Source: Escherichia phage vB_EcoM_G17 | Reading direction: 5' to 3' (one strand) | DNA length: 64,000 nt | Sequence record: MK327931.1 | Part shown: positions 1 through 64,000 of the stretch, one piece after another | Numbering within the stretch: position 1 is the stretch's first letter | Layout: each line of letters opens with the position of its first letter | Notes under the pieces: generated by a model | Database searches by the model: none | Told to the model about the DNA's origin: nothing | Seen by the model: the letters and a program-made list of their open reading frames with translations, nothing else | Position numbers and translations under genes: made by a program

Positions 1-26
1 TACAGAAGAAGCTTTTTATTAAAAGA

Positions 27-3000
27 TTGCCTGAGTGGATGCAAGGCTTAGAAGATATTCAAAAAGTCAGTGATGATGTTATTCAACAATGGTTTAATCC
101 GGCTGAAAACGAATTAGTTGACGGCTATATTGGTGATATGGGTTCTCCTGCCGCTGCTGGTAATATCTTCTTACATGAAAGTACTGTAGCACGTCAACTT
201 TATCAGTTGTCCACTGCTTACGTCTCAAAAAATGATGATTCGACAATTCGTTCAATTCAATTTTATGATGATCTAGTTGGATACATGAATCATTATGGAG
301 CACTAACCGATAATGAAAGCCGTTTGTTCAACGGTAAGTTTTATGCATGGACTCCAGCTATTAACCCAAATAAAATGAACAATTTTAGCTCATATCTTTG
401 GGATACTAAAAACTCTTATAATATTACTTCACCTGATTACATTGTAATGGAACGTGGAGCACTTAATGGTAATACATGGTCACTACAAAACTTTTGGTAT
501 ACTTTAGGTGAAACATTAGAAGATGGCTCAATATTAACTGAAGAATTAATGCAAGATTCACGTTTTATTCGTGCACGTGCACCAATTATTGAATATAATA
601 AAAATATTGAGCTAATTAACTACGGTACAAAATTCCGTGGAACTGTTGATCTGTTCTCTGATATTATTAAACCTGAAGATATCGTTCAAAAAGATATTAA
701 TAGTGGTATACGTATTGATGGTATTATTCCGCAAGATGGAATGCGTATTCTATTCACCAGTATTGGTAACAATGGTGAAAACAATAGAATTTATAATGTA
801 TATGTGAAAAAAATGCAAGATGGTACTCGTGTTTATGGTTTAGCACTAGATCCAGAAGAAGAAACCGAATCACGCCCAAGTGGTGAACCTCAAGATGGTG
901 ATGTTGTTCTAATCACTAAAGGTAATGAGTATGGTAATAGTTCTATGTACTGGAATGGATCTTTGTGGGTTCGTGCACAATCAAAAACTAGTGTTAACGT
1001 ATTCCCTAAATTCCAACTTTATGATCGTAATGGTATCAAACTTGACAACAGTACTACATATCCATCAAGTAACTTTAAAGGTTCAGAGTTGTTTGGTTTT
1101 AAAATAAATTACAACTATGCAACTGATAGTGTATATGGATATAACATTGAACTTGGTGATTATAATTATTACATTTATGAAAACTTTTTACAATCCCAAC
1201 GTTATACCTATGACCATCTTGGAAAAGAAGTTGAAATTGATGGTTTATACTATTATAACATTATTGATGAAAATAATGAAATGAATCTTCAAACCGATTG
1301 GGTTCGTTCAGAAGAGTACTCTAAACAATTTGTAAAACAAACTCCACAAGTCCAACGTACTGATATGTATCGTGTATTCAGTACTGTTTATGATATGGAA
1401 GTTTTTAAAGAACCAGTTGATGGTATGTATGCATATGTTATTGAAGTTGATAGAACATATCAGTACTATAAAGCTGACCGTGAAACTTATCTAGATTGGC
1501 ATCCAATTACTGGTGATGGTGTTCAGATTGTAAAATATGACCATACATTCGAATTGGCACAAAAAGTTTTAGATAATGATTCTGATATTATTGAAGTTGT
1601 GGTTGATGGTGTTGATGTGTCCAAATATACCAAAAATGTTTCAAAAGGTCAAGTACAAAGCATCACTCTAGATAGTACTGTAGAATTGGATGAAGATTCT
1701 GTTATTCAAATTAGAACTTATAGCAGTACTGTAACTCCTAATAAAGAATTAGGTGCATATGAAGTTCCAATCAACCTACAAAATAACCCATATAATTCTA
1801 ATATTATATACATTAACCAAGGTGACTACACTTTACATTTTCAGGATATTATTCAAAAGAACATTACACGTGGTTCTTCTGATGATTTCAATGACTATGA
1901 AGAACGTTTGGCTAAAGGATTGGTTAATAATGGCGTAGGTACTAAAATTATCCAAAATGAAGCATCTATGCTTCCATTGATGGCACATACTGCAAATGAA
2001 GATATTGATTTGTTTGAAGCAACTATGTTTATGCAATCTGAATATTTTAGATTCATTAATAAATTTAATACACAAATGCTTCGTATGTATGATGAAAATC
2101 CATCAGACTTTTTACAAAATAGTGCTGCAAACATTGTTGATGCAATTTTAACTACTATTAATATGGGACGTGATAGTTCATTCCCATTCTATTATGATAA
2201 TGTTGGAAGTACTTCTGGATTCATTCGTGCATTTATACCACCAACACCACAGTTCTTAGGTATTCTTCAAGCATATGTACCAGAAAAAGCGACATTCCTC
2301 ACTGCTGGTAGTAAACCAAGCTGTTATAACATCAGTCATACTGGTATTATTTCCAAAGCATACCGTGTTATCAATGGTGTTGATAAAATGGATGATGTTG
2401 TATATGAATTAGAAAATAGAATTTTTAATAGTATTGATAATAAATTCAAAGATGTTGATTACGTACCAGTATTGAATAGTGATGACCTTTTCCCTACACC
2501 ATATTTCACTAAAACTGAATATAGTGCTGAAGAGAAACAAACATTATTACTACGTGGATACATTAACTTCACCGCAACTAATGGTATCAGTAATAGTACA
2601 CATGATTATGATCCTAACAATTGGAGAACTTGGAACTATACTGGCACTTATTATGTAGTTAATGGTCAAAGTACTGAAATTCCTGCACGTGGTTCATGGC
2701 GTGCCATTTACACTGACCAATATGGTACATATCGCCCAGCTACCCATCCGTGGGAAATGTTTGGCTTTACACAACGTCCAACTTGGTGGAACCAAGAATA
2801 CGAACCAACGGCTGTTCAAGTTGGTGAACGTGATAGTGATGTTGTATATGTATATGAAGCACTTGTTATGAATGAGCAAGGTGATTTAGTTCCTAGTGGT
2901 CTTTGGGATATTGACGGAACTATTGGAGATAGCAGTACTGGAACTATTTTATTTGGTGATCGTCGTGGTCAATATGACAAATATAAAAGATTTGGTGTAC

Positions 3001-6000
3001 AGCCATTCAAAATTACAAAAACTGGAAATAAAACATCTTCTGGTATTGATATTTGTGTGGTTGAATATATTGCACCTGAAATTTTAGGTTTAGTGTCTGG
3101 ATCTTTAAATCATAGAGCAGAACCTTGGACATATGGTGATATGGGTGACATGGAATTTACATACATGAACACTACATTGTTTGCATATGACCAAATGATG
3201 CTTTTGTATAAAGCTAAACCAGCACAATTTGCTAACTATTTCTGGGATACCCGCAACGATAACTTAAAAGAAGTATTCACTGATGGTTCACAATTCCTTT
3301 ATGGTGATACACGTAAGCGTATTAATTTTGATAAAAATACAGTAGTTCATGGTGAAAATAGCACAAGAACAATTGGTTATCAAATGTTTGTAAGTGACCA
3401 TTTGATGTATCAAAATAAAAATATTACCACCAAGTATGGGGATGTAGTTCGTTCTTCTTATATAAATGTTGGTCATAAAATTGGAGGATTTACTAAAGCA
3501 GATCAGCTAACATTCAATGCTAAATCTTTCGGTCTTATTTCACAAGAAAACCAAACCATTGGTCTTGTTCGTTCTAATAATATCCGTGATGAGCAAATGA
3601 GTGCGATCAAAATTACTTGGAATGGTAGTGCATATCAGATTGATGGATATGATCTAGTTGGTGCTAAATTTAAATATAAACTTCCAGTAAAAAATGGTAG
3701 AAAAGTAACTCTTAAATTGGAAAACCGTAATGTTGTTCATTATAATGAATGGAAGTCTGAAGCTTCAATTGAATATGGTAAAGTTTTCAATAGTTACCAA
3801 GAAGTTTATACTTTTATTTGTGGATATGGTGAATATCTTAAAGAACATGGTTGGATTTTTGAAGATGTAAATGATAGTGGTGCTCAACAAGATTGGAACA
3901 CTATTGCTAAAGATTTCGTGATCTGGAGTCAGAATTCTCTAGTAACTGGTGAATTTATTTCTTGTACCCCAAGTGCTGCAAACGCTAAATTTGGGGCAGA
4001 CTTTGGTTCAGTACAATCTATTACGCAAAATAATGGTGGTGTATGGTCATTACTTGATGATAATAACCAAGGTATTCGCCAATATGAAATTGAAACTTCT
4101 CGTATTGGAAATATCTTCACTGTTAGAACTTTAGAATCTAATAAACGCATTGCATTGATTCGTTTAAGTTTGTGTTCATATGAACATGCTGTTATTTTTG
4201 ATGATAAAACTATTTTTGGTGATTACATTTATCAGCCAACATATGGTTCTATTCAAGAACTAATTAAAATGTATGGATATATTACTGGTTCATGGACTGG
4301 TCGCCTACAAGCTCCTGGATTTATTATCTTGGAAGCTGGAACACTACCATCATTTGAAAAATTAGTGTCGGATTTCCAACATTATTATGATAGTGAAACT
4401 CCAGTAAGTGATGTACAATTACAAGAGTTGTCAAACCATTTGATTGGTTATCAATCTCGTGATTATCTACAGCGTATGATTAGTAGTGATGTTAGTCGTG
4501 TTGATTTCTATAAAGGATTCATTCACGATAAAGGTACTAACCAAGTTTTAGAACGTGTACTTCGTGTTTCTAAATCATATGACACTGATGAATATAAAGC
4601 ATTACAAGAATGGGCATTTAAAATTGGTACATATGGTAATATTGATGGTAAGAAAAACCTTCAATTTAAACTAATCAATGACCAATTTAAACAACAACCT
4701 CAAATGGTTTCTTTTGATGTAAATGCAACTTCAAATGGTAATGGTAATCATATTGTATACTTCGGTGAGCAAGGTAAAGATCCTCGTTGGATTACACGTC
4801 CAAATGGTAAGTTCTCATTCCCAATGCGTAGTGGAAGAAGTGAAAACATCCAACTTCCAGATATTGGTCCAGTAACATTGGATGAAGTATCGTACACAAC
4901 AAAAGATTTCAGTACTGCATATAATGACCGCATAACTTATACTAATGGTAAAGGTGAAAATCCTGAATCTGTGTGGATGTTTAAAGACGGTAATGGTTTG
5001 TGGAACATTTTTGAATTGGTTGATACTAATGTACAAATGGTTTCTATAACACCTATTGAAAATACCGATGTGTATGCTGAACAATTTTGTAAAGTAACTT
5101 TAACTGATAATGTACCACTTGAAGATGGTGATTATTATTATTTTGTTGATGAAACTAACTTTATGCCAGATACTTTAACAGTAGAAAGTCAATATTATAC
5201 TGCTGGTTCTGATCCTAAAGTTATGGTAGTTCCATTTGACACTTCTATTGATATTGAATTTACTGATCCAGATACACGTCCACGTTTGTATCGTTATGTA
5301 TCACGTTTTGCCAGTACTGATGATCGTCAAGCTTACATTGACAAGAAATATAGTTTTAAAGCACCACAAAGTACTTTATTTGATCGTCCAACGACATATG
5401 ATGAACGTACTAACATTACTGAGCTATATCTAAACGTTTATGACCCAATTAATGGTGTTATTCCAGGTGCGGCTATGCAAAACGTAACATATACTTCACC
5501 AGTTGATCCTGCACAGTATAATAGTAATGGAGAGTTAATCCAGGCTTGGGGTGCTGATAAAGTTGGTCAAGTATGGTGGAACACTAGCACTGCATTTTAT
5601 TTGGATTATACTCGTGCAATTTATGACGCAGACGGTAATGTTGATATTGATGCAACCAATGAATACAAACGTTACAACTGGGGCCGTTTGTTACCACATA
5701 GTACCATTGATGTGTTAGAGTGGGTTTGTTCACCAGTTGAGCCATATAACTGGGACAAATACTGTAAAGATGTTGCTAAGAAAAACAAAAATAATACTAT
5801 GTATCTACCAAGTGGAACTGCACTTGAAGATAATTATAGTACATTTTTGGAATATGATAGTTCAACTGATAGTTATGTAACAAAATACTATTTCTGGGTA
5901 CGTGATACAATTTATGTACCACCACTACATACCAGAACGAAATCATGTACTGACATTGCTCGTATTATTAAAGATCCAACACAGCTAAACATTCCTTGGT

Positions 6001-9000
6001 TCGCTCCAATAAATGAAAACTCGTTTATTCTTAGTAATATGCAATTTAAAGTGAATGATGATACCAGTATTTTAACTGTTTCTTATTACATGGATAGTAC
6101 TGAAGTTGTTAAACATGACCAGTATCAACTATGTAAAGAAGGTGACAGCTATAACTTTAACCCACTAATTTGGGATTCAATGTGGAACTCACTAATTGGT
6201 CAAGAAACAACTGAATCAGGTTCTGTGATTAATTTATTATATCCAGATGTTGATAACGGTTTAGGATCAAACAAAACTTGGTTCCAAAATGTTATAGAAG
6301 CTCGTAGAAACTTTGTAGAAAGTGCTAATAATTATTATAGGTCACAAAACATAACCACTAATAGTGTTGTTATGGAAGATGTGTTTAATGTTAAAACCAC
6401 TGAAGTTAACCCTAATGAAGTTTCTTTCCGTGTGTTGTCTTACAATAATGAATTAGTTATTGCAGTTGAAAGTGATAAATTTAAAGAAAATGACGCTGTT
6501 ATTTTAAGTACTAGTGGATATCTACCAAATCCATTAACTTCTAGTGCTGTTTATTTTATTCACTTCGACGAAAATGGATATATTCAGTTAATGAATAGTC
6601 CAGCAAACGCGGGTAGTGTTGTTACTATAACGTTAGAAAACAAAGGTGAGGGACAACATAAAATGATTAAACAATCTGATTATGTTGAATCACTAGGAAC
6701 CTCATTAGACATGACTCAGTACTGGTCATATGCTGATTGGTATGATGTTGGATATGATAGTAACACGACTTATACTCAAGAGTCAAGCTTAGAAGATGCT
6801 AATACTAAAAACTACCAAGTTGGCGATATTATCAGAGTTACCGATAGTGAAAACATTTGGACATTGTATATTAAATCACAATCACGCGATTCAATTTATT
6901 GGAAAGCGATTGGTCGTGAAAACAGTACAGTTGAACTCAATGATATGCTTTACGCAGATTATAGTGTTCATAATGATAATGGTTCACTAAGCAATCGTGA
7001 AATCAACGTTCGTAAAGCACTAGCTTTACTCAAAAATTCTTTCGATTTACATCAAAGCGAAATTGTTTTTGATATGGTCAAATATGTACATGTTGAACAA
7101 AGTGTTGTGGATTGGGTATTTAAAACATCATATATCTATATTGTTGGTTTGGAACAATCATTAGTTCAAAACTATTCAAACGATAATTTGATTAATCAAA
7201 TTGTTGAATATTTTGAAGAAGTTAAACCTTATAGAACTAAAATTCGTTCACAAATAGAGCAAAAGACATCTGATGATGATTTAATAAAAGGTCTATGTAA
7301 TGATTTAGATCCTAATGGATATATTTTCGTTGATGGTTCTTGGATCAAAACTGAAAAAGATATTTGGGATTATGAGTACGCTCAATTTAATGAAATTACC
7401 CAAAAATGGGAACAGGTAGGTTCACTACCAAGTGATTTCGTTACACCAAATAGAAGATTCCAAGAAATTGATATTATTATGCATTATGATAATATTCAGT
7501 GTAAACCAAATGAAGATTTGGCAAGCATAAATGAATTAGTAAGTGTTAATAACAAATATCAATCCAATGAAAAGGATGCTGTTAGTAACTATGAATTACA
7601 ACGTTATATATATTCTTTCCCAGAATATAGTGAAGAAACTTTCGATCTTCTTATTGCTTATCAAATGCAAATCTACTATCCAGAATTGGATGTAACACTA
7701 GGAACAGCATATGGCGTTAACCAGTGGTATAAAGACCATGCGGAAGATTTAGAAGCAACTGATGAATTCACTGCTACATTGGAACGTGTTTATAAAGAAT
7801 CAACGCATAACGATATGTTTACTGACCTTAGACAATATGTTCAGTATAACACATTGGCAAACCGTTTGAAACTTTATAAAGATATAAGTGATGAGAAAAT
7901 TCACGATGAAGTTGGATGTGGATTTAGTGGACTTACTTATAATGACAATCCTAGTACTAGACTTCCATTAGGCTTTTCTTCTAGTAATGATTATAACTAT
8001 GGATATTTTGAAATAAGCAGTGAATTGTATCAAAAATACATTTCATTAATTAAAGATAAAAATCCTGACGCATCAGACTATGAAGTAAAAGTTAAACTTG
8101 AAGTTGAGTATGGTGTATATGTTTATCGTTATGATGAAGTAGGTGGTGATACCCGTTTCTATACTGATGCTATTCACGTATTAGCAGGTATGAGAGGGTT
8201 ATTCGACAAAGACGCTACTGATAAGTACGAAAAAGCTGAAGAGATTCTTAGTAAGACCCCAATTGATATCTATGCAATTACAATGATTCCACGAAAATAT
8301 GTTTACTTAAATGTTAACGGTGTATATCAAAGTATACCTGATGAACAAAGTATTGATGATTTCATGGAAGATTATTTTATCACAAATGGTGAAATGGTTG
8401 AACTAGCTGAAATAAATCTTGATGATTTACCACTAGATCAAAATAATCCAATGTATTCTGATTATCAATATATACTTGATAGTATTACTGAAGCTAAGTA
8501 CTTCAATGATATGAATGCATTTGATAACCTAGCATTGGAATCTCAAACTTCTTCAATAAAATGGGAAGTTAAAGATGATGAAGTTGATCCTTATATTGTG
8601 GATATATCTGACATAAACCCTTCTGGGCGTGATGTAGGTCAAATTAGATTTACAGTTGATGGATATGGGTTTGACAATGTATCTCTTGTACAATTACGTG
8701 ATAACAGCAGATATCAAACTGAAGGTATGGCAATTATCAATCCATATAAACATACAGAAGCAATTGTAAGTATTCCTTCATATGCTAAGATTGAAAATGA
8801 TATTAATAAAACAACATCGAAGTTTGATGAAAAATATTTCTATCGTGTGAGATCTATTAATAGCTTAACTGAAGCAGAAATAGTTGACAATGACCTATCT
8901 GATGGTGATAAGGTGATGATTTTCACTCCTGATGGTGAAGATTTTGTGAGATATCAAAATCACACATGGGAAACAATCTTGCGTGTATCTAACATCAAAA

Positions 9001-9926
9001 ACAATACAACTCCGATCCTATTCACTGTAAGAAATACAGGTAAGGAAACGATTGAATTGATTGATGAGAGTACTGGTGCAGTTCTCCGTTATGATAACAT
9101 CACTCTTGCACAACAAAATGAGCCAGTACAGCCTCTAGCATTGAACATTGTTCGTGTTAGAACATTTGCTGACCCTGAATTTGTCAAGAATGGTATTAAA
9201 TTGTATGAACAAAATAGAAATTACACCATTGATGTAATTAATTATGATGTTTTCTACGATACTACTTTAAATGGTGGTAAGTACAATGACGGAATAACAC
9301 CAGATGACGTTGACGTTTGGATAATCTCTAATGAAATATTTGATGTTGATGGAATTACTATCGATAACGGTTATAACTTACCAATTACGGGTGCGGGAGT
9401 TCTTAGTGAATTGGCAAGAACTAAAATGACTGATAGTTTAGAAATCAACGTTATCGAATATGATTCAAGTGTTATTCAACCGTTTAGAAATAATGAAGGG
9501 ATATGGGTTTATGGATTCCCAATGGTTGACGGTATGTATATCGGTGTTGTTGGTGGTACTGTTACTAACATCACAACCATTAGTGAAGAAAATACAACCT
9601 ATGTTTCTCAACCTAAATCAATAAGTCCTTATAGTATTAGAAATAATGTTTTATCCGGTTCAGCCGCAAACATGAATGATATTATATCGATTGGATATGA
9701 AAAAGTTGAAGTTAGAAATGCAAATAATTTACTCCGTGGTGTAATGTATAGTGCAGAACATGATTTTAAACTTAATACTACATATTCTTTCAATGGAATT
9801 AATTTAGGTAATTATGATATGTTAAAACGTTACACACAAAATAGTTACACTATAGATCTTTCAGTATACACTGATAGTCTACAAGTTAGTGGTAATGATA
9901 TTAAAAATATATTATTAGTTAAGTAA
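27..9926 (+). CDS. Giant 3299-aa protein of unknown function (probable virion-associated protein); start uncertain
   Basis: Single uninterrupted 9.9-kb ORF; N/D/Y/T-rich, no motif recognised by eye. Track start is TTG; first ATG is at 39; frame is open to position 3, so the gene may begin upstream of the window. Ends at a hairpin terminator. Confidence 0.8.
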   Translation: MPEWMQGLEDIQKVSDDVIQQWFNPAENELVDGYIGDMGSPAAAGNIFLHESTVARQLYQLSTAYVSKNDDSTIRSIQFYDDLVGYMNHYGALTDNESRLFNGKFYAWTPAINPNKMNNFSSYLWDTKNSYNITSPDYIVMERGALNGNTWSLQNFWYTLGETLEDGSILTEELMQDSRFIRARAPIIEYNKNIELINYGTKFRGTVDLFSDIIKPEDIVQKDINSGIRIDGIIPQDGMRILFTSIGNNGENNRIYNVYVKKMQDGTRVYGLALDPEEETESRPSGEPQDGDVVLITKGNEYGNSSMYWNGSLWVRAQSKTSVNVFPKFQLYDRNGIKLDNSTTYPSSNFKGSELFGFKINYNYATDSVYGYNIELGDYNYYIYENFLQSQRYTYDHLGKEVEIDGLYYYNIIDENNEMNLQTDWVRSEEYSKQFVKQTPQVQRTDMYRVFSTVYDMEVFKEPVDGMYAYVIEVDRTYQYYKADRETYLDWHPITGDGVQIVKYDHTFELAQKVLDNDSDIIEVVVDGVDVSKYTKNVSKGQVQSITLDSTVELDEDSVIQIRTYSSTVTPNKELGAYEVPINLQNNPYNSNIIYINQGDYTLHFQDIIQKNITRGSSDDFNDYEERLAKGLVNNGVGTKIIQNEASMLPLMAHTANEDIDLFEATMFMQSEYFRFINKFNTQMLRMYDENPSDFLQNSAANIVDAILTTINMGRDSSFPFYYDNVGSTSGFIRAFIPPTPQFLGILQAYVPEKATFLTAGSKPSCYNISHTGIISKAYRVINGVDKMDDVVYELENRIFNSIDNKFKDVDYVPVLNSDDLFPTPYFTKTEYSAEEKQTLLLRGYINFTATNGISNSTHDYDPNNWRTWNYTGTYYVVNGQSTEIPARGSWRAIYTDQYGTYRPATHPWEMFGFTQRPTWWNQEYEPTAVQVGERDSDVVYVYEALVMNEQGDLVPSGLWDIDGTIGDSSTGTILFGDRRGQYDKYKRFGVQPFKITKTGNKTSSGIDICVVEYIAPEILGLVSGSLNHRAEPWTYGDMGDMEFTYMNTTLFAYDQMMLLYKAKPAQFANYFWDTRNDNLKEVFTDGSQFLYGDTRKRINFDKNTVVHGENSTRTIGYQMFVSDHLMYQNKNITTKYGDVVRSSYINVGHKIGGFTKADQLTFNAKSFGLISQENQTIGLVRSNNIRDEQMSAIKITWNGSAYQIDGYDLVGAKFKYKLPVKNGRKVTLKLENRNVVHYNEWKSEASIEYGKVFNSYQEVYTFICGYGEYLKEHGWIFEDVNDSGAQQDWNTIAKDFVIWSQNSLVTGEFISCTPSAANAKFGADFGSVQSITQNNGGVWSLLDDNNQGIRQYEIETSRIGNIFTVRTLESNKRIALIRLSLCSYEHAVIFDDKTIFGDYIYQPTYGSIQELIKMYGYITGSWTGRLQAPGFIILEAGTLPSFEKLVSDFQHYYDSETPVSDVQLQELSNHLIGYQSRDYLQRMISSDVSRVDFYKGFIHDKGTNQVLERVLRVSKSYDTDEYKALQEWAFKIGTYGNIDGKKNLQFKLINDQFKQQPQMVSFDVNATSNGNGNHIVYFGEQGKDPRWITRPNGKFSFPMRSGRSENIQLPDIGPVTLDEVSYTTKDFSTAYNDRITYTNGKGENPESVWMFKDGNGLWNIFELVDTNVQMVSITPIENTDVYAEQFCKVTLTDNVPLEDGDYYYFVDETNFMPDTLTVESQYYTAGSDPKVMVVPFDTSIDIEFTDPDTRPRLYRYVSRFASTDDRQAYIDKKYSFKAPQSTLFDRPTTYDERTNITELYLNVYDPINGVIPGAAMQNVTYTSPVDPAQYNSNGELIQAWGADKVGQVWWNTSTAFYLDYTRAIYDADGNVDIDATNEYKRYNWGRLLPHSTIDVLEWVCSPVEPYNWDKYCKDVAKKNKNNTMYLPSGTALEDNYSTFLEYDSSTDSYVTKYYFWVRDTIYVPPLHTRTKSCTDIARIIKDPTQLNIPWFAPINENSFILSNMQFKVNDDTSILTVSYYMDSTEVVKHDQYQLCKEGDSYNFNPLIWDSMWNSLIGQETTESGSVINLLYPDVDNGLGSNKTWFQNVIEARRNFVESANNYYRSQNITTNSVVMEDVFNVKTTEVNPNEVSFRVLSYNNELVIAVESDKFKENDAVILSTSGYLPNPLTSSAVYFIHFDENGYIQLMNSPANAGSVVTITLENKGEGQHKMIKQSDYVESLGTSLDMTQYWSYADWYDVGYDSNTTYTQESSLEDANTKNYQVGDIIRVTDSENIWTLYIKSQSRDSIYWKAIGRENSTVELNDMLYADYSVHNDNGSLSNREINVRKALALLKNSFDLHQSEIVFDMVKYVHVEQSVVDWVFKTSYIYIVGLEQSLVQNYSNDNLINQIVEYFEEVKPYRTKIRSQIEQKTSDDDLIKGLCNDLDPNGYIFVDGSWIKTEKDIWDYEYAQFNEITQKWEQVGSLPSDFVTPNRRFQEIDIIMHYDNIQCKPNEDLASINELVSVNNKYQSNEKDAVSNYELQRYIYSFPEYSEETFDLLIAYQMQIYYPELDVTLGTAYGVNQWYKDHAEDLEATDEFTATLERVYKESTHNDMFTDLRQYVQYNTLANRLKLYKDISDEKIHDEVGCGFSGLTYNDNPSTRLPLGFSSSNDYNYGYFEISSELYQKYISLIKDKNPDASDYEVKVKLEVEYGVYVYRYDEVGGDTRFYTDAIHVLAGMRGLFDKDATDKYEKAEEILSKTPIDIYAITMIPRKYVYLNVNGVYQSIPDEQSIDDFMEDYFITNGEMVELAEINLDDLPLDQNNPMYSDYQYILDSITEAKYFNDMNAFDNLALESQTSSIKWEVKDDEVDPYIVDISDINPSGRDVGQIRFTVDGYGFDNVSLVQLRDNSRYQTEGMAIINPYKHTEAIVSIPSYAKIENDINKTTSKFDEKYFYRVRSINSLTEAEIVDNDLSDGDKVMIFTPDGEDFVRYQNHTWETILRVSNIKNNTTPILFTVRNTGKETIELIDESTGAVLRYDNITLAQQNEPVQPLALNIVRVRTFADPEFVKNGIKLYEQNRNYTIDVINYDVFYDTTLNGGKYNDGITPDDVDVWIISNEIFDVDGITIDNGYNLPITGAGVLSELARTKMTDSLEINVIEYDSSVIQPFRNNEGIWVYGFPMVDGMYIGVVGGTVTNITTISEENTTYVSQPKSISPYSIRNNVLSGSAANMNDIISIGYEKVEVRNANNLLRGVMYSAEHDFKLNTTYSFNGINLGNYDMLKRYTQNSYTIDLSVYTDSLQVSGNDIKNILLVK

Positions 9927-9934
9927 TAAAAAAA

Positions 9935-9967
9935 GGAGAGCATTATGCTCTCCTTTTCTTTTTTTAT
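9935..9967. terminator. Bidirectional intrinsic terminator between convergent genes
   Basis: Perfect 8-bp stem GGAGAGCA/TGCTCTCC with 3-nt loop, A-run upstream and T-run downstream; sits between the stop of the giant ORF (+) and the stop of clpA (-). Confidence 0.65.
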
Positions 9968-12252
9968 ACTAGTGCTTTATCTACAGCTTTGGTACGTTTC
10001 GGCTTAATATCGATTTTACCATCAATAACATCAAATGTAATGTTACCACCATTCACAAGTGAACCACACAACATTTCTTTAGCTAGTGGTACACGAATGT
10101 TTTGTTCAATGGTACGTTTCATTGGACGTGCACCCATACCAACTTTTACCCCATTTTTCGCAAGCCATTCACGTGCAGCTTTTGTCAATGTAACTTTAAC
10201 ATTACGGTCTTTGACTTGTTCATTCAAACCACCCATGAACTTATCAATGATGCTGTCAATAGCTTCACTGCTTAGGTCTTTAAACGTAACGATACTATCA
10301 ATACGGTTAATAAACTCTGGTGGCAAGAATGCTTTAATTGCCTTGTCCTGTGCAGTGTCACTACCGCTCATACCAATGCTACGCTTTGTTGAATCAGCCG
10401 CACCAAGGTTTGTAGTCATAATAACAGTTACGTTATTAAAATATACAGTTTTACCTTGAGAACCAGTCAGACGACCTTCATCCAAAACCTGTAGGAAGGT
10501 TAGTAGTACTTTACGATCTGCTTTTTCAATTTCATCAAGTAACAGTACTGCATTAGGGAACTGCTCAATTTTATCCAACAGTAAACCGTTACCAGAATCA
10601 TGACCAACATAACCTGGAGGTGAACCAATTAGTTTAGAAACAGTATGTTCTTGAGAAAATTCTGACATATCAAAGCGAATGAGTTCCGCACCAGTTGCGT
10701 CTGCTAATGCTTTGGTAATTTCTGTTTTACCAGTACCAGATGGTCCAACAAACATAAATGCACCCTGAACACTAGATTTGTCACGCAGTCCTGCACGAGC
10801 TACCATCACGTTATCAACTAATTTTTGAATAGCTTCCTCTTGACCGTATACACGTGAGCGTAGTGCATCTGGTAGATTACGCATACGATCACTTTCAGTA
10901 CATGCAACCACGTTGATATCCAAATTGGCAATACCAGCAACAACTTCTTGAATCAAATTGGCAGTAATAAGCTTACTATTGTTGTCACGTGAACGAACTT
11001 TAGCCGCAGCAGCATCCATTAGATCAATTGCTTTATCTGGGAAGTGCTTATTCTTCAGGAATTTATCACTGAGAGAAATTACAGCATCCATTGCATCAGA
11101 TGTGAACTCAACATTATGGAATTTTTCATACGTTGGTTTCAAACCATTAACAATTGCACGAGTTTCATCAATTGTCGGCTCAACTACGTCAATTTTCATA
11201 AAACGACGAGTTAATGCACTATCTTTCTCGATATTTTTACGATATTCATCATATGTTGTTGCACCAATTACACGAATCTCACCACGTGAAAGTGCTGGCT
11301 TAAGCATATTGCTCATGTCCATAGAACCATTACTTGCGGAACCAGCCCCAACCATAATATGAATTTCATCAATGAAAACAATAGTATTTTCACGTTTCTT
11401 TAGTTCTTTTAGCAAATTGTCGATGCGTTCTTCAAATTCACCACGATACTTAGTACCAGCAGTCAATGCACCAACATTTAGTGAAAGAATTTCAACGTCT
11501 TTTAGGTGTTCAGGTACGTTACCATCAGCAATAGCTTGTGCAAGCCCGTCGATGATTTGTGTTTTACCTACACCAGCTTCACCAGTGAGAATAGCATTCT
11601 TTTTGGTTTTGCGAGCAAGAGTCTCAATCAATGCAGACAATTCTTTCTGGCGACCAATCATAGGATCTAGTTTGCCTTCTTTTGCAAGAGCAGTTAGATT
11701 CGTTGTATAGTCTTCCAAACCTTTTTGTTTAGATGATTGCTGCTGTTGGGCCACTTTTTTATCTCCAATCGGTTCGTCATTAATACTTTGTAAGTTGATA
11801 CCCTTATCAAGTGACTCAACGTGTTTCTGTAATGCACGTGCAGCTTCAGTACAGCTAACACCTTCTTCTTTTAACGCAGCTTCTAGTGCTGTGTTAGGGA
11901 AAGACAGACATTCGAATAGAACAAAATATGCATCAATCGAAAAATCATCACTTTTTAGTTGTTCAATAACTGATTTTTTAGAAAGCTCATGTACAACGCG
12001 ATTCACTAGAAGTGAAGTGCGATTCGCGTCTTCATCTTTAACACTTTTTGGTGCATGTGGAACTGTTGTATTTTTAAGATAGTTCATTAGGCGGTTGTGC
12101 AGTTTGTCTGCATCAATGTTCATATCTTCAAATACGTTCTTGATGCTATCAATAGTCAGTACTGTGGCACTTACGTGGTCAATAGTCAAGAATGTATGAC
12201 CTAGAGATGTTGCCAGTTCGTCGCTTTTTTTGAACAATTGAGTAAGATTCAT
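9964..12252 (-). CDS. clpA: ClpA-like ATP-dependent Clp protease ATP-binding subunit (two AAA+ domains)
   Basis: Walker A GEAGVGKT (D1) and GPSGTGKT (D2), Walker B FIDEIH and [16 protein letters not shown] sensor motif; co-linear with E. coli ClpA by eye (N-domain, TTNL..DP.IGR.KEL, no M-domain); IGM tripeptide at the ClpP-docking loop position. Trimmed to ATG at 12252 (AGGAGA SD); track start 12273 is GTG. Confidence 0.9.
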
Positions 12253-12292
12253 GTATTCTCCTATGTGATTCACGTCACTCTAATTAATAAAC

Positions 12293-12320
12293 ATTATATC
12301 ACATTCTTACGGTTTGTCTA
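12293..12320 (-). promoter_or_regulatory. sigma70-type promoter upstream of clpA (TAGACA-N16-TGnTATAAT)
   Basis: Minus strand reads TAGACA, 16-nt spacer, then TGATATAAT (extended -10); about 40 nt upstream of the clpA ATG. Shares the core GTGATATAAT with the promoters at 36353-36474. Confidence 0.5.
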
Positions 12321-12362
12321 CAAGGTAAATAAAGATATACCCGATTTATTTTGGAGACAATC

Positions 12363-13856
12363 ATGACATATAGAATGTGGAAAAAAGGTAGAACCAATGA
12401 TTACAAGTTCATTGATTCTGCCATTGCTGAACAATACAACATTGGTGGAGTTGACATGTGGCTTTATGCATATGTCGGTCCAAAACAAGTTGCTGACAAC
12501 ACTGACTTATCCTATGGAGGTGATTATACATCTTCAGGATCAGTTGTGTCAAGTATTGGCGATTTAATTTTTGGTGACACACCAAACAGAAACTACAACC
12601 TTGAAGCTATCACACTTAGTTGTGTCTATCAAGTTCAAGAAGCAACTCCAGACTTGAAAATCCCAGGATTGTTCTTTAATTTCAACACTATGGACATCAC
12701 AATCCATTATAATACAATGATGCAGCGTTTAGGTAGAAAAATCATGCCAGGGGATGTGATAGAACTACCAAATTTACGTGATTTTGATGTATTTGGTAAA
12801 GATACAGGTCTAAACCGCTTCTATGTCGTCCAAGATGCATTTCGTACATCTGAGGGATACTCGGTTACGTGGCAACATCACATTTATAAACTTAGAGTTA
12901 AACCGCTAACCGACTCACCTGAGTACTCCGATTTACTCGGTAACAATAATTATCCTGATAATCCAGATGACCCTAATAATGGTAATGGAAATACCGATGA
13001 TGGTTCGTCGGAAAACAGTAACTATGGCAATGAAATGGATATCATGAACCGTATCATCATGCAAGCTGATGATGAAGTACCCTATATTCATTATACAAAC
13101 GAACATTTGTATGATGATCGACCTGATACAGTAGATTTATCAAAATATATGCTTAACGGTTATGATTTTCCAGAAGAACCTGCCGATGGAATGTATTTTT
13201 TGAAAAAAACATACCCAGTACTCAAAGAGTTTGTTAATGATACATGGATTTCTGTGGAAGTCAAGCGTGGAACCATCTTTCCCAGAAAACCAATGGATGG
13301 TGACTTCTTCTTTAAAGAAAATGACGCAGATGTGACAGGTTATACGTTGTATCAATATGATAAAAGTGCTAAAAAATGGTTAAATTGTGATGTAGAATAT
13401 ACTACCAGTGATGTTCCACCAGAAGATGTGGAAGATTTTTGTATTTTTTATAAAGAACCACACATTTATCAGTATAATGATGACAAGTGGGGGGAACCAA
13501 AGGTAACTTATGTCAATGAACCATTCACGTCCAATTGTGTATATGGTAATATTGATTCGCAACAAGATTATCGTCCTAAAATTCCACCAGCACGAGGTAC
13601 AGTCCCTGAAGGAAATATGTTCCCAACTGATGCAGTAGATGGTGACTATTTCTATCGCACCGATTATACTCCAGTTACGTTATGGGAATTCAATGCAACT
13701 AAGAATTCATGGGTTATTTTTGATTATGGTGGAAGAAAACCGTGGGAAGGTGCAGACTTAGCACTTACACAGTTTGTAAATAGTGATAACAAAGTTCCAT
13801 TACATGACGCAGTTAAACCTAATACTGTTTATCGCATACATAAGGACACAGAATGA
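12363..13856 (+). CDS. Hypothetical protein with internal repeats (possible structural protein)
   Basis: ORF with GGAGA SD before ATG at 12363 (track start 12351 is TTG); repeated P-x-DG-[MD]-[YF]-F and Y-x-Y-x3-KW motifs; stop overlaps next start (ATGA). Confidence 0.7.
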   Translation: MTYRMWKKGRTNDYKFIDSAIAEQYNIGGVDMWLYAYVGPKQVADNTDLSYGGDYTSSGSVVSSIGDLIFGDTPNRNYNLEAITLSCVYQVQEATPDLKIPGLFFNFNTMDITIHYNTMMQRLGRKIMPGDVIELPNLRDFDVFGKDTGLNRFYVVQDAFRTSEGYSVTWQHHIYKLRVKPLTDSPEYSDLLGNNNYPDNPDDPNNGNGNTDDGSSENSNYGNEMDIMNRIIMQADDEVPYIHYTNEHLYDDRPDTVDLSKYMLNGYDFPEEPADGMYFLKKTYPVLKEFVNDTWISVEVKRGTIFPRKPMDGDFFFKENDADVTGYTLYQYDKSAKKWLNCDVEYTTSDVPPEDVEDFCIFYKEPHIYQYNDDKWGEPKVTYVNEPFTSNCVYGNIDSQQDYRPKIPPARGTVPEGNMFPTDAVDGDYFYRTDYTPVTLWEFNATKNSWVIFDYGGRKPWEGADLALTQFVNSDNKVPLHDAVKPNTVYRIHKDTE

Positions 13857-15196
13857 AAATAGATTATTATTATGACGGTCAATTTCGCAGAGTACTGAAA
13901 CATCTTATCAGAGTTTTTGGTGAATTTCAAGTACAAAATGGTATTGATGCTAATGGAAACCCAAAATACAAAAAGGTTCCATGTCGCTATGCCGATATTT
14001 CAAGAATGGCAGCAGCAATTATAAATGGGAATAGTGAAAATGTTCTCCCATCAGCACCTATAATGACCATAAGTGTTAATCAACTAAAGTTGGATCGTAA
14101 AAATATTCGTTCTAATGCCAACGAAACTATAGTAATGGGGTCTAACAAGTCCCCTGCTATTAATGAGTACACAAAAGATCTTGACACACAATACAAAATT
14201 GTAAGACATAACCCAGTACCTTGGACTTTTACGTTTGATTTGAATATTTGGGTAACTCAAACTCAAACTAAAATGGAATTATTCGAACAAATCTCAACTT
14301 TGTTTGCACCTAGTATACAACTTCAATTATCTGATAACCCGTTAGATTGGACATCGCTTAGTGATGTTGAACTAATAGATTGTCAGTTTTCTACTCGTGG
14401 TTTTCCACAAGGAACTGACCCAGATTTGGATATAATGGTTTTAACATTTGAAACGACAATATGGTTTTCTTTACCAGCTATTGTTGAAAAACCAAAATTA
14501 ATCCAACAGATTACTACAAATATTAAAGGTGCTCGTGACGAATTTGATTTTGAAATGGGAAATTATTCAGATATAATAACAGATGTTTTTACACCCAAGA
14601 ATTTATGCATTAAAGTTGAAGAAATTACTAATTCCAAGTATAATTTACCTGATACATACCAACTTACCTTGGTTAGCCAATCGCTATCTGCGGTTTCTCC
14701 CAACGGTGGAATATATTCATGGGAAAAATATCTTAAATATCTAGAACCAAATTTTGATGACAAAAAAGTAGGGATTAAATTTCAACAATCTATTGAAGAA
14801 GACAACCCACTAAAAGGTCATATAGCGTCGTATGGTGAAAATGAAGATGCCAACAAAATTATAGTACAGCTTGATAATACCAATTATACTGTTGATTACA
14901 CTATACATGGGTTTGTGCAGAAAGATTCAGTACTTTCAAGTGCATTACCTGAACAATATTATGTAAATAACAGTATACATAACATCATTTATAAAGAAAC
15001 CGAAATCCCATCAAATTATTTGTTTAAAATTACAAATGACGGTGCACAATTAATTGATCCATCTACTGTACGAAATTACATTTATAATAAAGAAGACAAT
15101 GGTTATTATAGATATAATGACAAATTTAAATGGCATAAAAGTATCATGCCTGTGTATCGTCAGGGATATTGGAAAATAACTTTCACTGACAAATAA
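13853..15196 (+). CDS. Hypothetical protein, translationally coupled to upstream gene
   Basis: ATGA start/stop overlap with the previous ORF; 447 aa; no recognisable motif. Confidence 0.7.
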   Translation: MKIDYYYDGQFRRVLKHLIRVFGEFQVQNGIDANGNPKYKKVPCRYADISRMAAAIINGNSENVLPSAPIMTISVNQLKLDRKNIRSNANETIVMGSNKSPAINEYTKDLDTQYKIVRHNPVPWTFTFDLNIWVTQTQTKMELFEQISTLFAPSIQLQLSDNPLDWTSLSDVELIDCQFSTRGFPQGTDPDLDIMVLTFETTIWFSLPAIVEKPKLIQQITTNIKGARDEFDFEMGNYSDIITDVFTPKNLCIKVEEITNSKYNLPDTYQLTLVSQSLSAVSPNGGIYSWEKYLKYLEPNFDDKKVGIKFQQSIEEDNPLKGHIASYGENEDANKIIVQLDNTNYTVDYTIHGFVQKDSVLSSALPEQYYVNNSIHNIIYKETEIPSNYLFKITNDGAQLIDPSTVRNYIYNKEDNGYYRYNDKFKWHKSIMPVYRQGYWKITFTDK

Positions 15197-15209
15197 AGGA
15201 GGTGTTGTT

Positions 15210-15674
15210 ATGAATGAAGCGGTTGGTGCTATATTTTTATCAAAAAGTACTGGACATATGATGTTAAACTTGCGTTCTGAAAGAAGTACCTATTCTAACA
15301 ACTGGGCATTTGTTGGTGGAAAGCTTGAACATAACGAAACACCACTACAAGGTCTGATGCGAGAAATTAAAGAAGAGTTGGGCAACTCAATACCTAACAT
15401 TATTGATATTATACCGTTTGATGTATTTTGTACAAAAAATGGTAAATTTAAATATTATTCATTTGTTATTGTAGTTGAGAATGAATTTGTACCAACTTTA
15501 AATCATGAAAGCTCTGGTTATGCTTGGGTTAGAATTGGTTCTTGGCCTAAACCATTACACCCTGGTGCTAAAAATACTTTACTTAACACAAACTTAATGA
15601 AAGATTTTTACTCACTATGGGAAAGTATACGTGAAGGTACACAGTTTGTCAACAGTTTACCATATAGATATTAA
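15210..15674 (+). CDS. Nudix hydrolase
   Basis: Nudix box GGKLEHNETPLQGLMREIKEELG (Gx5Ex7REuxEExGu); AAGGAGG SD 7 nt upstream of ATG. Confidence 0.8.
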   Translation: MNEAVGAIFLSKSTGHMMLNLRSERSTYSNNWAFVGGKLEHNETPLQGLMREIKEELGNSIPNIIDIIPFDVFCTKNGKFKYYSFVIVVENEFVPTLNHESSGYAWVRIGSWPKPLHPGAKNTLLNTNLMKDFYSLWESIREGTQFVNSLPYRY

Positions 15675-15682
15675 AACAAAAA

Positions 15683-15706
15683 GGAGCCGTGTGGCTCCTT
15701 TTTTTA
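15683..15706. terminator. Bidirectional intrinsic terminator
   Basis: GGAGCC-GTGT-GGCTCC hairpin followed by T7; between convergent Nudix (+) and the 366-aa gene (-). Confidence 0.6.
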
Positions 15707-16804
15707 TACTCCAATAATCGGAATACCTGTAATATTTAACAACACGGATGCTTGTAGTTTAACGGATTCACCAGCAGTTAGATTACTAATACTACCATCA
15801 ACTCGAAAACCTAAATTTTTATTTGAGTTTAGAGAATTGATAACCCAATTTTCATAATCAGCTTTAGATGTTCCATTAGGATTTGGGATAGATGGATCTA
15901 CACCATTAATAACAATATTTACGTCCCAGTTTGGGCGACTACTGGTAATAACATCTTTAATGGATTCTAATTGTGTAATCCTACGTGGGTCTGGCATTTG
16001 ACTTGCCCCCACCGAACCAGGAACAAAAGTTCCTTGATTATCTACATAAAATTGCCCTTTTATAAAAAAGGTTTTGGAATTGTATGGAAGAGAAACTATC
16101 TCACCAGAAGAATCATTTACTTCTCTAATCATAATTTTTAATTCATAGAAATAGTTGCTACCAAATTCAAAGACACCTGTACCATTAGTTAATGTTGTCC
16201 AGTTATTTGTATCTACTTGTGAAGTACCACCTAAGTTAAAATACGCAATCGGTTTAGTACTATTACTTTGTGTGAACTCTATATATTTTTTACCATTATC
16301 ATAGTTAATATCTAATAATGATGAATACTCTTTGTTTTCTGGTCTAGATGTTTGAATTTCACGCCATTCTTTGTTTTTCATTAACACACGAAGAGAATCA
16401 CCGTTACTAGTTAATACCATACGACCCATAACACTATTTTCACCATCAGGTACTGTGTTAAAAACAGTAATCATAGGGATAGACGCCCATTCAGCTTCAC
16501 TTACCATATCAGCAGGTTGTCTAGCATTATCAACTAATGATATCAATAACTCACCAGTACTACCAGTGTTTCTATACCAAAGTTGACCATTGACGTTGCC
16601 ACGTGGTGCAGATGCTGAACTGAAATTTTCAACTAAATGTAAAAAGTTTTCATTCCATGCTTGACCGTAACTTACTTTATTTCTACCAACTAAATTTAAC
16701 GGAACTGGGTTACTTCCGGGCTGGTTTGGTCCTAAAATAACATTATTTGGAATGGTAGCATAAACACTACCATTACTTCTATAAATTGTATAATTAACAC
16801 TCAT
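15704..16804 (-). CDS. Hypothetical protein (366 aa), first of three tightly spaced minus-strand genes
   Basis: ATG-start ORF; 12-nt gap to upstream gene; no motif recognised. Confidence 0.65.
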   Translation of the reverse strand: MSVNYTIYRSNGSVYATIPNNVILGPNQPGSNPVPLNLVGRNKVSYGQAWNENFLHLVENFSSASAPRGNVNGQLWYRNTGSTGELLISLVDNARQPADMVSEAEWASIPMITVFNTVPDGENSVMGRMVLTSNGDSLRVLMKNKEWREIQTSRPENKEYSSLLDINYDNGKKYIEFTQSNSTKPIAYFNLGGTSQVDTNNWTTLTNGTGVFEFGSNYFYELKIMIREVNDSSGEIVSLPYNSKTFFIKGQFYVDNQGTFVPGSVGASQMPDPRRITQLESIKDVITSSRPNWDVNIVINGVDPSIPNPNGTSKADYENWVINSLNSNKNLGFRVDGSISNLTAGESVKLQASVLLNITGIPIIGV

Positions 16805-16816
16805 TATATGTCCCCA

Positions 16817-17425
16817 TTATTGTAATTGTACACGAACTGTGTATTTAATTTGTAAGACACGGTTTGCACTTTTCTCAACTGGGTGAAAAATGATATGGGT
16901 TAAAGGAATACCACTATCGCCATCCGTGTATAATCCCAATTCATCAAACACATAAGTTCCATCCATGCTTGTCCCTGAGCTTACACCTTGGTCGGATGGT
17001 TCACCTAACCCTAGAGTACAAATACATACAATATCAGTATAGGACTGTCCTGGTATATGTACAGTTGTAATATTATTGTATTGTGAATCAATACCTGCCG
17101 TAATTCGTGGGTTGATTTTTTTCAAATATGTTTGTGAATACAAACCACCAAATGATGTAACACGTGGTTTTTTATAAGTAACACGACCAGTACTTAAAAC
17201 TACTGTACCACCATTACCAAAACGCATCTCGCTAATAGAACCAATAGGAATACCAGTACTGTCTTGATTATATGCTAACGCATTAGCAATGGCAGTACTC
17301 ATATTTTCAGGGTGAATAGCGTTAGATTTATCTAAAACGATTTTTTGATTTGATGGATCAGTAACGTCAGTAATTAGGACATGACCTTTAACAAATAGTT
17401 TTGGTTGTTCTGTTTCTAATTTCAT
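16817..17425 (-). CDS. Hypothetical protein (202 aa)
   Basis: ORF in operon arrangement with flanking minus-strand genes. Confidence 0.6.
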   Translation of the reverse strand: MKLETEQPKLFVKGHVLITDVTDPSNQKIVLDKSNAIHPENMSTAIANALAYNQDSTGIPIGSISEMRFGNGGTVVLSTGRVTYKKPRVTSFGGLYSQTYLKKINPRITAGIDSQYNNITTVHIPGQSYTDIVCICTLGLGEPSDQGVSSGTSMDGTYVFDELGLYTDGDSGIPLTHIIFHPVEKSANRVLQIKYTVRVQLQ

Positions 17426-17434
17426 TTCTAATCC

Positions 17435-17932
17435 TTAGTAGTTAATTAAAATTTGTTCTAACTTCCCAGCTAAACTTTTTTGGACATCTGATGGATACTT
17501 ACTAATATAATCACGGTCTATACCAACTTTAAGGTAAGTAAAATTACCAGTTACTGTTTCAGCAAATGTTCCGGTAGTTCCTTGTTGTCTAATTAAATCC
17601 CCACCATTTGGATTTAAAATAACCATATCAGTAAATTCAAGATAATAATTACAACTTTCAGTGAATTTAATTGGAAACCAATCATCATCAGTAGGATTAC
17701 TAGCTAATGTAGCTAATACATAAATTCTACCAATAAAATTACGTAGTGTAAATGAAATAGTATGTAAACCTGTAGTACAGCCATAGTAGCCACCACTTGC
17801 GAGTGGTAACGTTTGTTCATTCCAGTGATAATCCAAGTTAGCTGGATACCAGCTATCAGATTCAGGAAAATCTTGCCATGAACCATCTTTTGTTTTTCTT
17901 CTGAAGAGAAAGTCTTTTGATCTTAATGCCAT
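17435..17932 (-). CDS. Hypothetical protein (165 aa)
   Basis: ORF; ATAAATAA motif about 30 nt upstream on the minus strand. Confidence 0.6.
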   Translation of the reverse strand: MALRSKDFLFRRKTKDGSWQDFPESDSWYPANLDYHWNEQTLPLASGGYYGCTTGLHTISFTLRNFIGRIYVLATLASNPTDDDWFPIKFTESCNYYLEFTDMVILNPNGGDLIRQQGTTGTFAETVTGNFTYLKVGIDRDYISKYPSDVQKSLAGKLEQILINY

Positions 17933-18042
17933 TGTTTAAGCCCTTTTAGTAGTGAACTTTCATTTATTTATTAATGATAACGAAATGTATTTTGTACTGA
18001 TAAATATTGGTATATGACATTAACTCATACAAGGGAAATATT

Positions 18043-19158
18043 ATGACAATTTCATTTAATGGTTCATGTAATAACTCCGGCATCAAAAGTCTAGTTATTA
18101 ATGGTGCTGGGCATTTAATTGTAACCTATGCAGATAACACAATTCAAGATTTAGGTCTTGTTGTAGGACAGAATGGCGAGAATGGTAAAAACTTTTATCC
18201 TAATGAGATTGGTTTTGAAATTCCTTCCGAACAATTTAAAGTTGGTGAACCACTTGGGTGGTGCTACTTAAGCTTGGCTAACAATACCAGTACTCTATAC
18301 TTTAAATCAAATGATGCACAAGATCCGACAAGTACATGGATTAGTGTTGAGTTTGGTAAAGGTGATACGGGTGAAGCGGGTAAGCCGTTCCACATTGATA
18401 GTGCTGGAACTACTTTCCCAACAACTGGTCTTTTTAATAACTATACATTTTATAATACTCAAGATGGTAAACTTTATTTCTATCAAAGTGTAACTGCTAC
18501 TTGGAGTGATGGTATACCTTTCCGTGGTGAACAAGGTCCGCGTGGTCGTTTCCATATTGATAGCAGTGGTGATCAATTTCCAAGTATTGAAAATCTTCCA
18601 GTTGATTATTGTTTTTATAACAACACTGATGGAAAACTATATTATGTTGATGAAGTAACTACAACTACCCCTCCTTCAAAAGAGTGGAGTGATGGTATTC
18701 TATTCCGTGGTAAAGAAGGTCAGCAAGGTATTCAAGGTATACAAGGCGAACCAGGTGCACCAGGTAAAGATACAATTTCTATTAGAAATACCATAGATAG
18801 CTCATGGACTAACGCACTATTAGTTATTGGTACATGTCCTGCTGGATATGTAGTTTCTAATATTGATGTAAACGTTATACAACCTTATTCTCTTCCAGTA
18901 ACTGATATGTTTGTACGTTTTGGTGGTGAAGCACAAGAAGATATTGGCGGGACGGTAATTGCACCAACTTCCTACTTTGATATCAATCGTCAGATGCGTT
19001 TTATTGTTAATGAAACTAATCATGCAGCATCCGATGATGATGAAATTATTTCATGTGTATTCAACGATTCTGTTAACAACAGTCCTTATGGAAAAATGGA
19101 AATTATTTGTACTCTTTCATGGCAAGCTCCTATCCAACCGATTCAAGATAATATTTAA
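18043..19158 (+). CDS. Collagen-like repeat-containing fibre protein
   Basis: G-x-x triplet run FRGKEGQQGIQGIQGEPGAPGKD; two internal ~60-aa repeats (HIDS.G..FP...DGKLY.Y); AGGGAA SD before ATG at 18043 (track start 18007 is TTG). Confidence 0.65.
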   Translation: MTISFNGSCNNSGIKSLVINGAGHLIVTYADNTIQDLGLVVGQNGENGKNFYPNEIGFEIPSEQFKVGEPLGWCYLSLANNTSTLYFKSNDAQDPTSTWISVEFGKGDTGEAGKPFHIDSAGTTFPTTGLFNNYTFYNTQDGKLYFYQSVTATWSDGIPFRGEQGPRGRFHIDSSGDQFPSIENLPVDYCFYNNTDGKLYYVDEVTTTTPPSKEWSDGILFRGKEGQQGIQGIQGEPGAPGKDTISIRNTIDSSWTNALLVIGTCPAGYVVSNIDVNVIQPYSLPVTDMFVRFGGEAQEDIGGTVIAPTSYFDINRQMRFIVNETNHAASDDDEIISCVFNDSVNNSPYGKMEIICTLSWQAPIQPIQDNI

Positions 19159-19172
19159 GGGAGGATGTCATA

Positions 19173-21314
19173 ATGGCAGTATTTTCTAATTTTGAAGGAA
19201 CTATGCAGCCCAAATTCATATTGGGGAAAAAAGGTGCTTCAATAAATTTTATCAATGATTCAGTTTCTATAAAAGATTATCTAGGAGAACAGTTCCTACC
19301 ACTGAAGGTAGGAACTTCATCTGACCCTAATTCAGCAGTTAACGTAAAATATCTTGAAGATAACCCTAATGCATTATTTGGTGTTGTACCCCCTACCGAT
19401 GATGTAGGAAAGAACAATAATACGTATTTTCAAATTGATGAAGATGGTATTGTTGATATTTTTGCAAAAAGTAATGGTACATGGGTAAAATCATTATACA
19501 TTAATAAAAAAGTTCTATCCAGTAAAAATGGTGGCGATTTCATCGGACTTATTACTGGAGGTACAGTTCAACAGGCCCAGTTTTATATAACACCAGAAGA
19601 ATTTGGTGCTAAAGGTGATGGCGAAACTGATGACACTGCTGCTGTAAATTTATGTGCTGCTTATGCTAAAGAAAATAAAATCCAAATTCAGGCTGGTGGT
19701 AATTACCGTATCAAAACTGCAATATACCTAGAAGATGTAACTTGGTTTGGGGGAACTATTACTGGTAACGGTGGTACTATGGTATCTGTTATTAATTCCC
19801 AAATACAATTTGCAACACTTACTGGATGTTATTTAAAATTCTTCGGTGGCGATGGTAAGTTTTATTTTAATAAATTTATAAACATCACAAGTACTGCTGC
19901 ATTTTTAATGCAAGGTATGACACAACCAGGAACAATAGATTTTTGCTTTAATGAAATGACCCAATGTAAGTATGGTGTTCTTCAACAAGGTACTGGTGAG
20001 AAAATGAAGGTTGGTAGATATTCATATAACCATATTCATGATATCTATGGTGATGCAATTGAACTAAACGTAATTAACTCACATTATCCTGATGGTTTTG
20101 TGATTGAAGGAAACGTAATTGAAAACGTTGATGGTTCTAACGCTCCAATCCCACTTTCAAACTGGGGCATTGGTATTGGCGTTGCTGGTTCTGGTCCTTA
20201 TGGTTTAGATGCACCAGATACACAATATGTCAGAAACTTTGTTATTAAAAATAACAGACTATATAATGTTAGACAATGTATACACGTTGAATTAGGAATG
20301 GACTTTAAAATACTTAATAATGAAGTTTATCCATCATCTTTAGTTTCTGTTGGTACTGGATTAACCACTGCTGGTGTTATAACTTATGGTTCGAAAGAAT
20401 TCATTATTGATGGGTTGACTGGTCATTTGCTTAATGATCCTTCTATCACAAATAGAATGGTTTCAATAAACTGGGGTGTAACTTCTGGTCGTTTTGCTGG
20501 ACCACCTAGAAACTTTAAAATTTCTAATCTCTATATTCCAGAGTCTTCTATACTTGTTTATACTTCCGGTTCTGATAATTGGTTAAATAATACAGAATTG
20601 AGCAATATCACTTGTTCTAAAATCCTTTGGCGTGGTTTGCCATCATCATCTAAATTTAGTGATATTAGAACTAAAGAATTAGATGTAATTGGTCAACACC
20701 TCTCTACCGAAGGCGAAGGTGGTGGTATCTATACTCGCTCTAAATATACTTATACTAATTGGACTAACTGTGTTGTTCAAGATGATTGTAATGTTTCAAA
20801 ATATAGTTTTTCTAAAATGTATGTAGACAGAATAGACCAATCATCTAATAACTTTAAAGTTACAACTGCAATCGATGGTACAGGTCACCGTGGCCCAGTA
20901 CTGATACCTGTAGTTGAGCAATATTATATTCCATACGATACTTTTCCTGGGGGACGCTATTTCTCTGAAGGCACGATTATTCATAAACAATCGGGTGGAA
21001 AATATATTGTAACTGTTGGTGGTTCTTTTTTCGGAAAATATGACACAATTAGACAAACGGTAGCAGGACAAACATACATAGAAGCATTGGGTGTGTCATG
21101 GGGTGAAAACCAATATGCAAAAGCTGCTGGTACTGAGATCATTATATCCGGTGCTGGTGAAAATGGTGGTGATTTGAGAACGTATATAACTCGTGCAGTG
21201 TATGTTGTAAACAACGTATATAGAATTGATATTGCAGATCCTATCATAACAGCAACTGCCGCTGGTGCAGCATTAAAAGCTGCCCAACCCGTAACTTACA
21301 TAACCCTACCATAA
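19173..21314 (+). CDS. Tail fibre/spike protein with beta-helix-like central region (possible depolymerase)
   Basis: N-terminal ~25 aa nearly identical to the next gene; central region rich in short N/G/I/V-containing strands typical of parallel beta-helix folds; GGAGGA SD. Confidence 0.6.
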   Translation: MAVFSNFEGTMQPKFILGKKGASINFINDSVSIKDYLGEQFLPLKVGTSSDPNSAVNVKYLEDNPNALFGVVPPTDDVGKNNNTYFQIDEDGIVDIFAKSNGTWVKSLYINKKVLSSKNGGDFIGLITGGTVQQAQFYITPEEFGAKGDGETDDTAAVNLCAAYAKENKIQIQAGGNYRIKTAIYLEDVTWFGGTITGNGGTMVSVINSQIQFATLTGCYLKFFGGDGKFYFNKFINITSTAAFLMQGMTQPGTIDFCFNEMTQCKYGVLQQGTGEKMKVGRYSYNHIHDIYGDAIELNVINSHYPDGFVIEGNVIENVDGSNAPIPLSNWGIGIGVAGSGPYGLDAPDTQYVRNFVIKNNRLYNVRQCIHVELGMDFKILNNEVYPSSLVSVGTGLTTAGVITYGSKEFIIDGLTGHLLNDPSITNRMVSINWGVTSGRFAGPPRNFKISNLYIPESSILVYTSGSDNWLNNTELSNITCSKILWRGLPSSSKFSDIRTKELDVIGQHLSTEGEGGGIYTRSKYTYTNWTNCVVQDDCNVSKYSFSKMYVDRIDQSSNNFKVTTAIDGTGHRGPVLIPVVEQYYIPYDTFPGGRYFSEGTIIHKQSGGKYIVTVGGSFFGKYDTIRQTVAGQTYIEALGVSWGENQYAKAAGTEIIISGAGENGGDLRTYITRAVYVVNNVYRIDIADPIITATAAGAALKAAQPVTYITLP

Positions 21315-21330
21315 AGGAGATTATATTAAA

Positions 21331-22227
21331 ATGGCAGTTTTTTCTAATTTAGAAGGAACCATGAAGAAGTCCTTCATTCTTGGGAAGAATGGTGCACAGA
21401 TTACCACAAATGGTAGTGTTGTGCAAATTCAAAACTACTCAGGAACACAACTTCTTCCAATTTCAGCAGGTGAACCAACTGCAAACACACACTTGGTTAC
21501 ATTGGGATATTTAAACGCACACAGTGGTGGTGGTAGTTCTGGTATCTTACGTGGAACAACAGCACCATCCGATTCGATCGGTCTAGATGGTGACGTTTAC
21601 TTTTTGGTTGATAGTACTAATGTTCTTCAAATTTATATTAAAGATCTTGGTATTTGGAAACCATTTAAAGGTAGCTCACCTGGGACTGATAGCTCATATG
21701 TAACTACTGAAATAGTTCCTGTTTCTGCATTTACATTAGTGCCAGATACTACTGATCATTATACTTACACACTACCAGAATCAGTTCATGGTAGAGGTTC
21801 TGATATTATGATCCAACTACAAGGTGACCCAGGTAATGTTGCATTGGAATCAGTATTCCAAACCACAGTAACAGTTAGTGGTATTGGGGATATAACAATT
21901 GATGTGATTGGTCAAATCACAGATTATGCAAGTGTTAAAGTAAACATTATAGGAGCAACAACAATGACAGTACCTTATAGTAAATTGGTAAACCAAGCAG
22001 ATTGGGTTTCTAGTGATGGTGATTTTACAATCACTATTCCTGCATCTGAACACAATCAAACACCAGATAATTTGTATATTTCAATTTATGCAAATAAAAC
22101 ACCTGGGAGTGTTTCGTCATCTCCATTTGAATTGGTAGTGACTGATACACAAATTAGTAGTACTGGTGATGTAATCTTCACTTCTGATATTTCTTTCAGT
22201 GGTAAGATTGTCATCTCTGGTAAGTAA
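21331..22227 (+). CDS. Tail fibre protein (short), sharing N-terminal module with 19173-21314
   Basis: MAVFSNLEGTMKKSFILGKNGA versus MAVFSNFEGTMQPKFILGKKGA in the preceding gene; AAGGAG SD. Confidence 0.6.
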   Translation: MAVFSNLEGTMKKSFILGKNGAQITTNGSVVQIQNYSGTQLLPISAGEPTANTHLVTLGYLNAHSGGGSSGILRGTTAPSDSIGLDGDVYFLVDSTNVLQIYIKDLGIWKPFKGSSPGTDSSYVTTEIVPVSAFTLVPDTTDHYTYTLPESVHGRGSDIMIQLQGDPGNVALESVFQTTVTVSGIGDITIDVIGQITDYASVKVNIIGATTMTVPYSKLVNQADWVSSDGDFTITIPASEHNQTPDNLYISIYANKTPGSVSSSPFELVVTDTQISSTGDVIFTSDISFSGKIVISGK

Positions 22228-22235
22228 AAAAAATT

Positions 22236-22270
22236 AACCAGACTTGTTCTAAATAAGTCTGGTTTTTATT
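22236..22270 (+). terminator. Intrinsic terminator
   Basis: 9-bp stem ACCAGACTT/AAGTCTGGT with 9-nt loop, followed by TTTTTATTAT. Confidence 0.6.
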
Positions 22271-22365
22271 ATATTTGCTTTTGTCAAATAACATATTAAT
22301 TGTTGGATAACAGCATAATAAAACTAAATATATACATATTAACAAGGTTATAATGGAGGGTATAA

Positions 22366-25300
22366 ATGTACTCAATAAAAACTGACTTAGATATTACTGG
22401 TGCTGGTACGGTTGGTAAGGATCTTTTAGTCAAAGGAAATGCTGTTTTCAACAATAACCTAACTGTAAATGGTACTGTAACTTTTGCAAATGCAACTTTT
22501 ACTGCCATTGAATCATCAACTGCCAACATTACATCTACTTTAGATGTAGGTGGCAAAGCAACACTTTCTGGTGGTCTTGGTGTTGAGGGTAATACTACAA
22601 TCGGTAGTGCAGTTGTCGGGTCTGATACAGCAACAATTAATTCAAACGCTACCTTTAACGGTACTGTATCAGTTGGTTCTGATTTTACACAAACTGCTGG
22701 TACAACCACTCTACAAGCAACTAAAGTTAAAAACTTAGAAGTTGCTGAAACAACAGCATTTAAAGGTAATATTACTGCTGATGTTGGGACTACTGCTGCA
22801 TTTGATAAAATTACTGCTAATACCGCAGAAATTACTAATGTAAGTACAACAGATATTAGTAGTACTGGTACTGCTACATTTAACGATGTGACAATTAGTG
22901 GTACACTTGGTGGTGAGTTTAATCTATCTGACTTAAATGCAGTAACATTGAACGTTACTGGTGCATCTAACCAACAAGGTGCAGTAACTTTCGGTGCTAA
23001 CGTAACTGGTATTAACAGTACTGCTACTTTTAAAGACATTCGTATTGGTTCTAACTCTGAATCACAAACCTTCAGATTAAGCTTCCCTTACACTGCTCCT
23101 GGTAAACGCCCAACTGTTATTCTACAAAACGAAATTCAGTCCGAGCTAATGTCACCTGCAAACTTGACAGTATTGACCTCTGCTTCTTTTGGTAATGCGT
23201 CATTATCTTCTTATGGTATTACTGGTAATGGTCTAAACAAATTAGATTATCTAACAGTTTCTGGTAACAATACACAATCACCAGACACACCACTATTAGA
23301 AGTTCAAAAAGGAAAAACTAAAGTTGCTGACTTTGAAGTAACCGGAACTGCAACTATTCCAAATATCGAAAGTACTGGTACTGCTAATTTTAATAACATT
23401 AATGTTTCTGGTCTTCTTGGTGGAACGTTCCAACTAGACGATATTAATGCAGTATCTTTGAACGTTACTGGTGTAACTTCATTAGTTGGTGGTGTTACTC
23501 TTGGTTCTAATATTACTGGTTATAACAGTACTGCATCCTTTAAAGCTATCAGCTTAGGTCAAAATAGTCAAGATGCGGCAGTGAAACTAGGTTTTGGATA
23601 TACTGCACCAGGTCAACGCCCAACAGTTATTCTACCTAACGAAGTTCAATCAGAAGTCGTTTCTCCTTCTACATTGAACGTTCTTAAAACAGCAACTTTC
23701 GGTAACGCTTCTCTTTCCACTTATGGTATTACTGGTAACGGTCTAAACAAACTAGATTACCTAACTATTACTGGTAACGAAACACAAGCTCCAGGTACAC
23801 CATTCCTACAAGTTGGTGGTAAAGCAATTCTTAATGATGTTGAATTTACTGGAACAGTAACTGGACTAACTGTTGATGTTAGTGGGCAGGATCTAACACC
23901 TAATTCTGTTGTCGCGGCAGCAAATATTAAAGGTGCAACACTTGAAAGTACTGGTAACACTACCGTGGGTGCTAAACTAACTGTTACTGGTGATATTGCT
24001 GGTACAACTGCAACTCTTTCTGGTGCATTATCCGCTGGTTCAGTAAGTTCTGGTTCTATTACTGGTACAACTTCTGTATCTGCACCAACAATTAGTGCAT
24101 CTACTGAAGTAACGGCCCCTACTATCACTGCGAGTGGAACTGTAAGTGGGCAAACAATTAACGGTACTAATATTAGTGCAACAACTCTGACTGCACCAAC
24201 TATTAGTGGTAATACTAACTTTACAGAAAATGTTGATATTACTGGTAGCTTAACTGTTGGTTCTCTAGACTTGAGCACTACCGATATTAATGCTAAATCA
24301 ATCACTACTACTGCTGGTGCAACTATTGGTGGTGATTTAGTAGTTCAAGGCTCTTTTGATTTATCAGCAGCCGACCTTAATGTTAAATCATTAACTACTT
24401 CTGGTATTGTTAAAAGTAATGATCTTGTTAATGCTAACGTACTTCCAGTACTTAATAGTACTACCATAACGGCAACTACTGTTAATGCTGATGATATAAC
24501 TGTTACCGGATCTGCTAATTTGGGTACAATTTACTCAAGCTCATCTGTTCTAGTTGGGTCAACTTTAACTGTAACTGGTGAAACTACAACTGCATCGTTG
24601 GTTACCCCAACCATTTCAAATGCAAGTGGTGTCACTATTTCCAATAATACAAATGTAACTGGTGACCTAACTGTTACTGGTGCAGTTATTCCAGGCTCTA
24701 TCGATCTAGCAACAACTGATGTTAATGCTAAATCCATTACTACTACTGCTGGTGCAACTATTGGTGGTAACCTAACTGTTAATGGTACAGTAGATCTTAC
24801 TACGGCTGATGTTACTGTCAAATCTTTAACTAGTACTGGTGCAATTGTTAGTAATGAATCCACAATTAGTAGTGTTCTACCTAAACTTCAAAGTACTGAT
24901 GCAACTATTGCAACCCTTGGTTCAACAACTGCAAATATTACTAATTTGAATGTTACTGGTGCATCTACCGTAGCTGACGTAACTTCTTCAGGTAAAGTTA
25001 AAGCAGTTTCTGTAGAAACCCCAACAATTAGTAACGTTGATGGTGTATCTATTTCCAATAATACATCTATTACTGGTGACCTAACAGTTTCTGGTACAGT
25101 AACACCAGGTGCAATTGATTTGAGCACAACTGATGTAAGTGCAAAATCCATTACTACTACCGCTGGAGCAAATATTGGTGGAGATCTTGTTGTTTCTGGT
25201 ACAGTTGATTTAAGTGGTGCTGATGTATCTGTTAAATCTCTAACAAGTACTGGTATTATTACAGTTAGTAGTGCAGAAGGTATCAACGTTCTACCTAAAG

Positions 25301-27891
25301 TTCAAAGTACTGAAGTTACAGTGTCTGCTCTAAATGCAACAAATGCAGTAGTTTCTGGTGATGTTTCAGCAGCAACAGCTTCAATCTCAGGTGCAATTAC
25401 TGGTGGGTCAGCAACACTATCTGGTGTTGGAACTGCTCTAAATGTAACTAATAACGCAACTGTTGGTGGTGTACTTACTGTTGGTTCTATTACTTCAGCG
25501 GCAGAAAATGTATCCATTACTAAAAATACCGCGATTACTGGTAATTTAGCAGTATCTGGAACACTAACTGCGGGTGTTATTGATCTTAGCACAACTGATG
25601 TGTCTGTGAAGACATTAACTTCTCTAGGTGATGCAACCGTTCAAGGTAACTTAACTGTTGATGGTACTATTAACCTAAGTTCTGCAAACATCGTCGGTGT
25701 AACACTAGAAAGTACTGGCTCCACTACCGTAGGTACTGATTTGATACTAACTACTGGTAACATTACAGGTAGTCCATCTATTTCTGGTAACTTAGGTGTA
25801 ACTGGCACTACAACTTTAACTGGTGCAACAACAGTTTCAAATACATTGAATACTGCTGGTAAACTAACAGTTAATGCTGGTGGAATTCAGGTTGTTGCTG
25901 GTGGTATACAAGTTGATTCTGGAACTATTACTGCTTCTAGTGCTAATATTTCTGGTAGCTCAACACTTAATAGTGCTACTGTAACCACTACACTAGGTGT
26001 TACTGGTGCAGCAAGTATGAATGGTGGTTTAACTGCTTCTACATTGGATGTAACAGGTGATAGTACAGTACAAAAACTAACTGTTAAGGGTGTATTTGTT
26101 CCTGAAGGTGGTTTGGACTTATCCGGTGCTGATCTTAGTGTGAATAGCGTAACTGCGGCAACCACATTAAGTGTTACTGGTGCTAGTACTCTAACTGGTG
26201 GTGTTTCCACTTCAACTGTTACTGCATCCGGTAAGGTAACCGCACAAGAACTAAGTACTGGTACATTGGATGTAACCACAAATGGAACTGTTGGTGGAAC
26301 TTTAGGTGTAACTGGTAAAGCAACTGTTGGATCACTAGATTCAGGTGCAATCTCTGCAACATCTGGTACATTTAGTACTACACTAGATGTGACTGGTGCA
26401 GCGACCTTTGGTAATAATGTTAACATTACTGGTACATTAACCCCAGGTGCATTGGATTTAGCTAGTACTGATGTAGTTGCTAACAGTCTTTCTGTAGCTA
26501 CAACTCTACATTCAGATGGCAACGCAACAATTGGTGGCACATTAGGCGTAACTGGTGCAGTATCTGCTCCATCAATCGCTCTTAATGGTGAAGGTGCTGC
26601 GTTAGCAGTTACTAATAACGCAACAATTGGTGGTACATTAGGTGTAACTGGTGCTACAACTTTAGGTTCTCTAACAACCTCTGGTGCAGTTAAAACTGGT
26701 GCTGATGTTATTATCGGTACTAAAATTGGCGATCAACCAGAGACAGTTCAGATTTTCCCTAATACTTACATTGCTGGCTCCTTGCGTGTAGATGGTGGTA
26801 TCAACGCTGATATTGACGTTAGTGGTCAAACAATTGAACCTTATGCAGTTGTTGCGGCGGACACTATTAGTGCAGCGGGTAATATTACTTCTGGTGCAGA
26901 GTTGATTTCCAAATCAGCAACTATTGGTGATGTTGGTTCACAAAACAACAACTTAACAATCAATGGTAACGTAGTTAACAACGGTAACTTTACAGTAACT
27001 GGTCTACTTAACGCAACACTAAACCAAGCAAACTCTGACGTGGCTGTTAAATCATTAACTGCAACCAACAGTGTTGCTGCTGGTACTAGTATTACCGCAG
27101 GTACAAGTATTACTGCAACTGGTCTACTAAAAGGGAACACCCTTGAAGTAACTACTACTGGTTCATTTGGTGGTGCAGTAACAATGTCAAGTGGTGCTAA
27201 CATTACTGGAACCGTTGGAATTACTTCTGGTAACCTAACTGTTGGTGGTGATATTTCTGCAACAGGTACTGCAACCCTAGCAGCAACTTCAGTAACTACC
27301 ATTACTACTTCTGGTGCAGCAACACTTGCTAGTGCATCTGTTACTGGAGCAGCAACAATCGGTGGTACTTTAACTGTTACTGGTTTAATGACTGCAAATG
27401 GTAGTGTTGTTTTAGGTGACGCTGCTGCTGATACATTAACTGTCAATGCAACATCTTCTTTCAAAGAAAATGCAGTATTTGATAAAGATGTAACTGTAAC
27501 TGGTCAATTAACAACTACTAATGCTGACCTAACTACTACAACAGTAACTACTAAAAAATATGATGTTATTCCTAATCAAGTAACTTCTTCTGTTATCGCA
27601 CCAACTGGTACTTGGACCCCAGACGGTACTAGCAACGTATACTTTATCACTCTAGATCAAGATACCACTCTAGCACCAATCACTGGTCTAATCGGTGGTG
27701 GTAAAGCATCTTCAGTATACATTTATGTGAAACAAGATGCAACAGGTAATAGAAACTTTACTACTGATGGTACTTATGCGGTTGTTGATGGCACACTGAA
27801 CAAAACTGCAAACTCTGTAACTATCTACCAAGTCATTTATGACGGTGTGAGTCCAGTAACAGATATGTTTATTGCACAACGTACTGCTTAA
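22366..27891 (+). CDS. Long repetitive tail fibre protein (1841 aa)
   Basis: GGAGGG SD; T/S/G/N/V-rich with two families of long tandem repeats; antisense ORFs on the track inside it are composition artefacts. Confidence 0.75.
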   Translation: MYSIKTDLDITGAGTVGKDLLVKGNAVFNNNLTVNGTVTFANATFTAIESSTANITSTLDVGGKATLSGGLGVEGNTTIGSAVVGSDTATINSNATFNGTVSVGSDFTQTAGTTTLQATKVKNLEVAETTAFKGNITADVGTTAAFDKITANTAEITNVSTTDISSTGTATFNDVTISGTLGGEFNLSDLNAVTLNVTGASNQQGAVTFGANVTGINSTATFKDIRIGSNSESQTFRLSFPYTAPGKRPTVILQNEIQSELMSPANLTVLTSASFGNASLSSYGITGNGLNKLDYLTVSGNNTQSPDTPLLEVQKGKTKVADFEVTGTATIPNIESTGTANFNNINVSGLLGGTFQLDDINAVSLNVTGVTSLVGGVTLGSNITGYNSTASFKAISLGQNSQDAAVKLGFGYTAPGQRPTVILPNEVQSEVVSPSTLNVLKTATFGNASLSTYGITGNGLNKLDYLTITGNETQAPGTPFLQVGGKAILNDVEFTGTVTGLTVDVSGQDLTPNSVVAAANIKGATLESTGNTTVGAKLTVTGDIAGTTATLSGALSAGSVSSGSITGTTSVSAPTISASTEVTAPTITASGTVSGQTINGTNISATTLTAPTISGNTNFTENVDITGSLTVGSLDLSTTDINAKSITTTAGATIGGDLVVQGSFDLSAADLNVKSLTTSGIVKSNDLVNANVLPVLNSTTITATTVNADDITVTGSANLGTIYSSSSVLVGSTLTVTGETTTASLVTPTISNASGVTISNNTNVTGDLTVTGAVIPGSIDLATTDVNAKSITTTAGATIGGNLTVNGTVDLTTADVTVKSLTSTGAIVSNESTISSVLPKLQSTDATIATLGSTTANITNLNVTGASTVADVTSSGKVKAVSVETPTISNVDGVSISNNTSITGDLTVSGTVTPGAIDLSTTDVSAKSITTTAGANIGGDLVVSGTVDLSGADVSVKSLTSTGIITVSSAEGINVLPKVQSTEVTVSALNATNAVVSGDVSAATASISGAITGGSATLSGVGTALNVTNNATVGGVLTVGSITSAAENVSITKNTAITGNLAVSGTLTAGVIDLSTTDVSVKTLTSLGDATVQGNLTVDGTINLSSANIVGVTLESTGSTTVGTDLILTTGNITGSPSISGNLGVTGTTTLTGATTVSNTLNTAGKLTVNAGGIQVVAGGIQVDSGTITASSANISGSSTLNSATVTTTLGVTGAASMNGGLTASTLDVTGDSTVQKLTVKGVFVPEGGLDLSGADLSVNSVTAATTLSVTGASTLTGGVSTSTVTASGKVTAQELSTGTLDVTTNGTVGGTLGVTGKATVGSLDSGAISATSGTFSTTLDVTGAATFGNNVNITGTLTPGALDLASTDVVANSLSVATTLHSDGNATIGGTLGVTGAVSAPSIALNGEGAALAVTNNATIGGTLGVTGATTLGSLTTSGAVKTGADVIIGTKIGDQPETVQIFPNTYIAGSLRVDGGINADIDVSGQTIEPYAVVAADTISAAGNITSGAELISKSATIGDVGSQNNNLTINGNVVNNGNFTVTGLLNATLNQANSDVAVKSLTATNSVAAGTSITAGTSITATGLLKGNTLEVTTTGSFGGAVTMSSGANITGTVGITSGNLTVGGDISATGTATLAATSVTTITTSGAATLASASVTGAATIGGTLTVTGLMTANGSVVLGDAAADTLTVNATSSFKENAVFDKDVTVTGQLTTTNADLTTTTVTTKKYDVIPNQVTSSVIAPTGTWTPDGTSNVYFITLDQDTTLAPITGLIGGGKASSVYIYVKQDATGNRNFTTDGTYAVVDGTLNKTANSVTIYQVIYDGVSPVTDMFIAQRTA
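22870..23900 (+). repeat. Intragenic tandem repeat, about two copies of a ~515-nt (~170-aa) unit
   Basis: Protein segments LGG.F.L.D.NAV.LNVTG...PG.RPTVIL.NE.QSE..SP..L.VL..A.FGNASLS.YGITGNGLNKLDYLT occur twice in tandem. Confidence 0.7.
24230..25630 (+). repeat. Intragenic tandem repeat, about 3.3 copies of a ~420-nt (~140-aa) unit
   Basis: Segments [LI]DL.TTD[IV].AKSITTTAGA.IGG.L.V.G..DL..AD..VKSLT.TG recur at about 24260, 24700, 25110 and partially 25575. Confidence 0.7.
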
Positions 27892-27955
27892 TAATTATAA
27901 TAATAAAGGTGTCACTCATTTTGGGTGACACCATCATAACAAGTGAGGTAGTTAT

Positions 27956-28735
27956 ATGTTCACATATGTGAAAGGAAATTCAAAAGAAAATTATGAATTG
28001 GGAAACATTATTTCCAATCCAATTGGTGTAAAAGGACTTAAAGAACGTCCTGGTGCAACACCAGAAGATCCACAAACCTATCGTTATCTTTATAGTGATA
28101 TTAGAACTCTTTATGGTATTTCAAGTAAAGATGGTTCCCCAGTAGAACCTAATGATGCTGTTAGAAAAGAAGAAGGTTTTTGGTGGTTAGTGTATAAAAA
28201 TGTTGGAAATGTTAATGCTATTGAACAACCGTTGGAGTTTATTAAATTAAAAGATGAAAATCAACCTATTGTTGAATTTTTAGAAGACGCTACCGAAGAA
28301 TATAAAGCACTAACTGTTCTTAAAACATATCATTATATTGATATGCCAATAGCAGATGTTAAAGTTGATTTAAAAGCAAGAACTATATCAGAACGTACAA
28401 ATCGTATGAATTCTGGTTATATGTTCAATGGTCATCGTTACAGTACTGATATGTCTGGTCGTCAAATGCTTCTTAATTACTATACACAAGTCACTTCAGG
28501 TTCTGAAAGTGTTTCTATTTTTCTTGATGACGCAATTGTAAAATTATCTGCTACTGAAATGACACAACTATACACTGGAGCCTTTGCTATGATTGAGCAA
28601 TTGTTTACAGAATGTGACAATCAGTGTGCAGCAATTGATGCAGTTGATGATTTAGATCCTGATGCAATTTATAAGGCACAACAAGCTGCAACTTGGGTAT
28701 ATGAAGGTGTTGATATTCCTGAACGTATACGTTAA
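27956..28735 (+). CDS. Hypothetical protein (259 aa) between fibre genes
   Basis: ATG with GAGG SD; no motif recognised; position suggests a fibre-associated or assembly role (inference only). Confidence 0.6.
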   Translation: MFTYVKGNSKENYELGNIISNPIGVKGLKERPGATPEDPQTYRYLYSDIRTLYGISSKDGSPVEPNDAVRKEEGFWWLVYKNVGNVNAIEQPLEFIKLKDENQPIVEFLEDATEEYKALTVLKTYHYIDMPIADVKVDLKARTISERTNRMNSGYMFNGHRYSTDMSGRQMLLNYYTQVTSGSESVSIFLDDAIVKLSATEMTQLYTGAFAMIEQLFTECDNQCAAIDAVDDLDPDAIYKAQQAATWVYEGVDIPERIR

Positions 28736-28746
28736 TTTTTTAAGGT

Positions 28747-28776
28747 CAAGCCTATGCTTGGCCTTTTCTTTTAACT
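28747..28776 (+). terminator. Intrinsic terminator
   Basis: GTCAAGC-CTAT-GCTTGGC hairpin (one G-U pair) followed by CTTTTCTTTT. Confidence 0.5.
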
Positions 28777-28819
28777 AAAATAAATACATCATATAAATCT
28801 ATTCTGAGGAAATATTTAA

Positions 28820-30784
28820 ATGAGTATAAATCGAATTAGAGGTGATGGTGGTGTAATTATTGATAGTAAATCTTTTTTAGAGTTACCGAAAGCACCATCA
28901 AAAGAAACCGCTGATGTAATAAGATCAGGGATGATTAGATACAATAAGGAATGGAAATCATTTGAAGGTGTTCTGGATTTTGAAGATGGTACTATGGCAT
29001 ATCGCCGCTTTGCAAACTTAGATGCAAATGGTAAACTTCTTACTTCCCAATTACCAGATTCAGTAACTAGTGGTTTACAGTTTGTTGGTACATACAATCC
29101 TATCCCAGATGATATTGATCCACCTTTAGCACAAACACCACTACCAGCACCAGCAGCATCACTAAATGGTGATTATTATGTTGTTCGTGGTATTATGGAT
29201 GCCGCACAAGCCCATTATGAAGCAAATAATCCACAAACAAGTCCTGTTACATTTACACCTACAAATCCAACTGGACAAGGTAATTGGATTGAAATTTTAT
29301 ATTATGTTGACTCTAATCCAAATATATCTGGTGCTAAACTAGTAACATACGCTTTCGCTAGAATTATTCCTGCATCTATTCCTAGTACTGGTCATGATGG
29401 TCTTAAAAATTTAGCAACAGATGCTGACTTAACCAAACCATTTGCTTCAGGTGTTCCAATGAACCAAACCGCACTATCAGATGGTGATTGGATTATTATA
29501 ACTGAAGATAAAAACATACGTCTACGCCAGTCAAGAACAAGCATTTCCGCTGCTTCAGTATTATATGACAATACTGTAATGATTGCAAATCATCGTCAAT
29601 TTAGGACAAACGCAGGGACCGTTCAAACATCCATAGATAACGTTGTGATTGAGTGTTTACGTAGAACTGGTGATTCCATGTATAATGATGGAACAAGCGG
29701 CTCAGGGCGTTTTGGTGTGGTCTATGGTAGTGCAGCAGCACCAGCATTGACATTTAATAACAATCCATTTGATCCAACCAATAACCCAGGTAATGATCCT
29801 GCAAAATGGTCAGACGCTAATACTGGTATGTTTCATCCAGCAGATGATGCAATTGGTTTCAGTACTGCTGGAACTGAACGTATTAGAATTAATAATTCAA
29901 CATTAACATTATACCAAACAACTTCAACCCCAGCATCAACCCCAGTACTAAGATTTGATAATGCAACCAATACTAATGTTGGACTAAGTGCTAGTAGTAA
30001 TATTATTTCATTTAGTTCAATGAATAAAGTACAAGTTGAATTTAAAAATGGTGAAAGTGCGTTTCATGGTAATATTGTGGTTGATGGTACAAGTACATTG
30101 ACTGGTGATACATCAGCTAGTAATATCACTGCTAGTGGTAATTTGAACATTCAAGGTAATACTACATTAGGCGATGCTGCATCTGATACAATTACAGTTA
30201 ATGGAGTTAGTACGTTTACAGCAAACACTAATTTCAATGGAACAACTAATAAATTTAAAAATATAAATCTATTAGCTAATGGTATAATTACATTAGAAAG
30301 TACTACTAATCAAAGTACAATCCAATTAGTTAGTTCTGATTTAAAACTATCAATGGGTAATTATGCTGATGTAAGTATCTATGATAATGGAACTATAAGA
30401 ACACGTTTTAATAGATATGGTATCCAATTACCAGTACTAGCTACTATTGATAACTCTGTTGGCGTTGATGGTATGATTGCATACTCCAATACCGAGCGTA
30501 CTTCAATGCAAAAAGTTCAAGGTCAATGGGTTCCAATTGGTTCAGGTTCAGTGAGAACCGATGCTTTTACAATTTCATCTTGGGTATTAAGTGGTAACTA
30601 CTACACCCTTACTGTAACAGCCTCAAACATCGTCACAGCAGAGATACAGGAACAGGTTAGTCCTGGTGTCTATACTCGTGTTGAGGTCGATAGCGTTACG
30701 TTTAACGGCACTAACGTAGTGTTTAGTATACCTTCAACTCCTGATGTACGTTTCGACGGAAGAACATTGGTAACAATTAGATAA
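28820..30784 (+). CDS. Tail fibre protein (654 aa)
   Basis: GAGGA SD; T/S/N-rich with short repeated strands (GDTSASNITASGNLNIQGNTTLGDAASDTITVNG) typical of fibre shafts; ends at a bidirectional terminator. Confidence 0.6.
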   Translation: MSINRIRGDGGVIIDSKSFLELPKAPSKETADVIRSGMIRYNKEWKSFEGVLDFEDGTMAYRRFANLDANGKLLTSQLPDSVTSGLQFVGTYNPIPDDIDPPLAQTPLPAPAASLNGDYYVVRGIMDAAQAHYEANNPQTSPVTFTPTNPTGQGNWIEILYYVDSNPNISGAKLVTYAFARIIPASIPSTGHDGLKNLATDADLTKPFASGVPMNQTALSDGDWIIITEDKNIRLRQSRTSISAASVLYDNTVMIANHRQFRTNAGTVQTSIDNVVIECLRRTGDSMYNDGTSGSGRFGVVYGSAAAPALTFNNNPFDPTNNPGNDPAKWSDANTGMFHPADDAIGFSTAGTERIRINNSTLTLYQTTSTPASTPVLRFDNATNTNVGLSASSNIISFSSMNKVQVEFKNGESAFHGNIVVDGTSTLTGDTSASNITASGNLNIQGNTTLGDAASDTITVNGVSTFTANTNFNGTTNKFKNINLLANGIITLESTTNQSTIQLVSSDLKLSMGNYADVSIYDNGTIRTRFNRYGIQLPVLATIDNSVGVDGMIAYSNTERTSMQKVQGQWVPIGSGSVRTDAFTISSWVLSGNYYTLTVTASNIVTAEIQEQVSPGVYTRVEVDSVTFNGTNVVFSIPSTPDVRFDGRTLVTIR

Positions 30785-30791
30785 TAAAAAA

Positions 30792-30820
30792 GGGAGAACT
30801 GATGTTCTCCCTTTTCGTTT
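30792..30820. terminator. Bidirectional intrinsic terminator
   Basis: GGGAGAAC-TGAT-GTTCTCCC hairpin flanked by A-run and T-run; between convergent fibre gene (+) and thyA (-). Confidence 0.65.
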
Positions 30821-31748
30821 ATACAGCCATAGGTGCTTTAATTGTTGGCATTGGGTTGTAATTCACTAATTTAAAAGAATCCATAGTGAAATCTTCAATA
30901 TTAGTAATTGTAGGATCAAGCCACAATTCAGGTAATTCACGAGGTTTTCGCTGTAGTTGTTCTTTTACTTGTTCAACGTGGTTTTTATAAATGTGACAAT
31001 CACCACCATTCCAAATAAATTCACCAACATCTAAACCAGTAATTTGTGCAATCATATGAGTTAGTAGTGAGTAACTACTGATATTAAATGGAACTCCTAA
31101 AAATAGATCAGCGGAGCGTTGATGCAGAATACAGCTTAGTTTTCCTTGCACTACACAAAATTGCACAAAGCTATGACAAGGTGGTAACGTCATATCATCA
31201 AGCTCACCAACGTTCCATGCACTTAGAATGTGGCGACGGCCATATGGATCGGACTTTATACCTTTGATTAGTTCTTGTAATTGGTCAGTTGTACGTTTCA
31301 TAACAACACCATGTGAACCAGTATAATCGATAACTTTGTATCCTTTATCTTTTAATTCTTGAATTTCTTCAGTACTGGAACTAAATTTATAATCTTCCCA
31401 TTCACGCCATTGCTTACCATACACTGGACCTAACTCACCATCAGTATAACCAAGAGCAACGCCTTGATTTAGGTAATTATCTGTCCAAATAGTTTTCTTT
31501 TCTGTATCACGAGTTCCATGCAAAATTTCACAAAGGCGACGCTCATCATGGGAACCTTCAATAAACCATAGTAATTCTGAAGTCATTGCTTTCCAAGCTA
31601 GACGTTTTGTCGTCACTGCTGGGAAACCATCTTTAAGGTCAAAACGCATTTGTTGACCGATAAGTTTGATTGTTCCAACACCAGTACGGTCAACGCTTTC
31701 TACGCCTTCATCTAGAATTTTTTGATATAGTTCTTGTAGTTGTTTCAT
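30819..31748 (-). CDS. thyA: Thymidylate synthase family (ThyA, or a dUMP/dCMP hydroxymethylase homologue)
   Basis: Hallmarks R-TGVGT, DLKDGFP, LPPCH..VQF and GVPFN-SYSLLT; contiguous, no intron; start overlaps the stop of the upstream gene (TAATG). Confidence 0.85.
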   Translation of the reverse strand: MKQLQELYQKILDEGVESVDRTGVGTIKLIGQQMRFDLKDGFPAVTTKRLAWKAMTSELLWFIEGSHDERRLCEILHGTRDTEKKTIWTDNYLNQGVALGYTDGELGPVYGKQWREWEDYKFSSSTEEIQELKDKGYKVIDYTGSHGVVMKRTTDQLQELIKGIKSDPYGRRHILSAWNVGELDDMTLPPCHSFVQFCVVQGKLSCILHQRSADLFLGVPFNISSYSLLTHMIAQITGLDVGEFIWNGGDCHIYKNHVEQVKEQLQRKPRELPELWLDPTITNIEDFTMDSFKLVNYNPMPTIKAPMAV

Positions 31749-32341
31749 TATTCTTCCTTGAAAAATGTAATAAAATGTTCCATATGTTTTTCGGTGGCAT
31801 TGCGTGAACCAATACCAGTCCAGTTACCATGTGGTGCTGGAACGACGAATGTTTGTGTGAACTCTTTCAGTACTGTATCGAAATAAAATACTGAACGTGA
31901 ATTCATATCATAACAATAAATTTCAGGATTTTCAACTGAATCCATATACATCTGTACTGCCCATGCAGTACCACCACTTACCTTAGTTGGTGATGTGATA
32001 TTTGCAATACAATATATTCTTTCTGTATTAAGTATCTGATAACTATTCCTTGCAAGTAAGTTGTAAACATAAGAACCAGGTTTTGGTACTTTTCGCTGCA
32101 ACGAGTAACATGCAATGTTTAGTTGATTTAATATAGAAATATCAGATAGAATATTGGATGGTATTTCTAATATAGTACTTTCATCTACACTATGCTCATG
32201 ACCTTTGAATGAAAAATTAATAACTTCAAATCCATTATTTTTTGCATAGATAGAAAAAAGGCGGTCAGCACCTGCTGCCCCGCCACTAAAACATACATTA
32301 GATAAACCTTTAATTGCTTCATCTAATTCATTCTTTTTCAT
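31748..32341 (-). CDS. SLOG-fold (DprA/LOG-like) protein, translationally coupled to thyA
   Basis: N-terminal SGGAAGAD motif (DprA/YpsA-like G-x-G-x-D) and later SGGTAW (LOG-like PGGxGT); assignment by motif only. Confidence 0.4.
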   Translation of the reverse strand: MKKNELDEAIKGLSNVCFSGGAAGADRLFSIYAKNNGFEVINFSFKGHEHSVDESTILEIPSNILSDISILNQLNIACYSLQRKVPKPGSYVYNLLARNSYQILNTERIYCIANITSPTKVSGGTAWAVQMYMDSVENPEIYCYDMNSRSVFYFDTVLKEFTQTFVVPAPHGNWTGIGSRNATEKHMEHFITFFKEE

Positions 32342-32344
32342 ATT

Positions 32345-33001
32345 TTATTTTGCTTTACGTTCTGCAAATAGTTGTTTTACTTTCTCAATAGCTTTAGTCT
32401 GTGAAATACCTTCTGGAATTTCTAGATAAATTGTTTTACTATCTTTCGGTTGTTCAACAACTTGTGTTTGCGGACGCAAGCTTGGCTCTAAATTGTATGC
32501 ACGTTCATAATGTTCTTTAGCCAGTTTTTCATATTTTTGTGCATCAGTGAGAAGTTGTTCTACAATAGTAGCTTCTTCTACTTTAGTGTCCGCTTCTTGT
32601 GGATTGAATGGGTTAAAGTCTTTTACTTTACCATCTTCTTGTACTTTCGCTTGATTTTCATCTAATGCTTTGTTTAGAACATCAAGAGAAATTTTATTAT
32701 TACCACCAGTGTGCATATCAATGTCACAAGTACGAACGCGACGTAGATGCTGCATGTTGTGTAGAACATCTAGCATTTTGCGTCCATCGAGATAACCAAT
32801 TTTATGCATTACTTCCCACAAATCAATATTAGATTGACCATGACCCATAACAATATCAGTTACTGCGTGAACATATGCTTCTGGTAGTGAATCACGATAA
32901 ACGATAAGGCAGTGTTCAGGATCATCTGGTAGTGAACGCCAAACAACAAAAACACGAGAACCTGTATTACGCATTACACCAACATGACGAATAGCTGCCA
33001 T
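32345..33001 (-). CDS. Hypothetical protein (218 aa)
   Basis: ORF 3 nt upstream of the SLOG gene in the same operon; no motif recognised. Confidence 0.6.
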   Translation of the reverse strand: MAAIRHVGVMRNTGSRVFVVWRSLPDDPEHCLIVYRDSLPEAYVHAVTDIVMGHGQSNIDLWEVMHKIGYLDGRKMLDVLHNMQHLRRVRTCDIDMHTGGNNKISLDVLNKALDENQAKVQEDGKVKDFNPFNPQEADTKVEEATIVEQLLTDAQKYEKLAKEHYERAYNLEPSLRPQTQVVEQPKDSKTIYLEIPEGISQTKAIEKVKQLFAERKAK

Positions 33002-33003
33002 AA

Positions 33004-33264
33004 TTATTCTCCTTTATCTTCTTGAGTTTCACTATCTTGTGATTCAGCTTCTTCTTTAGCTGCATCTTCTTGTGCTTTAATATCTTCAAGAGCTACATTT
33101 GCAAAAGAAACAAATTTAGATACAACTGGAGCAACCTCAACAAGTTCTTCAACTTTAAAGGTGTTTCGTGCAACAGCAGCTTCCATGATTTTTGCAGCAT
33201 TGATTAGGTCTAGAAGGGTTAGTTGAATTTGATTATTTTCTTGTTCCATTTTAATACTCTCCAT
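33004..33264 (-). CDS. Small acidic hypothetical protein (86 aa)
   Basis: ORF; possible TATAAT at about 33284-33289 on the minus strand upstream. Confidence 0.5.
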   Translation of the reverse strand: MESIKMEQENNQIQLTLLDLINAAKIMEAAVARNTFKVEELVEVAPVVSKFVSFANVALEDIKAQEDAAKEEAESQDSETQEDKGE

Positions 33265-33322
33265 GTATATTGGTACATTAACTATTATATCATATTTTTA
33301 TAAGTTGTCCCACTTATAAAAG

Positions 33323-33357
33323 AAGAGAACGGAAAATTCCGTTCTCTTTATTTAGTA
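33323..33357 (-). terminator. Intrinsic terminator or attenuator after the VWA gene
   Basis: GAGAACGG-AAAATT-CCGTTCTC hairpin with T-rich flank on both strands. Confidence 0.5.
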
Positions 33358-33358
33358 C

Positions 33359-34783
33359 TTAACTACGTTGACGCTTTTTATCAGCTTCATATTCGTAGTG
33401 TACAGTCTCACCAAATGGTGCAACTTTATTTGGGTTACTGTGAATCACGAACAGTGTTTTACAGTAGTTTGGATCACCCCATGACTGCCACGGTTCACCA
33501 TCAGTAAACATTACAAGCTGTTTAGGCTTGTAGTTGTCGTTCTTCATATGAACCCATACTGCTTCAAAGTCAGTACCACCACCACCTTTTACTGGATATT
33601 CCAGAATCTTACGTTCTTCGCCAGTTTTGTAATCCTTTACAGTATAAACTTCAGTATCAAAAGTCATGATACGAATCTTAAACTGTTTGAATTGTTTAGT
33701 GATGCCAAGAACTTCACTAATGAAATCACGAAGCATATCTTCAGAAATAGACCCAGAAGCATCTAGTGCAATCGCAATATCAATATCATCATCTGGTTTC
33801 ATCCCTGGGTAAATTGGATTACCATAGAATGAACCATTAGAACCAAAACCAGCACCCCATGAACGACGAGAAGGACTTTGATACGTTGCATCAGACTTCA
33901 ACCAACTACGAAGTGTACGTTGAAGTTTTGAACGCCAGTCAATCTTTGGTTCTTTAAAGTTGTTAATCATACGAGCGATTTCTGCTGGTGTACCACCTGC
34001 ACGTGCAGCATTCATCATTGCTGTTTTGAAATCATCCATATAATCACGTTTTTGCTGTTCACTTGAACCACCTTCTTGACCTTCTTGTGGAACGTCATGC
34101 TGGTCAATGGTAGTACCTTTTGGTTTACCCTTACCATCTTTAATATCGCCAAAAGTACCGCGATTTTTACCTTCACCTTCACCGCCACCACTTTGTGGTT
34201 GACCTTCACCTTCACCATCTTCTTTTTGTTCTTCTTCTTCAAGAAGAATGTAAATCTCTTCTGCGGTCATACCTTCATATTTTTTATCATACAACCATGA
34301 ACTTTGGATTTTTCCAATTTTCTCACGAACGATGATTTGGTTAATGGCATAATCCGCTGCACGGTTATAACGTTGTGGATCACGCATACCACGACGAAGG
34401 AAGTGATCGTAAGCACAGTGTAGAATTTCATGACAAATTACAGCAATAAGGTTTTCATCAGTCAAACCTTCAGTCATTTCTTTTAATTGTTCGTCTGTAA
34501 CTTCAGGATGCTTTTCACGAATAGCTTCTTCATATTCTTTCTTTTTAGATGGGTCTTGAATACCCATTACAAATTCTACGTTGTAGAATAGATGTTTACC
34601 ATCAACTGCTAGAGTACGACACCATGTATTATTAGGAACTGGACGTAAACGTGAAGCGAGTACACCAAAGAATGGTGCAGTTAACATCAAAGATGTACGA
34701 GCCAGAACCAGACGATCTTGACATTCTTTCTGGAGTGCCGGAGATACTTCATTGAATCTGGAAGTAGATTTGTTATCTGACAT
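33359..34783 (-). CDS. VWA-domain protein with N-terminal HExxH metallopeptidase-like domain (partner of MoxR-like ATPase)
   Basis: HEILH (HExxH) near residue 119; VWA MIDAS motif DIAIALDASGSIS (DxSxS); Gly/Glu-rich linker between the domains. Confidence 0.7.
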   Translation of the reverse strand: MSDNKSTSRFNEVSPALQKECQDRLVLARTSLMLTAPFFGVLASRLRPVPNNTWCRTLAVDGKHLFYNVEFVMGIQDPSKKKEYEEAIREKHPEVTDEQLKEMTEGLTDENLIAVICHEILHCAYDHFLRRGMRDPQRYNRAADYAINQIIVREKIGKIQSSWLYDKKYEGMTAEEIYILLEEEEQKEDGEGEGQPQSGGGEGEGKNRGTFGDIKDGKGKPKGTTIDQHDVPQEGQEGGSSEQQKRDYMDDFKTAMMNAARAGGTPAEIARMINNFKEPKIDWRSKLQRTLRSWLKSDATYQSPSRRSWGAGFGSNGSFYGNPIYPGMKPDDDIDIAIALDASGSISEDMLRDFISEVLGITKQFKQFKIRIMTFDTEVYTVKDYKTGEERKILEYPVKGGGGTDFEAVWVHMKNDNYKPKQLVMFTDGEPWQSWGDPNYCKTLFVIHSNPNKVAPFGETVHYEYEADKKRQRS

Positions 34784-34799
34784 GTATATTTCCTCGTTT

Positions 34800-34837
34800 A
34801 GTTAAGATAAAAGAAGGATACCATTAGGCATCCTTCT
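34800..34837 (-). terminator. Possible weak terminator or RNA hairpin between the MoxR and VWA genes
   Basis: AGAAGGAT...ATCCTTCT 8-bp stem with 10-nt loop and short U-run on the minus strand. Confidence 0.35.
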
Positions 34838-34857
34838 TGTCAACAACTCTTTGTTAA

Positions 34858-36183
34858 TTAGCCAAGAGAGCGTGCTTTACGTACAAGTTCAGAGTACTTA
34901 GCGATGAAATCTTTAAACGCTGGTACATCTTTAATGGAAATCGCAACCTTATGAAGCGTGATGGTACGAATTGCCAGTACTGCCAGTTCTGCTTGAGTTG
35001 CAGAGAAGTTATGGTCTAGGAAGGTGATGAAGTTGTTACACAGTTTACCCCATTCTTCCACTGGTAGACGTTGTTCTTGCTTCTCATTGAACAGGTCGAT
35101 AATTTTATAAACCAAGTTCAGAGTGATAAAGTAGTTCGCAGAAATATCCAGCGTTGCGTCGATTTCTTTGATTTCACCAGACAGAATAGACATAGTATCT
35201 GGTAGTTTAGCAACGTTCTCAACGTACTCAATGTATTCAGTTGCAACACCTTCACCAACACGACCAGCAATCATTGCACGGAACACTTCTTTATCAATTG
35301 TCTTAGTTTTCTTGAGATCTTCGTAGCGTGCTACTGCTTCCCATGAACGTGGAGAAGTACCACCACTGTGAGAAGGATCTTGTGGACTAAGTGTGTTAAA
35401 GTACTTAGAACCAGTGTTGTTGATGAACGCAACAGTTGCTGGGTTCAAACGTTTTGCAATCGCATAATCGTTAATCCAATCTTGATGATAAGGAATCATC
35501 TCAATGTGAGTCATACGGTCACGCAGTGGTGTAGCAAGAGAGAAAGTTACACCGCCATCAGTTTCACGGTTACCTGCTGCAAGAATCAGTGCAGTCTTAG
35601 GTAGCTTCATCTCACCAACACAACGGTCGAGGATTAGCTGATAAGACGCTGCCTGAACAATAGGCATTGCAGAGTTAATTTCGTCAAACAGAATAACACC
35701 TTTCCAATCTTCGGACAATTTCAGAACTTTAGGTGCAGCCCATACTACCGCAGTTTCAGCTACATAATCTTTTGCTTCGGCAAGCTCAGATTCTTTCAGA
35801 AGAGAACCGTCAGTTTTACGGAAAAGCTTCTCTGGTACTGGAATACCGCGAAGGTCACTTGGTTCGATTTGAGACAAACGGAAATCGATAAAGTTAGTAT
35901 CTTGGTCGATTAGTTTTGCTTCAAATGCAGCCAGTTCACGGCGTAGCTGATCAGCATTTTCAGGGTCAGCTTCGATTTGTTGTTTCATGAACTCGATTTT
36001 AGCTACGTTATCTTTACGCAGTGGGTAATTTTCATCAGCGTATTGACGAGCGATTGCAGACTTACCGATACCTGGGCTACCCCAAATCATCAGGCTATCT
36101 TGAATCATGTCAGCTAGTGCCATTGCTTCTTTAGCTTTCTTTGGAGTCAGTTTAACGTTCAGGATATCGTTTTGAGTAGTCAT
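34858..36183 (-). CDS. MoxR-like AAA+ ATPase
   Basis: Walker A GSPGIGKS, Walker B ILFDEINS; 441 aa; immediately upstream of the VWA gene, as in MoxR/VWA or CobS/CobT-like phage pairs. Confidence 0.75.
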   Translation of the reverse strand: MTTQNDILNVKLTPKKAKEAMALADMIQDSLMIWGSPGIGKSAIARQYADENYPLRKDNVAKIEFMKQQIEADPENADQLRRELAAFEAKLIDQDTNFIDFRLSQIEPSDLRGIPVPEKLFRKTDGSLLKESELAEAKDYVAETAVVWAAPKVLKLSEDWKGVILFDEINSAMPIVQAASYQLILDRCVGEMKLPKTALILAAGNRETDGGVTFSLATPLRDRMTHIEMIPYHQDWINDYAIAKRLNPATVAFINNTGSKYFNTLSPQDPSHSGGTSPRSWEAVARYEDLKKTKTIDKEVFRAMIAGRVGEGVATEYIEYVENVAKLPDTMSILSGEIKEIDATLDISANYFITLNLVYKIIDLFNEKQEQRLPVEEWGKLCNNFITFLDHNFSATQAELAVLAIRTITLHKVAISIKDVPAFKDFIAKYSELVRKARSLG

Positions 36184-36352
36184 GTATATATTTCCTTTTG
36201 TTGGATAAAATCGTTTAAGTTTCTATTATAGCCAATCCGTGGGCAAAAGTAAAGGAACTGTGTTAAAATAATTTAACTTATCAGTTCCTTTGTTACTTCA
36301 TGAATCATCCGTGTGTTTAAAAGGTAAATCTCTTTGCTGTCTTGATGTGAAC

Positions 36353-36380
36353 ATTATATCACATCGTTTCAACTTGTCAA
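36353..36380 (-). promoter_or_regulatory. Consensus sigma70-type promoter (TTGACA-N16-TATAAT), proximal copy
   Basis: Minus strand reads TTGACA-agttgaaacgatgtga-TATAAT, with TG at -14/-15 (extended -10). Confidence 0.6.
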
Positions 36381-36446
36381 TCACTTTTTTTCTTTTTTTT
36401 TCAAACTCACATCTTGTGTCGCTTGAAAACTTTATGTCTGATGCTT

Positions 36447-36474
36447 ATTGTATCACATCATTCTATCTTGTCAA
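36447..36474 (-). promoter_or_regulatory. Consensus sigma70-type promoter (TTGACA-N16-TACAAT), distal copy
   Basis: Minus strand reads TTGACA-agatagaatgatgtga-TACAAT; spacer closely resembles that of the proximal copy (aga...gaa...gatgtga). Confidence 0.55.
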
Positions 36475-36498
36475 CATTTATTTTTAATTCATTTTTTC

Positions 36499-36879
36499 TT
36501 ACATATGAATAGAAAATAACTGTTTAAAATCGTCACAACACAATGTTAATTCAGTTATTATCATTGCATCTGTCAGATATATGTACTGACCTTCAACATA
36601 ATAAGGTGAAGTACATATTCTGTCAAGTGATGTAAACATTATAGAACTTTTAAATTCTCTTTGCAAGGGGATTTTTGTAAATTCATAAAGATTATTTTCT
36701 TTACAAATTCCATACCCAAACTTGCTAAGACGTAAACCACCGCCAGTTCTGAAATTTTCAAAAATTGACATCAGAAGCATACGGTCTGTTATTTCTGAAT
36801 CTGATTCATGTACTTCCCTAACTTTGGAAAGTACATTATTTTGATATTCAGTACTGTTATGTGATGGTTCTGGAAACAT
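36499..36879 (-). CDS. Hypothetical protein (126 aa)
   Basis: ORF at the end of the minus-strand virion block. Confidence 0.5.
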   Translation of the reverse strand: MFPEPSHNSTEYQNNVLSKVREVHESDSEITDRMLLMSIFENFRTGGGLRLSKFGYGICKENNLYEFTKIPLQREFKSSIMFTSLDRICTSPYYVEGQYIYLTDAMIITELTLCCDDFKQLFSIHM

Positions 36880-36882
36880 ATA

Positions 36883-37278
36883 TTAGTCTCCAACAAAACC
36901 TTGACGTGCAGCATATGATGGTGCACCAGGCTCATTATAGTGTTGTACGCCTTCTTTGTCAATTGTTGGTCCCATACCTTCAGTTCCAAAACAACCTGCA
37001 ATGGCTTCCAACACTTCTTCATCAGCAACTTCAGTACTTTCATCATTATATCGAATGTCAGACAAAATGTCACAGGCTTTTTGTAGTTTATCTACAATTT
37101 CTTTTTGGTCTTCACCAGATTTAATCTTATCAACAATATCAATAAGACATTTGGTAATATCCTTAAGAACATCAACTGCTACAACATCGGATTCAACTTC
37201 AACTGAAAAACTTTCGTCTTCATCTCTTCCGGTAATTTCGTCTAACGCTTCAACTAGTTCACGATAATTATATTGCAT
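36883..37278 (-). CDS. Acidic hypothetical protein (131 aa)
   Basis: ORF; strongly D/E-rich. Confidence 0.55.
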   Translation of the reverse strand: MQYNYRELVEALDEITGRDEDESFSVEVESDVVAVDVLKDITKCLIDIVDKIKSGEDQKEIVDKLQKACDILSDIRYNDESTEVADEEVLEAIAGCFGTEGMGPTIDKEGVQHYNEPGAPSYAARQGFVGD

Positions 37279-37279
37279 A

Positions 37280-38260
37280 TTATTTGTCTCCTAAAAATTT
37301 CTTGTATTTTTCTTGGAGACTTTCAAAAATATCTTCTACTTCTTCATCAGAATCATCTTCCAAGTCAATGTTACCTTCAGGTGAATCATCTTCTTCACTT
37401 TCATTAACATTTAGTGGGTTATCTCCTAATGCAGTGCCTGGGAATTTTGGTTCAAATTTATGAACACGATTTTCGTTCCCTTCATTATCATAATACTCAG
37501 GTTCTGGACGATTGTCAAGATCTTCATCTACAACACGTCTCCAATAAAATTGATTGCCTTTTGCAATTACAACAAAATGGTCACCTTCAACACCATTAGT
37601 CTTTAGTTGACCATCACGAACGGCATCAGCTTCTGTATCATATGGACCATAATCAGTACTGTTAGATGGTTCTTCATCTTCAGAGATACTTAGATCTGGT
37701 AGAAATTGGGTATCTTTCATTTCTTTATCGGTAGCAGGATTACCCTCTACTGAAAAATCTTCGTCTTCTTCTTCGTTAATACCAGCAAGAGATAGCATAC
37801 GACTAAAATCGAATTCTTCTTCAATAATTTCTTCTTCTTCCTCATCGTCTTCTTCAACTGATTCTAGTTGAGGTTGACCACTAAGGTCAAGAGAAAAATC
37901 TTCTTCACCTTCTACACCTGGTTCTGAAAATTCAGCATCCATACTAACTTCATCTGTGTCAGCACCAAAATCACCAACATCAGCGGAAAGATCATCAACT
38001 GCCGCTGCTAGTGGGTCTTCAACTGAAGTTTCAATTCCACCAATTTCTTCTTCAGCACCAATAGAATCGAGATCTAGTGGAGCAATAGGTGGAAGAGATG
38101 GAGTCATAGACCCCATAGATGGTACTGGAGCGGCAACTACTGGGTCTTGACGTTCAGCTTGACCAGCAAGAGCTAACATACGTGATAGAGTTTCCAAATC
38201 ATCAGATTCTAAACCTGCGATATCGATTTTAACTTGTGCTTCATTAATTTTTTTAGCCAT
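37280..38260 (-). CDS. Highly acidic protein (326 aa), poly-D/E segments
   Basis: ORF with long acidic tracts (VEEDDEEEEEIIEEEFDF, DLEDDSDEEVED). Confidence 0.6.
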   Translation of the reverse strand: MAKKINEAQVKIDIAGLESDDLETLSRMLALAGQAERQDPVVAAPVPSMGSMTPSLPPIAPLDLDSIGAEEEIGGIETSVEDPLAAAVDDLSADVGDFGADTDEVSMDAEFSEPGVEGEEDFSLDLSGQPQLESVEEDDEEEEEIIEEEFDFSRMLSLAGINEEEDEDFSVEGNPATDKEMKDTQFLPDLSISEDEEPSNSTDYGPYDTEADAVRDGQLKTNGVEGDHFVVIAKGNQFYWRRVVDEDLDNRPEPEYYDNEGNENRVHKFEPKFPGTALGDNPLNVNESEEDDSPEGNIDLEDDSDEEVEDIFESLQEKYKKFLGDK

Positions 38261-38282
38261 TTTAAATAAATCCTTTTAGTTA

Positions 38283-39800
38283 TCAATCATTATTATTTAA
38301 TGATTTTAAAATTTGCACTGTTTCATCCTTTTTACCTGAAAGTAAAATGTCAGCAGCAAGTAGAGAAACCTCATCACCACGAGTTAGTAGTACTGTGATT
38401 TTTTTAGCATAAGGTGACTCTTTAATTTTAGAAGCTAATGATTGTACATCATCACCAGCAATTGTTTCAGATTTAGTTTCTGGTTCAGAAACTTCGTCTG
38501 GTTTTTGTTCAGATTCTGGTTCTTTCTTAGGTTCTTCTTTTGATTGAATTTGCTCAGTACCAGAGTCTACTTCAGGTGTTTCATCACTTTTAACTTCTTT
38601 ATCTTGTTCATATTTGGCAAGTAATTTAGCAGCAGTTGCTTTTGGTATAAACTTACCATCAGCACTAATGAATCTGTCACCACCAACATACGAATATTCT
38701 TTGCCTTGTTTGGATTTAACTTTTGTACCGATTTTCATAGCACCGGAATTGTTATGACGGAAAATATCACGCTGTGCTGCTCGTTCAACACTTTTAGAAG
38801 CACTTGTGTTAAGTTGCTTTTTACTTTCGATATCATACCACAAGTTATTTTTCTTAGCGTATGTTTTTCCTTTAGAAGAAGTCATTCTATAACCGTCAGG
38901 AACAGTAATGCTTTCAAATTCTTCAATTTCTTCATCTGCTTCATTAATTGATTCTTTAGTTGCAAATACTGGCTGTTTAGCAGGGTGTGAAGCTTTATGT
39001 GGCTTTTCACCTGAACCAAAACGTTGCTCACTATGTTCTTGTTCACCCGTTAATGTAGGAAAATCACTTGGGTTATTCTTAACAAATTGCTGATATGCAT
39101 TAATAATTGCATGTGCATTTTGTTCTGGAATTACTACATTACCATCATTATCACAAAATTCTTTACCATTCCACTCACAACGTGTATTGCCTTGAACTAA
39201 GGTTGATTTGATTGGAATTAGTTTATTTTTAGAAGCTAACTGACGAGCAATACGCATACCTTCATCTGATAGTTTACGGGTCATTGCTGGATCAACTGCT
39301 CGTCCTGATTTCATATCAACAAAACGGTGATTCTTTGGCACAAATTTAAAACCACTTACTTCCATACCTGCTGGAATTGATATATCATCAGCATATGGTG
39401 GAAGAATGTAAAATTTTAATGCATTCCATTCTTTTTGTAGTGTTTCTTTAGAAACATTATATACTCGATGATCATCTGCCATTAATTCAGTGATGAATTC
39501 ACTTTCAGTTAATAGAATTCCATCTTTTGAATTGAAACGGTTTTCACCAATAAATGTACACTCTTTACCTTCAACAATATATTTGTTACCAATCTTATAT
39601 TCATTTGAAGCTAGATTGTGCTCGACAATCTGTTGTCGAGCACTTGCGTACATGGATGGGTATTTTCTAGGGTCTACCATTAACATATTATTGTCATTGA
39701 ACCAGAATCCTTCAAGAAATACATATTTTGCACCAGTATGTGACGTATATACATATCCATTAGGAACTGTGGTAGTTTCAGTACTGAAAAAATTATCCAT
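38283..39800 (-). CDS. Hypothetical protein (505 aa) with internal duplication
   Basis: N- and C-terminal halves share TVP[ND]GY..TS..G..Y and .KIG.K.......E.....G.RF.S.DG motifs. Confidence 0.6.
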   Translation of the reverse strand: MDNFFSTETTTVPNGYVYTSHTGAKYVFLEGFWFNDNNMLMVDPRKYPSMYASARQQIVEHNLASNEYKIGNKYIVEGKECTFIGENRFNSKDGILLTESEFITELMADDHRVYNVSKETLQKEWNALKFYILPPYADDISIPAGMEVSGFKFVPKNHRFVDMKSGRAVDPAMTRKLSDEGMRIARQLASKNKLIPIKSTLVQGNTRCEWNGKEFCDNDGNVVIPEQNAHAIINAYQQFVKNNPSDFPTLTGEQEHSEQRFGSGEKPHKASHPAKQPVFATKESINEADEEIEEFESITVPDGYRMTSSKGKTYAKKNNLWYDIESKKQLNTSASKSVERAAQRDIFRHNNSGAMKIGTKVKSKQGKEYSYVGGDRFISADGKFIPKATAAKLLAKYEQDKEVKSDETPEVDSGTEQIQSKEEPKKEPESEQKPDEVSEPETKSETIAGDDVQSLASKIKESPYAKKITVLLTRGDEVSLLAADILLSGKKDETVQILKSLNNND

Positions 39801-39813
39801 GTGTTGATTCTCC

Positions 39814-40356
39814 TTAAGAAAGCATACGTAACAGTTGGTCGCGTTGCTCTGGACTTAATTTTTGTAGAGCATCAGGGATACTGGAACCTTGTGCTTTTGG
39901 TTGTTCTTGTTGTGCTGGTTGCTCAGTTGAGGTCGATTGTGATGGTTGTGATTCTGAACTTTCTTCGCCACCTTGTTGGTCACGGTAGTCATTCATTATA
40001 TCACGAGCAGCATTTAATAGAGCAGTACCTACATCTTTTGGTGTAAAAGAACGACGAGGATTGTTCCCTAAATGTTTAATATCAAGATTGTTACCTTTAA
40101 AAAACTGTGCCACATCAGCGTAAGGTACTGATGGTTGAGCTTTACCATATTTACGTCCAACATAACGTTTAAACTCTGCCCATAAGCGGTTGGCTTCAGC
40201 ACCAACTTCTTGTGCACCTTGTTCAATCTGTCCACTACCAAAAAAGCCTTTTACTTTTCCTTTTGCACTATCAACTGCACTTTGTGAACGACTATAAGGA
40301 CGAGCTTCATTTAACTCATTGTCTTCATAATCTAACATTTCATTAAGTATACTCAT
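39814..40356 (-). CDS. Hypothetical protein (180 aa)
   Basis: ORF in the minus-strand virion block. Confidence 0.55.
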   Translation of the reverse strand: MSILNEMLDYEDNELNEARPYSRSQSAVDSAKGKVKGFFGSGQIEQGAQEVGAEANRLWAEFKRYVGRKYGKAQPSVPYADVAQFFKGNNLDIKHLGNNPRRSFTPKDVGTALLNAARDIMNDYRDQQGGEESSESQPSQSTSTEQPAQQEQPKAQGSSIPDALQKLSPEQRDQLLRMLS

Positions 40357-40359
40357 GTG

Positions 40360-40896
40360 TTAATCCTTTTTACCAAAACCAGCACTCATATATTGAGAGT
40401 ATTTATTGTCTTTTTTCGATGCTTCAATTGCATCATCAACGGCAGTGTTTGCACGTTGTTGTCCAGCTAAGTCATAACTGTCTTCTGGTTTACCAAAATC
40501 CACTCCAATAACTGGTTCATCAACATCATCAAAATCGATATCATCTTCCAAATCAGTCATTTCAATTTGACGAGGTTCATCTTTACTACGAACACGAATC
40601 AATGCTTCTGTCATGCTTAGTAAATTGCCAATTTCATACATTAGTACATTTGATTGAACGCCACGATGACATTTAAAGTCAAACATCCAAATTTCACCAC
40701 AATCTAATTCATAGAAATCTAATGGTTTTTCCATAAAAATTGTTTTCTTTAGTGCTCCAATTTCAAACGCATCATAGCGATCCATTAGTCGCTGGGTTAC
40801 TTTACTAAGTTGCTCAGGTGTTGGTTCAACTGCAAACTTAACTCGGTATTCATAAACTGGTTTCTTTTCAGTTAGGATTTGTTGTAATCTATTCAT
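40360..40896 (-). CDS. Hypothetical protein (178 aa)
   Basis: ORF in the minus-strand virion block. Confidence 0.55.
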   Translation of the reverse strand: MNRLQQILTEKKPVYEYRVKFAVEPTPEQLSKVTQRLMDRYDAFEIGALKKTIFMEKPLDFYELDCGEIWMFDFKCHRGVQSNVLMYEIGNLLSMTEALIRVRSKDEPRQIEMTDLEDDIDFDDVDEPVIGVDFGKPEDSYDLAGQQRANTAVDDAIEASKKDNKYSQYMSAGFGKKD

Positions 40897-40923
40897 TTTA
40901 ATAACTCCATAAGGTCGTTTAAG

Positions 40924-43031
<2,108 letters not shown>

Positions 43032-43042
43032 TCATTATCTCC

Positions 43043-43819
43043 TTAAAATCCTACACTACCAAAAACACGATCAATGATATCTAAACCTTGATTGACATTT
43101 TCAGGTAAAAGTGAATTAATTCTGGTACTATACATTTCTTCAATGTTATCAAATTGTATACAATTATCTGGTTTGATAGTCACTACCATTTCAACTGGAG
43201 AACTTGAACTATAGTCTAATGAATCGTATGATATGTTTTGAATAACACATCCGGTTAAAACAAAGTATTCCATAACACCAGCACTGTTATAAGAAGAACC
43301 ACCAATAAATTGATCTACTGCATTTACTAAGCCAGCATTATTTGTTGCAGCAGTTGCAGCATCTACTAGTGTATCTCTTCCTAGATTTTCTAGTGTATCA
43401 TCTGAGTTACGACCACTCAACATCTGTATAACTAAACCAAATTTATAAGAACCATAATCTTGGTCATTTCTTGAAGTTATTCTGCGTTGAAAGTCCAGTT
43501 GTTTTTGTAGTTGGCGTGATAATGCTTTTGCTGATGCATTTCCAACTGAATCACGTATAGATATAGTAATTGGTTCCCAATCATGACTACCTATATAGGA
43601 AGTATTAGTAGTAAATTGATATAGTTTATGAGTACTAAATGTTACAGTAGGTCTATCAATTTTATCAACATCTAATGCGATGTGATCACGTTCATCTATA
43701 TCAGTACCGAAATTATACACAATAACACGAAACTTGTATTTTGCTTTCGGTTGTAGCATTGAACGATTACGCCCCGATGGTAAAGGAACGCCATATTTAT
43801 TAATCATGTTATTTGCCAT
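43043..43819 (-). CDS. Tail tube-like protein, paralog 2 (258 aa)
   Basis: N-terminus KYGVPLPSGRNRSMLQPKAKYKFRV matches the adjacent paralog; both lie directly downstream of the sheath gene. Confidence 0.5.
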   Translation of the reverse strand: MANNMINKYGVPLPSGRNRSMLQPKAKYKFRVIVYNFGTDIDERDHIALDVDKIDRPTVTFSTHKLYQFTTNTSYIGSHDWEPITISIRDSVGNASAKALSRQLQKQLDFQRRITSRNDQDYGSYKFGLVIQMLSGRNSDDTLENLGRDTLVDAATAATNNAGLVNAVDQFIGGSSYNSAGVMEYFVLTGCVIQNISYDSLDYSSSSPVEMVVTIKPDNCIQFDNIEEMYSTRINSLLPENVNQGLDIIDRVFGSVGF

Positions 43820-43861
43820 AGCAACCTCTTTTTATTTTATAAGGCATTATACTTTATTTAG

Positions 43862-52331: not shown

Positions 52332-53444
52332 TTAGAACATTTGTTTGATTGCTTCGTAACGAAGTTCACAAACAAAATCACGAATTTCTGACGTTTCAAG
52401 TTCACCATCTTTGACCATTTGCTGAATATCAGGCAATTCAACATCAGTATAACGATCATAAACTTTAATAATTAGATCTTCAAGTTCTAAATCAATTTCT
52501 TTTCGCAAAATGAAGTATTCCAAAACTTTATAAAGGAATTCTTCACCTCCGTTATTTTTAATATTCATATCCAATAAAATATTACCCATTTCAATAGGGG
52601 TCTTTTTACGGAATGTTTTGATATCATCACGGAAACGTTTGATATAATTACTAAATTTAACATACTTAACTGGAACTTTAATAGCACCGTTAAGTACTGA
52701 ATCATTATTTACTTCTTCATTTTCAAGAAGAATAGACCACAGAAAATATGGTTTATATACATCAGTACAGTTATCTGAAATATAATCAATAAGGTCTAAA
52801 TTCTTTTTGGTCAAAGATGTATTAAACACCTTTTCGTAATAACCAAATTTACTTAGCGTCTTAAGGAACTTTGAAGGCTTTTCTTCAGAAAATGATTTTT
52901 CGAATTCCACAAAAACACGGTCAGGAACAAGATGATTTAGCTCACCACTATTGACCATTCCAATAGCGAGTTCCTCAGTGCTTTCATGGATAGTAAAGTC
53001 TGAATAACGAGTAGCAAATCGAGCAAGACGTAACACGCGTAATGGATCTTCTTTAAAATGGTCAGAAACATGACGTAGTATCTTGTTCTTGATATCAGCT
53101 TTACCACCGTATGGATCGATGTGAATTTGTAGTACTGGATCATACGCAATTGCATTAATTGTAAGGTCACGGCGATACAAATCTTGTTCTAGTGTTACGC
53201 CTTTTGTATCCACTTCAAAGCCACCATATCCAGTACCAGTTTTACGCTCAGTACGGGCTAATGCGTGTTCATTACCTTCTGGACTTAGATATACTGGGAA
53301 ATCCTTACCTACTTGCTTATAGCCAATACTTTGCAAGTACTTAAGATCAGATTCGGATGCACCAACAATGACATAATCTTTGTCTTTTGCACGGATGCCC
53401 ATTAAACGGTCACGGACGTAACCGCCAACCAAATACTTTTTCAT
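52332..53444 (-). CDS. cca: tRNA nucleotidyltransferase (CCA-adding enzyme), head domain only
   Basis: N-terminus MKKYLVGGYVRDRLMG-AKDKDYV matches the class II GGxVRD...D.D head; RRDLTINAIAYD motif; 370 aa, no HD domain apparent. Confidence 0.8.
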   Translation of the reverse strand: MKKYLVGGYVRDRLMGIRAKDKDYVIVGASESDLKYLQSIGYKQVGKDFPVYLSPEGNEHALARTERKTGTGYGGFEVDTKGVTLEQDLYRRDLTINAIAYDPVLQIHIDPYGGKADIKNKILRHVSDHFKEDPLRVLRLARFATRYSDFTIHESTEELAIGMVNSGELNHLVPDRVFVEFEKSFSEEKPSKFLKTLSKFGYYEKVFNTSLTKKNLDLIDYISDNCTDVYKPYFLWSILLENEEVNNDSVLNGAIKVPVKYVKFSNYIKRFRDDIKTFRKKTPIEMGNILLDMNIKNNGGEEFLYKVLEYFILRKEIDLELEDLIIKVYDRYTDVELPDIQQMVKDGELETSEIRDFVCELRYEAIKQMF

Positions 53445-53579
53445 GTTATTCCCCCATCAACCAATCACGTAGACGTTCCCAGAAGCCTTTTGGTTGGTAT
53501 TCTGGGTATTCATATTCATCTGTGCCTTGCTCGGAAACACCCCAATCTTCTTCTAACATAGCAATCATAATGCCTCCAA

Positions 53580-54002
53580 TTAAATTAATCTATCACGTAG
53601 ACGGTCGTAATATTTTTTGTGTATAGCTAGTATACACTGATATGCAGAATAGTCAATACCAAATGTATCATCAATGAACATGTACTGATCAAGTGTTTCC
53701 GGTCCATTATCATCAACTGGTAATGTCCCTTCTTTTTTTGATAGTGTGTGCCACATCAACTCACTTTCAATATGGTGAGTTGCGTATGTCAATTCTATCT
53801 TACTTTTTCGTAGTAAAATTAACAATTCATCATTGTCGTCGAGTGCATTACGAAATTTAATACGAACTGTACCCTGGAAATTATTAGTGTACATAACACG
53901 ATGATGATTGTATGAAATCAAACCACGTCTTTCAGTACTGATTTCGTGTTCAGCAAAGTACTTTAACGTTTCATTAAATTTTGGAATTTTAGTAACGTCC
54001 AA
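53580..54002 (-). CDS. Hypothetical protein (140 aa), tandem paralog A
   Basis: Shares Y.FI.DTFGID...YQ.I...H..Y motif with the adjacent gene. Confidence 0.55.
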   Translation of the reverse strand: MDVTKIPKFNETLKYFAEHEISTERRGLISYNHHRVMYTNNFQGTVRIKFRNALDDNDELLILLRKSKIELTYATHHIESELMWHTLSKKEGTLPVDDNGPETLDQYMFIDDTFGIDYSAYQCILAIHKKYYDRLRDRLI

Positions 54003-54405
54003 TCACATAATCCTCATAAAGTTCGTATACCCTCATTATACTCTGATATGTATCAAAGTCAATACCAAAGGTATCCTCAATGAACTGATATTGCAAAAAC
54101 TCTTCCTCTGTAGCAGCAATAGGAAGAGTCCCGTTTCGTTGTTCTGTGGATTGAACATCCTCAATATACATCAACACTATACCTTCATCCAGATTTATAT
54201 CTATCATAAAAACATCTTCACTATAAAATATGTTATATGTACGGATGAAGAGATTTCCTGTTCTATCATAACTTGACACGTGTGTTTCATAATACATTTT
54301 ATCTAAACTAAAGAACAAACCTGTACTATCTGGCTTTTTAGTATTTTTTAATTTAATTTCGATAGCATCAATAATAGGTTTAATATCAAACTTTTTCATA
54401 GACAA
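53989..54405 (-). CDS. Hypothetical protein (138 aa), tandem paralog B
   Basis: YQFIEDTFGIDFDTYQSIMRVYELYEDY versus YMFIDDTFGIDYSAYQCILAIHKKYYDR; 14-nt overlap with paralog A. Confidence 0.55.
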   Translation of the reverse strand: MSMKKFDIKPIIDAIEIKLKNTKKPDSTGLFFSLDKMYYETHVSSYDRTGNLFIRTYNIFYSEDVFMIDINLDEGIVLMYIEDVQSTEQRNGTLPIAATEEEFLQYQFIEDTFGIDFDTYQSIMRVYELYEDYVIGRY

Positions 54406-54581
54406 ATCTCATATCGATTAGTGTTTGGATCATAGCAATAATTATCATTAACTTTAACACCAGGTTTAAGTGTTATTGTTGTTCCTACTTCAGTACTGGG
54501 TTCTGCATCACAATAAATCATCACACCAACCCCGACTAGTAAGGATATGATACATATAACTATACATATTGTATATTCCAT
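54396..54581 (-). CDS. Small membrane protein (61 aa)
   Basis: One hydrophobic segment ICIVICIISLLVGVGVMIY. Confidence 0.4.
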   Translation of the reverse strand: MEYTICIVICIISLLVGVGVMIYCDAEPSTEVGTTITLKPGVKVNDNYCYDPNTNRYEICL

Positions 54582-54594
54582 ACATTTATCTCCA

Positions 54595-54990
54595 TTATAA
54601 AAAGCAATTATACAGTTTATTGTACAATATAAAAAGGTCTTTCACATTATCATAAGTAATATCAGATACATCATGAATTAATGATAACTGAAAAAATGAA
54701 GCTTCGTCTATTTCTGCTGGAATTATAACATCACCATCTTCTTCGTCCATTTTATTGGTGTAGTATTTTATGTGATCTACATTCAACTCAATAGAGAACG
54801 CAATGTTGGTTTTTGTATAATCTTCAATTAATCCAATATATTGAGATTTTTCATTAATAAAAAATCCAATCCCAACACAACGGTTATCTGGATATGGATA
54901 GTACCATCTATTAATAACTAGGTGTTCAGGTAAGTCCATATCATGTGTTGATATTAGAGATTTTACAATTTCCATCCAGGAATAATTCAT
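54595..54990 (-). CDS. Hypothetical protein (131 aa)
   Basis: ORF. Confidence 0.5.
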   Translation of the reverse strand: MNYSWMEIVKSLISTHDMDLPEHLVINRWYYPYPDNRCVGIGFFINEKSQYIGLIEDYTKTNIAFSIELNVDHIKYYTNKMDEEDGDVIIPAEIDEASFFQLSLIHDVSDITYDNVKDLFILYNKLYNCFL

Positions 54991-55043
54991 AATTAAAACT
55001 CCATAAGAAAAGGGACAGAATTAATCTGTCCCTTTAGTATATA

Positions 55044-55376
55044 TTACTCTTCGTTTTCTGTCAAATCATCAAGAACTGGGTGTTCTGGATGGTTTCGGCG
55101 GTGTAATTTAATGCTTTTGTCTTTACTGAATACAGTTTCCATCTTATCAAAAGATTCAACAATTGCTTTATACAAATCAGCATCATCAGCAGTTACTGAT
55201 TTACTACCAGCAGTTAAAGTTACAGCATATTGAGTTTTATGCTCTTTCTTAACATGAACACCAATGTCTAGTACTGAAGAAGTACGGTACTTATCCAGAC
55301 TTTTTGCTTCATTGTAAATAGCATCTTGGATTGCTGGAGTGATATCAACGTTGCCTTGGATATTTAGATTTAGCAT
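55044..55376 (-). CDS. hpf: Ribosome hibernation promoting factor / RaiA (YfiA) family protein
   Basis: Co-linear with E. coli HPF by eye: MLNLNIQGNVDITPAIQDAI...LDKY versus MQLNITGNNVEITEALREFV...LEQY, then V.VK.E.....A.L...G......A...D.Y.AI....DK and C-terminal K..H; AGGAAGG SD. Confidence 0.7.
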   Translation of the reverse strand: MLNLNIQGNVDITPAIQDAIYNEAKSLDKYRTSSVLDIGVHVKKEHKTQYAVTLTAGSKSVTADDADLYKAIVESFDKMETVFSKDKSIKLHRRNHPEHPVLDDLTENEE

Positions 55377-55393
55377 ACTTCACCTTCCTTTTT

Positions 55394-56353
55394 TTAGAGT
55401 GAACTTAACAACAAATCTGCTCGGTTTGTAACTTGACGATACCATAAGGAATTCATAATTTCTTTTTTAAATTTCTTAGGGTTATCATTTTTCACACTTT
55501 TCCAAAGTTTATTAAACGTTGCTAATTTATCAACACCCATTGTATAGGACATTTCATAAAGAATACGTTGTTGTTCTTTGGTCAGATTTACTGCTTCTTT
55601 TTTCTGCATCAATAATAAAAAGTCATTATATGTTCTTTTCATATCTTGCATTAAAAGTTTATTGGCTTGAGCTTTGGTAATACCGTTTCTGTACTTAATC
55701 GCATCAGATTCTTTTCTACCCAAATAATGCCCATAACCTATTGTATAATTACCTTTCATGTCCTTGTAGGGATGAAATTTAGAATTGTGGAAAGGAACTC
55801 CGACTTTCCCACCAAGTAAACGGCGTTTGTTCTTGGACTGAAATTCAATTGAACCTTCAGCTTCTTTGATGTGATTGACAATTTCTGGATCATTATAATC
55901 AAACAGTACAGTCACATCTGGTAACAATACGTTCTTCAAATCCTCTTTTGTTGGGATAAAGATACCCTGAGAAGTATGAAGAGTAGCATTTAAATTGATA
56001 TTTTTCAACAAAATAACATACTCTTCAAGTTGTACATTTTTAGGTTTAAACTTTTTAGCAATAGAATAATAACTATCACCAGGTTGAACCGTATAATGCT
56101 TCTCGCCGCGTGGAACATCCTTTGATATTTCTACCTTTGGTAATTCCTGCTTTTGAATTTGCGTAACTTGTGGTTTTAAATTGTGTACCTGACTTTCGTC
56201 CGATGATGATACACGATCATTTTGAGAAAAACCATAAAATCCAATCGCAGCGACAAGTACTGTGCAAACTAGAACACCATAAGTAGTCTTAGTTTTCAGT
56301 GCTTTTTTCGCTTGTTTCAAAACGCCTCCTTTGTTGATTGTTAAGATGGGCAA
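55394..56353 (-). CDS. Membrane-anchored LysM-domain lysozyme (GH24-like); probable TTG start at 56320
   Basis: N-terminal hydrophobic segment VLVCTVLVAAIGFYGF; LysM-like HYTVQPGDSYYSIAKKF; C-terminal YKDMKGNYTIGYGHYLG resembling T4 lysozyme E..Y.D..G..TIG.GH; no ATG near the 5' end, but AAGGAGG sits 4 nt before TTG at 56320. Confidence 0.6.
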   Translation of the reverse strand: MPILTINKGGVLKQAKKALKTKTTYGVLVCTVLVAAIGFYGFSQNDRVSSSDESQVHNLKPQVTQIQKQELPKVEISKDVPRGEKHYTVQPGDSYYSIAKKFKPKNVQLEEYVILLKNINLNATLHTSQGIFIPTKEDLKNVLLPDVTVLFDYNDPEIVNHIKEAEGSIEFQSKNKRRLLGGKVGVPFHNSKFHPYKDMKGNYTIGYGHYLGRKESDAIKYRNGITKAQANKLLMQDMKRTYNDFLLLMQKKEAVNLTKEQQRILYEMSYTMGVDKLATFNKLWKSVKNDNPKKFKKEIMNSLWYRQVTNRADLLLSSL

Positions 56354-56488
56354 TCACAAAGATGGCAAAGAGGCCATTTGTAAAAGCCTCATCGGACTTT
56401 CTACAGTACAAAAACGTTCTTTTCAAATGTTTAAGTAGTATAGCATATTTTTATTTTATTACAAGACATATTTACTGTAAAAACCACA

Positions 56489-56899
56489 TTAATCGTAGTA
56501 GGTTCTACCTACAGTGATGTGATATTTAAAGTACTTGGTTGGTAGTCCTAGTTCATTTCTAATATGTGTGATGAAATCATCTTCAAATTCAATGATAAAG
56601 AATGAACCTGGATTCTTTTTATCTTTTACTATCTCAATACAAGGATTGAACTTTATCTTTACTTTCATTCCATCGTACTTTTTCCAGTACTCTGGATTTG
56701 GTGGCACTTCACCACGAACGATACTGACATGTGCTCCCCATTGTGGGTCTTTAATATCAATATGTAAGTCAGTTCTGATGAAGTACTGGTAGTATCGAAC
56801 CAACTGTAATGGAAGTTGTAGTACTAACCAGAAGTCCTTCTTCTTTTTCATAGTGCCACGTTCTGGATCATACACCAGAGTTCCTTCCATTTCAATCAT
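56489..56899 (-). CDS. 2H-phosphoesterase-like protein candidate (LigT/Acb1-like)
   Basis: Two H-x-[ST]-x motifs (AHVSIV, YHITVG) about 60 residues apart in a 136-aa protein. Confidence 0.4.
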   Translation of the reverse strand: MIEMEGTLVYDPERGTMKKKKDFWLVLQLPLQLVRYYQYFIRTDLHIDIKDPQWGAHVSIVRGEVPPNPEYWKKYDGMKVKIKFNPCIEIVKDKKNPGSFFIIEFEDDFITHIRNELGLPTKYFKYHITVGRTYYD

Positions 56900-56906
56900 A
56901 TGTTAC

Positions 56907-57125
56907 CTATAAAATTACATATATGTTTTTATTTTCAATACGAACATATGTTTCCAAAACATCTTTCGGAATTTTATTACTTGTTTTGAACCATGTAGTA
57001 TTCTCTACTAAAACAAAAGTTTCACCTTCAGTTTCACCAAATGTACTTAGTGCATAAATGAAGTAATTGGGTGATGCACTACAATATATATCAGCATTAA
57101 TTTCAATCATACTTTTACACCACAA
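56907..57125 (-). CDS. Hypothetical protein (72 aa)
   Basis: ORF. Confidence 0.4.
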   Translation of the reverse strand: MWCKSMIEINADIYCSASPNYFIYALSTFGETEGETFVLVENTTWFKTSNKIPKDVLETYVRIENKNIYVIL

Positions 57126-57257
57126 TAAAACTTAATACAACAAGTGTAATAAACACACCCACAATAGCAGTCATTTCTGGGTTTGCATCATATGTATAGC
57201 GTATACATTTTAGAAAATCTTTACCAAATTTCTTTAGTCCATTCATATATTTTCCTT

Positions 57258-57614
57258 TTATTTCTTGTGTAAAGGTTCATCACTTTCATAATAAATTGTA
57301 TCATTATTTCGCTCTATAGTAAAGCTCTTTTGACACAACTCTTCAGCTAAACCCTTTGCATAGTTTAATACATCTCGGTTGAGATATACTTCTTCTTTTG
57401 GAAAGCGTGGGTACTGAATAATACGAGCACACATCCCACTTTCAAGACCGCCAGTGTAGATATATTCACAGGGAATTAATTGTACACAAAAGCCATGCTT
57501 AAACGCAAATTTTCTTGTGTACTCTCTTGCTGTTTGAATATCACCAGCAATATGGATATTCCAGTACTGTGTCTCCACTGTACCTTTATCGATGTATTTC
57601 ATACTCATCTCCAA
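57258..57614 (-). CDS. Hypothetical protein (118 aa)
   Basis: ORF. Confidence 0.5.
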   Translation of the reverse strand: MEMSMKYIDKGTVETQYWNIHIAGDIQTAREYTRKFAFKHGFCVQLIPCEYIYTGGLESGMCARIIQYPRFPKEEVYLNRDVLNYAKGLAEELCQKSFTIERNNDTIYYESDEPLHKK

Positions 57615-57631
57615 TTATAGCACTAAAAATC

Positions 57632-58021
57632 TCACTTTCCCAACTCTTCTATGATTCTTTTTATTGAATCATGGTTTTCCAGACATAAAGTACTGAAATT
57701 TCTACCTGTTTTTTCATTTAGTTCGCTGATTTCAAGCATAAGATATCCATATGTAATATCTTGAACCCTACTTCGTTTTACCCTTGAGTACAGCTTGATT
57801 GGTACTGATACACGAGTATTCAAAAAGAATTCTGGCAAATCATAACGATATACCAGGTATTCATTCTTGTAACGTTTACGACTGTACGATTCGAAACACT
57901 GCGGATAACGTCTATCAAACATACTACTTCTTAGTTGAAGTATGATTGGATCTAACTTATGTGAGTAATATTTTTTGATTATTTTATCAAATCTTTTTAC
58001 ATGTCGTTTACGCCATCTCAT
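57632..58021 (-). CDS. Basic hypothetical protein (129 aa)
   Basis: ORF; K/R-rich. Confidence 0.5.
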   Translation of the reverse strand: MRWRKRHVKRFDKIIKKYYSHKLDPIILQLRSSMFDRRYPQCFESYSRKRYKNEYLVYRYDLPEFFLNTRVSVPIKLYSRVKRSRVQDITYGYLMLEISELNEKTGRNFSTLCLENHDSIKRIIEELGK

Positions 58022-58515
58022 GTTCTAACTCCTTTCAATAATACAATAGGAAAATACTGTGTATCTGTATCAGAAATACTATTACAGTACTCAATAATTT
58101 CTTGATGGAGTGTGTTTATATAAATGCTAGGATATGGAATTGGTGTTTGTATTAGTCCAGAACTATAAACACAATCAGTTCTTTGACAATCAATATAGTG
58201 TGTTGTTGGTATATCTTTACCACGTTCCTCAACTACAATTGAGTACGAGTCAGCAATAAAAATGAACGCATTGTTAATTGATACATATTGTAGGGAATAC
58301 ACATCATCATGAACTTCAATCAAAGGACCATCAAAATTCATCAATACCGAACGACGATATCCTAACACATCACTCATTGCATCGAACTGTTCTTGTGATG
58401 AAAGATAACAAAAACACGTATCACGACATACGTCAATAAAACGCTTAAATGTTTCTGTTTCTATAAGCATATAATTTTCCTTAAAAAAGACCCCACATAG
58501 TGAGGTCAAATACAT
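58018..58515 (-). CDS. Hypothetical protein (165 aa)
   Basis: ORF overlapping the downstream gene by 4 nt. Confidence 0.5.
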   Translation of the reverse strand: MYLTSLCGVFFKENYMLIETETFKRFIDVCRDTCFCYLSSQEQFDAMSDVLGYRRSVLMNFDGPLIEVHDDVYSLQYVSINNAFIFIADSYSIVVEERGKDIPTTHYIDCQRTDCVYSSGLIQTPIPYPSIYINTLHQEIIEYCNSISDTDTQYFPIVLLKGVRT

Positions 58516-58740
58516 TTAATCGTTATCATCATCCAATGCGTCACGGTAAACATAATAAACATGTGCACCTAGCAGAGCAATAAGTACAATAAAGATTAAC
58601 CAGAATGGTACAAAATGCAGTACTAGTGAAAACGCCAGTACTGTAATAACCATTACAACTGAACTGAAAATAAGACTTACTGCTTTTTCAAATCCAGATA
58701 GTAATTTTTTAAAGATTTTTTTCATAAATGAATCAACCAT
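58516..58740 (-). CDS. Small two-helix membrane protein (74 aa), holin-like topology
   Basis: Two hydrophobic segments (VVMVITVLAFSLVL and FWLIFIVLIALLGA) with charged C-terminus DALDDDND. Confidence 0.4.
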   Translation of the reverse strand: MVDSFMKKIFKKLLSGFEKAVSLIFSSVVMVITVLAFSLVLHFVPFWLIFIVLIALLGAHVYYVYRDALDDDND

Positions 58741-59083
58741 TTTTAATCCTCAAGAAAGTATGCTTACATTTTAGTTTATTACCATAGAATGAAATAGGAA
58801 CATTAAACATTTCAATCTTATCTTCTTTCAACAAACGTAGAATATCAGGATCGTTTTTTGTTTGAATGCAATGAAGACCATTAACCTGAATTTCTAAACC
58901 TTTCTTTAGATATTCATAAATTTTTTGACGACGCATCCCACCATAACTATCATTATGTACCACATCACGTAATTCTTTATATTCTTGCTTCAATGCTCGG
59001 TCTACAAGTGTTCCATCTTTCTTCCTGATCTCTGCAATACATTTATATTGATTTGAACCTCTAAGAGCCATGTTGTACCTCAT
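58733..59083 (-). CDS. Hypothetical protein (116 aa)
   Basis: ORF. Confidence 0.5.
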   Translation of the reverse strand: MRYNMALRGSNQYKCIAEIRKKDGTLVDRALKQEYKELRDVVHNDSYGGMRRQKIYEYLKKGLEIQVNGLHCIQTKNDPDILRLLKEDKIEMFNVPISFYGNKLKCKHTFLRIKNG

Positions 59084-59540
59084 TAGGGTATTTTTTCATC
59101 AATTCGTGTAAACGCTGAATCTCTTGTTCTTTTTTTCTATCACTCTCGTATTTTCGAGAAAGTTTCTTTTTTGTATTTGCTTCTTCTAATCTAATATCAG
59201 TACAGAATTTGTCATTTTTAAAAAAATTGATACGCAATGCATCGAAAACAGACTTGAAATCGTTTCCTAATTCTTTAGATGTGTCAGTATGATTATGAAA
59301 ATACATATTATTTGTCATATTTACATGTTCAATTACTGCACCATTGTGCGTTACGATAAACATTATATCTCCATACTGTTCACGTGGTTCTGTACGATAC
59401 AGATATATATGTTGACGTAAATAATCTTTTAATTCATGTTCAATGCCACTTTGTTCATAACTTTGATATACTAAAACCTCACCATCAGTTGAACTGTTGT
59501 CAGATTCATATGGTTCGCGGATAATTATAAGATTATACAT
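59061..59540 (-). CDS. Hypothetical protein (159 aa)
   Basis: ORF. Confidence 0.5.
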   Translation of the reverse strand: MYNLIIIREPYESDNSSTDGEVLVYQSYEQSGIEHELKDYLRQHIYLYRTEPREQYGDIMFIVTHNGAVIEHVNMTNNMYFHNHTDTSKELGNDFKSVFDALRINFFKNDKFCTDIRLEEANTKKKLSRKYESDRKKEQEIQRLHELMKKYPNEVQHGS

Positions 59541-59548
59541 ATTACTCC

Positions 59549-59830
59549 TTATACCGGAGATACGGTACTCAACATTAGTAAAGCTGTATTTTCATCAATT
59601 TCATGATAGTTGTCGCATACAAGTGTTTCCAACAAATCAGGATGATAATAATAATGTTCATAATCAGTATCATTAGGAATATGATGATATACAAATACAA
59701 TATCAAAAACATCATCATCATTTTCACACTTGAAACGCTTTAATTCATCGACACTTTCAACAAAGCCATATTCTTCAAAAGCAGTTGTACCATCTGGTAG
59801 TTTCATCCATGCACTTGCAACAATTTTCAT
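59549..59830 (-). CDS. Hypothetical protein (93 aa)
   Basis: ORF. Confidence 0.45.
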   Translation of the reverse strand: MKIVASAWMKLPDGTTAFEEYGFVESVDELKRFKCENDDDVFDIVFVYHHIPNDTDYEHYYYHPDLLETLVCDNYHEIDENTALLMLSTVSPV

Positions 59831-59847
59831 AAATTTGTGAATCCTTA

Positions 59848-60432
59848 TTATTTTGTAATGTTTAGTTTAGAAACGAAGTATTCTTTGGCTTCTTCATATG
59901 TCATTGAAGTATACATAGGATTCCATTTATCGTCAATATCGATAAGTACTTTAACTTCCATTACATCTTCTGGTGTATAGAATTGCCATGTATTGTGATC
60001 TGGCTCATAGTTAGGGTCCAGTACAAAAACCGTACCATCCTGACCATAAACTTCTCCATCCTCTAATAGCTCACGGAAGAAATCTTCTCCAGTAGTTGGG
60101 TCTTCGTATGCATTATAAAAACGAAAAACAACATTCTCAACATCTGTTCGGGTAGTACCATCGTCTTCATCATATTCCACCAAACGGTCCTGATGAAATA
60201 CTAGGTCAATTGCACCAATGCGAGGTTTATTATGTGGAGTTTTGATTTCTTGCTGGGAATTGTAATCAATACGTTCAGTACTGATGAATACTCCACTAGG
60301 GGTAATTTCAATACCAGACACATTTTCTGGTGAATAGTAAGCGTCACACATGTCATCAATGTGCATGTGCTCATGATACACTTCCATTTCAGGATTCTGC
60401 AACAACAGTGCTGCTAAGTCTTTTGCTTTCAA
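59848..60432 (-). CDS. Hypothetical protein (194 aa), paralog of 61168-61815
   Basis: N-terminus MKAKDLAALLLQNPEMEVYH...TPSGVF versus MKSHELAKLLLSQPNLEIYH...TPSGIF; C-terminal Y.EA motif shared. Confidence 0.55.
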   Translation of the reverse strand: MKAKDLAALLLQNPEMEVYHEHMHIDDMCDAYYSPENVSGIEITPSGVFISTERIDYNSQQEIKTPHNKPRIGAIDLVFHQDRLVEYDEDDGTTRTDVENVVFRFYNAYEDPTTGEDFFRELLEDGEVYGQDGTVFVLDPNYEPDHNTWQFYTPEDVMEVKVLIDIDDKWNPMYTSMTYEEAKEYFVSKLNITK

Positions 60433-60821
60433 TCTACAATCTCCATAGAATTATCATCATCATAATCATCACTGGTGTACTTAGTTTTTACCTCAATACC
60501 ATTCTCATGTAGGTATGTGATAAAACCATTACCATAAACGAATTGATTATAATATGTATTTTCTTCTACATGTGCATCATAATCATCTTCATAATATGTG
60601 GGTATTGTAACATCATGACCTACACTTTGCAAGTACTGGAACAATTCTTTCAGTACTACTTCGATATCACCTTCTTCTGTGCCATAACAATATGCAGGTT
60701 CACCGTGAGTGAATTTGAAACCTTTACAGGAAACTGTATAAATGTCACTCATTTGTATACCACAATCATCACATTCATGTATAGAACAATGCTGGTGGAA
60801 TTTAATCTTTTTGATTTGCAT
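60429..60821 (-). CDS. Cys/His-rich small protein (130 aa), possible zinc-binding
   Basis: HQHCSIHECDDCG and C..C pairs in the N-terminal 45 residues. Confidence 0.45.
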   Translation of the reverse strand: MQIKKIKFHQHCSIHECDDCGIQMSDIYTVSCKGFKFTHGEPAYCYGTEEGDIEVVLKELFQYLQSVGHDVTIPTYYEDDYDAHVEENTYYNQFVYGNGFITYLHENGIEVKTKYTSDDYDDDNSMEIVD

Positions 60822-61161
60822 TTAGAAAATCCTGTAAAGATGTAGTAGACATTGGACTATCAGCACCATCATACCACAGTGATGTATATGGCTGAACTGA
60901 ACTAATATCAATACAGAATCCTTCACGCTCACATTTTCGAGCGAATTCTTCAGTAGTTAGTTTGTTACCAAAAGAAATCTCAAATTCATAACTAGACATA
61001 TCAATATCAGTACTGTAAATCAATGCACCATCATATGTAATATGGAGTTTAGAATCTGCGTCAAAAAGACGATCTGAAATAGCTTCATAATCATCTTCAG
61101 GAACTGCTTCAATAAGACGTGCCATTAGTCCAGATGTTACGCGGTAATCACTCATGTTCAA
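60802..61161 (-). CDS. Hypothetical protein (119 aa)
   Basis: ORF. Confidence 0.45.
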   Translation of the reverse strand: MNMSDYRVTSGLMARLIEAVPEDDYEAISDRLFDADSKLHITYDGALIYSTDIDMSSYEFEISFGNKLTTEEFARKCEREGFCIDISSVQPYTSLWYDGADSPMSTTSLQDFLNANQKD

Positions 61162-61167
61162 CCTCTT

Positions 61168-61815
61168 TTATTTTTCAATTTTATCAATCATAGAAGGTGA
61201 TACTTTAACATTGAATTCAGAATCAGGAAAATCTTTAGAAAATGATTCATTTTGTTCTTGTGAAAGTTCTTTTTTCGGTGGAAATAACATTTTGGCTAAA
61301 TTTTTACCACATTCAATTGCTTCATCATATGACATATTTTCCCATGTTTCATGCCAAGTATTAGGATCATATTCTGTCAGTACTGAAATGAAATCAATAT
61401 CATCAGATGTATAACAAACAGCATGTTGATTAGAGAATTGTGTTGATTTATTTTTACCTAATAAAACAATTGGCTTTTCATAAGGAATGTTAAATACCAA
61501 CCCATATTCTAAGCTAAGAACAGTTTGAATATGTGAACCCTCCAATTTTGGAGTAATAGTACCATCCTTAAAGAAAATTTGCACATGACCCAAGAGGGGG
61601 GTTTCGTATGGTGTAAGTACATTTTCAGAAACTGATGTAGGTTTTACCGTTGTGAAAATACCAGATGGTGTAACCATTAATCTATTATCAAAATTCTGAT
61701 AATGCAAGTCACTCTCTGCATCATAATGATAAATTTCTAGATTTGGTTGAGATAGTAGTAATTTTGCTAACTCATGCGATTTCATATTATTTCTCCAAAA
61801 GAAAAGGAGAGTCAT
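61168..61815 (-). CDS. Hypothetical protein (215 aa), paralog of 59848-60432
   Basis: See paralog entry; AAGGAGAG SD. Confidence 0.55.
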   Translation of the reverse strand: MTLLFFWRNNMKSHELAKLLLSQPNLEIYHYDAESDLHYQNFDNRLMVTPSGIFTTVKPTSVSENVLTPYETPLLGHVQIFFKDGTITPKLEGSHIQTVLSLEYGLVFNIPYEKPIVLLGKNKSTQFSNQHAVCYTSDDIDFISVLTEYDPNTWHETWENMSYDEAIECGKNLAKMLFPPKKELSQEQNESFSKDFPDSEFNVKVSPSMIDKIEK

Positions 61816-61833
61816 AGCGACTCTCCATATAGT

Positions 61834-62274
61834 TTATTGTAAAACTTTAAGTTTGTAAAGTGTTCCTTCAACAAAACTCATAATATCTTCTAATGTGTTT
61901 ACACTGCCGTAATCACCCGATTCTTCAAGCATATCATGAATTGCTCTGCATTGCTCAACATATTCTTCAAGAATTGGTACACAATCTTCAATTGGTGTAA
62001 AACGATAACTATTACCAGTCCCAACTTGCAAAGCACCACGATTATTCATGATACCTTCAACAAATGCGTCTACATATTCTGGTAATTCTTTATATAGTTC
62101 ATCTAATTGTAAATGCTTTGTATAAAAATGACATTGTAAGTGCCAGTTATGTGCAGCAGAACTTAAAAACAAACTATTTTCAATAAAAGTTAATAGTACT
62201 TCATCATATGAATTATCTTCTTCAGTACTTCCGATAAAGTCCATTACGTGTCGTAAATCATTAATATCTTCCAT
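61834..62274 (-). CDS. Dps/ferritin-like four-helix-bundle protein candidate
   Basis: AHNWHLQCHFYTKHLQLDELYKELPEYVD resembles Dps helix A-B (HW...G..F...H..L.E.....E..D); C-terminal D....L.D.......L motif. Confidence 0.45.
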   Translation of the reverse strand: MEDINDLRHVMDFIGSTEEDNSYDEVLLTFIENSLFLSSAAHNWHLQCHFYTKHLQLDELYKELPEYVDAFVEGIMNNRGALQVGTGNSYRFTPIEDCVPILEEYVEQCRAIHDMLEESGDYGSVNTLEDIMSFVEGTLYKLKVLQ

Positions 62275-62306
62275 AATATCTCTCCTTAGAGTTATTCTCT
62301 TATTAT

Positions 62307-62735
62307 TTAGTTAATAATAAAGGTAATTTCAGGATTCATTTCCGAAACTGCATTGCGTTTACTTCTATCCCATAGTATTCTGTTATTATACAAAGAAGAA
62401 TCACATACTACAAGTAAGCAATTTCTTAATCTACTTACAGTACTTTGATTATTTAAATCAGTTTCTGAAATAAAAAATACATTTTCAGGAACTACTAAAG
62501 GAATAGATTTATCAAAAAACAAAACTACAATAGGTCTTGTTGTATGAACTGATTTAACGAAATCCAAAATACTATTATAAAAATTAGTTTCTTTAGTAAT
62601 TACTGACGGATCTTTAATTCTTTTCAAATATTGCTGTGGTAATTGATGTTCGTCTTTTATCTGAAACTCAAAATATTCTTTGAATAACATTTGTGTTAAT
62701 TCGGATTTATCGGATATTTTCGTTGTGTTACTCAT
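62307..62735 (-). CDS. Hypothetical protein (142 aa)
   Basis: ORF. Confidence 0.5.
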   Translation of the reverse strand: MSNTTKISDKSELTQMLFKEYFEFQIKDEHQLPQQYLKRIKDPSVITKETNFYNSILDFVKSVHTTRPIVVLFFDKSIPLVVPENVFFISETDLNNQSTVSRLRNCLLVVCDSSLYNNRILWDRSKRNAVSEMNPEITFIIN

Positions 62736-63425
62736 TCACTTCGTTCTCTCGTAACTCAAGAAGTCACTGCGTTTACTTCGTAAACTAGTTCCTTCTGAAA
62801 ATGATAATGTACTTTAAAAACTTGACGGGATTTGTTGAGGACTATTACATCCCCCCGCAGGGGAATGAAGGTAATAAAAAAGAGACAATTAAGTCTCTCT
62901 TGACGATGATGGCATCGGATATTATCGAATTGCGAATTTCTCAAATTTTGGACGGATCTTTCTTGTACCAAAATTTAGAGAGCGAAAGCGGGTTGCTCGG
63001 TTTCTCTCTATCGCAGTCATATGCAACGGTCGCTGGTCTTTTCATCAACAGCACTCAGTACTAACTCTATTCGATCAAAGTAGTACTTGTTCTCAAATTT
63101 TGGACGCAACTTTCTTGTAAAAATTGCGTCCGCTATTCTTGAACTCCCTTAGCAAATCTGGTAAGGTGCGAACCTTATACATCTATCTAGGAACTCTCTG
63201 TATGCTTATCGGAGTTCTTTATACAGCCGTGTCGCCGTGATTCGTGGTCTTACATCGTGTTTGTTTGAATGCCAGTACTCTAACAGGTTTCTTCTGCTGT
63301 TCGCTACAACGGTAAAGCTCATCTATCCTTTACATTTTCAAGAGAAGTAGGTTCTCAGTGTCCATTTTTCAATGTCCGTTGTCATTTTCTATATACATTA
63401 TATCATTGGAACATATAATGTCCCA
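62736..63425. other. ORF-free structured region with duplicated 30-nt motif; candidate ncRNA or regulatory region
   Basis: About 690 bp without a convincing ORF; visibly more G+C than the flanks; 17+10-nt direct repeat TTCTCAAATTTTGGACG-nnn-CTTTCTTGTA at 62938-62970 and 63089-63120; perfect hairpins including CCCC-CGCA-GGGG (62851), AGAGAC-AATTAA-GTCTCT (62881), GGACGCAA/TTGCGTCC (63102-63131) and TAAGGT-GCGA-ACCTTA (63160). Confidence 0.3.
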
Positions 63426-63902
63426 TTACATGTATACTTTTTTTAAATCCTTAGAACAACGATCAAAAATTGTGTTTATGAATTCAACATCTTCGATAAT
63501 ATTCGAATCGTTAGCAACATTTTCATTTCTTGTCGTGTTCCTATATGTGTGTTCAGGATGATTGTATACCACCTTGACTACATTATTTAGGTCTATAAAA
63601 TTTGACGTTTTTTGCGTATAGGAAGCCTGAAGCTTGATGAGTTTACCATCATTCTCAAGATTGGTTTTATGAATTAGTTCTTCAATGCCAGTTAAATGGC
63701 TATAGCTATCTTTTTCTTTTACAAAAGTAATAGTAACAAGAACTGCTTTCTCATCTCCCATATCGGAAATGTTTTTTACAGCACTGATAATTTCTAAGTT
63801 TGAAAAATCTAATTCTTTAAGCATTTTACAAATATTTCCACAAAGTTCGATAAGTGATAATTTCTTCTCTGGTAACAGAAACTTCATTGCACTTAACACC
63901 AT
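63426..63902 (-). CDS. Hypothetical protein (158 aa); start uncertain
   Basis: ORF; an overlapping 54-codon ORF in another frame begins at about 63987, so the true start and upstream context are unclear. Confidence 0.45.
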   Translation of the reverse strand: MVLSAMKFLLPEKKLSLIELCGNICKMLKELDFSNLEIISAVKNISDMGDEKAVLVTITFVKEKDSYSHLTGIEELIHKTNLENDGKLIKLQASYTQKTSNFIDLNNVVKVVYNHPEHTYRNTTRNENVANDSNIIEDVEFINTIFDRCSKDLKKVYM

Positions 63903-64000
63903 CAGTTTCAGTACTGAATGGTTGTACTGGTCTATCTTCTGTTAAACCTCGTTCATAAGTACAATGATAAAACTTATTTGTGCTCATGTCAAGAAATACG

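Follow-up and report, generated by a model that had tools for sequence, protein, structure and literature searches.

Rak2-like jumbo phages have genomes of ~350 kb with roughly 600 genes, the functions of which are mostly unknown, and their transcription programmes are experimentally unmapped. Our literature search returned no start-site, RNA-seq or in vitro transcription reports for any Asteriusvirus, and for 121Q, PBECO4, phAPEC6, Sharanji and RaK2 promoter or transcriptome data were not found. The closest described system is phage CBB, a member of the same phage group, in which two promoter classes have been predicted: 'Promoter 1', TGAAACG-N16-TATAAT with a TGn, a motif that the paper says was also identified in GAP32, and 'Promoter 2', which is RpoD-like with an UP element (PMC5259590). 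Group 2 jumbo phages are described as combining the host core polymerase with phage sigma factors (PMC7824862).

The window analysed here is a 64,000-nt stretch (MK327931.1) of a 121Q-like Asteriusvirus jumbo phage, in which two sigma70-type promoters, P1 and P2, follow one another on the minus strand. The layout resembles that of T7 A1/A2/A3 and E. coli rrn P1-P2, where several strong co-oriented sigma70 promoters ~100 bp apart serve one transcription unit and are read by unmodified host polymerase. The T7 promoters, however, lie at the first-entering genome end and drive early genes, whereas P1 and P2 are located mid-genome, behind a late operon, and point into a terminator-like leader. As a phage control signal the pair is genuine but ordinary in kind, and its presence is unsurprising, as phages are expected to have such promoters. 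We favour, with some confidence, the reading that P1 and P2 are diverged copies of one promoter module that restart minus-strand transcription toward MoxR-like ATPase and VWA genes, using the host polymerase and relying on read-through of the leader.

Architecture and origin of the tandem promoters

P1 and P2 sit in a 315-bp gap between a late structural operon and a MoxR-like ATPase gene (positions are those of the window, and features are on the minus strand unless otherwise stated). The pair comes directly after the stop codon (36499-36501) of the operon's last gene. The first downstream gene (34858..36183), which is 121Q gene 563, encodes an N4 gp24-like MoxR-like AAA+ ATPase and has the Shine-Dalgarno sequence AAGGAAA at 36197-36191; a DUF2201/VWA gene (34783-33359) comes next, and the block continues with hypothetical 121Q genes 565 and 566, a DprA-like gene and thymidylate synthase. 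In 121Q coordinates the pair lies at ~274 kb, in the middle of the ~350 kb genome.

The preliminary description had reported two near-consensus sigma70 promoters 94 bp apart on the minus strand, with similar spacers ending in GATGTGA, and both are present as described. P1 (TTGACAAGATAGAATGATGTGATACAAT, TTGACA-N16-TACAAT, 36474-36447) has its -35 hexamer at 36474-36469, TG at 36455-36454 and the -10 hexamer TACAAT at 36452-36447, while P2 (TTGACAAGTTGAAACGATGTGATATAAT, TTGACA-N16-TATAAT, 36380-36353) has its -35 hexamer at 36380-36375, TG at 36361-36360 and TATAAT at 36358-36353. The -35 starts are 94 bp apart, and each spacer is 16 bp long with GATGTGA at its end. Both -35 hexamers match TTGACA at 6/6 positions and P2 matches the sigma70 consensus at 12/12 positions plus the TG, which makes it a compact near-ideal sigma70 promoter of potential practical use in E. 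coli. Both -10 hexamers are at or near TATAAT, and the spacers, 1 bp below the optimum, fall within the 17 +/- 1 bp range of sigma70 promoters. The sequence ATGTGATAYAAT occurs in both, so that TG (-15/-14) and TGTG (-17 to -14) stand directly before TATAAT or TACAAT as in extended -10/TRTG sigma70 promoters. Classical extended -10 promoters usually offset a poor -35, whereas P1 and P2 have a consensus -35 in addition to the extension.

The predicted P1 start lies near 36440/36439 and that of P2 at A 36346, inside gttcACATCAAG, which contains a CATCA start region; the corresponding sequence at P1 is aagCATCAGACA. Upstream, P1 is preceded by an A/T-rich UP-element-like tract (aagaaaaaatgaattaaaaataaatg, 36475..36498) that begins where the upstream gene's stop codon ends, and P2 by an UP-element-like A-tract (gaaaaaaaaagaaaaaaagtga, 36381..36404). 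Positions -44 to -40 are also A-rich across 42 intergenic extended -10 promoters. Between the two promoters, folding predicts a hairpin (UUUUCAAGC..CACA-AGA-UGUG..GUUUGAAAA, 36398..36429) with a sequence that is largely invariant in relatives. With an A-run rather than a U-run after it, this hairpin is not a terminator, and it would occur in P1 transcripts only.

A 49-nt direct repeat (36495-36447 and 36401-36353, 71% identical) holds the promoters in the 94-bp register of a duplicated module, and a global alignment of P1 with P2 gives z = 2.8. Phage SP27 contains an additional exact 94-bp copy of the P2 module (an exact repeat, 94-bp x 2.0), and thus a third promoter copy. P1 and P2 arose through duplication and are two diverged copies of one ~94-bp module. 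The parts of this module are the UP-like A-tract, TTGACA, the 16-bp spacer, the TGTG (TRTG-type) extended -10, TATAAT/TACAAT and the CATCA start motif.

Two other features of the gap were considered and set aside. A 65-aa plus-strand open reading frame (36290-36487) is disrupted in relatives through indels and, in SP27, through the 94-bp insertion, and relatives do not conserve the sole near-match to a late promoter at the locus, an ATAAATG that precedes the P1 -35.

Conservation and recurrence of the promoter motifs

The promoters are retained in relatives to a degree that neighbouring DNA is not. In seven Asteriusvirus genomes, the P1 -35 hexamer and GTGnTAnAAT are invariant, as are the P2 -35 hexamer and the whole of TGATATAAT, whereas neighbouring coding DNA is just 74-80% identical. 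At the P1 -10 position most relatives have TATAAT, in contrast to TACAAT in the window. Orthologous promoters are found at the equivalent position, flanked by the same gene pair, in RaK2 (TTGACA-N16-TATAAT), Munch and Kae01 (GGGACA-N16-TATAAT), GAP32, CBB and XbC2 (TGAAACG-N16-TATAAT) and pEa50 (TGAAACA-N16-TATAAT). The motif TGAAACG also appears in the P2 spacer, but its distance from the -10 is wrong for a CBB-type -35 and it reads CTGAACG or TTGAACG in vB_Ec-M-J, JNE01 and A4; we regard it as a coincidence.

A genome-wide motif search of the kind proposed in the preliminary description, measured against dinucleotide-preserving shuffles, gave frequencies well above shuffled sequence in the window and in 121Q alike. 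In the window, GTGATAYAAT occurs 7 times where 0.79 are expected (a count reached in 0/300 shuffles), NNGACA-N13-TGNTAYAAT 6 times, every one on the minus strand, against 0.05, and GATGTGATAYAAT twice against 0.02. The 121Q genome contains 27 GTGATAYAAT (4.8 expected), 19 TTGACA-N16-TAYAAT (0.81 expected) and 22 NNGACA-N13-TGNTAYAAT, all on the coding strand (0.40 expected). For the looser pattern NNGAC-N15-18-TANAAT, 75 of the 137 matches fall in the 8.6% of the genome between ORF calls.

These counts bear on the possibility that the P1 and P2 matches are chance products of AT-rich intergenic DNA with no promoter function. In a simple consensus scan the number of weak promoter-like sites is close to that in shuffles (63 vs 58.9), and several 11-12/12 matches lie inside neighbouring coding genes, both of which favour a chance origin. 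The specific patterns, however, are 20- to 100-fold above shuffles, strand-specific and concentrated in intergenic DNA, the P1 and P2 hexamers are invariant in genomes in which the internal look-alikes decay, and at least four other lineages have an orthologous promoter. A chance origin is thus strongly disfavoured, to the point of being scarcely credible. The look-alikes also gave rise to the idea of a promoter island, as the interval 36353-37518 contains 6 of the window's 14 best sigma70-like sites. We rejected this idea: four similar near-consensus sites within upstream genes 560-562 mostly lose their hexamers in A4, vB_Ec-M-J and JNE01 (74-80% DNA identity) and are for this reason treated as non-functional or lineage-specific.

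The preliminary description had further linked P1 and P2 to sites upstream of clpA and at ~48.7 kb through a shared core. The core, GTGATATAAT, does recur at both places, is far commoner than chance, mostly intergenic and nearly always co-oriented with genes, but the linked sites do not belong to the class of P1 and P2: that at clpA and most others have a TGRGACA -35-like element in place of TTGACA. The clpA site (TAGACAAACCGTAAGAATGTGATATAAT, TAGACA-N13-TGATATAAT, 12293..12320, with the core at 12302-12293) lies ~40 nt upstream of the ClpA-like gene. At 48696..48705, the core is 36 nt upstream of an 89-aa gene (121Q gene 549) and lacks a -35-like hexamer, the -35 position being taken by a terminator hairpin and T-run. 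Other family members are located upstream of 121Q gene 565 (GGGACAACTTATAAAAATATGATATAAT, 33284..33311), just after a terminator-like hairpin (33348-33323), upstream of a nudix hydrolase gene, 121Q gene 540 (GGGACAAAAAACCAATAACTGATATAAT, 52297..52324), and facing a gene-free stretch (GGGACATTATATGTTCCAATGATATAAT, 63397..63424). A second -10-like site, TGGTATAAT, is found 64 bp downstream of the member at the nudix hydrolase gene.

Promoter classes in 121Q and the hybrid status of P1 and P2

Promoters of the 121Q genome fall into classes with distinct sequence grammars. A putative early class has the form TTGACA-N9-AGTACTG-TATAAT-N4-ACATCAA, has no TG and belongs to the 84-154 kb small-ORF region, to which all TTGACA-N16 promoters other than P1 and P2 are confined. 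A second class, TGRGACA-N12-gTGaTATAAT, is the one mostly marked by the GTGATATAAT core and precedes SSB, primase, topoisomerase, ClpP/ClpA-like, DNA-polymerase-region and gp55-like late-sigma genes, a downstream gene set that suggests middle rather than early expression. The timing of both classes is putative and rests solely on the kinds of genes downstream. TG and the TTGACA hexamer are anti-correlated, with TG in 3/19 TTGACA promoters vs 17/20 non-TT NNGACA promoters (Fisher p = 2e-5). CATCA start regions are found in 13/43 TTGAC-type promoters vs 1/27 others, and across the family (n=42) G is present at -16 in 24/42 and A or C at -13 in 36/42. An ATAAATA-type motif is additionally enriched upstream of genes in 121Q.

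P1 and P2 share features with both classes. TTGACA, the 16-bp spacer, the upstream A-tract and the CATCA(A) start region fit the early class, but the end of the spacer (GATGTGA, not AGTACTG) and the location outside 84-154 kb do not. The TGn extended -10, the 16-bp spacer and the site upstream of non-structural genes fit the second class, but its G-R-G-A-C-A element has only GACA in common with the P1 and P2 hexamers. P1 and P2, two of only three TTGACA + TG hybrids in the 121Q genome, are thus rare combinations of an early-type -35, A-tract and CATCA start with the extended -10 of the second class. The proposal that the shared core identifies an early promoter family read by host RNA polymerase holds in part: P1 and P2 look like genuine, conserved promoters of sigma70 type with an extended -10, and the host core enzyme is needed, but the core mostly marks the other, middle-like class, and the phage's own putative early class has no TG. 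These distinctions provide a testable promoter grammar for Asteriusvirus, consisting of TTGAC-type promoters (AGTACTG spacer, CATCAA start), TGRGACA promoters with an extended -10 and a few hybrids.

A comparison with described phages places the classes in context. The second class of 121Q aligns base for base with CBB 'Promoter 1' (TGRGACA-N16-TATAAT, with TGn, in 121Q), both precede DNA-metabolism and gp55-like sigma genes, and it corresponds to this already predicted class; the TTGAC-type class with its upstream A-tract matches CBB 'Promoter 2'. The two phages differ in a genus-specific -35-like element, GAAACG in CBB and GRGACA in 121Q, both sets being predicted. The orthologue of P1/P2 in CBB itself conforms to 'Promoter 1' but is absent from the published list (PMC5259590). 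P1 and P2 themselves differ from either CBB class in that they join the -35 of one to the -10 region of the other and are tandem duplicates. Compared with extended -10 promoters in general, the second class has a conserved non-consensus element instead of a degenerate -35. 121Q resembles T4, with its hierarchy of early, middle (MotA/AsiA) and late (gp55) promoters, in having a gp55-like sigma and an ATAAATA-type upstream motif and in that its replication genes carry a distinct class whose -10 is normal and whose upstream element is altered. In 121Q, however, this element occupies the usual -35 position, separated from the -10 by a 16-bp spacer, no MotA box was seen, no gene is annotated as MotA or AsiA in the record (a comparison based on annotation only), and a full-length RpoD-like phage sigma is present where T4 has none.

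The class motifs also account for a palindrome at the promoters. GATGTGA-N8-TCACATC (36365-36344) spans the P2 -10, GTGAT-N9-ATCAC occurs at P1 in most relatives, the right arm is conserved in Asteriusvirus and a like arrangement exists at 121Q 191055, so the core could in principle reflect a repressor operator or a CRP-like site (TGTGA-N8-TCACA) instead of sigma contacts. CRP sites have a 6-bp spacing, in contrast to the 8 bp found here. The palindrome is kept neither in RaK2 or Munch nor at P1 in the window, the right arm is the CATCA start motif common to TTGAC-type promoters that lack the left arm, and the preference of the whole family for tGTGa in the extended -10 accounts for the left arm. 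With the wrong spacing, no conservation outside Asteriusvirus and both arms attributable to promoter-family motifs, we rejected the operator reading as very improbable.

Polymerase and sigma factor usage

The phage has no RNA polymerase genes, but two sigma factors are encoded, one RpoD-like (gene 167) and the other gp55-like (gene 591) (cf. PMC7824862). With sigma factors only, the host core enzyme must be used. All sigma70 determinants of P1 and P2 are at or near consensus, from which we infer that unmodified host holoenzyme should use both promoters once the DNA enters the cell, and P1 and P2 are the best candidates outside the early region for such function. The GACA core and the gTGaTATAAT element that they carry suggest that both are probably still active when the second class, which may be read by the phage RpoD-like sigma, takes over.

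A possible, if rather unlikely, alternative is that P1 and P2 are ordinary members of the second, putatively middle class and not early, with TTGACA a tolerated variant of TGRGACA, and that they are read mainly by the host core with the phage RpoD-like sigma (121Q gene 167) or another phage factor. Their extended -10 and 16-bp spacer are hallmarks of this class, and the orthologous site has its -35-like element in Munch, GAP32, CBB, XbC2 and pEa50 (GGGACA in Munch/Kae01; TGAAAC(G/A) in GAP32, CBB, XbC2 and pEa50). The 'early, host sigma70' character may for this reason be specific to Asteriusvirus and RaK2 or functionally meaningless. The enterobacterial hosts of these phages have essentially the same sigma70, and variation of the -35-like element by genus (TGRGACA in 121Q; TGAAACG in CBB) thus indicates a phage-encoded reader of the second class. 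In line with this, the region 4.2 recognition helix of the phage sigma differs from E. coli sigma70 at E585, R586, R588 and Q589, and the CBB helix also departs from those of 121Q and Munch at the positions equivalent to R584 and R588, a link between sigma residues and motif that is based on only two lineages. On the other side, P1 and P2 share with the TTGAC-type class the TT at -35 (in seven Asteriusvirus genomes and RaK2), the long A-tract and CATCA, all of which the second class lacks, and host holoenzyme would bind a promoter with the complete sigma70 consensus regardless of other users. The class structure gives a starting point for working out which sequences are recognised by the fast-evolving RpoD-like sigma of the phage.

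A conserved leader element downstream of P1 and P2

Between P2 and the ATPase gene lies a conserved leader element, which we flag here as a feature in front of the MoxR/VWA genes. A covariance model built solely from Munch, GAP32, CBB, XbC2 and pEa50 matches the window at 36230..36303 (37 bits, E 4e-5), the sole significant match in the 121Q-like genome; the model was derived from the short-loop genera, as MAFFT gave no cross-genus alignment of the hairpin. Just upstream of the match is motif 1, ACGGAT (36312-36307). The hairpin arms (36291-36282 and 36260-36251) enclose an inner GUUAAA/UUUAAC stem and are followed by the tail UUUACUUUUG and motif 2, ACGGAT (36240-36235). In the window, the hairpin has a 10-bp stem with an inner 6 bp and an interrupted tail (UUUACUUUUG) and was not reported by a simple terminator scan, while in GAP32, CBB, XbC2 and pEa50 the stem is 9 bp long, the loop 6-8 nt and the tail U-rich. 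At least four named genera retain this terminator-like hairpin. Each of the 9 stem pairs forms in every one of 10 sequences, and compensatory changes at 2 pairs amount to about two independent events. Across the whole window no Rfam family reached the gathering threshold, and the 35900-36900 region gave only chance-level matches.

Under the preferred reading, transcripts restarted by P1 and P2 behind the late operon would begin near 36440 and 36346 and traverse this ~160-nt conserved leader on the way to the ATPase and VWA genes. The hairpin (36291-36251 plus the U-rich tail) should stop upstream late-operon transcripts and part of those from P1 and P2, so that the ATPase would be expressed by read-through only.

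We also considered the unlikely alternative that the main product of P1 and P2 is a short non-coding leader RNA (~100 nt from P2, ~195 nt from P1) that ends at the hairpin and U-tract and functions as an attenuator or small regulatory RNA, the ATPase mRNA being supplied by read-through or P3. The order promoter, 40-150 nt, hairpin with U-rich tail, gene is kept in Asteriusvirus, RaK2, Munch/Kae01, GAP32/CBB/XbC2 and pEa50, and the GAP32 and CBB hairpins have the textbook form of an intrinsic terminator (stem of 9 bp, loop of 6 nt, 7-8 U). Stem pairing (9/9, 2 compensatory), A(C/U)GGA(U) motifs on either side of the hairpin in every lineage and the single-copy status of the element are in keeping with such an RNA, and other terminators in the genome sit upstream of or overlap promoters instead of following them. 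However, no other terminator exists between the operon stop codon and P1, and the hairpin may thus be the plain terminator of the upstream late operon. The position of the second conserved motif, beyond the U-tract, implies a role for read-through RNA or for the DNA itself. The small number of covariation events, the absence of an Rfam match and the variation by genus in length and sequence of the putative RNA's 5' part likewise weigh against this alternative.

A more specific version of this idea, which we put forward as speculative and distinctly unlikely, is that the tandem promoters serve mainly to make a conserved hairpin-terminated leader RNA of ~60-150 nt, single-copy and placed between the same two genes in all of these lineages. 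As a protein-controlled attenuator or small regulatory RNA, bound for example through its flanking A(C/U)GGA(U) motifs by GGA-recognising host CsrA or a phage factor, it could gate the MoxR-ATPase/VWA pair, with its dose tuned by the number of promoter copies (1, 2 or 3). Two further leader features were rejected. The minimum-energy fold pairs motif 1 with UUAUCC upstream of the Shine-Dalgarno sequence, a pairing that other genera do not conserve, and mini-ORFs starting from GGAUGA/AUGGAU motifs vary in frame and length (2-26 codons), with none in Munch.

If efficient, the terminator-like hairpin, which lies 55 nt downstream from the predicted P2 start, would block ATPase expression from P1 and P2. 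Directly after the leader hairpin lies a third promoter-like site, P3 (TTTACT-N17-TATAAT, 36225..36253, 10/12 match). P3 was rejected as a general mRNA promoter, being kept in Asteriusvirus, weaker in RaK2 (TATCAT) and absent in Munch, GAP32 and pEa50. Within Asteriusvirus, P3 (36253-36225), located past the hairpin, could be the real mRNA promoter.

Conserved predicted tandem promoters between gene 562 and gene 563

Over a 2.5-kb query around the tandem promoter-like sites P1 and P2, identity to Escherichia phages 121Q, phAPEC6 and Sharanji is 100%, and the window aligns to 121Q 249681-310508 (reverse complement) with 99.2% identity over its whole length. The window is therefore that of a 121Q-like Asteriusvirus, and sequence similarity identifies the source phage as a Rak2-like group myovirus with a genome of ~350 kb. 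Genome-wide tests were run on the complete annotated 121Q record, whose gene numbers we use; coordinates are those of the window unless marked 121Q (near P1 and P2, 121Q coordinate = 310510 - window coordinate).

P1 (36474-36447, minus strand, TTGACAAGATAGAATGATGTGATACAAT) and P2 (36380-36353, minus strand, TTGACAAGTTGAAACGATGTGATATAAT) lie 94 bp apart, each with a 16-bp spacer ending in GATGTGA, which confirms the arrangement reported in the preliminary description. Both fall in a 315-bp gap between gene 562, which closes the 121Q tail/structural block (genes 551-562), and gene 563; the gap separates the stop codon of the former from the ATG of the latter at 36183. In seven Asteriusvirus genomes, the -35 hexamer and GTGnTAnAAT of P1 and the -35 hexamer and entire TGATATAAT of P2 are unchanged; in A4, vB_Ec-M-J and JNE01, which are more distant relatives, identity over the adjoining coding DNA is 74-80%. 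Four sigma70-like look-alikes (11-12/12) on the minus strand within genes 560-562 (37518-37490, 37073-37045, 36962-36934 and 36626-36598) served as controls, and their hexamers are mostly degraded in A4, vB_Ec-M-J and JNE01. The 36962 site, 12/12 in the window, becomes TTGGTA...TATAAA in the more distant relatives, and only the 37073 site (GTGACA...TATAAT) is retained. The invariance of the P1 and P2 hexamers set against this decay thus indicates that the pair is constrained, unlike the look-alikes. Six of the 14 best sigma70-like sites of the window fall within 1.2 kb, namely P1, P2 and the four just upstream.

The shared core mostly marks a second putative promoter class

The core recurs far more often than in dinucleotide-preserving shuffles, from which expected counts were taken. 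GTGATAYAAT is found seven times in the window (0.79 expected) and 27 times in the 121Q genome (4.8 expected), while NNGACA-N13-TGNTAYAAT is found six times in the window, all on the minus strand (0.05 expected), and 22 times in the genome, all on the coding strand (0.40 expected). The genome also holds 19 copies of TTGACA-N16-TAYAAT (0.81 expected), and 75 of 137 matches to NNGAC-N15-18-TANAAT lie in the 8.6% of the genome between our ORF calls. The shuffle-level motif frequency that the preliminary description named as grounds for refutation is not what the sequence shows. The GTGATATAAT core is indeed present at 12302-12293, upstream of a ClpA-like gene, and at 48705-48696, upstream of an 89-aa gene. 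The tandem-promoter observation is correct and statistically solid.

Judged from a listing of all intergenic NNGAC-N15-18-TANAAT sites and a position-by-position table for 42 intergenic TGnTAYAAT sites, the promoter-like intergenic sites of 121Q fall into three discrete putative grammars. The first, a TTGAC-type class with the consensus aaaaaatagtTTGACA-N9-AGTACTG-TATAAT-N4-ACATCAAgg and no TG extension, clusters at 84-154 kb of 121Q amid small ORFs, each with a promoter of its own; following the argument made for phage CBB (PMC5259590), this is likely the early region. The second class has a 16-bp spacer and the consensus aaaaa-N4-T-G-R-G-A-C-A-a-N12-(g)TG(a/c)TATAAT, and it precedes genes for SSB, primase, exonuclease, topoisomerase, ClpP-like, nudix, ClpA-like and gp55-like late sigma proteins, as well as DNA-polymerase-region genes. 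It is probably a middle class. The third consists of four near-identical terminator-promoter fusions, GGTTGACTTCGGTCAGCC-TTTTTGCTATAAT, of the form GGTTGACTTCGGTCAGCC(C)TTTTTG(C/T)TATAAT (121Q 98722, 109303, 110585 and 112753, outside the window, in the 121Q parts L005/L006), in which the -35 hexamer TTGACT is part of the terminator stem. The TG extension is found in 3 of 19 TTGACA promoters versus 17 of 20 non-TT NNGACA promoters, an anti-correlation with a Fisher p of 2e-5.

The second class aligns base for base with CBB 'Promoter 1', TGAAACG-N16-TATAAT with TGn (PMC5259590 supplement tables), a motif also identified in GAP32 that precedes DNA-synthesis and gp55-like sigma genes (PMC5259590). 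The class had therefore already been predicted for this phage group; our literature search found no paper predicting it in Asteriusvirus. Other second-class sites are paired too: ahead of the SSB gene, outside the window, two lie 75 bp apart (121Q 5208/5283), and in the window the one at 52324-52297 is followed 64 bp downstream by a TGGTATAAT site, so the tandem layout is not unique to P1 and P2.

P1 and P2 themselves read as hybrids of the two classes. With the TTGAC-type class they have in common the TT start of the -35, a long upstream A-tract, the 16-bp spacer and a CATCA start region (present in 13 of 43 TTGAC-type promoters versus 1 of 27 others, and in both P1 and P2); with the second class they have in common the extended -10, tGTGaTAYAAT. 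Only one further hybrid is found in the genome, at 121Q 84486, and all TTGACA-N16 promoters other than P1 and P2 lie within 84-154 kb. The clpA site belongs to the second class (TAGACA), and the 48.7-kb site has no -35. What had been proposed as one early family is therefore two classes with a common -10 region. Shuffle enrichment upholds a recurring family, but the single early class does not stand: in its details the interpretation fails, since what the core defines is another class, probably a middle one, and P1 and P2 are hybrids with the early-type one.

An old promoter with a variable copy number

Between orthologues of genes 562 and 563, the other genera examined have a single promoter: TTGACA-N16-TATAAT in RaK2, GGGACA-N16-TATAAT in Munch and Kae01, TGAAACG-N16-TATAAT in GAP32, CBB and XbC2, and TGAAACA-N16-TATAAT in pEa50. 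These sites thus make the promoter old, with a -35 that follows each lineage's own grammar, and the tandem pair Asteriusvirus-specific. P1 and P2 share a 49-nt repeat (71% identity, 94-bp register) whose similarity runs ~20 nt beyond the -10, and in SP27 (LC494302, L010 459-648) the P2 module is present once more as an exact 94-bp copy (TRF: 2.0 copies, 100% match), giving three tandem promoters. Promoter copy number therefore varies by tandem duplication, though the extra SP27 copy, if not a recent duplication, could be an assembly artefact.

A conserved hairpin in the leader

Predicted starts at A 36346 (P2) and ~36440 (P1) would give leaders of 163 and ~257 nt ahead of gene 563, and in the Asteriusvirus comparison this leader varies less than the genes next to it. 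It contains a long hairpin (arms 36291-36282 and 36260-36251, minus strand; inner stem GUUAAA/UUUAAC, then UUUACUUUUG). All genera examined have this hairpin, which by sequence is a textbook intrinsic terminator in GAP32, CBB, XbC2 and pEa50. A covariance model built solely from non-Asteriusvirus sequences matches 36303-36230 with 37 bits, its sole significant match in the 121Q-like genome. Each of the nine stem pairs is preserved in ten sequences, two of them through compensatory changes (GC to AU and AU to CG), and every lineage has A(C/U)GGA(U) motifs on either side of the hairpin (in the window, 36312-36307 and 36240-36235).

No other terminator was found between the gene 562 stop codon and P1, and the leader hairpin probably ends the late structural transcripts. 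Transcripts from P1 and P2 would have to pass it, and its position in their path suggests attenuation or a short leader RNA. A reading that seems unlikely has the conserved leader act as an attenuator or regulatory RNA, with the number of promoter copies setting its dose. A third promoter-like site (36253-36225, minus strand, TTTACT-N17-TATAAT) follows the hairpin and is conserved in Asteriusvirus; elsewhere it is kept only weakly, in RaK2. The genes downstream encode a MoxR-like AAA+ ATPase, which resembles N4 gp24, and a DUF2201/VWA protein; they are followed by terminator-like hairpins at 34838-34811 and 33348-33323, respectively; beyond the latter lies a second-class promoter for gene 565 (33311-33284).

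Candidate polymerase and sigma factors

121Q has no RNA polymerase gene; its sigma genes encode an RpoD-like factor (gene 167) and a gp55-like one (gene 591), in line with the description of group 2 jumbo phages (PMC7824862). By established sigma70 promoter rules, unmodified host holoenzyme should use a promoter that combines full consensus, a UP-like tract and a TRTG extension. The earlier reading of the pair as phage promoters for host polymerase in a recurring family is right in kind, with function, timing and sigma use inferred.

Enterobacterial hosts have essentially the same sigma70, and the genus-specific -35-like element of the second class therefore argues for a phage-encoded reader. 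Region 4.2 recognition helices were aligned to E. coli 582-598 (fragment 551-613) and read VTRERIRQIEAKALRKL in E. coli sigma70, KSRSSIHRKYSEAMQKL in 121Q gene 167 and TSKATLSRRYNDMMDKV in the CBB sigma. The CBB sigma differs from those of 121Q and Munch at the equivalents of R584 and R588, residues that in sigma70 contact -31 and -33, and the -35-like motifs are GRGACA in 121Q versus GAAACG in CBB. Helix differences would thus go with motif differences, a link that is only suggestive because it involves two lineages. The RpoD-like sigma (L005 39267-40232; orthologues L026-L029) is fast-evolving, with 59.6% amino-acid identity between 121Q and vB_Ec-M-J, where DNA at the P1/P2 locus is ~85% identical; region 4.2 of gene 167 contains an insertion, and its recognition helix does not resemble that of sigma70.

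Other sequence elements

The window has 33 copies of the palindrome CAGTACTG (for example at 34975, 36849 and 37654) versus 1.0 expected, a count reached in 0 of 100 shuffles, and with 194 copies the palindrome is the commonest 8-mer of the 121Q genome, where AGTACT has 903 copies, one per 386 bp. It lies in coding and intergenic DNA and at the spacer end of putative early promoters (AGTACTG-TATAAT). So strong an excess is unusual, and the palindrome might be a site for a regulator, a nucleoid protein or modification.

Downstream of a second-class promoter at 63424-63397 lies a gene-free element of ~230 nt (~63330-63105, minus strand), and a second copy (121Q 326,690-326,900; ~16180-16400 of the fetched sequence L009) also follows a second-class promoter. 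The copies share a hairpin-capable ~100-nt core that is ~93% identical; the element had no match in Rfam, and the two copies may both be non-coding RNA genes. Outside the window, predicted promoters (for example at 121Q 135759, 135844, 90286 and 192762) point into long gene-free gaps (121Q 135194-137161, 90232-90955 and 192744-193357), which may hold unannotated genes or non-coding RNAs.

Follow-up and report, generated by a model that had tools for sequence, protein, structure and literature searches.

Short HPF (YhbH) of E. coli, a protein of 95 aa, acts with RMF to turn 70S ribosomes into 100S dimers, stopping translation, and it requires a free RMF pocket for this. RaiA (YfiA, protein Y; 113 aa), in contrast, silences 70S monomers and allows no 100S formation. 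The extension of RaiA runs into the RMF pocket (PMC7913689), and in RaiA-bound ribosomes the residues Arg95 and Arg96 contact 16S rRNA and uS7 (preprint 10.1101/2025.10.07.680626). Hibernation factors of E. coli also protect 16S rRNA against YbeY and RNase R (PMC7913689). Long HPFs, found in Firmicutes, Thermus and others, carry in addition a C-terminal dimerisation domain, for a total of ~180–200 aa. Phage-encoded HPFs were described in 2019 by Mizuno et al. (PMC6375957), among them those of rV5-like Vequintavirus phages and of the Cronobacter jumbo phage GAP32; genes of Asteriusvirus were not included in their list. After washing at high salt the rV5 protein was found in neither the 70S nor the 100S fractions, and it left 100S levels unchanged (PMC6375957). 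That study is the sole experimental paper on a phage HPF that our literature search returned, and the same search found no study following the transcriptome or proteome of an Asteriusvirus over time.

The DNA analysed here, a stretch of 64,000 nucleotides that we call the window, matches Escherichia phage Sharanji (OR545507.1), an Asteriusvirus jumbo phage of 350 kb, with 100% identity. An initial annotation, made from the letters of the window, had reported at 55044–55376 a 110-aa ORF of the HPF/RaiA family, co-linear with E. coli HPF over its whole length and preceded by a good Shine–Dalgarno (SD) sequence, and had proposed that its product could dimerise or stall host ribosomes, to shut down translation in the host or to protect its ribosomes. 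The ORF is present exactly there, on the minus strand, which had been left unstated, and corresponds to Sharanji gp425. The features of the gene are:

55044..55376, minus strand: HPF/RaiA-family coding sequence, Sharanji gp425 (WNN14706.1), 110 aa; based on the ORF, Pfam, an AF2 model, fold matches and the GenBank annotation
55380..55388, minus strand: SD sequence of gp425, AAGGAAGGTGA / GGAAGGTGA, ending 3 nt before the ATG; based on sequence
55097..55111, minus strand: tail motif K-S-I-K-L-H-R-R-N-H-P, codons 89–93+; based on alignment columns and synonymous codon variation

The coordinate span begins at an ATG start codon and includes a TAA stop. The SD sequence was found as described, AAGGAAGGTGA standing 3 nt ahead of the ATG, and an SD of the AGGTG/GGAGG type occupies the equivalent position in all nine phages compared.

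Sequence and structure comparisons agree on the family to which gp425 belongs. A Pfam search for the S30AE family, which the initial annotation had proposed as a check, gave a significant match to PF02482 (Ribosomal_S30AE; 41.0 bits against a gathering cutoff of 23.7, E=3.3e-10), with residues 5–87 aligned to profile positions 2–84 of 88. In pairwise alignments gp425 is 28% identical to E. coli HPF over 89 residues (the 2–87 region, E=2e-7) and 25% identical to E. coli RaiA over 88 residues (E=1e-5), and phmmer matched 18 chains among PDB sequences, 17 of them HPF, RaiA or pY, the best being Thermus HPF (E=5e-7). The N-terminal domains of long HPFs are the best sequence matches of gp425 (9t0z, 5njt, 2ywq, 6gzx). 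A profile of 13 members of the jumbo-phage clade matched solved HPFs at E=7.5e-9 to 3e-6 and RaiA at 2.4e-4. The AF2 model divides the protein into a folded core, residues 1–87, and a disordered C-terminal tail, residues 88–110; the core consists of four strands (2–8, 36–44, 50–56 and 59–65) and two helices (14–30 and 68–86). The best 38 Foldseek matches of this model in the PDB are all HPF, RaiA, pY or RafH, and E. coli HPF from the 100S ribosome (6h4n_x) superposes on it with an rmsd of 1.7 Å over 90 columns. The similarity to E. coli HPF is thus real though modest, and the family-level match lies far above chance. These data confirm that gp425 is a genuine phage-borne member of the HPF/RaiA family, as had been claimed. 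The co-linearity with E. coli HPF, however, extends only over residues 2–87, since residues 88–110 have no counterpart in the 95-aa host protein.

This identity is already known. The GenBank depositors and RefSeq annotate gp425 likewise as HPF/RaiA-type, the RefSeq name of the 121Q and PBECO4 orthologs being ‘HPF/RaiA family ribosome-associated protein’, and the Sharanji paper counts gp425 among possible translation-regulating factors (PMC11895373). Other depositors have named orthologs ‘ribosome-associated inhibitor A’, ‘putative sigma 54’ or ‘hypothetical protein’; the ‘sigma 54’ labels are a historical misnomer of the HPF/RaiA family. What is new here is the RaiA-type tail, the lineage-specific losses of contact residues, the exchange of the gene core as a cassette, a promoter inside the tail codons and a conserved leader of the operon.

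Within the family gp425 represents a divergent lineage of jumbo phages. It scored 36.3 bits against the NCBIfam HPF/YfiA equivalog TIGR00741 (cutoff 40.9), 23.2 bits against the short-HPF equivalog NF007780 (cutoff 125) and 19.3 bits against the RaiA/YfiA equivalog NF007654 (cutoff 158). The HPF and RaiA scores fall short of their cutoffs by about 100 bits or more, from which we conclude that neither host gene, hpf or raiA, is orthologous to gp425. Nor is it a long HPF, since the dimerisation domain is absent from its 110 residues and the protein ends instead in a 23-residue tail (88–110) that is predicted to be disordered. It also differs from the phage HPFs described in 2019, which it resembles in having an S30AE domain, a similar length (~105–111 aa) and a large enterobacterial myovirus as its carrier. 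At 44% identity to E. coli HPF, the rV5 protein is apparently a recent capture, and it has a basic tail rich in Gly and Lys; the GAP32 protein matches gp425 in structure (TM 0.72) at an identity of only 16%. The genes of both phages went unmatched in a tblastn search with Sharanji gp425, even at E=10.

The nearest relatives beyond Asteriusvirus are again jumbo phages. We searched 1.84 billion cluster representatives exhaustively with a profile; 63 proteins reached E<=1e-3, of which 6 had E<=1e-10. Erwinia phage Hallingskeid has the relative at 46% identity, and those of Salmonella phages Munch, 7t3 and SE_PL and of Klebsiella phage fENko-Kae01 are ~31% identical. One further match, a 1605-aa protein with 29 matched stretches, proved to be a tandem-repeat protein collected through summed weak repeats and is no relative. 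Scans of IMG/VR added only phage 121Q itself, and a pattern match inside coding DNA of an unrelated contig was taken as chance. The relatives share the order of their locus: lysozyme, HPF, terminator, a few small ORFs, CCA-adding enzyme, NUDIX hydrolase, glutaredoxin/thioredoxin and macro-domain protein. This shared position across jumbo phages indicates that the HPF gene is old and has been vertically kept in the group. We accordingly rejected a recent capture of host hpf or raiA, given the identities of 25–28%, the failed equivalog models and the finding that the nearest of the 63 profile matches belong to other jumbo phages.

The tail of gp425 is RaiA-like, and the two proteins also share a single S30AE domain, the same fold and nearly the same length. 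Both proteins continue after helix 2, gp425 by 23 residues, whereas short HPF, which has the same fold, a similar N-terminal strand and the same DxY start of helix 2, stops at residue 95 and has no such extension. In an alignment of 79 sequences, Arg93-Arg94 of gp425 share columns with Arg95-Arg96 of RaiA, and past this pair a short linker leads in each protein to a flexible acidic end (DDLTENEE in gp425, VEEVEEE in RaiA). The codons of the tail motif vary synonymously between phages, which indicates that the motif is constrained as protein. The same cannot be said of the conserved acidic end ‘DLTEDEE’, where an overlapping promoter means that conservation is no evidence of protein function. 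As judged from the alignment, the architecture of gp425 is RaiA-like, and silent 70S monomers would on that ground be a likelier product than 100S dimers. Of the two activities offered by the initial annotation, dimerising ribosomes therefore appears the less likely. The likeness to RaiA has its bounds, however: the two proteins are only 25% identical, gp425 is phage-encoded downstream of a lysozyme gene, and it lacks several of the basic residues through which RaiA and HPF touch the ribosome.

These residues were compared using the contact positions listed in a preprint (10.1101/2025.10.07.680626), in E. coli HPF numbering: R17, K23, K26, K80, R83, K87, K89 and K91. The equivalents of K80, K87 and K89 are retained and invariant in the clade, together with K29, the DxY motif and the basic β2–β3 loop (VHVKKEHK). 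In the Asteriusvirus clade R17 is replaced by Q, N or H, K23 by E, G or D, K26 by variable non-basic residues, R83 by Thr and K91 by I or V, so that RaiA residues R17, R23 and K26 are lost from gp425 and R83 has become Thr; the β3–β4 hairpin is also shortened by a deletion of two residues. Bacterial homologs conserve the helix-1 basic residues that the clade has lost. R17, K26 and K29 persist in phages of the Munch type, and the helix-1 losses are hence specific to Asteriusvirus. The Thr at position 83 is not disqualifying, since Thermus thermophilus HPF, which has been solved on the ribosome, has Thr at the same position in the phmmer alignment. The net charge of the gp425 core is similar to that of E. 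coli HPF and RaiA. The two helices differ in how they vary: within the clade, all exposed positions of helix 1 are variable and its buried positions invariant, while helix 2 keeps its exposed lysines without exception. This pattern suggests that binding would be kept through the sheet, helix 2 and the tail, with fewer and possibly weaker contacts from helix 1.

Pairwise dN/dS among seven Asteriusvirus alleles ranges from 0.11 to 0.27, from which we conclude that gp425 is under purifying selection. The gene tree of HPF disagrees with the flanks. Pairwise alignment of Sharanji with 121Q, displayed as a mismatch map, located the disagreement in a 253-bp patch with 52 differences, against 7 in the ~2 kb of flanks:

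55143..55395, minus strand: recombination patch, Sharanji versus 121Q, from the lysozyme stop codon to HPF codon 78, including the SD

UE-S1 shows the reverse pattern, its HPF being 99% identical and the adjoining end of the lysozyme gene 67–76% identical. The patch pattern leads us to conclude that the folded core has been swapped as a recombination cassette between near-identical phages, leaving the tail unchanged. Between Sharanji and 121Q the HPF gene has a dS of 0.58 and a dN/dS of 0.14, values that point to an allele imported by recombination, and positive selection was rejected as the cause of the divergence. Four Salmonella-infecting Asteriusvirus isolates (SD-15_S21, SD-2_S15, SD-1_S14 and SD-6_S16) carry deletions in the gene, that of SD-15_S21 being in-frame and removing residues 22–58. 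The HPF gene is therefore dispensable for plaque formation.

The gene is the second in a unit led by a lysozyme gene, the elements of which are:

55394..56320, minus strand: LysM plus phage-lysozyme gene (gp426) with an N-terminal hydrophobic segment; PF00959 45 bits, LysM 22 bits
55036..55064, minus strand: σ70-type promoter overlapping the end of the HPF coding sequence; 11 of 12 positions matched in a consensus scan
55003..55035, minus strand: intrinsic-terminator-like GC hairpin, AAAGGGACAG-ATTAATT-CTGTCCCTTT, followed by a T-rich run; terminator scan and sequence
56321..56445, minus strand: conserved 5′ leader of the lysozyme–HPF unit; alignment of 8 phages
56453..56481, minus strand: σ70-like promoter just upstream of the leader; scan for promoter-like sites

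Only 17 nt separate the lysozyme stop from the HPF start, and the two genes are probably co-transcribed. Their order is common to 121Q, UE-S1, A4, vB_Ec-M-J, Turkey5, EJP2 and Hallingskeid; Munch has one additional ORF between them. The terminator has equivalents in all nine phages compared, with hairpins of −14 to −23 kcal/mol, and is annotated at the equivalent site in UE-S1 and Munch. The promoter that precedes it is embedded in the HPF coding sequence: the Leu-Thr codons of ‘DLT’ in the tail double as the −35 box TTGACA, the last four codons and the stop make up the 17-nt spacer, and the −10 box TATACT follows at once. A promoter of this TTGACA-17-TATAAT-like form is kept at the nucleotide level, synonymous sites included, in 8 of 9 jumbo phages, Munch and Hallingskeid among them. 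Its predicted start site falls within the 5′ arm of the terminator hairpin. From the layout of promoter and terminator it follows that the lysozyme–HPF transcription unit ends at the HPF gene; host RNA polymerase probably transcribes the genes downstream, starting inside the 5′ arm of the hairpin.

We favour, as modestly probable, a RaiA-like role in which gp425 would bind vacant host ribosomes in the canonical channel, exclude RMF and leave silent, nuclease-protected 70S monomers. The protein would occupy the 30S site between head and body, overlapping the mRNA path and the positions of A- and P-site tRNA; likely contacts are the β-sheet, the invariant β2–β3 loop VHVKKEHK, the lysine ladder of helix 2 (K78, K85 and K87) and the HRRN of the tail. 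As the tail continues beyond the Arg-Arg pair in the fashion of RaiA, it should point at the RMF pocket. The expected outcome is ribosomes held as silent 70S monomers rather than as 100S dimers, with the decoding centre and the 3′ region of 16S rRNA shielded from nucleases, and such parked ribosomes could quickly be used again. For the phage the benefit may be that translation capacity is preserved or controlled throughout a lengthy infection of gut E. coli that grow slowly. A more elaborate form of this RaiA-like role, possible but doubtful in our view, makes gp425 a specialised viral RaiA mimic that prevents 100S hibernation by host RMF and HPF and guards the decoding centre and 3′ end of 16S rRNA against nucleases of the host, which might be YbeY and RNase R or the rRNases of abortive infection. 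If so, a slow 350-kb phage would keep ribosomes usable in starving or defending cells, and the variable face of helix 1 and the swapping of the core would reflect adaptation to the host or evasion of a host sensor. The main evidence against any reading in which gp425 binds ribosomes is the rV5 protein's absence from ribosomes after high-salt washing (PMC6375957), along with the lost helix-1 contacts of gp425.

Among the alternatives, it is improbable that gp425 resembles E. coli short HPF in joining 70S ribosomes into 100S dimers together with host RMF, which would shut translation down. The core does score slightly higher against E. coli HPF than against RaiA with the clade profile (30.4 versus 24.2 bits), the two equivalog models lean the same way (HPF 23.2, RaiA 19.3 bits) and the N-terminal motif MLNLNIQGNVDIT of gp425 is similar to MQLNITGNNVEIT of HPF. 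However, the 23-residue extension with Arg-Arg in the RaiA columns is absent from short HPF, and the RMF pocket would be expected to be filled by this RaiA-type tail, just as the extension of RaiA, which forms no 100S, reaches the RMF site. A protein of only 110 aa also has no room for the dimerisation domain of long HPFs, and the HPF of rV5 was without effect on 100S formation (PMC6375957). The opposite effect was put forward by Mizuno et al. (PMC6375957), in whose hypothesis a weak, fast-exchanging binder displaces host HPF, RaiA and RMF and reactivates ribosomes in stationary-phase cells. Loss of the basic contacts of helix 1 would plausibly weaken binding, a RaiA-like tail could exclude RMF and the absence of rV5 HPF from ribosomes after high-salt washing is compatible with weak binding (PMC6375957). 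An occupant of the A/P-site channel nevertheless blocks translation for as long as it is bound, and net activation would require special kinetics; we regard this hypothesis as unlikely.

It is less likely again that the S30AE fold has been reused off the ribosome, its ligand being, for instance, a different RNA, a nucleotide signal or some protein of the host. Hypervariability on the exposed face of helix 1, combined with recombinational exchange of the core between near-identical phages, makes a pattern frequent among host-interaction genes. The rV5 protein was not ribosome-associated (PMC6375957), and the anti-CBASS sponge Acb4, like gp425 a small phage protein, is reported to be structurally similar to V. 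cholerae HPF (PMC11722364). Acb4, however, has extra N-terminal helices and forms tetramers, and an Acb4-like nucleotide sponge was rejected because gp425 had no PF13876 hit at E<=1 and Acb4 was absent from the fold matches in the PDB and BFVD; neither Acb4 nor any other non-ribosomal structure is among the best 38 fold matches. A weak match to Dodecin (PF07311), which could be taken in the same sense, scored 19.5 bits, below the cutoff of 22.5, and no dodecin appeared among the fold matches. Against reuse of the fold off the ribosome also stands the fact that the invariant positions are the ribosome-contacting lysines of helix 2 and the β2–β3 loop, while the dS of 0.58 and dN/dS of 0.14 in the patch speak for import of an allele and not for positive selection. 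The four Salmonella-infecting isolates with deletions could suggest a decaying passenger gene without function for the phage. We hold this to be very improbable indeed, given the low dN/dS across alleles, an ORF kept intact and in synteny across more than 30 isolates and distant genera, and the conservation of SD and terminator. To our knowledge few phage genes act directly on the ribosome, and no HPF-type one has a demonstrated function; if gp425 binds host ribosomes, as we infer, large phages would manage the pool of idle ribosomes, protecting or silencing them, and the protein would offer a handle on phage infection of non-growing gut bacteria.

The leader of the lysozyme–HPF unit (~110 nt) is kept from Sharanji to Munch. 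It contains the invariant block TGTAGAAAGTCC-N3-4-GAGGCTTT and a GAGGC/GCCTC hairpin, and folds with −32.9 kcal/mol (z=−3.86). Its exact 11-mer occurs once in the window. Rfam gave only chance-level hits for the leader and nothing at gathering score anywhere in the window. Neither GTAGAAAGTCC nor TGCTATACTA could be sustained as a repeated phage promoter motif, each being unique in the window with near-matches at chance level. For Sharanji the leader was also predicted to sequester the lysozyme SD in a long-range helix, but this helix was rejected because vB_Ec-M-J and other phages do not conserve it. No tRNA genes were found in the window, and the neighbourhood of the HPF gene holds genes of RNA/tRNA-repair type, namely a 2H phosphoesterase-like ORF, the CCA-adding enzyme, the NUDIX hydrolase and the macro-domain protein. 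This company is circumstantial evidence, fitting the theme of a translation apparatus that is kept intact.

Comparison of Sharanji with related phages showed recombination in the HPF gene and, in some isolates, apparent deletions. Relative to phage 121Q, difference counts delimit a recombination patch with sharp boundaries:
55143..55395, the Shine–Dalgarno sequence and HPF codons 1–78.
Over its 253 bp the two phages differ at 52 positions, but at only 7 in the flanking sequence of about 2 kb. The mosaic in phage UE-S1 is the reverse of that in 121Q, the C-terminus of the lysozyme being divergent and the adjoining HPF 99% identical. Four Salmonella Asteriusvirus isolates with genomes of 310–326 kb have deletions in the HPF gene: SD-15_S21 (L013:2001-2225) lacks residues 22–58, the deletion being in-frame, and in SD-2_S15, SD-1_S14 and SD-6_S16 C-terminal HPF fragments alone remain. 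If these assemblies are correct, the deletions are natural knockouts.

A large protein search with the phage HPF profile also returned P0015, a metagenomic protein of 1605 aa from outside the window, which scored 133 bits. It consists of about 29 near-identical 54-residue repeats and its score is the sum of weak matches to them; rather than a relative, we take it to be probably an artefact of assembly or of tandem repetition.

The HPF gene is embedded among the following features:
53580..54002, 53989..54405 and 54595..54990, minus strand, small ORFs that immediately follow the HPF gene and form a tandem paralog set.
55003..55064, minus strand, a terminator/promoter junction at the end of the HPF gene, conserved in most of the jumbo phages compared.
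55394..56320, minus strand, the lysozyme gene adjoining the HPF gene, with a TTG start.
56321..56445, minus strand, a leader of ~110 nt upstream of this LysM-lysozyme gene, from an alignment of eight phages.
56489..56899, minus strand, a 136-aa ORF with two H-x-T/S motifs, directly upstream of the lysozyme–HPF unit.

At the junction, two codons in the HPF tail, those for Leu-Thr, double as a sigma-70 −35 box (TTGACA), the −10 box lies immediately 3′ of the HPF stop codon and the terminator hairpin comes next, with the predicted start site falling within its 5′ arm. This arrangement is kept in 8/9 jumbo phages, including Munch and Hallingskeid. Elsewhere in the window we found three perfect TTGACA-N16-18-TATAAT promoters:
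12523..12552, 36353..36380 and 36934..36962, all on the minus strand.
Because only 0.13 would be expected by chance, their presence suggests that Sharanji uses strong host-type promoters.

Every one of the eight aligned leaders has a GAGGC/GCCTC hairpin and the invariant block TGTAGAAAGTCC-N3-4-GAGGCTTT. The leader 11-mer occurs once within the window, and for the leader of Sharanji the folding energy is −32.9 kcal/mol (z=−3.86); an Rfam search of the leader gave no match. The lysozyme that follows has a hydrophobic segment at its N-terminus together with a LysM motif and a lysozyme domain of the T4 type; in related phages its annotation ranges from 'tail lysozyme' to 'endolysin'. Only one of the two predicted lysozymes of phAPEC6 was detected in that phage's virion proteome (PMC7247149).

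The motifs of the 136-aa ORF read HVSIVRG and HITVGRT, and with 25.8 bits it falls just below the cutoff of 27 for PF22547, the 'Swiss Army Knife' domain of 2H phosphoesterases; the product is possibly an RNA end-healing enzyme. Within the paralog set, none of whose three members has a Pfam domain, the ORFs at 53580 and 53989 are 41% identical across the last 54 residues (E=9e-12), with the motif FI-DTFGID-x-YQ, and the third is only weakly similar (E=0.002).

Follow-up and report, generated by a model that had tools for sequence, protein, structure and literature searches.

The described 2H phosphoesterases closest to the small phage protein studied here are the RNA 2′,3′-cyclic phosphodiesterases of the ThpR (LigT) type and the phage enzyme Acb1. 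In ThpR, the residue R130 of the distal HxTxxR motif is essential (PMC4201822). In Acb1, the stacking residues are Y12, W74 and F107, and the second HxT motif is followed by E141 and by a C-terminal lid (residues 145–152) that contains W147 (PMC9117128). The acb1 gene of T4 adjoins a tRNA cluster. The 2H phosphodiesterases of phages fall into many structural groups, with lids that can also be N-terminal. Most of the purified proteins cleaved some messenger, while two structural groups cleaved none of 18 messengers (Doherty et al. preprint). Surveys by the Aravind group predict that jumbo-phage 2H proteins take part in RNA repair or ADPr>P processing (PMC7824862, PMC9503650). One homologue of the protein described here, gp116 of Bacillus phage G, has been called Acb1 from HHpred only (PMC12484599).

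The window analysed here is a stretch of 64,000 nucleotides from Escherichia phage vB_EcoM_G17 (MK327931.1). Its segment 55,000–58,500 matches Escherichia phage Sharanji (OR545507.1, Asteriusvirus, 350 kb) at 100% identity, and 121Q, PBECO4 and some 20 further jumbo phages of E. coli and Salmonella at 95–99%. The gene gp427 (WNN14708.1 in Sharanji) occupies positions 56,489–56,899 on the minus strand, within a long run of minus-strand genes, and encodes a stand-alone protein of 136 residues. In the program-made list of open reading frames it starts with ATG, and the stop codon is included. A Shine-Dalgarno-like AGGT element, read directly from the DNA, lies 5 nt 5′ of the ATG (56,905–56,908, minus strand) and overlaps the TAG stop codon of gp428, the next gene upstream. 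A scan for promoter and terminator signals around gp427 revealed none beyond the shuffled expectation. The current Sharanji record labels the product 'hypothetical protein', and the corresponding PHROG entry, 12204, reads 'unknown function'.

An earlier, sequence-only reading of this DNA had singled out the strings AHVSIV and YHITVG in a small protein, and both are recovered when the DNA is read again. The reverse complement of 56,717–56,734 (GCA CAT GTC AGT ATC GTT) encodes A56-H57-V-S59-I-V61, and that of 56,507–56,524 (TAT CAC ATC ACT GTA GGT) encodes Y126-H127-I-T129-V-G131. Each string is followed by an arginine. The putative catalytic motifs are therefore a proximal HxSxxR (A56-H57-V-S59-I-V-R62; 56,714–56,734, minus strand) and a distal HxTxxR (Y126-H127-I-T129-V-G131-R132; 56,504–56,524, minus strand). 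The two histidines are 70 residues apart, compared to 69 in T4 Acb1 (H44/H113) and 82 in E. coli ThpR (H43/H125). H127 is only 9 residues away from the C-terminus.

On its own, the motif pair is weak evidence for the 2H family. A strict hydrophobic-H-x-[ST]-hydrophobic pair with a spacing of 50–130 residues was found in 2 distinct ORFs among 709 ORF entries, the set comprising stop-to-stop ORFs of at least 90 residues from 121Q, the window and loci overlapping the window. The pair in gp427 is more than a chance occurrence, as it is conserved across 63 homologues that share 26–54% identity with gp427. H57 and H127 are the sole invariant columns of this alignment. The position of S59 is Ser or Thr, and that of T129 Thr or Ser, in all 63 sequences. 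R62 is present in 46 homologues, Arg or Lys at position 132 in 50 (79%) and G131 in 59; in the close alignment R132 is invariant (24/24). Conservation of at least 90% is also observed for G6, Y10, P12, Y37, G63, W72, R114 and G118. Two histidines as the only invariant residues, each paired with Thr or Ser throughout, are what marks an active site under conservation. They make it very improbable that gp427 has kept the 2H fold only to bind RNA or nucleotides without catalysis, a role that nothing specific favors, although two groups of phage 2H proteins, defined by structure, were inactive on the messengers offered. The catalytic tetrad of 2H enzymes is intact in gp427, which is very probably an active enzyme of this type.

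The predicted structure of gp427 (pLDDT 90.5) contains a duplicated β-α-β unit. The first copy is formed by strand 24–28, helix 31–44 and strand 57–62 with H57, and the second by strand 99–105, helix 108–116 and strand 126–132 with H127, so that both histidines are placed on β-strands of the model. The least confident part is located near the N-terminus, where residues 11–20 have a mean pLDDT of 74, against values above 88 elsewhere. This region (56,831–56,872, minus strand) includes a Y10-D-P-x-R14 element and a basic loop formed by residues 11–23 (…GTMKKKKDF). Position 10 is Tyr or Phe in 63/63 homologues, and P12 is present in 61/63. It is possible that the element and the loop bind the substrate or act as a lid.

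The sequence-only reading had proposed that a predicted structure be compared with LigT and Acb1. Foldseek searches of the PDB with the gp427 model return weak matches, to Usb1/LigT only. The model does resemble solved 2H enzymes, with scores that are moderate and tightly bunched. At the sequence level, a single-sequence search for relatives with a solved structure found none, yielding only chance-level matches to circovirus capsid proteins (E ≥ 0.25), and a profile of 63 sequences gave 0 matches at E ≤ 10.

The only meaningful Pfam match of gp427 is to PF22547 (2H-SAK), at an E-value of 1.4e-5 and 25.8 bits against a gathering threshold of 27 bits, with residues 89–136 alone aligned; NCBIfam has no match. 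Most relatives also score close to the 2H-SAK threshold. At E ≤ 1, 2H-SAK is matched by 57 of the 63 relatives, 2_5_RNA_ligase2 by 7, LigT_PEase by 5 and Acb1 by none. The LigT_PEase and 2_5_RNA_ligase2 matches are weak (best E 1.2e-3 and 0.013, respectively), and gp427 itself matches neither. Precomputed tables tag the 96%-identical orthologue P0001 and most other homologues as PF22547.3, and the UniRef name of the orthologue in Yersinia phage fHe-Yen9-04 is derived from 2H-SAK. The term SAK reportedly refers to 'Swiss Army Knife' RNA-repair proteins, as defined by Burroughs and Aravind in 2016.

Profile match, conservation and predicted fold together support well that gp427 is a member of the 2H phosphoesterase superfamily, an assignment that had previously been made at the level of motifs. 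Since the Foldseek similarity is weak and no relative with a solved structure is detectable by sequence, gp427 is best described as part of a divergent and minimal branch, a stand-alone jumbo-phage clade at the edge of the 2H-SAK model. The family is already catalogued, both as Pfam 2H-SAK and as PHROG 12204, and gp427 is a currently unannotated member.

The gene was detected by tblastn in 76 phage records. All of those with a listed length belong to jumbo phages, except for one 86-kb Klebsiella record. The matches include Rak2-like Klebsiella phages, GAP32, CBB, BF, fHe-Yen9-04 and one Vibrio phage, as well as Bacillus phage G, Agrobacterium phage Atu_ph07 and Ralstonia phage RsoM2USA. When 1.84 billion cluster representatives were searched with a profile, 1,089 relatives (clusters at 50% identity) were identified, nearly all of them stand-alone proteins of 125–180 residues. 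IMG/VR loci carrying the family, searched with its close alignment, are mostly contigs of 200–600 kb. Outside jumbo phages the family is hardly ever seen. With 1,089 clusters that are almost always located on such contigs, it is a marker gene with a wide distribution among giant phages.

The sequence-only reading had suggested either RNA repair or an Acb1-type role for the protein. Both roles are still live, with a tilt towards RNA or cyclic phosphates, while membership in the Acb1 family is not borne out. The Pfam profile of Acb1 (PF23474) does not match gp427 even at E ≤ 10, whereas T4 gp57B (Acb1) is matched at E 2.7e-60. A local Acb1 HMM finds no match in the gp427 family, and a gp427-family HMM finds none in Acb1. 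When the family is compared by hhalign with 15 aligned Acb1 proteins, the probability is 29% over 36 columns, and the second lobe of gp427 falls on the first lobe of Acb1, which is similarity at the superfamily level only. At the +5 position of both motifs Acb1 carries a tyrosine (HxTxxY; Y49 and Y118, 14/15 sequences each), whereas the gp427 family has R62 and R/K132. E141, W147 and the C-terminal lid of Acb1 have no counterpart in gp427, which ends shortly after H127. From its sequence, we place gp427 outside the Acb1 family proper, and the name Acb1 should not be given to it.

These differences also bear on the possibility that gp427 is an immune-signal nuclease, which would cleave host cyclic oligonucleotides of CBASS, type III CRISPR or related systems and use the basic N-terminal loop as a lid. 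The protein is nearly equal to Acb1 (T4 gp57B, FBB1 Acb1) in size and His spacing, and the phage G homologue carries an Acb1 annotation. The absence of a C-terminal lid is no bar to messenger cleavage, because lids of the diverse phage 2H phosphodiesterases can be N-terminal and most of the purified enzymes were active on some messenger. Several phages, however, carry an Acb1-family gene besides the gp427 homologue. Serratia phage BF encodes the Acb1-family protein BF_0110 (E 5e-9 with the local Acb1 HMM), two genes upstream of Sir2, along with the gp427 orthologue BF_0183. Yersinia phage fHe-Yen9-04 has a UniProt-named Acb1 in addition to the orthologue P0016, and in the loci L052 and L053 an Acb1 homologue lies 4.9 kb from the gp427-family member. 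A further member is found in an apparently chromosomal cyanobacterial context, which also speaks against a role in degrading immune signals. Taken with the missing profile match, we consider this role rather unlikely, although it ranks second among the roles considered.

In 121Q and Sharanji, searches with tblastn (T4 Acb1 as query), the Acb1 HMM and strict as well as relaxed two-motif scans detected no convincing second 2H or Acb1 gene. Three motif-containing ORFs of 121Q (g150, g282 and g381) were considered and rejected as unconvincing and without a Pfam match. That gp427 is the sole recognisable 2H protein of these phages is a point in favor of the immune-signal role. A more specific version would be a counter-defence nuclease particular to jumbo phages. 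This minimal 2H enzyme would use a basic lid at its N-terminus and have a substrate of its own, destroying an immune messenger of the host that Acb1 does not attack, such as a 2′,3′-cyclic-phosphate-terminated or ADP-ribose-derived signal. This would explain both the co-existence with Acb1 in some phages and the presence of gp427 as the only 2H protein of Asteriusvirus, but we regard it as doubtful. We also considered gp427 as a positional counterpart of T4 acb1, as lysozyme, Nudix and dNMP kinase genes accompany the 2H gene in both cases. This was kept as an idea only, because the neighbours are arranged in a different order and profile comparisons show no connection between the two genes.

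The neighbours of gp427 for which window coordinates are given below are encoded on the minus strand. Directly downstream lies gp426, a LysM and phage lysozyme protein (55,394–56,320; the program-made ORF reaches a TTG at 56,353). It is followed by a homologue of the ribosome hibernation factor S30AE/HPF (gp425; 55,044–55,376). Further downstream are a CCA-adding enzyme with a PolyA_pol head and RNA-binding domains that does not contain the HD motif (gp419; 52,332–53,444), a Nudix hydrolase (gp418; 51,823–52,221) and a Macro-domain protein (gp414; 50,516–50,992), which is annotated as Macro in the record and has a weak Pfam match (E 0.009). The CCA-adding enzyme occupies the same relative position across the Rak2-like clade. 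Three small paralogues and a glutaredoxin are also present downstream. Ten upstream proteins were tested against Pfam, and none matched except one DUF5856 protein.

The nearest sister clades of Asteriusvirus (Rak2-like, GAP32, CBB and BF), represented by 14 IMG/VR loci together with phage BF, have additional genes upstream. An Rnl2-like RNA ligase is located approximately 3 kb upstream in 13 of 14 IMG/VR loci, the sole exception (L041) being a short contig. A Ro/TROVE-like gene (DUF2828/DUF7788/vWA) is present approximately 1.2 kb upstream in 14/14 loci, and the gp427 homologue of Ralstonia phage RsoM2USA directly follows a TROVE/Ro60-vWA gene. Downstream, most sister-clade loci share a conserved order of lysozyme, HPF, CCA enzyme, Nudix, Grx, YqeY, Macro and dNMP kinase. 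The window contains no BF-type RNA ligase, no TROVE-like gene and no YqeY; Asteriusvirus has lost these three at the gp427 locus. No tRNA genes are found in the window.

YqeY, a protein of the GatB-tail and tRNA-binding type, recurs beyond the sister clades. It lies within 6 kb of the 2H gene in at least 7 lineages (the Rak2-like clade, Atu_ph07 at 0.9 kb, L068, L016, L019, L021 and L022), and once the two are fused in a single ORF of 335 residues (P0035). For 7 of about 30 lineages, a crude binomial calculation gives P ~6e-5, a value that ignores shared gene-order ancestry and is indicative only. A His_Phos_1 phosphatase gene follows the 2H gene directly, or nearly so, in a single distant clade, and in one of its loci (L017) a DUF4326 gene is found directly upstream. 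The neighbourhood patterns are suggestive and point to RNA. They are not decisive, because giant phages cluster such genes, the lineages share ancestry and T4 acb1 itself has tRNA genes next to it. In giant phages, what lies near a gene is a poor guide to its function, and because of shared synteny the lineages do not count as independent cases.

The phages that have lost the upstream module carry RNA repair genes elsewhere. T4-type Rnl1 and Pnkp are encoded by g438 and g443 in 121Q and at 314,853–318,024 of the Sharanji record, approximately 50 kb from gp427. Sharanji-type phages also have a Sir2-Nudix-cREC-PIN/PhoH cluster, a PTH2-like gene and an RlaP-type nucleotidyltransferase.

Of the roles considered, we favor the opening of RNA 2′,3′-cyclic phosphate ends during the healing of tRNA or other RNA, to which we assign a probability of roughly 0.45. 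The distal HxTxxR/K motif resembles that of ThpR, unlike the HxTxxY of Acb1. The RNA ligase and Ro/TROVE-like neighbours in the sister clades and RsoM2USA, as well as the recurrent and once fused YqeY, are consistent with a function in RNA metabolism. The downstream His_Phos_1 phosphatase of the distant clade would fit a pathway from cyclic phosphate through monoester to hydroxyl. The T4-type Rnl1 and Pnkp of Sharanji, together with relatives that carry both a gp427-family and an Acb1-family gene, also argue for RNA-end healing.

By comparison with the ThpR mechanism (PMC4201822), H57 and H127 would serve as the general acid and the general base, and the five-membered cyclic phosphodiester would be attacked without the help of a metal. 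S59/T129 and R62/R132 would hold the phosphate, with Arg stabilising the transition state. The most likely substrate would be the 2′,3′-cyclic phosphate that metal-independent host RNases leave on tRNAs or on RNA of another kind. Opening by gp427 would convert it to a phosphomonoester, and the phage Pnkp kinase/phosphatase, the Rnl1 RNA ligase and the CCA-adding enzyme could then finish the repair.

Several observations weigh against RNA-end healing. The ligase, TROVE-like and YqeY neighbours are absent in Sharanji and 121Q. Phage Pnkp can in principle heal 2′,3′-cyclic ends (PMC3592404). In addition, Acb1 is the nearest structure, and HHpred has led others to the Acb1 label for the phage G homologue.

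A different substrate is suggested by the NAD and ADP-ribose enzymes that are encoded within 10 kb of the gene in many lineages. These include Macro (Sharanji, the BF clade, phage G and Atu_ph07), PARG (phage G), NADAR (the Vibrio phage, Atu_ph07 and L068), Sir2 (L020 and L054), PARP (L022 and L057), NAMPT (L019 and L060–L067) and DUF4326 (directly upstream in L017). The 2H protein could process an ADP-ribose-derived metabolite (Appr>p) that originates from a KptA- or sirtuin-type removal of an RNA 2′-phosphate or that is made as a host signal, and the nearby Macro and Nudix proteins would then degrade the product. Exactly such a 2H/Macro logic has been proposed (PMC9503650), and the Sir2-Nudix-cREC-PIN/PhoH cluster of Sharanji-type phages would fit it. 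However, none of these genes keeps a place right beside the 2H gene from lineage to lineage, and they are generally abundant in jumbo phages. KptA is not seen in the 121Q annotation, and enzymes of the Cpd1/CPDase type have Tyr, not Arg, at the distal +5 position. We therefore consider a function on ADP-ribose-derived metabolites unlikely.

For the window, the outcome is mainly a sound annotation, in that gp427 can be named a 2H phosphoesterase. Public labels for the family are in conflict, ranging from 'hypothetical' through 'Swiss Army Knife 2H' to 'Acb1'. Our analysis adds that gp427 is not an Acb1, that its motifs are of an Arg type like the distal motif of ThpR, and that the sister clades tie the family to an RNA ligase/Ro-like module and YqeY. 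If the protein heals RNA ends, a cyclic-phosphodiesterase step would be added to phage tRNA repair, alongside Rnl, Pnkp, the CCA-adding enzyme and Ro-like scaffolds. If it instead degrades signalling nucleotides, the family would represent a new anti-defence family distinct from Acb1.

Other 2H enzymes are more distant from gp427. The coronavirus ns2 and rotavirus VP3 2′-5′ oligoadenylate phosphodiesterases act on the OAS-RNase L pathway of animal hosts and have no sequence-level relation to gp427. It is improbable that gp427 performs chemistry of this kind, whether 2′-5′ oligoadenylate cleavage of the ns2/VP3/AKAP7 type, Usb1-like 3′ trimming that leaves a cyclic phosphate, or 2′-5′ ligation. 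The Cpd1/CPDase type, in which Tyr takes the place of R132, matches gp427 least well in structure of all the classical 2H groups. Within the phage 2H phosphodiesterases, the gp427 family was not identified in Table S1 of the Doherty et al. preprint. BCSR5 PDE-9 has an N-terminal lid, and the basic loop 11–23 of gp427 is a candidate for a similar feature, as judged from sequence and model.

Compared to E. coli ThpR and Pyrococcus PH0099, gp427 is approximately 40 residues shorter, and neither gp427 nor the profile of its family matches these enzymes significantly in sequence. Unlike in these enzymes, the second motif is located at the extreme C-terminus, and an extra strand and loop are present at the N-terminus. 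The proximal motifs also differ, as gp427 carries HxSxxR where ThpR has HxTxxF with a base-stacking Phe. The distal HxTxxR of gp427, in turn, is the extended distal motif of the ThpR/PH0099 RNA 2′,3′-cyclic phosphodiesterases.

An RNA ligase and a Ro/TROVE-like gene recur upstream of the 2H gene. In the IMG/VR loci of the nearest sister clades (L028-L041), an Rnl2-like RNA ligase with a PHA02142 OB domain is conserved about 3.2 kb upstream, and a DUF2828/DUF7788/vWA Ro/TROVE-like gene about 1.2 kb upstream. Rak2-like, GAP32 and BF-type phages carry the pair just 5' of this gene, with the phage BF region at L007:5305-8513. Both genes are missing at the corresponding position in 121Q and Sharanji.

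The CCA-adding enzyme gp419 (370 aa, window 52332-53444, minus strand) consists of a PolyA_pol head and RNA-binding domains alone, with no 'HD' dipeptide among its last 160 residues. In E. coli Cca, an HD domain provides 2',3'-cyclic phosphodiesterase/phosphatase activity. As a lead, a 2H enzyme acting in trans could supply this activity. Between the CCA gene and the HPF gene, the window contains three tandem paralogues of about 135 aa each, all on the minus strand: gp421 (53580-54002), gp422 (53989-54405) and gp424 (54595-54990). A C-terminal block, 'LP..E..L.QY.FI(E/D)DTFGID(F/Y)..YQ', is common to gp421 and gp422 (BLASTP E 9e-12). The likeness of gp424 to them was recognized by eye only. 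None of the three has a Pfam match.

Elsewhere in the window, the giant ORF gp376 (1-9926, plus strand) exceeds 3,300 aa; in 121Q it is a virion structural protein. The window also holds a gene for a ClpA-like ATPase (9964-12252, minus strand) and the DUF5856/ferritin-like protein gp441 (61834-62274, minus strand). The product of gp414 (50516-50992, minus strand) is annotated as a 'Macro domain protein'; its match to Pfam Macro is weak and under threshold (16.4 bits, E 0.009), and the orthologues from BF, phage G and Atu_ph07 bear the annotation of Appr-1-p processing enzymes.

Other associations are seen among relatives. One distant clade of huge phages has a His_Phos_1 histidine phosphatase immediately or shortly 3' of its 2H gene (region L017:5702-7069; +0.4 to +2.1 kb from the 2H gene in L059-L067). 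A DUF4326 gene is directly 5' of the 2H gene in L017, and the majority of the clade's IMG/VR loci have NAMPT a further 5-9.5 kb along. A 335-aa ORF fusing 2H (residues 4-154) to YqeY (219-334) was found at L026:952-1959, on a single short contig (3.3 kb, NCBI assembly GCA_014872925.1), and may be a sequencing artefact.

A sirtuin-Nudix-cREC-PIN neighbourhood with a '2H' gene has been described (PMC9503650). In Serratia phage BF, this '2H' member is the Acb1-family protein BF_0110 (L025:10228-10674; local hmmsearch E 5e-9), which adjoins NAD-salvage genes, with Sir2 at L025:10909-11700. This leaves two readings: an ADPr/RNA role for Acb1-type enzymes at that site, or the cluster being an anti-signalling island. 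In 121Q, of the same genus as the window, Sir2, Nudt16-like Nudix, cREC and PIN-PhoH genes form a cluster outside the window region (g476-g480, L013:20175-23604). Asteriusvirus has retained the cluster but is missing the 2H gene of Acb1 type found with it in phage BF.

What the first reader, a model, noticed from the sequence alone, without database searches (positions are those of the whole stretch)
62736..63425. A 690-bp ORF-free, GC-shifted region with a duplicated 30-nt motif and multiple perfect hairpins
In an otherwise gene-dense minus-strand array this stretch has no credible ORF, is visibly more G+C than its surroundings, contains a direct repeat (TTCTCAAATTTTGGACG-nnn-CTTTCTTGTA, copies 152 nt apart) and several perfect stem-loops, including one with a GNRA tetraloop (GCGA). 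I could not fit a tRNA cloverleaf, so it may encode one or more structured ncRNAs, a replication or packaging site, or a regulatory region with repeated operators.
Basis: seen in the sequence. Interest (0 to 1): 0.55.

Follow-up and report, generated by a model that had tools for sequence, protein, structure and literature searches.

The report
New large structured phage RNA gene
The 690-bp "empty" gap is a self-contained gene (own promoter and terminator) for a roughly 520-nucleotide, multiply pseudoknotted non-coding RNA that matches no known RNA family, occurs four to five times in each genome of this group of giant phages, and has also been picked up by bacterial prophages and a defence island.

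Summary
In detail: 62736-63425 has no credible ORF, is more GC-rich than its flanks, and contains the 28/30 direct repeat. The window is a PBECO4/121Q-type (Rak2-like) jumbo coliphage. The gap is better conserved than the neighbouring genes. It belongs to a family with 4 copies per Asteriusvirus genome and copies across the Rak2-like clade. 35 non-redundant copies support a structure of at least 13 helices and three pseudoknots (94% of cells paired against 77% in shuffles; 41 of 54 pairs with changes on both sides; 0/500 shuffles reach this). Covariation does not pick the strand. A conserved promoter (GGGACA-N17-TGATATAAT, 63424-63397) firing into the element and a covarying hairpin plus U-run terminator (62898-62874) place the RNA on the minus strand, about 517 nt. 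There is no Rfam, tRNA or tmRNA match, no conserved ORF and no shared protein partner. The same cassette lies between integrase and cI repressor in Citrobacter/Enterobacteriaceae prophages and in an E. coli island beside a candidate defence system. Best reading: a new, stand-alone, trans-acting structured RNA of phage-host conflict. Its expression and function are inferred, not shown. The "GNRA hairpin" is not supported.

The parts
63397..63424 (-). Promoter: -35-like GGGACA (63424-63419), 17-nt spacer, extended -10 TGATATAAT (63405-63397). It fires leftwards into the element. The start site is predicted near 63390 (inferred from spacing).
   Evidence: Consensus scan. The same arrangement (TGGGACA/TGAAAC/TGGAAC, 16-18 nt, TGnTATAAT or TATAAT) is found at the same relative place in essentially all 33 copies examined, including the copy flanked by plus-strand genes. 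The class recurs at 33284-33311 and 52297-52324 upstream of minus-strand ORFs, 3 found against 0.16 expected. It matches the 'divergent RpoD-like' TGAAACG promoter class described for CBB and GAP32 (PMC5259590).
63356..63390 (-). Variable leader between the predicted start site and the conserved core. In other lineages it carries a small hairpin, often capped by GAAA on the minus strand.
   Evidence: for example ...GGAGGC-GAAA-GCCUAC..., GGUAC-GAAA-GUACU, CAAGGA-nnn-UCCUUG.
63179..63350 (-). 5' domain of the RNA. It contains hairpin 63323-63330/63340-63350 and hairpin 63303-63305/63316-63318. Helix Y (63223-63227/63296-63300) crosses helix X (63179-63182/63229-63232), giving pseudoknot 1. It also contains hairpin H (63189-63197/63211-63219) and a variable arm (63233-63295).
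   Evidence: All-pairs covariation scan, pair counts (Y 100% paired with 4 of 5 pairs changed on both sides; H 7 of 8 pairs changed on both sides), coordinates.
63144..63178 (-). Invariant CTCCCTTAG block (minus sense CUAAGGGAG, 63144-63152) and small hairpin TAAGG/CCTTA (63162-63166/63173-63177).
   Evidence: Alignments. The hairpin switches TAAG/CTTA to TGAG/CTCA in other copies (seen in the alignment; not formally counted).
63089..63144 (-). Optional peripheral arm 2.
   Evidence: (I2, D1). It is present in some lineages and absent in others.
62920..63087 (-). 3' domain, the most conserved part. It contains hairpin F (63057-63066/63079-63087). F's loop (63069-63075) pairs with strand 62924-62930 to form helix A (pseudoknot 2). 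It also contains hairpin E (63031-63034/63050-63053). Helix D (62992-62996/63023-63027) crosses helix B (62931-62935/63011-63015), giving pseudoknot 3. The near-invariant core is 62983-63030. Hairpin C (62938-62942/62978-62982) carries optional arm 1, which holds repeat copy 1 (62938-62967).
   Evidence: Per-sequence stems (at least 8 complementary versions of A and at least 10 of F). Pair counts in minus sense (A 99.6%, B 100%, D 100%, C 97.6%, E 94.9% paired; 31 of 37 pairs changed on both sides; 0/500 shuffles reach this). Covariance model R1 hit at 62921-63091, 159.5 bits.
62904..62917 (-). Small hairpin CGATG/CATCG just upstream of the terminator.
   Evidence: helix at columns 97-116 of A2.
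62874..62898 (-). Intrinsic terminator T1: hairpin (62898-62881) followed on the minus strand by UUUUUUAU (62880-62873). It is the predicted 3' end of the main ~517-nt RNA.
   Evidence: a hairpin plus U-run at this position in 29 of 35 copies (30 with a weaker one), with stems that differ but stay complementary. It is absent in 5 copies.
62822..62871 (-). Conserved segment beyond T1: hairpin TTCAT-CC-CCCC-GCA-GGGG-A-ATGAA (62845-62871) and TTGACGGGATTTG (62822-62834). Its role is unexplained (read-through isoform, closing helix with GAUGAG near the 5' end, or a DNA-level signal).
   Evidence: Invariant or near-invariant columns in all 35 copies, including those without T1. No covariation links it to the core.
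62723..62785 (-). Tail hairpins: GTTTAC-TTC-GTAAAC (62771-62785) and GTTAC...GTAAC (62723-62757). The loop of the second contains GAACGAAGUGA in minus sense (62736-62746) and overlaps the start of the next gene.
   Evidence: stems differ but stay complementary between copies; coordinates; the loop motif occurs once in the 64-kb window.

Best explanation
The gap is a complete gene cassette for a previously undescribed large structured non-coding RNA. A phage promoter of the GGGACA/TGAAACG plus extended -10 class at 63424-63397 drives minus-strand transcription. The transcript is about 517 nt and ends at a hairpin plus U-run terminator at 62898-62874. It folds into two domains with at least 13 helices and three pseudoknots around a nearly invariant core. 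The RNA most likely acts in trans as a folded particle, not as a leader for its neighbours. It is made by host RNA polymerase, early or mid infection in the jumbo phage and constitutively in lysogens. It probably binds or sequesters a host or rival-phage factor, possibly after assembling into an oligomer through its loop-to-junction pairing (helix A), as ROOL and GOLLD do. Shown here: the cassette anatomy, the conserved fold, the multi-copy family and its spread to prophages and an island. Inferred: that the promoter and terminator are used, the exact ends, action in trans, oligomerisation, and the role in phage-host conflict.
For: Conservation: the gap is more conserved than the flanking genes (95.8% against 90.5%; 86% against 77%), and only its core is detectable by DNA search in other genera. 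Family: exactly 4 full-length copies in the PBECO4 genome plus window, and full-length copies in all related genomes and contigs. Structure: 94.3% of cells paired against 77.0% in shuffles, 41 of 54 pairs changed on both sides, slid controls 28-46%. In minus sense, 93.3% against 76.8% and 31 of 37 pairs. Per-sequence complementary versions of helices A and F. Strand and transcription unit: conserved promoter in about all copies, a promoter class that recurs upstream of genes in this window and is described for CBB and GAP32. Terminator with covarying stem in 29-30 of 35 copies. GAAA/GNA loops and wobble pairs that work only in minus sense in hairpins F and E. Co-directional with neighbours in 3 of 4 phage copies and in the island and prophage. 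Non-coding. Stand-alone: neighbours differ between copies. The prophage neighbour orf165 has no homologue in the phage genome. Only the cassette is shared with the Citrobacter prophage. It lies between integrase and cI and beside candidate defence system PDC-M45 in an E. coli island. Bacterial copies nest inside jumbo-phage diversity. Analogy: in ROOL and GOLLD, loop-junction pairings first seen as covariation turned out to be intermolecular bridges. Copies within one genome always differ in helix-A sequence.
Against: No transcript data exist for this phage group in the searched library, so expression, ends and abundance are unproven. Covariation itself does not choose the strand: internal one-sided changes give 17 G.U against 21 A.C cells. 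Two conserved G.U positions (helix X end, second pair of hairpin H) fit the plus strand better. Five copies lack T1, and about 100 nt of strongly conserved sequence lies beyond T1. The true 3' end may therefore lie further on, or there may be two isoforms. Nothing tested here speaks to what the RNA binds or does. The conflict role rests only on genomic context.
Confidence: 0.6

Rival explanations
1. Cis-acting leader or attenuator: the structured domain senses something (ligand, protein, temperature) and sets read-through of terminator T1 into the downstream minus-strand gene(s), like a very large riboswitch.
For: Promoter, then structured domain, then hairpin plus U-run terminator, then next gene in the same direction is riboswitch-like anatomy. 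Five copies lack T1 and would read through. Conserved sequence continues past T1 up to the next gene's start.
Against: Downstream genes are unrelated between copies and contexts. One copy (PBECO4 ~305 kb) points convergently at plus-strand baseplate genes and has no sense gene downstream. T1 stems vary freely, with no conserved alternative pairing to the core seen in the all-pairs scan. About 450 nt with three pseudoknots is far beyond known sensing domains (general knowledge).
Confidence: 0.12
2. Replication origin: a promoter whose transcript forms a persistent hybrid and primes DNA synthesis, as at T4 oriF/oriG or with ColE1 RNA II. The 4-5 copies would be the phage's multiple origins.
For: There are 4-5 dispersed copies per genome, all in one orientation. 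The promoter class is the one found mostly upstream of DNA-synthesis genes in CBB. T4-like phages use several promoter-dependent origins, and ColE1 RNA II is a ~550-nt structured primer precursor (established knowledge).
Against: The region is more GC-rich than its surroundings, not an AT-rich unwinding element. Selection is on RNA-type base pairing in 13 helices and 3 pseudoknots over the whole length. A terminator ends the transcript. The same cassette sits between integrase and cI in prophages and in a 10-kb island, where a phage-type origin makes little sense. There is no inflection of cumulative GC skew at the element.
Confidence: 0.06
3. The functional RNA is the plus strand (antisense to the neighbouring genes), and the minus-strand promoter makes a regulatory antisense or simply drives downstream genes.
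For: Conserved G.U at the end of helix X (31 of 35) and at the second pair of hairpin H (32 of 35), and U.G in 10 of 35 at the end of helix C, pair only in plus sense. The plus-strand 5' motif TTGACGGGATTTG resembles the 5' region of tmRNA (from memory; not a test).
Against: No conserved promoter lies upstream on the plus strand, and conservation continues past the plus-sense '3' hairpin'. Equally many wobble positions work only in minus sense (F 11-28 GU 12, F 14-25 UG 31, E closing UG 27/CG 4). Promoter, terminator, GNRA/GNA loops and neighbour orientation all point to minus. ARAGORN finds no tmRNA.
Confidence: 0.12
4. A ribozyme (self-processing or otherwise catalytic), given a nearly invariant pseudoknotted core and a group-I-like interleaving of helices.
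For: About 35 invariant positions are concentrated in and around the D/B pseudoknot. The X/Y and D/B pseudoknots have the strand order of the P3/P7 type. Large RNAs with this level of complexity are often catalytic (general knowledge).
Against: No hit to any ribozyme or intron model in Rfam, even at E up to 10, in five divergent members. It does not interrupt a gene: the flanking ORFs are complete and unrelated. No activity can be tested here.
Confidence: 0.08

Closest known systems
ROOL and GOLLD (large 'ornate' RNAs of phages and prophages)
   Same: These are large (over 500 nt), multiply pseudoknotted RNAs encoded by phages and prophages, with no known protein partner and unknown function. 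Their loop-to-junction pairings were detected by covariation, and in ROOL and GOLLD these proved to be intermolecular bridges that build RNA-only cages. This RNA has the same general character and the same type of pairing (helix A).
   Different: There is no sequence or structure match to either family. It is not next to tRNA genes: the nearest cluster is about 12 kb from one copy. It occurs in Enterobacteriaceae jumbo phages at 4-5 diverged copies per genome. Oligomerisation is untested.
phi29 packaging RNA (pRNA)
   Same: It is a phage-encoded structured RNA that works as a particle. Its loop-loop pairing is intermolecular and covaries between related phages (established knowledge). That is a precedent for reading helix A, and its paralogue-specific sequences, as an assembly code.
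   Different: pRNA is about 120-174 nt, single copy, and part of the packaging motor. There is no homology. This RNA also occurs in prophage lysogeny regions and in an island, which a packaging role would not explain.
PA5oct 'putative lncRNAs' ncRNA001-004
   Same: These are four RNA-seq-supported non-coding transcripts of 236-619 nt in a jumbo phage distantly related to this clade. Two are among the most abundant phage transcripts (PMC7318152). They show that such phages do express large ncRNAs.
   Different: No similarity was found by profile HMM or by the covariance model of the conserved domain. No structure or family has been described for them.
T4 oriF/oriG origin transcripts and ColE1 RNA II
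   Same: Both have a promoter plus a downstream transcript of a few hundred nucleotides, and T4 has several such sites per genome. RNA II is about 550 nt and structured (established knowledge).
   Different: See the rival explanations: GC-rich, terminated, constrained as a complex fold, and present in non-replicative contexts.
tmRNA
   Same: It has several pseudoknots in series. An 11-nt identity to the tmRNA 5' region (GACGGGAUUUG) was recalled from memory.
   Different: The identity is on the non-transcribed strand and in the segment beyond the terminator. There is no tRNA-like domain or tag reading frame by ARAGORN, and no Rfam tmRNA hit.

Membership tests
Any curated RNA family (Rfam 15: includes ROOL, GOLLD, OLE, HEARO, group I/II introns, RNase P, tmRNA, 6S, riboswitches, small ribozymes) | Scores at or above the family's gathering threshold with its covariance model | tested here: not met
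   No hit in the whole window at gathering score. At E up to 10 on the gap there were only unrelated eukaryotic snoRNA/miRNA noise hits. No recurrent hit inside the element in GAP32, Munch, RaK2 or the Citrobacter copy at E up to 1.
tRNA / tmRNA | Cloverleaf, or tRNA-like domain plus tag reading frame | tested here: not met
   ARAGORN found 0 genes in the window. The six tRNAs of the genome lie elsewhere.
Group I intron | Interrupts a gene whose exons can be joined into one reading frame | tested here: not met
   The flanking ORFs are complete, with their own start and stop, and are unrelated. Neighbours differ between copies.
Group I intron | Conserved catalytic core (P3-P9) recognisable by family models | tested here: not met
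   No intron model hit. The interleaved strand order of helices X/Y and D/B resembles P3/P7 only in topology.
ROOL/GOLLD-type ornate phage RNAs (as a kind, not a homologous family) | Large phage- or prophage-encoded RNA with many covarying helices and pseudoknots and no associated protein gene | tested here: met
   structure; phage, prophage and island; no shared neighbouring protein.
ROOL/GOLLD-type ornate phage RNAs (as a kind) | Frequent location next to tRNA islands | tested here: not met
   The tRNA cluster at L007 18.7-23.0 kb is about 12 kb from the nearest copy (L007 5.9-6.3 kb). There are no tRNAs near the other three.
ROOL/GOLLD-type ornate phage RNAs (as a kind) | RNA-only homo-oligomeric assembly | not testable with these tools
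   This needs native gels, mass photometry or cryo-EM. The only hint is that helix A is a loop-junction pairing whose sequence differs between paralogues in one genome.
Sigma-70-type promoter with extended -10 | -35-like hexamer, 16-18 nt spacer, TGnTATAAT | tested here: met
   The match is to the consensus only; activity cannot be tested here.
Intrinsic (Rho-independent) terminator | Stem-loop followed directly by a U-run on the transcribed strand | tested here: met
   Window 62898-62874. The feature is found in 29-30 of 35 copies with covarying stems. Termination efficiency cannot be tested here.
Riboswitch / cis-regulatory leader | Consistently upstream of functionally related genes | tested here: not met
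   Downstream genes are unrelated hypothetical proteins, differ in each copy and context, and one copy has no sense gene downstream.
T4-type promoter-dependent origin / ColE1 RNA II | Promoter followed by an AT-rich DNA-unwinding element, with origin activity | tested here: not met
   The element is more GC-rich than its flanks and ends in a terminator. Origin activity itself cannot be tested here.
Protein-coding gene or pseudogene | Conserved reading frame; insertions and deletions in multiples of three | tested here: not met
   ORFs called in the gap in some GenBank records are not conserved.
PA5oct lncRNAs | Detectable sequence or structure homology | tested here: not met
   nhmmer and covariance model R1 find nothing in the four PA5oct ncRNA loci.

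The most novel reading that the evidence does not exclude
This is a new class of large RNA that works as an RNA-only machine. Either it forms a homo-oligomeric assembly, built through the helix-A loop-to-junction pairing with each paralogue carrying its own pairing code so that a jumbo phage makes four or five distinct particles, or it is a new ribozyme. It would be deployed early in infection in phage-host or phage-phage conflict. Temperate prophages and a defence island would have captured it from jumbo phages, perhaps as a decoy against them.
Probability: 0.25. Interest if true: 0.92.

Novelty: categorically new. Interest (0 to 1): 0.82.

Why it matters
Large, intricately folded bacterial and phage RNAs are rare. 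About a dozen classes are known, and nearly every one whose function was solved turned out to be a ribozyme, a ribonucleoprotein core or, recently, an RNA-only cage. This family is unusually tractable. It lives in culturable E. coli, Salmonella, Klebsiella, Erwinia and Yersinia phages, and in an E. coli strain and a Citrobacter strain. It has clear ends, and it already has enough natural variation to define three pseudoknots. Multiple diverged copies per genome, plus capture by prophage lysogeny modules and a defence island, suggest an RNA-level weapon or shield in phage-host conflict, for which few precedents exist. Practically, every public genome of these therapeutic-candidate jumbo phages leaves these loci blank or fills them with spurious 'hypothetical proteins'.

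Tried and rejected
1. Plus-strand RNA. I first called the plus strand from G.U counts in the RNAalifold output. A curated per-pair count showed that this was driven by invariant terminal positions, and internal one-sided changes are balanced at 17 against 21. Thermodynamic z-scores do not discriminate either (-3.85 minus, -2.68 plus). The call was reversed on promoter, terminator and loop evidence.
2. tmRNA. The 11-nt identity to the tmRNA 5' end is on the wrong strand and beyond the terminator, and ARAGORN and Rfam are negative.
3. Homology with the PA5oct ncRNAs. None by HMM or covariance model.
4. Group I/II intron, RNase P, 6S, ROOL, GOLLD. No Rfam hit in five divergent members.
5. Coding or pseudogene. 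Rejected.
6. A protein partner travelling with the RNA. The prophage neighbour orf165 is absent from the phage genome. Window neighbours are DUF7325 and a protein with no family.
7. tRNA-island association. Absent.
8. Terminal inverted repeats (MITE-like). The inverted pairs are not colinear and look like AT-rich chance matches.
9. The tail-hairpin loop motif as a genome-wide signal. It occurs only once in the window.
10. Plasmid copies. None.
11. 'Ancient paralogues'. The four Asteriusvirus copies cluster together in the tree, so recent duplication or gene conversion is equally possible.
12. Published description. Not found in five full-text searches. A 2023 survey of viral structured RNAs reports only motifs of 29-151 nt.
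Full report
CHECK OF THE OBSERVATION. The stretch 62736-63425 lies exactly between two minus-strand ORFs (62307-62735 and 63426-63902). It holds only short, overlapping ORFs of 30-87 aa. Its GC content is 0.396 (0.413 for the core), against 0.25-0.31 in the immediate flanks and 0.348 for the window. This is a real but modest shift, since 7% of 690-nt windows are at least as GC-rich. The direct repeat is there: 62938-62967 and 63090-63119, 28 of 30 identical, 152 nt apart. ARAGORN finds no tRNA or tmRNA in the window. Rfam finds nothing at gathering score and only noise at E up to 10.

WHAT GENOME, AND HOW CONSERVED. The window is 100% identical to Escherichia phage SHEFM2K and 99.6% identical to PBECO4 (Asteriusvirus, the Rak2-like jumbo phages). 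The gap is better conserved than the genes around it: 95.8% against 90.5% for the larger stretch in the fEgEco12 group, and 86% against 77% in Turkey5. In other genera (GAP32, CBB, fHe-Yen9-04, BF, Erwinia phages, Munch, RaK2) only the non-coding core can still be found by DNA search. In those genomes it also lies in unannotated gaps of 600-900 nt, sometimes with different neighbours.

Local search of the complete PBECO4 genome found three more copies, at about 94, 195 and 305 kb. All are in the same orientation and all lie in unannotated gaps. A covariance model of the conserved domain confirms exactly four copies. Pattern scans of IMG/VR, metagenomes and GTDB genomes, followed by profile search, gave 57 full-length copies, 35 of them non-redundant at 97% identity.

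IT IS A CONSERVED FOLD. Alignment of the 35 copies shows blocks of near-invariant sequence separated by helices that change sequence while staying complementary. I scanned all column pairs, curated the helices, and counted pairs with controls:
- On the alignment as given, 94.3% of cells form standard pairs against 77.0% in shuffles.
- 41 of 54 pairs show changes on both sides, against 24.4 expected.
- The covariation score is 0.49, against 0.05-0.08 when partners are slid by 1-3 columns.
- No shuffle out of 500 reaches any observed value.

The 3' domain realigned in minus sense gives 93.3% against 76.8%, with 31 of 37 pairs changed on both sides. Three pairs of helices cross, so there are three pseudoknots:
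- Y (63223-63227/63296-63300) crosses X (63179-63182/63229-63232).
- D (62992-62996/63023-63027) crosses B (62931-62935/63011-63015).
- The loop of hairpin F (63069-63075) pairs with a junction strand 140 nt away (62924-62930, helix A).

Helix A occurs in at least eight complementary versions and helix F in at least ten. The region is not coding.

WHICH STRAND: A CORRECTION. I first read the RNA as plus-strand from G.U counts. A curated count showed that this rested on invariant end positions. At internal covarying pairs, one-sided changes give 17 G.U and 21 A.C cells, so covariation cannot choose the strand. Folding energies cannot either.

The flanks decide it. About 45-85 nt to the right of every copy, on the minus strand, lies a -35-like box (TGGGACA, TGAAAC or TGGAAC), a 16-18 nt spacer and a perfect extended -10 (TGnTATAAT). 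This promoter points into the element, and it is kept even in the copy whose neighbours are plus-strand genes. In the window it is GGGACA-N17-TGATATAAT at 63424-63397. The same arrangement occurs twice more in the window, each time just upstream of a minus-strand ORF (3 found, 0.16 expected). It corresponds to the 'divergent RpoD-like' TGAAACG promoter class reported for CBB and GAP32 (PMC5259590).

At the other end, 29 of 35 copies (30 with a weaker one) carry a hairpin followed by a U-run on the minus strand. The stems differ but remain complementary (window 62898-62874). Further support for minus sense:
- Leader and tail hairpins are capped by GAAA/GNA loops in minus sense.
- The inner part of F and the closing pair of E have wobble pairs that work only in minus sense.
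- The RNA is co-directional with its neighbours in three of four phage copies and in the bacterial contexts.

I put the minus strand at about 0.85. The predicted main product runs from about 63390 to about 62874, roughly 517 nt.

The 30-nt repeat is the shared 5' half (plus sense) of two optional peripheral arms. One is inserted in hairpin C (62943-62976). The other follows hairpin F (63089-63144). The module recurs at one or both sites in many lineages and is missing in others. The two copies are embedded in different local pairings, which suggests a recognition motif rather than a plain stem. The 'GNRA' hairpin (62927-62939) is an accident: its bases form helices A and B, the local hairpin is not conserved, and it is on the non-transcribed strand. 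The AGAGAC/GTCTCT hairpin is the terminator.

BEYOND JUMBO PHAGES. Two hits in bacterial genome records were true members.

In Citrobacter amalonaticus P55, only the cassette (promoter plus RNA, about 660 nt) matches jumbo phages. It lies in a prophage inserted beside hofB/ppdD-like genes. The order is large serine recombinase, RNA, a 165-aa ORF, then a CI-type repressor. A metagenome contig shares this module.

In an Enterobacteriaceae MAG the RNA sits between chromosomal thiD/thiM and a CI-type repressor.

Two of 5,426 complete E. coli genomes carry it, with nothing annotated there. In strain LR-29-1 it lies in a 10-kb island next to ffs. The island contains an integrase remnant, IS3, a resolvase and the PADLOC candidate defence system PDC-M45.

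The 165-aa neighbour has no homologue in the phage genome, and no plasmid carries the RNA. In a distance tree the bacterial copies nest within one clade of Mimasvirus-type copies, which suggests capture from jumbo phages. The four Asteriusvirus copies cluster together, so they reflect recent duplication or gene conversion rather than ancient paralogy. Paralogues are 63-77% identical to each other.

COMPARISON WITH WHAT IS KNOWN. No Rfam family matches in five divergent members. The four RNA-seq-supported 'lncRNAs' of the distant relative PA5oct (PMC7318152) are not detectably related. Five full-text searches found no description. A large survey of viral structured RNAs reports only motifs of 29-151 nt.

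The closest kind is the ornate phage and prophage RNAs ROOL and GOLLD: large, pseudoknotted, without protein partners and of unknown function. In those RNAs, loop-to-junction pairings first seen as covariation proved to be intermolecular bridges of RNA-only cages. Helix A is that type of pairing. In every genome with two or more recovered copies, the copies carry different helix-A sequences. Unlike ROOL and GOLLD, this RNA is not near tRNA genes.

HOW IT MOST LIKELY WORKS. The following are shown:
- a self-contained cassette;
- a conserved, complex fold;
- several diverged copies per phage genome;
- transfer of the cassette alone into lysogeny modules and a defence island.

The following are inferred. 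Host RNA polymerase transcribes it, because an extended -10 promoter needs no phage factor and the same promoter serves in prophages. The RNA accumulates as a stable folded particle and acts in trans on a host or rival-phage component, possibly as an oligomer.

The rivals are each disfavoured but not excluded: a cis-acting attenuator, a promoter-dependent replication origin, a plus-strand RNA, and a ribozyme. Their evidence is listed separately.

UNEXPLAINED. About 100 nt beyond the terminator are as conserved as the core. They comprise the hairpin at 62845-62871, TTGACGGGATTTG at 62822-62834, and tail hairpins at 62771-62785 and 62723-62757. The loop motif of the last occurs only once in the window. 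Five copies lack the terminator. A longer read-through isoform, whose 3' end might pair with GAUGAG near the 5' end, is possible.

VERDICT. Its existence as a conserved fold is secure. Its strand and ends are well supported but unproven, and its function is open.

Noticed in passing
L085 3440-4260 (Citrobacter amalonaticus P55, NZ_JBALIF010000001.1); L081 6466-7030; L066 2530-3089; L090 7001-7583 (E. coli LR-29-1, NZ_AP027515.1 3478971-3479553): The RNA cassette also occurs in bacterial chromosomes. In temperate prophages it lies between a serine integrase and a CI-type repressor. In E. coli it lies in a 10-kb island next to ffs that carries the candidate defence system PDC-M45. Nothing is annotated at any of these sites.
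   Followed up: yes
window 33284-33311 and 52297-52324 (minus strand): Two further GGGACA-N17-TGATATAAT promoters lie directly upstream of minus-strand ORFs. Extended -10 boxes are enriched in the window (18 against 7.6 expected) and 14 of the 18 are on the minus strand. This appears to be the Asteriusvirus version of the TGAAACG promoter class described for CBB and GAP32.
   Followed up: partly
window 62822-62871 and 62723-62785: Strongly conserved sequence and hairpins lie beyond the predicted terminator of the RNA. The loop motif GAACGAAGUGA is unique in the window and sits right at the start codon of the next gene. Its role is unknown.
   Followed up: partly
window 59848-60432 and 61168-61815 (minus strand): The two ORFs begin with clearly related sequences (…LLLQNPEMEVYHEH… and …LLLSQPNLEIYHYD…) and look like diverged tandem paralogues of unknown function.
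   Followed up: no
window 63426-63902 (minus strand): The gene just upstream of the RNA's promoter is a DUF7325 protein (E 1e-54). The downstream gene (62307-62735) matches no Pfam family.
   Followed up: partly
GenBank records SHEFM2K, BAU.Micro_ELP-22, JP4, WPEC3, 121Q (gene 516), A4 (A4_511): Several public records place one to four 'hypothetical protein' genes inside this gap. These ORFs are not conserved across the family and are probably spurious calls over an RNA gene.
   Followed up: partly
L006 12559-14555 and 17666-18690 (PBECO4 151711-153706 and 156818-157841): Two other long unannotated gaps (2.0 and 1.0 kb) in the PBECO4 genome contain no tRNA by ARAGORN and no copy of this RNA. 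They may be further non-coding features.
   Followed up: no
L007 42697-42846 (PBECO4 ~231.8 kb): The covariance model gave a weak hit (20.8 bits, E 0.014) overlapping the end of the 3'-5' exoribonuclease gene. It is probably chance.
   Followed up: no
L007 5891-6346 (PBECO4) and L029 1373-1826 (RaK2): One copy of the RNA lies immediately downstream of the phage's sigma-70-like RNA polymerase sigma factor gene in both PBECO4 and the distant RaK2. This is conserved synteny across genera.
   Followed up: partly
Tree of all copies: The four Asteriusvirus paralogues cluster together even though two of them are syntenic with copies in other genera. This suggests gene conversion between dispersed copies within a genome.
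   Followed up: partly
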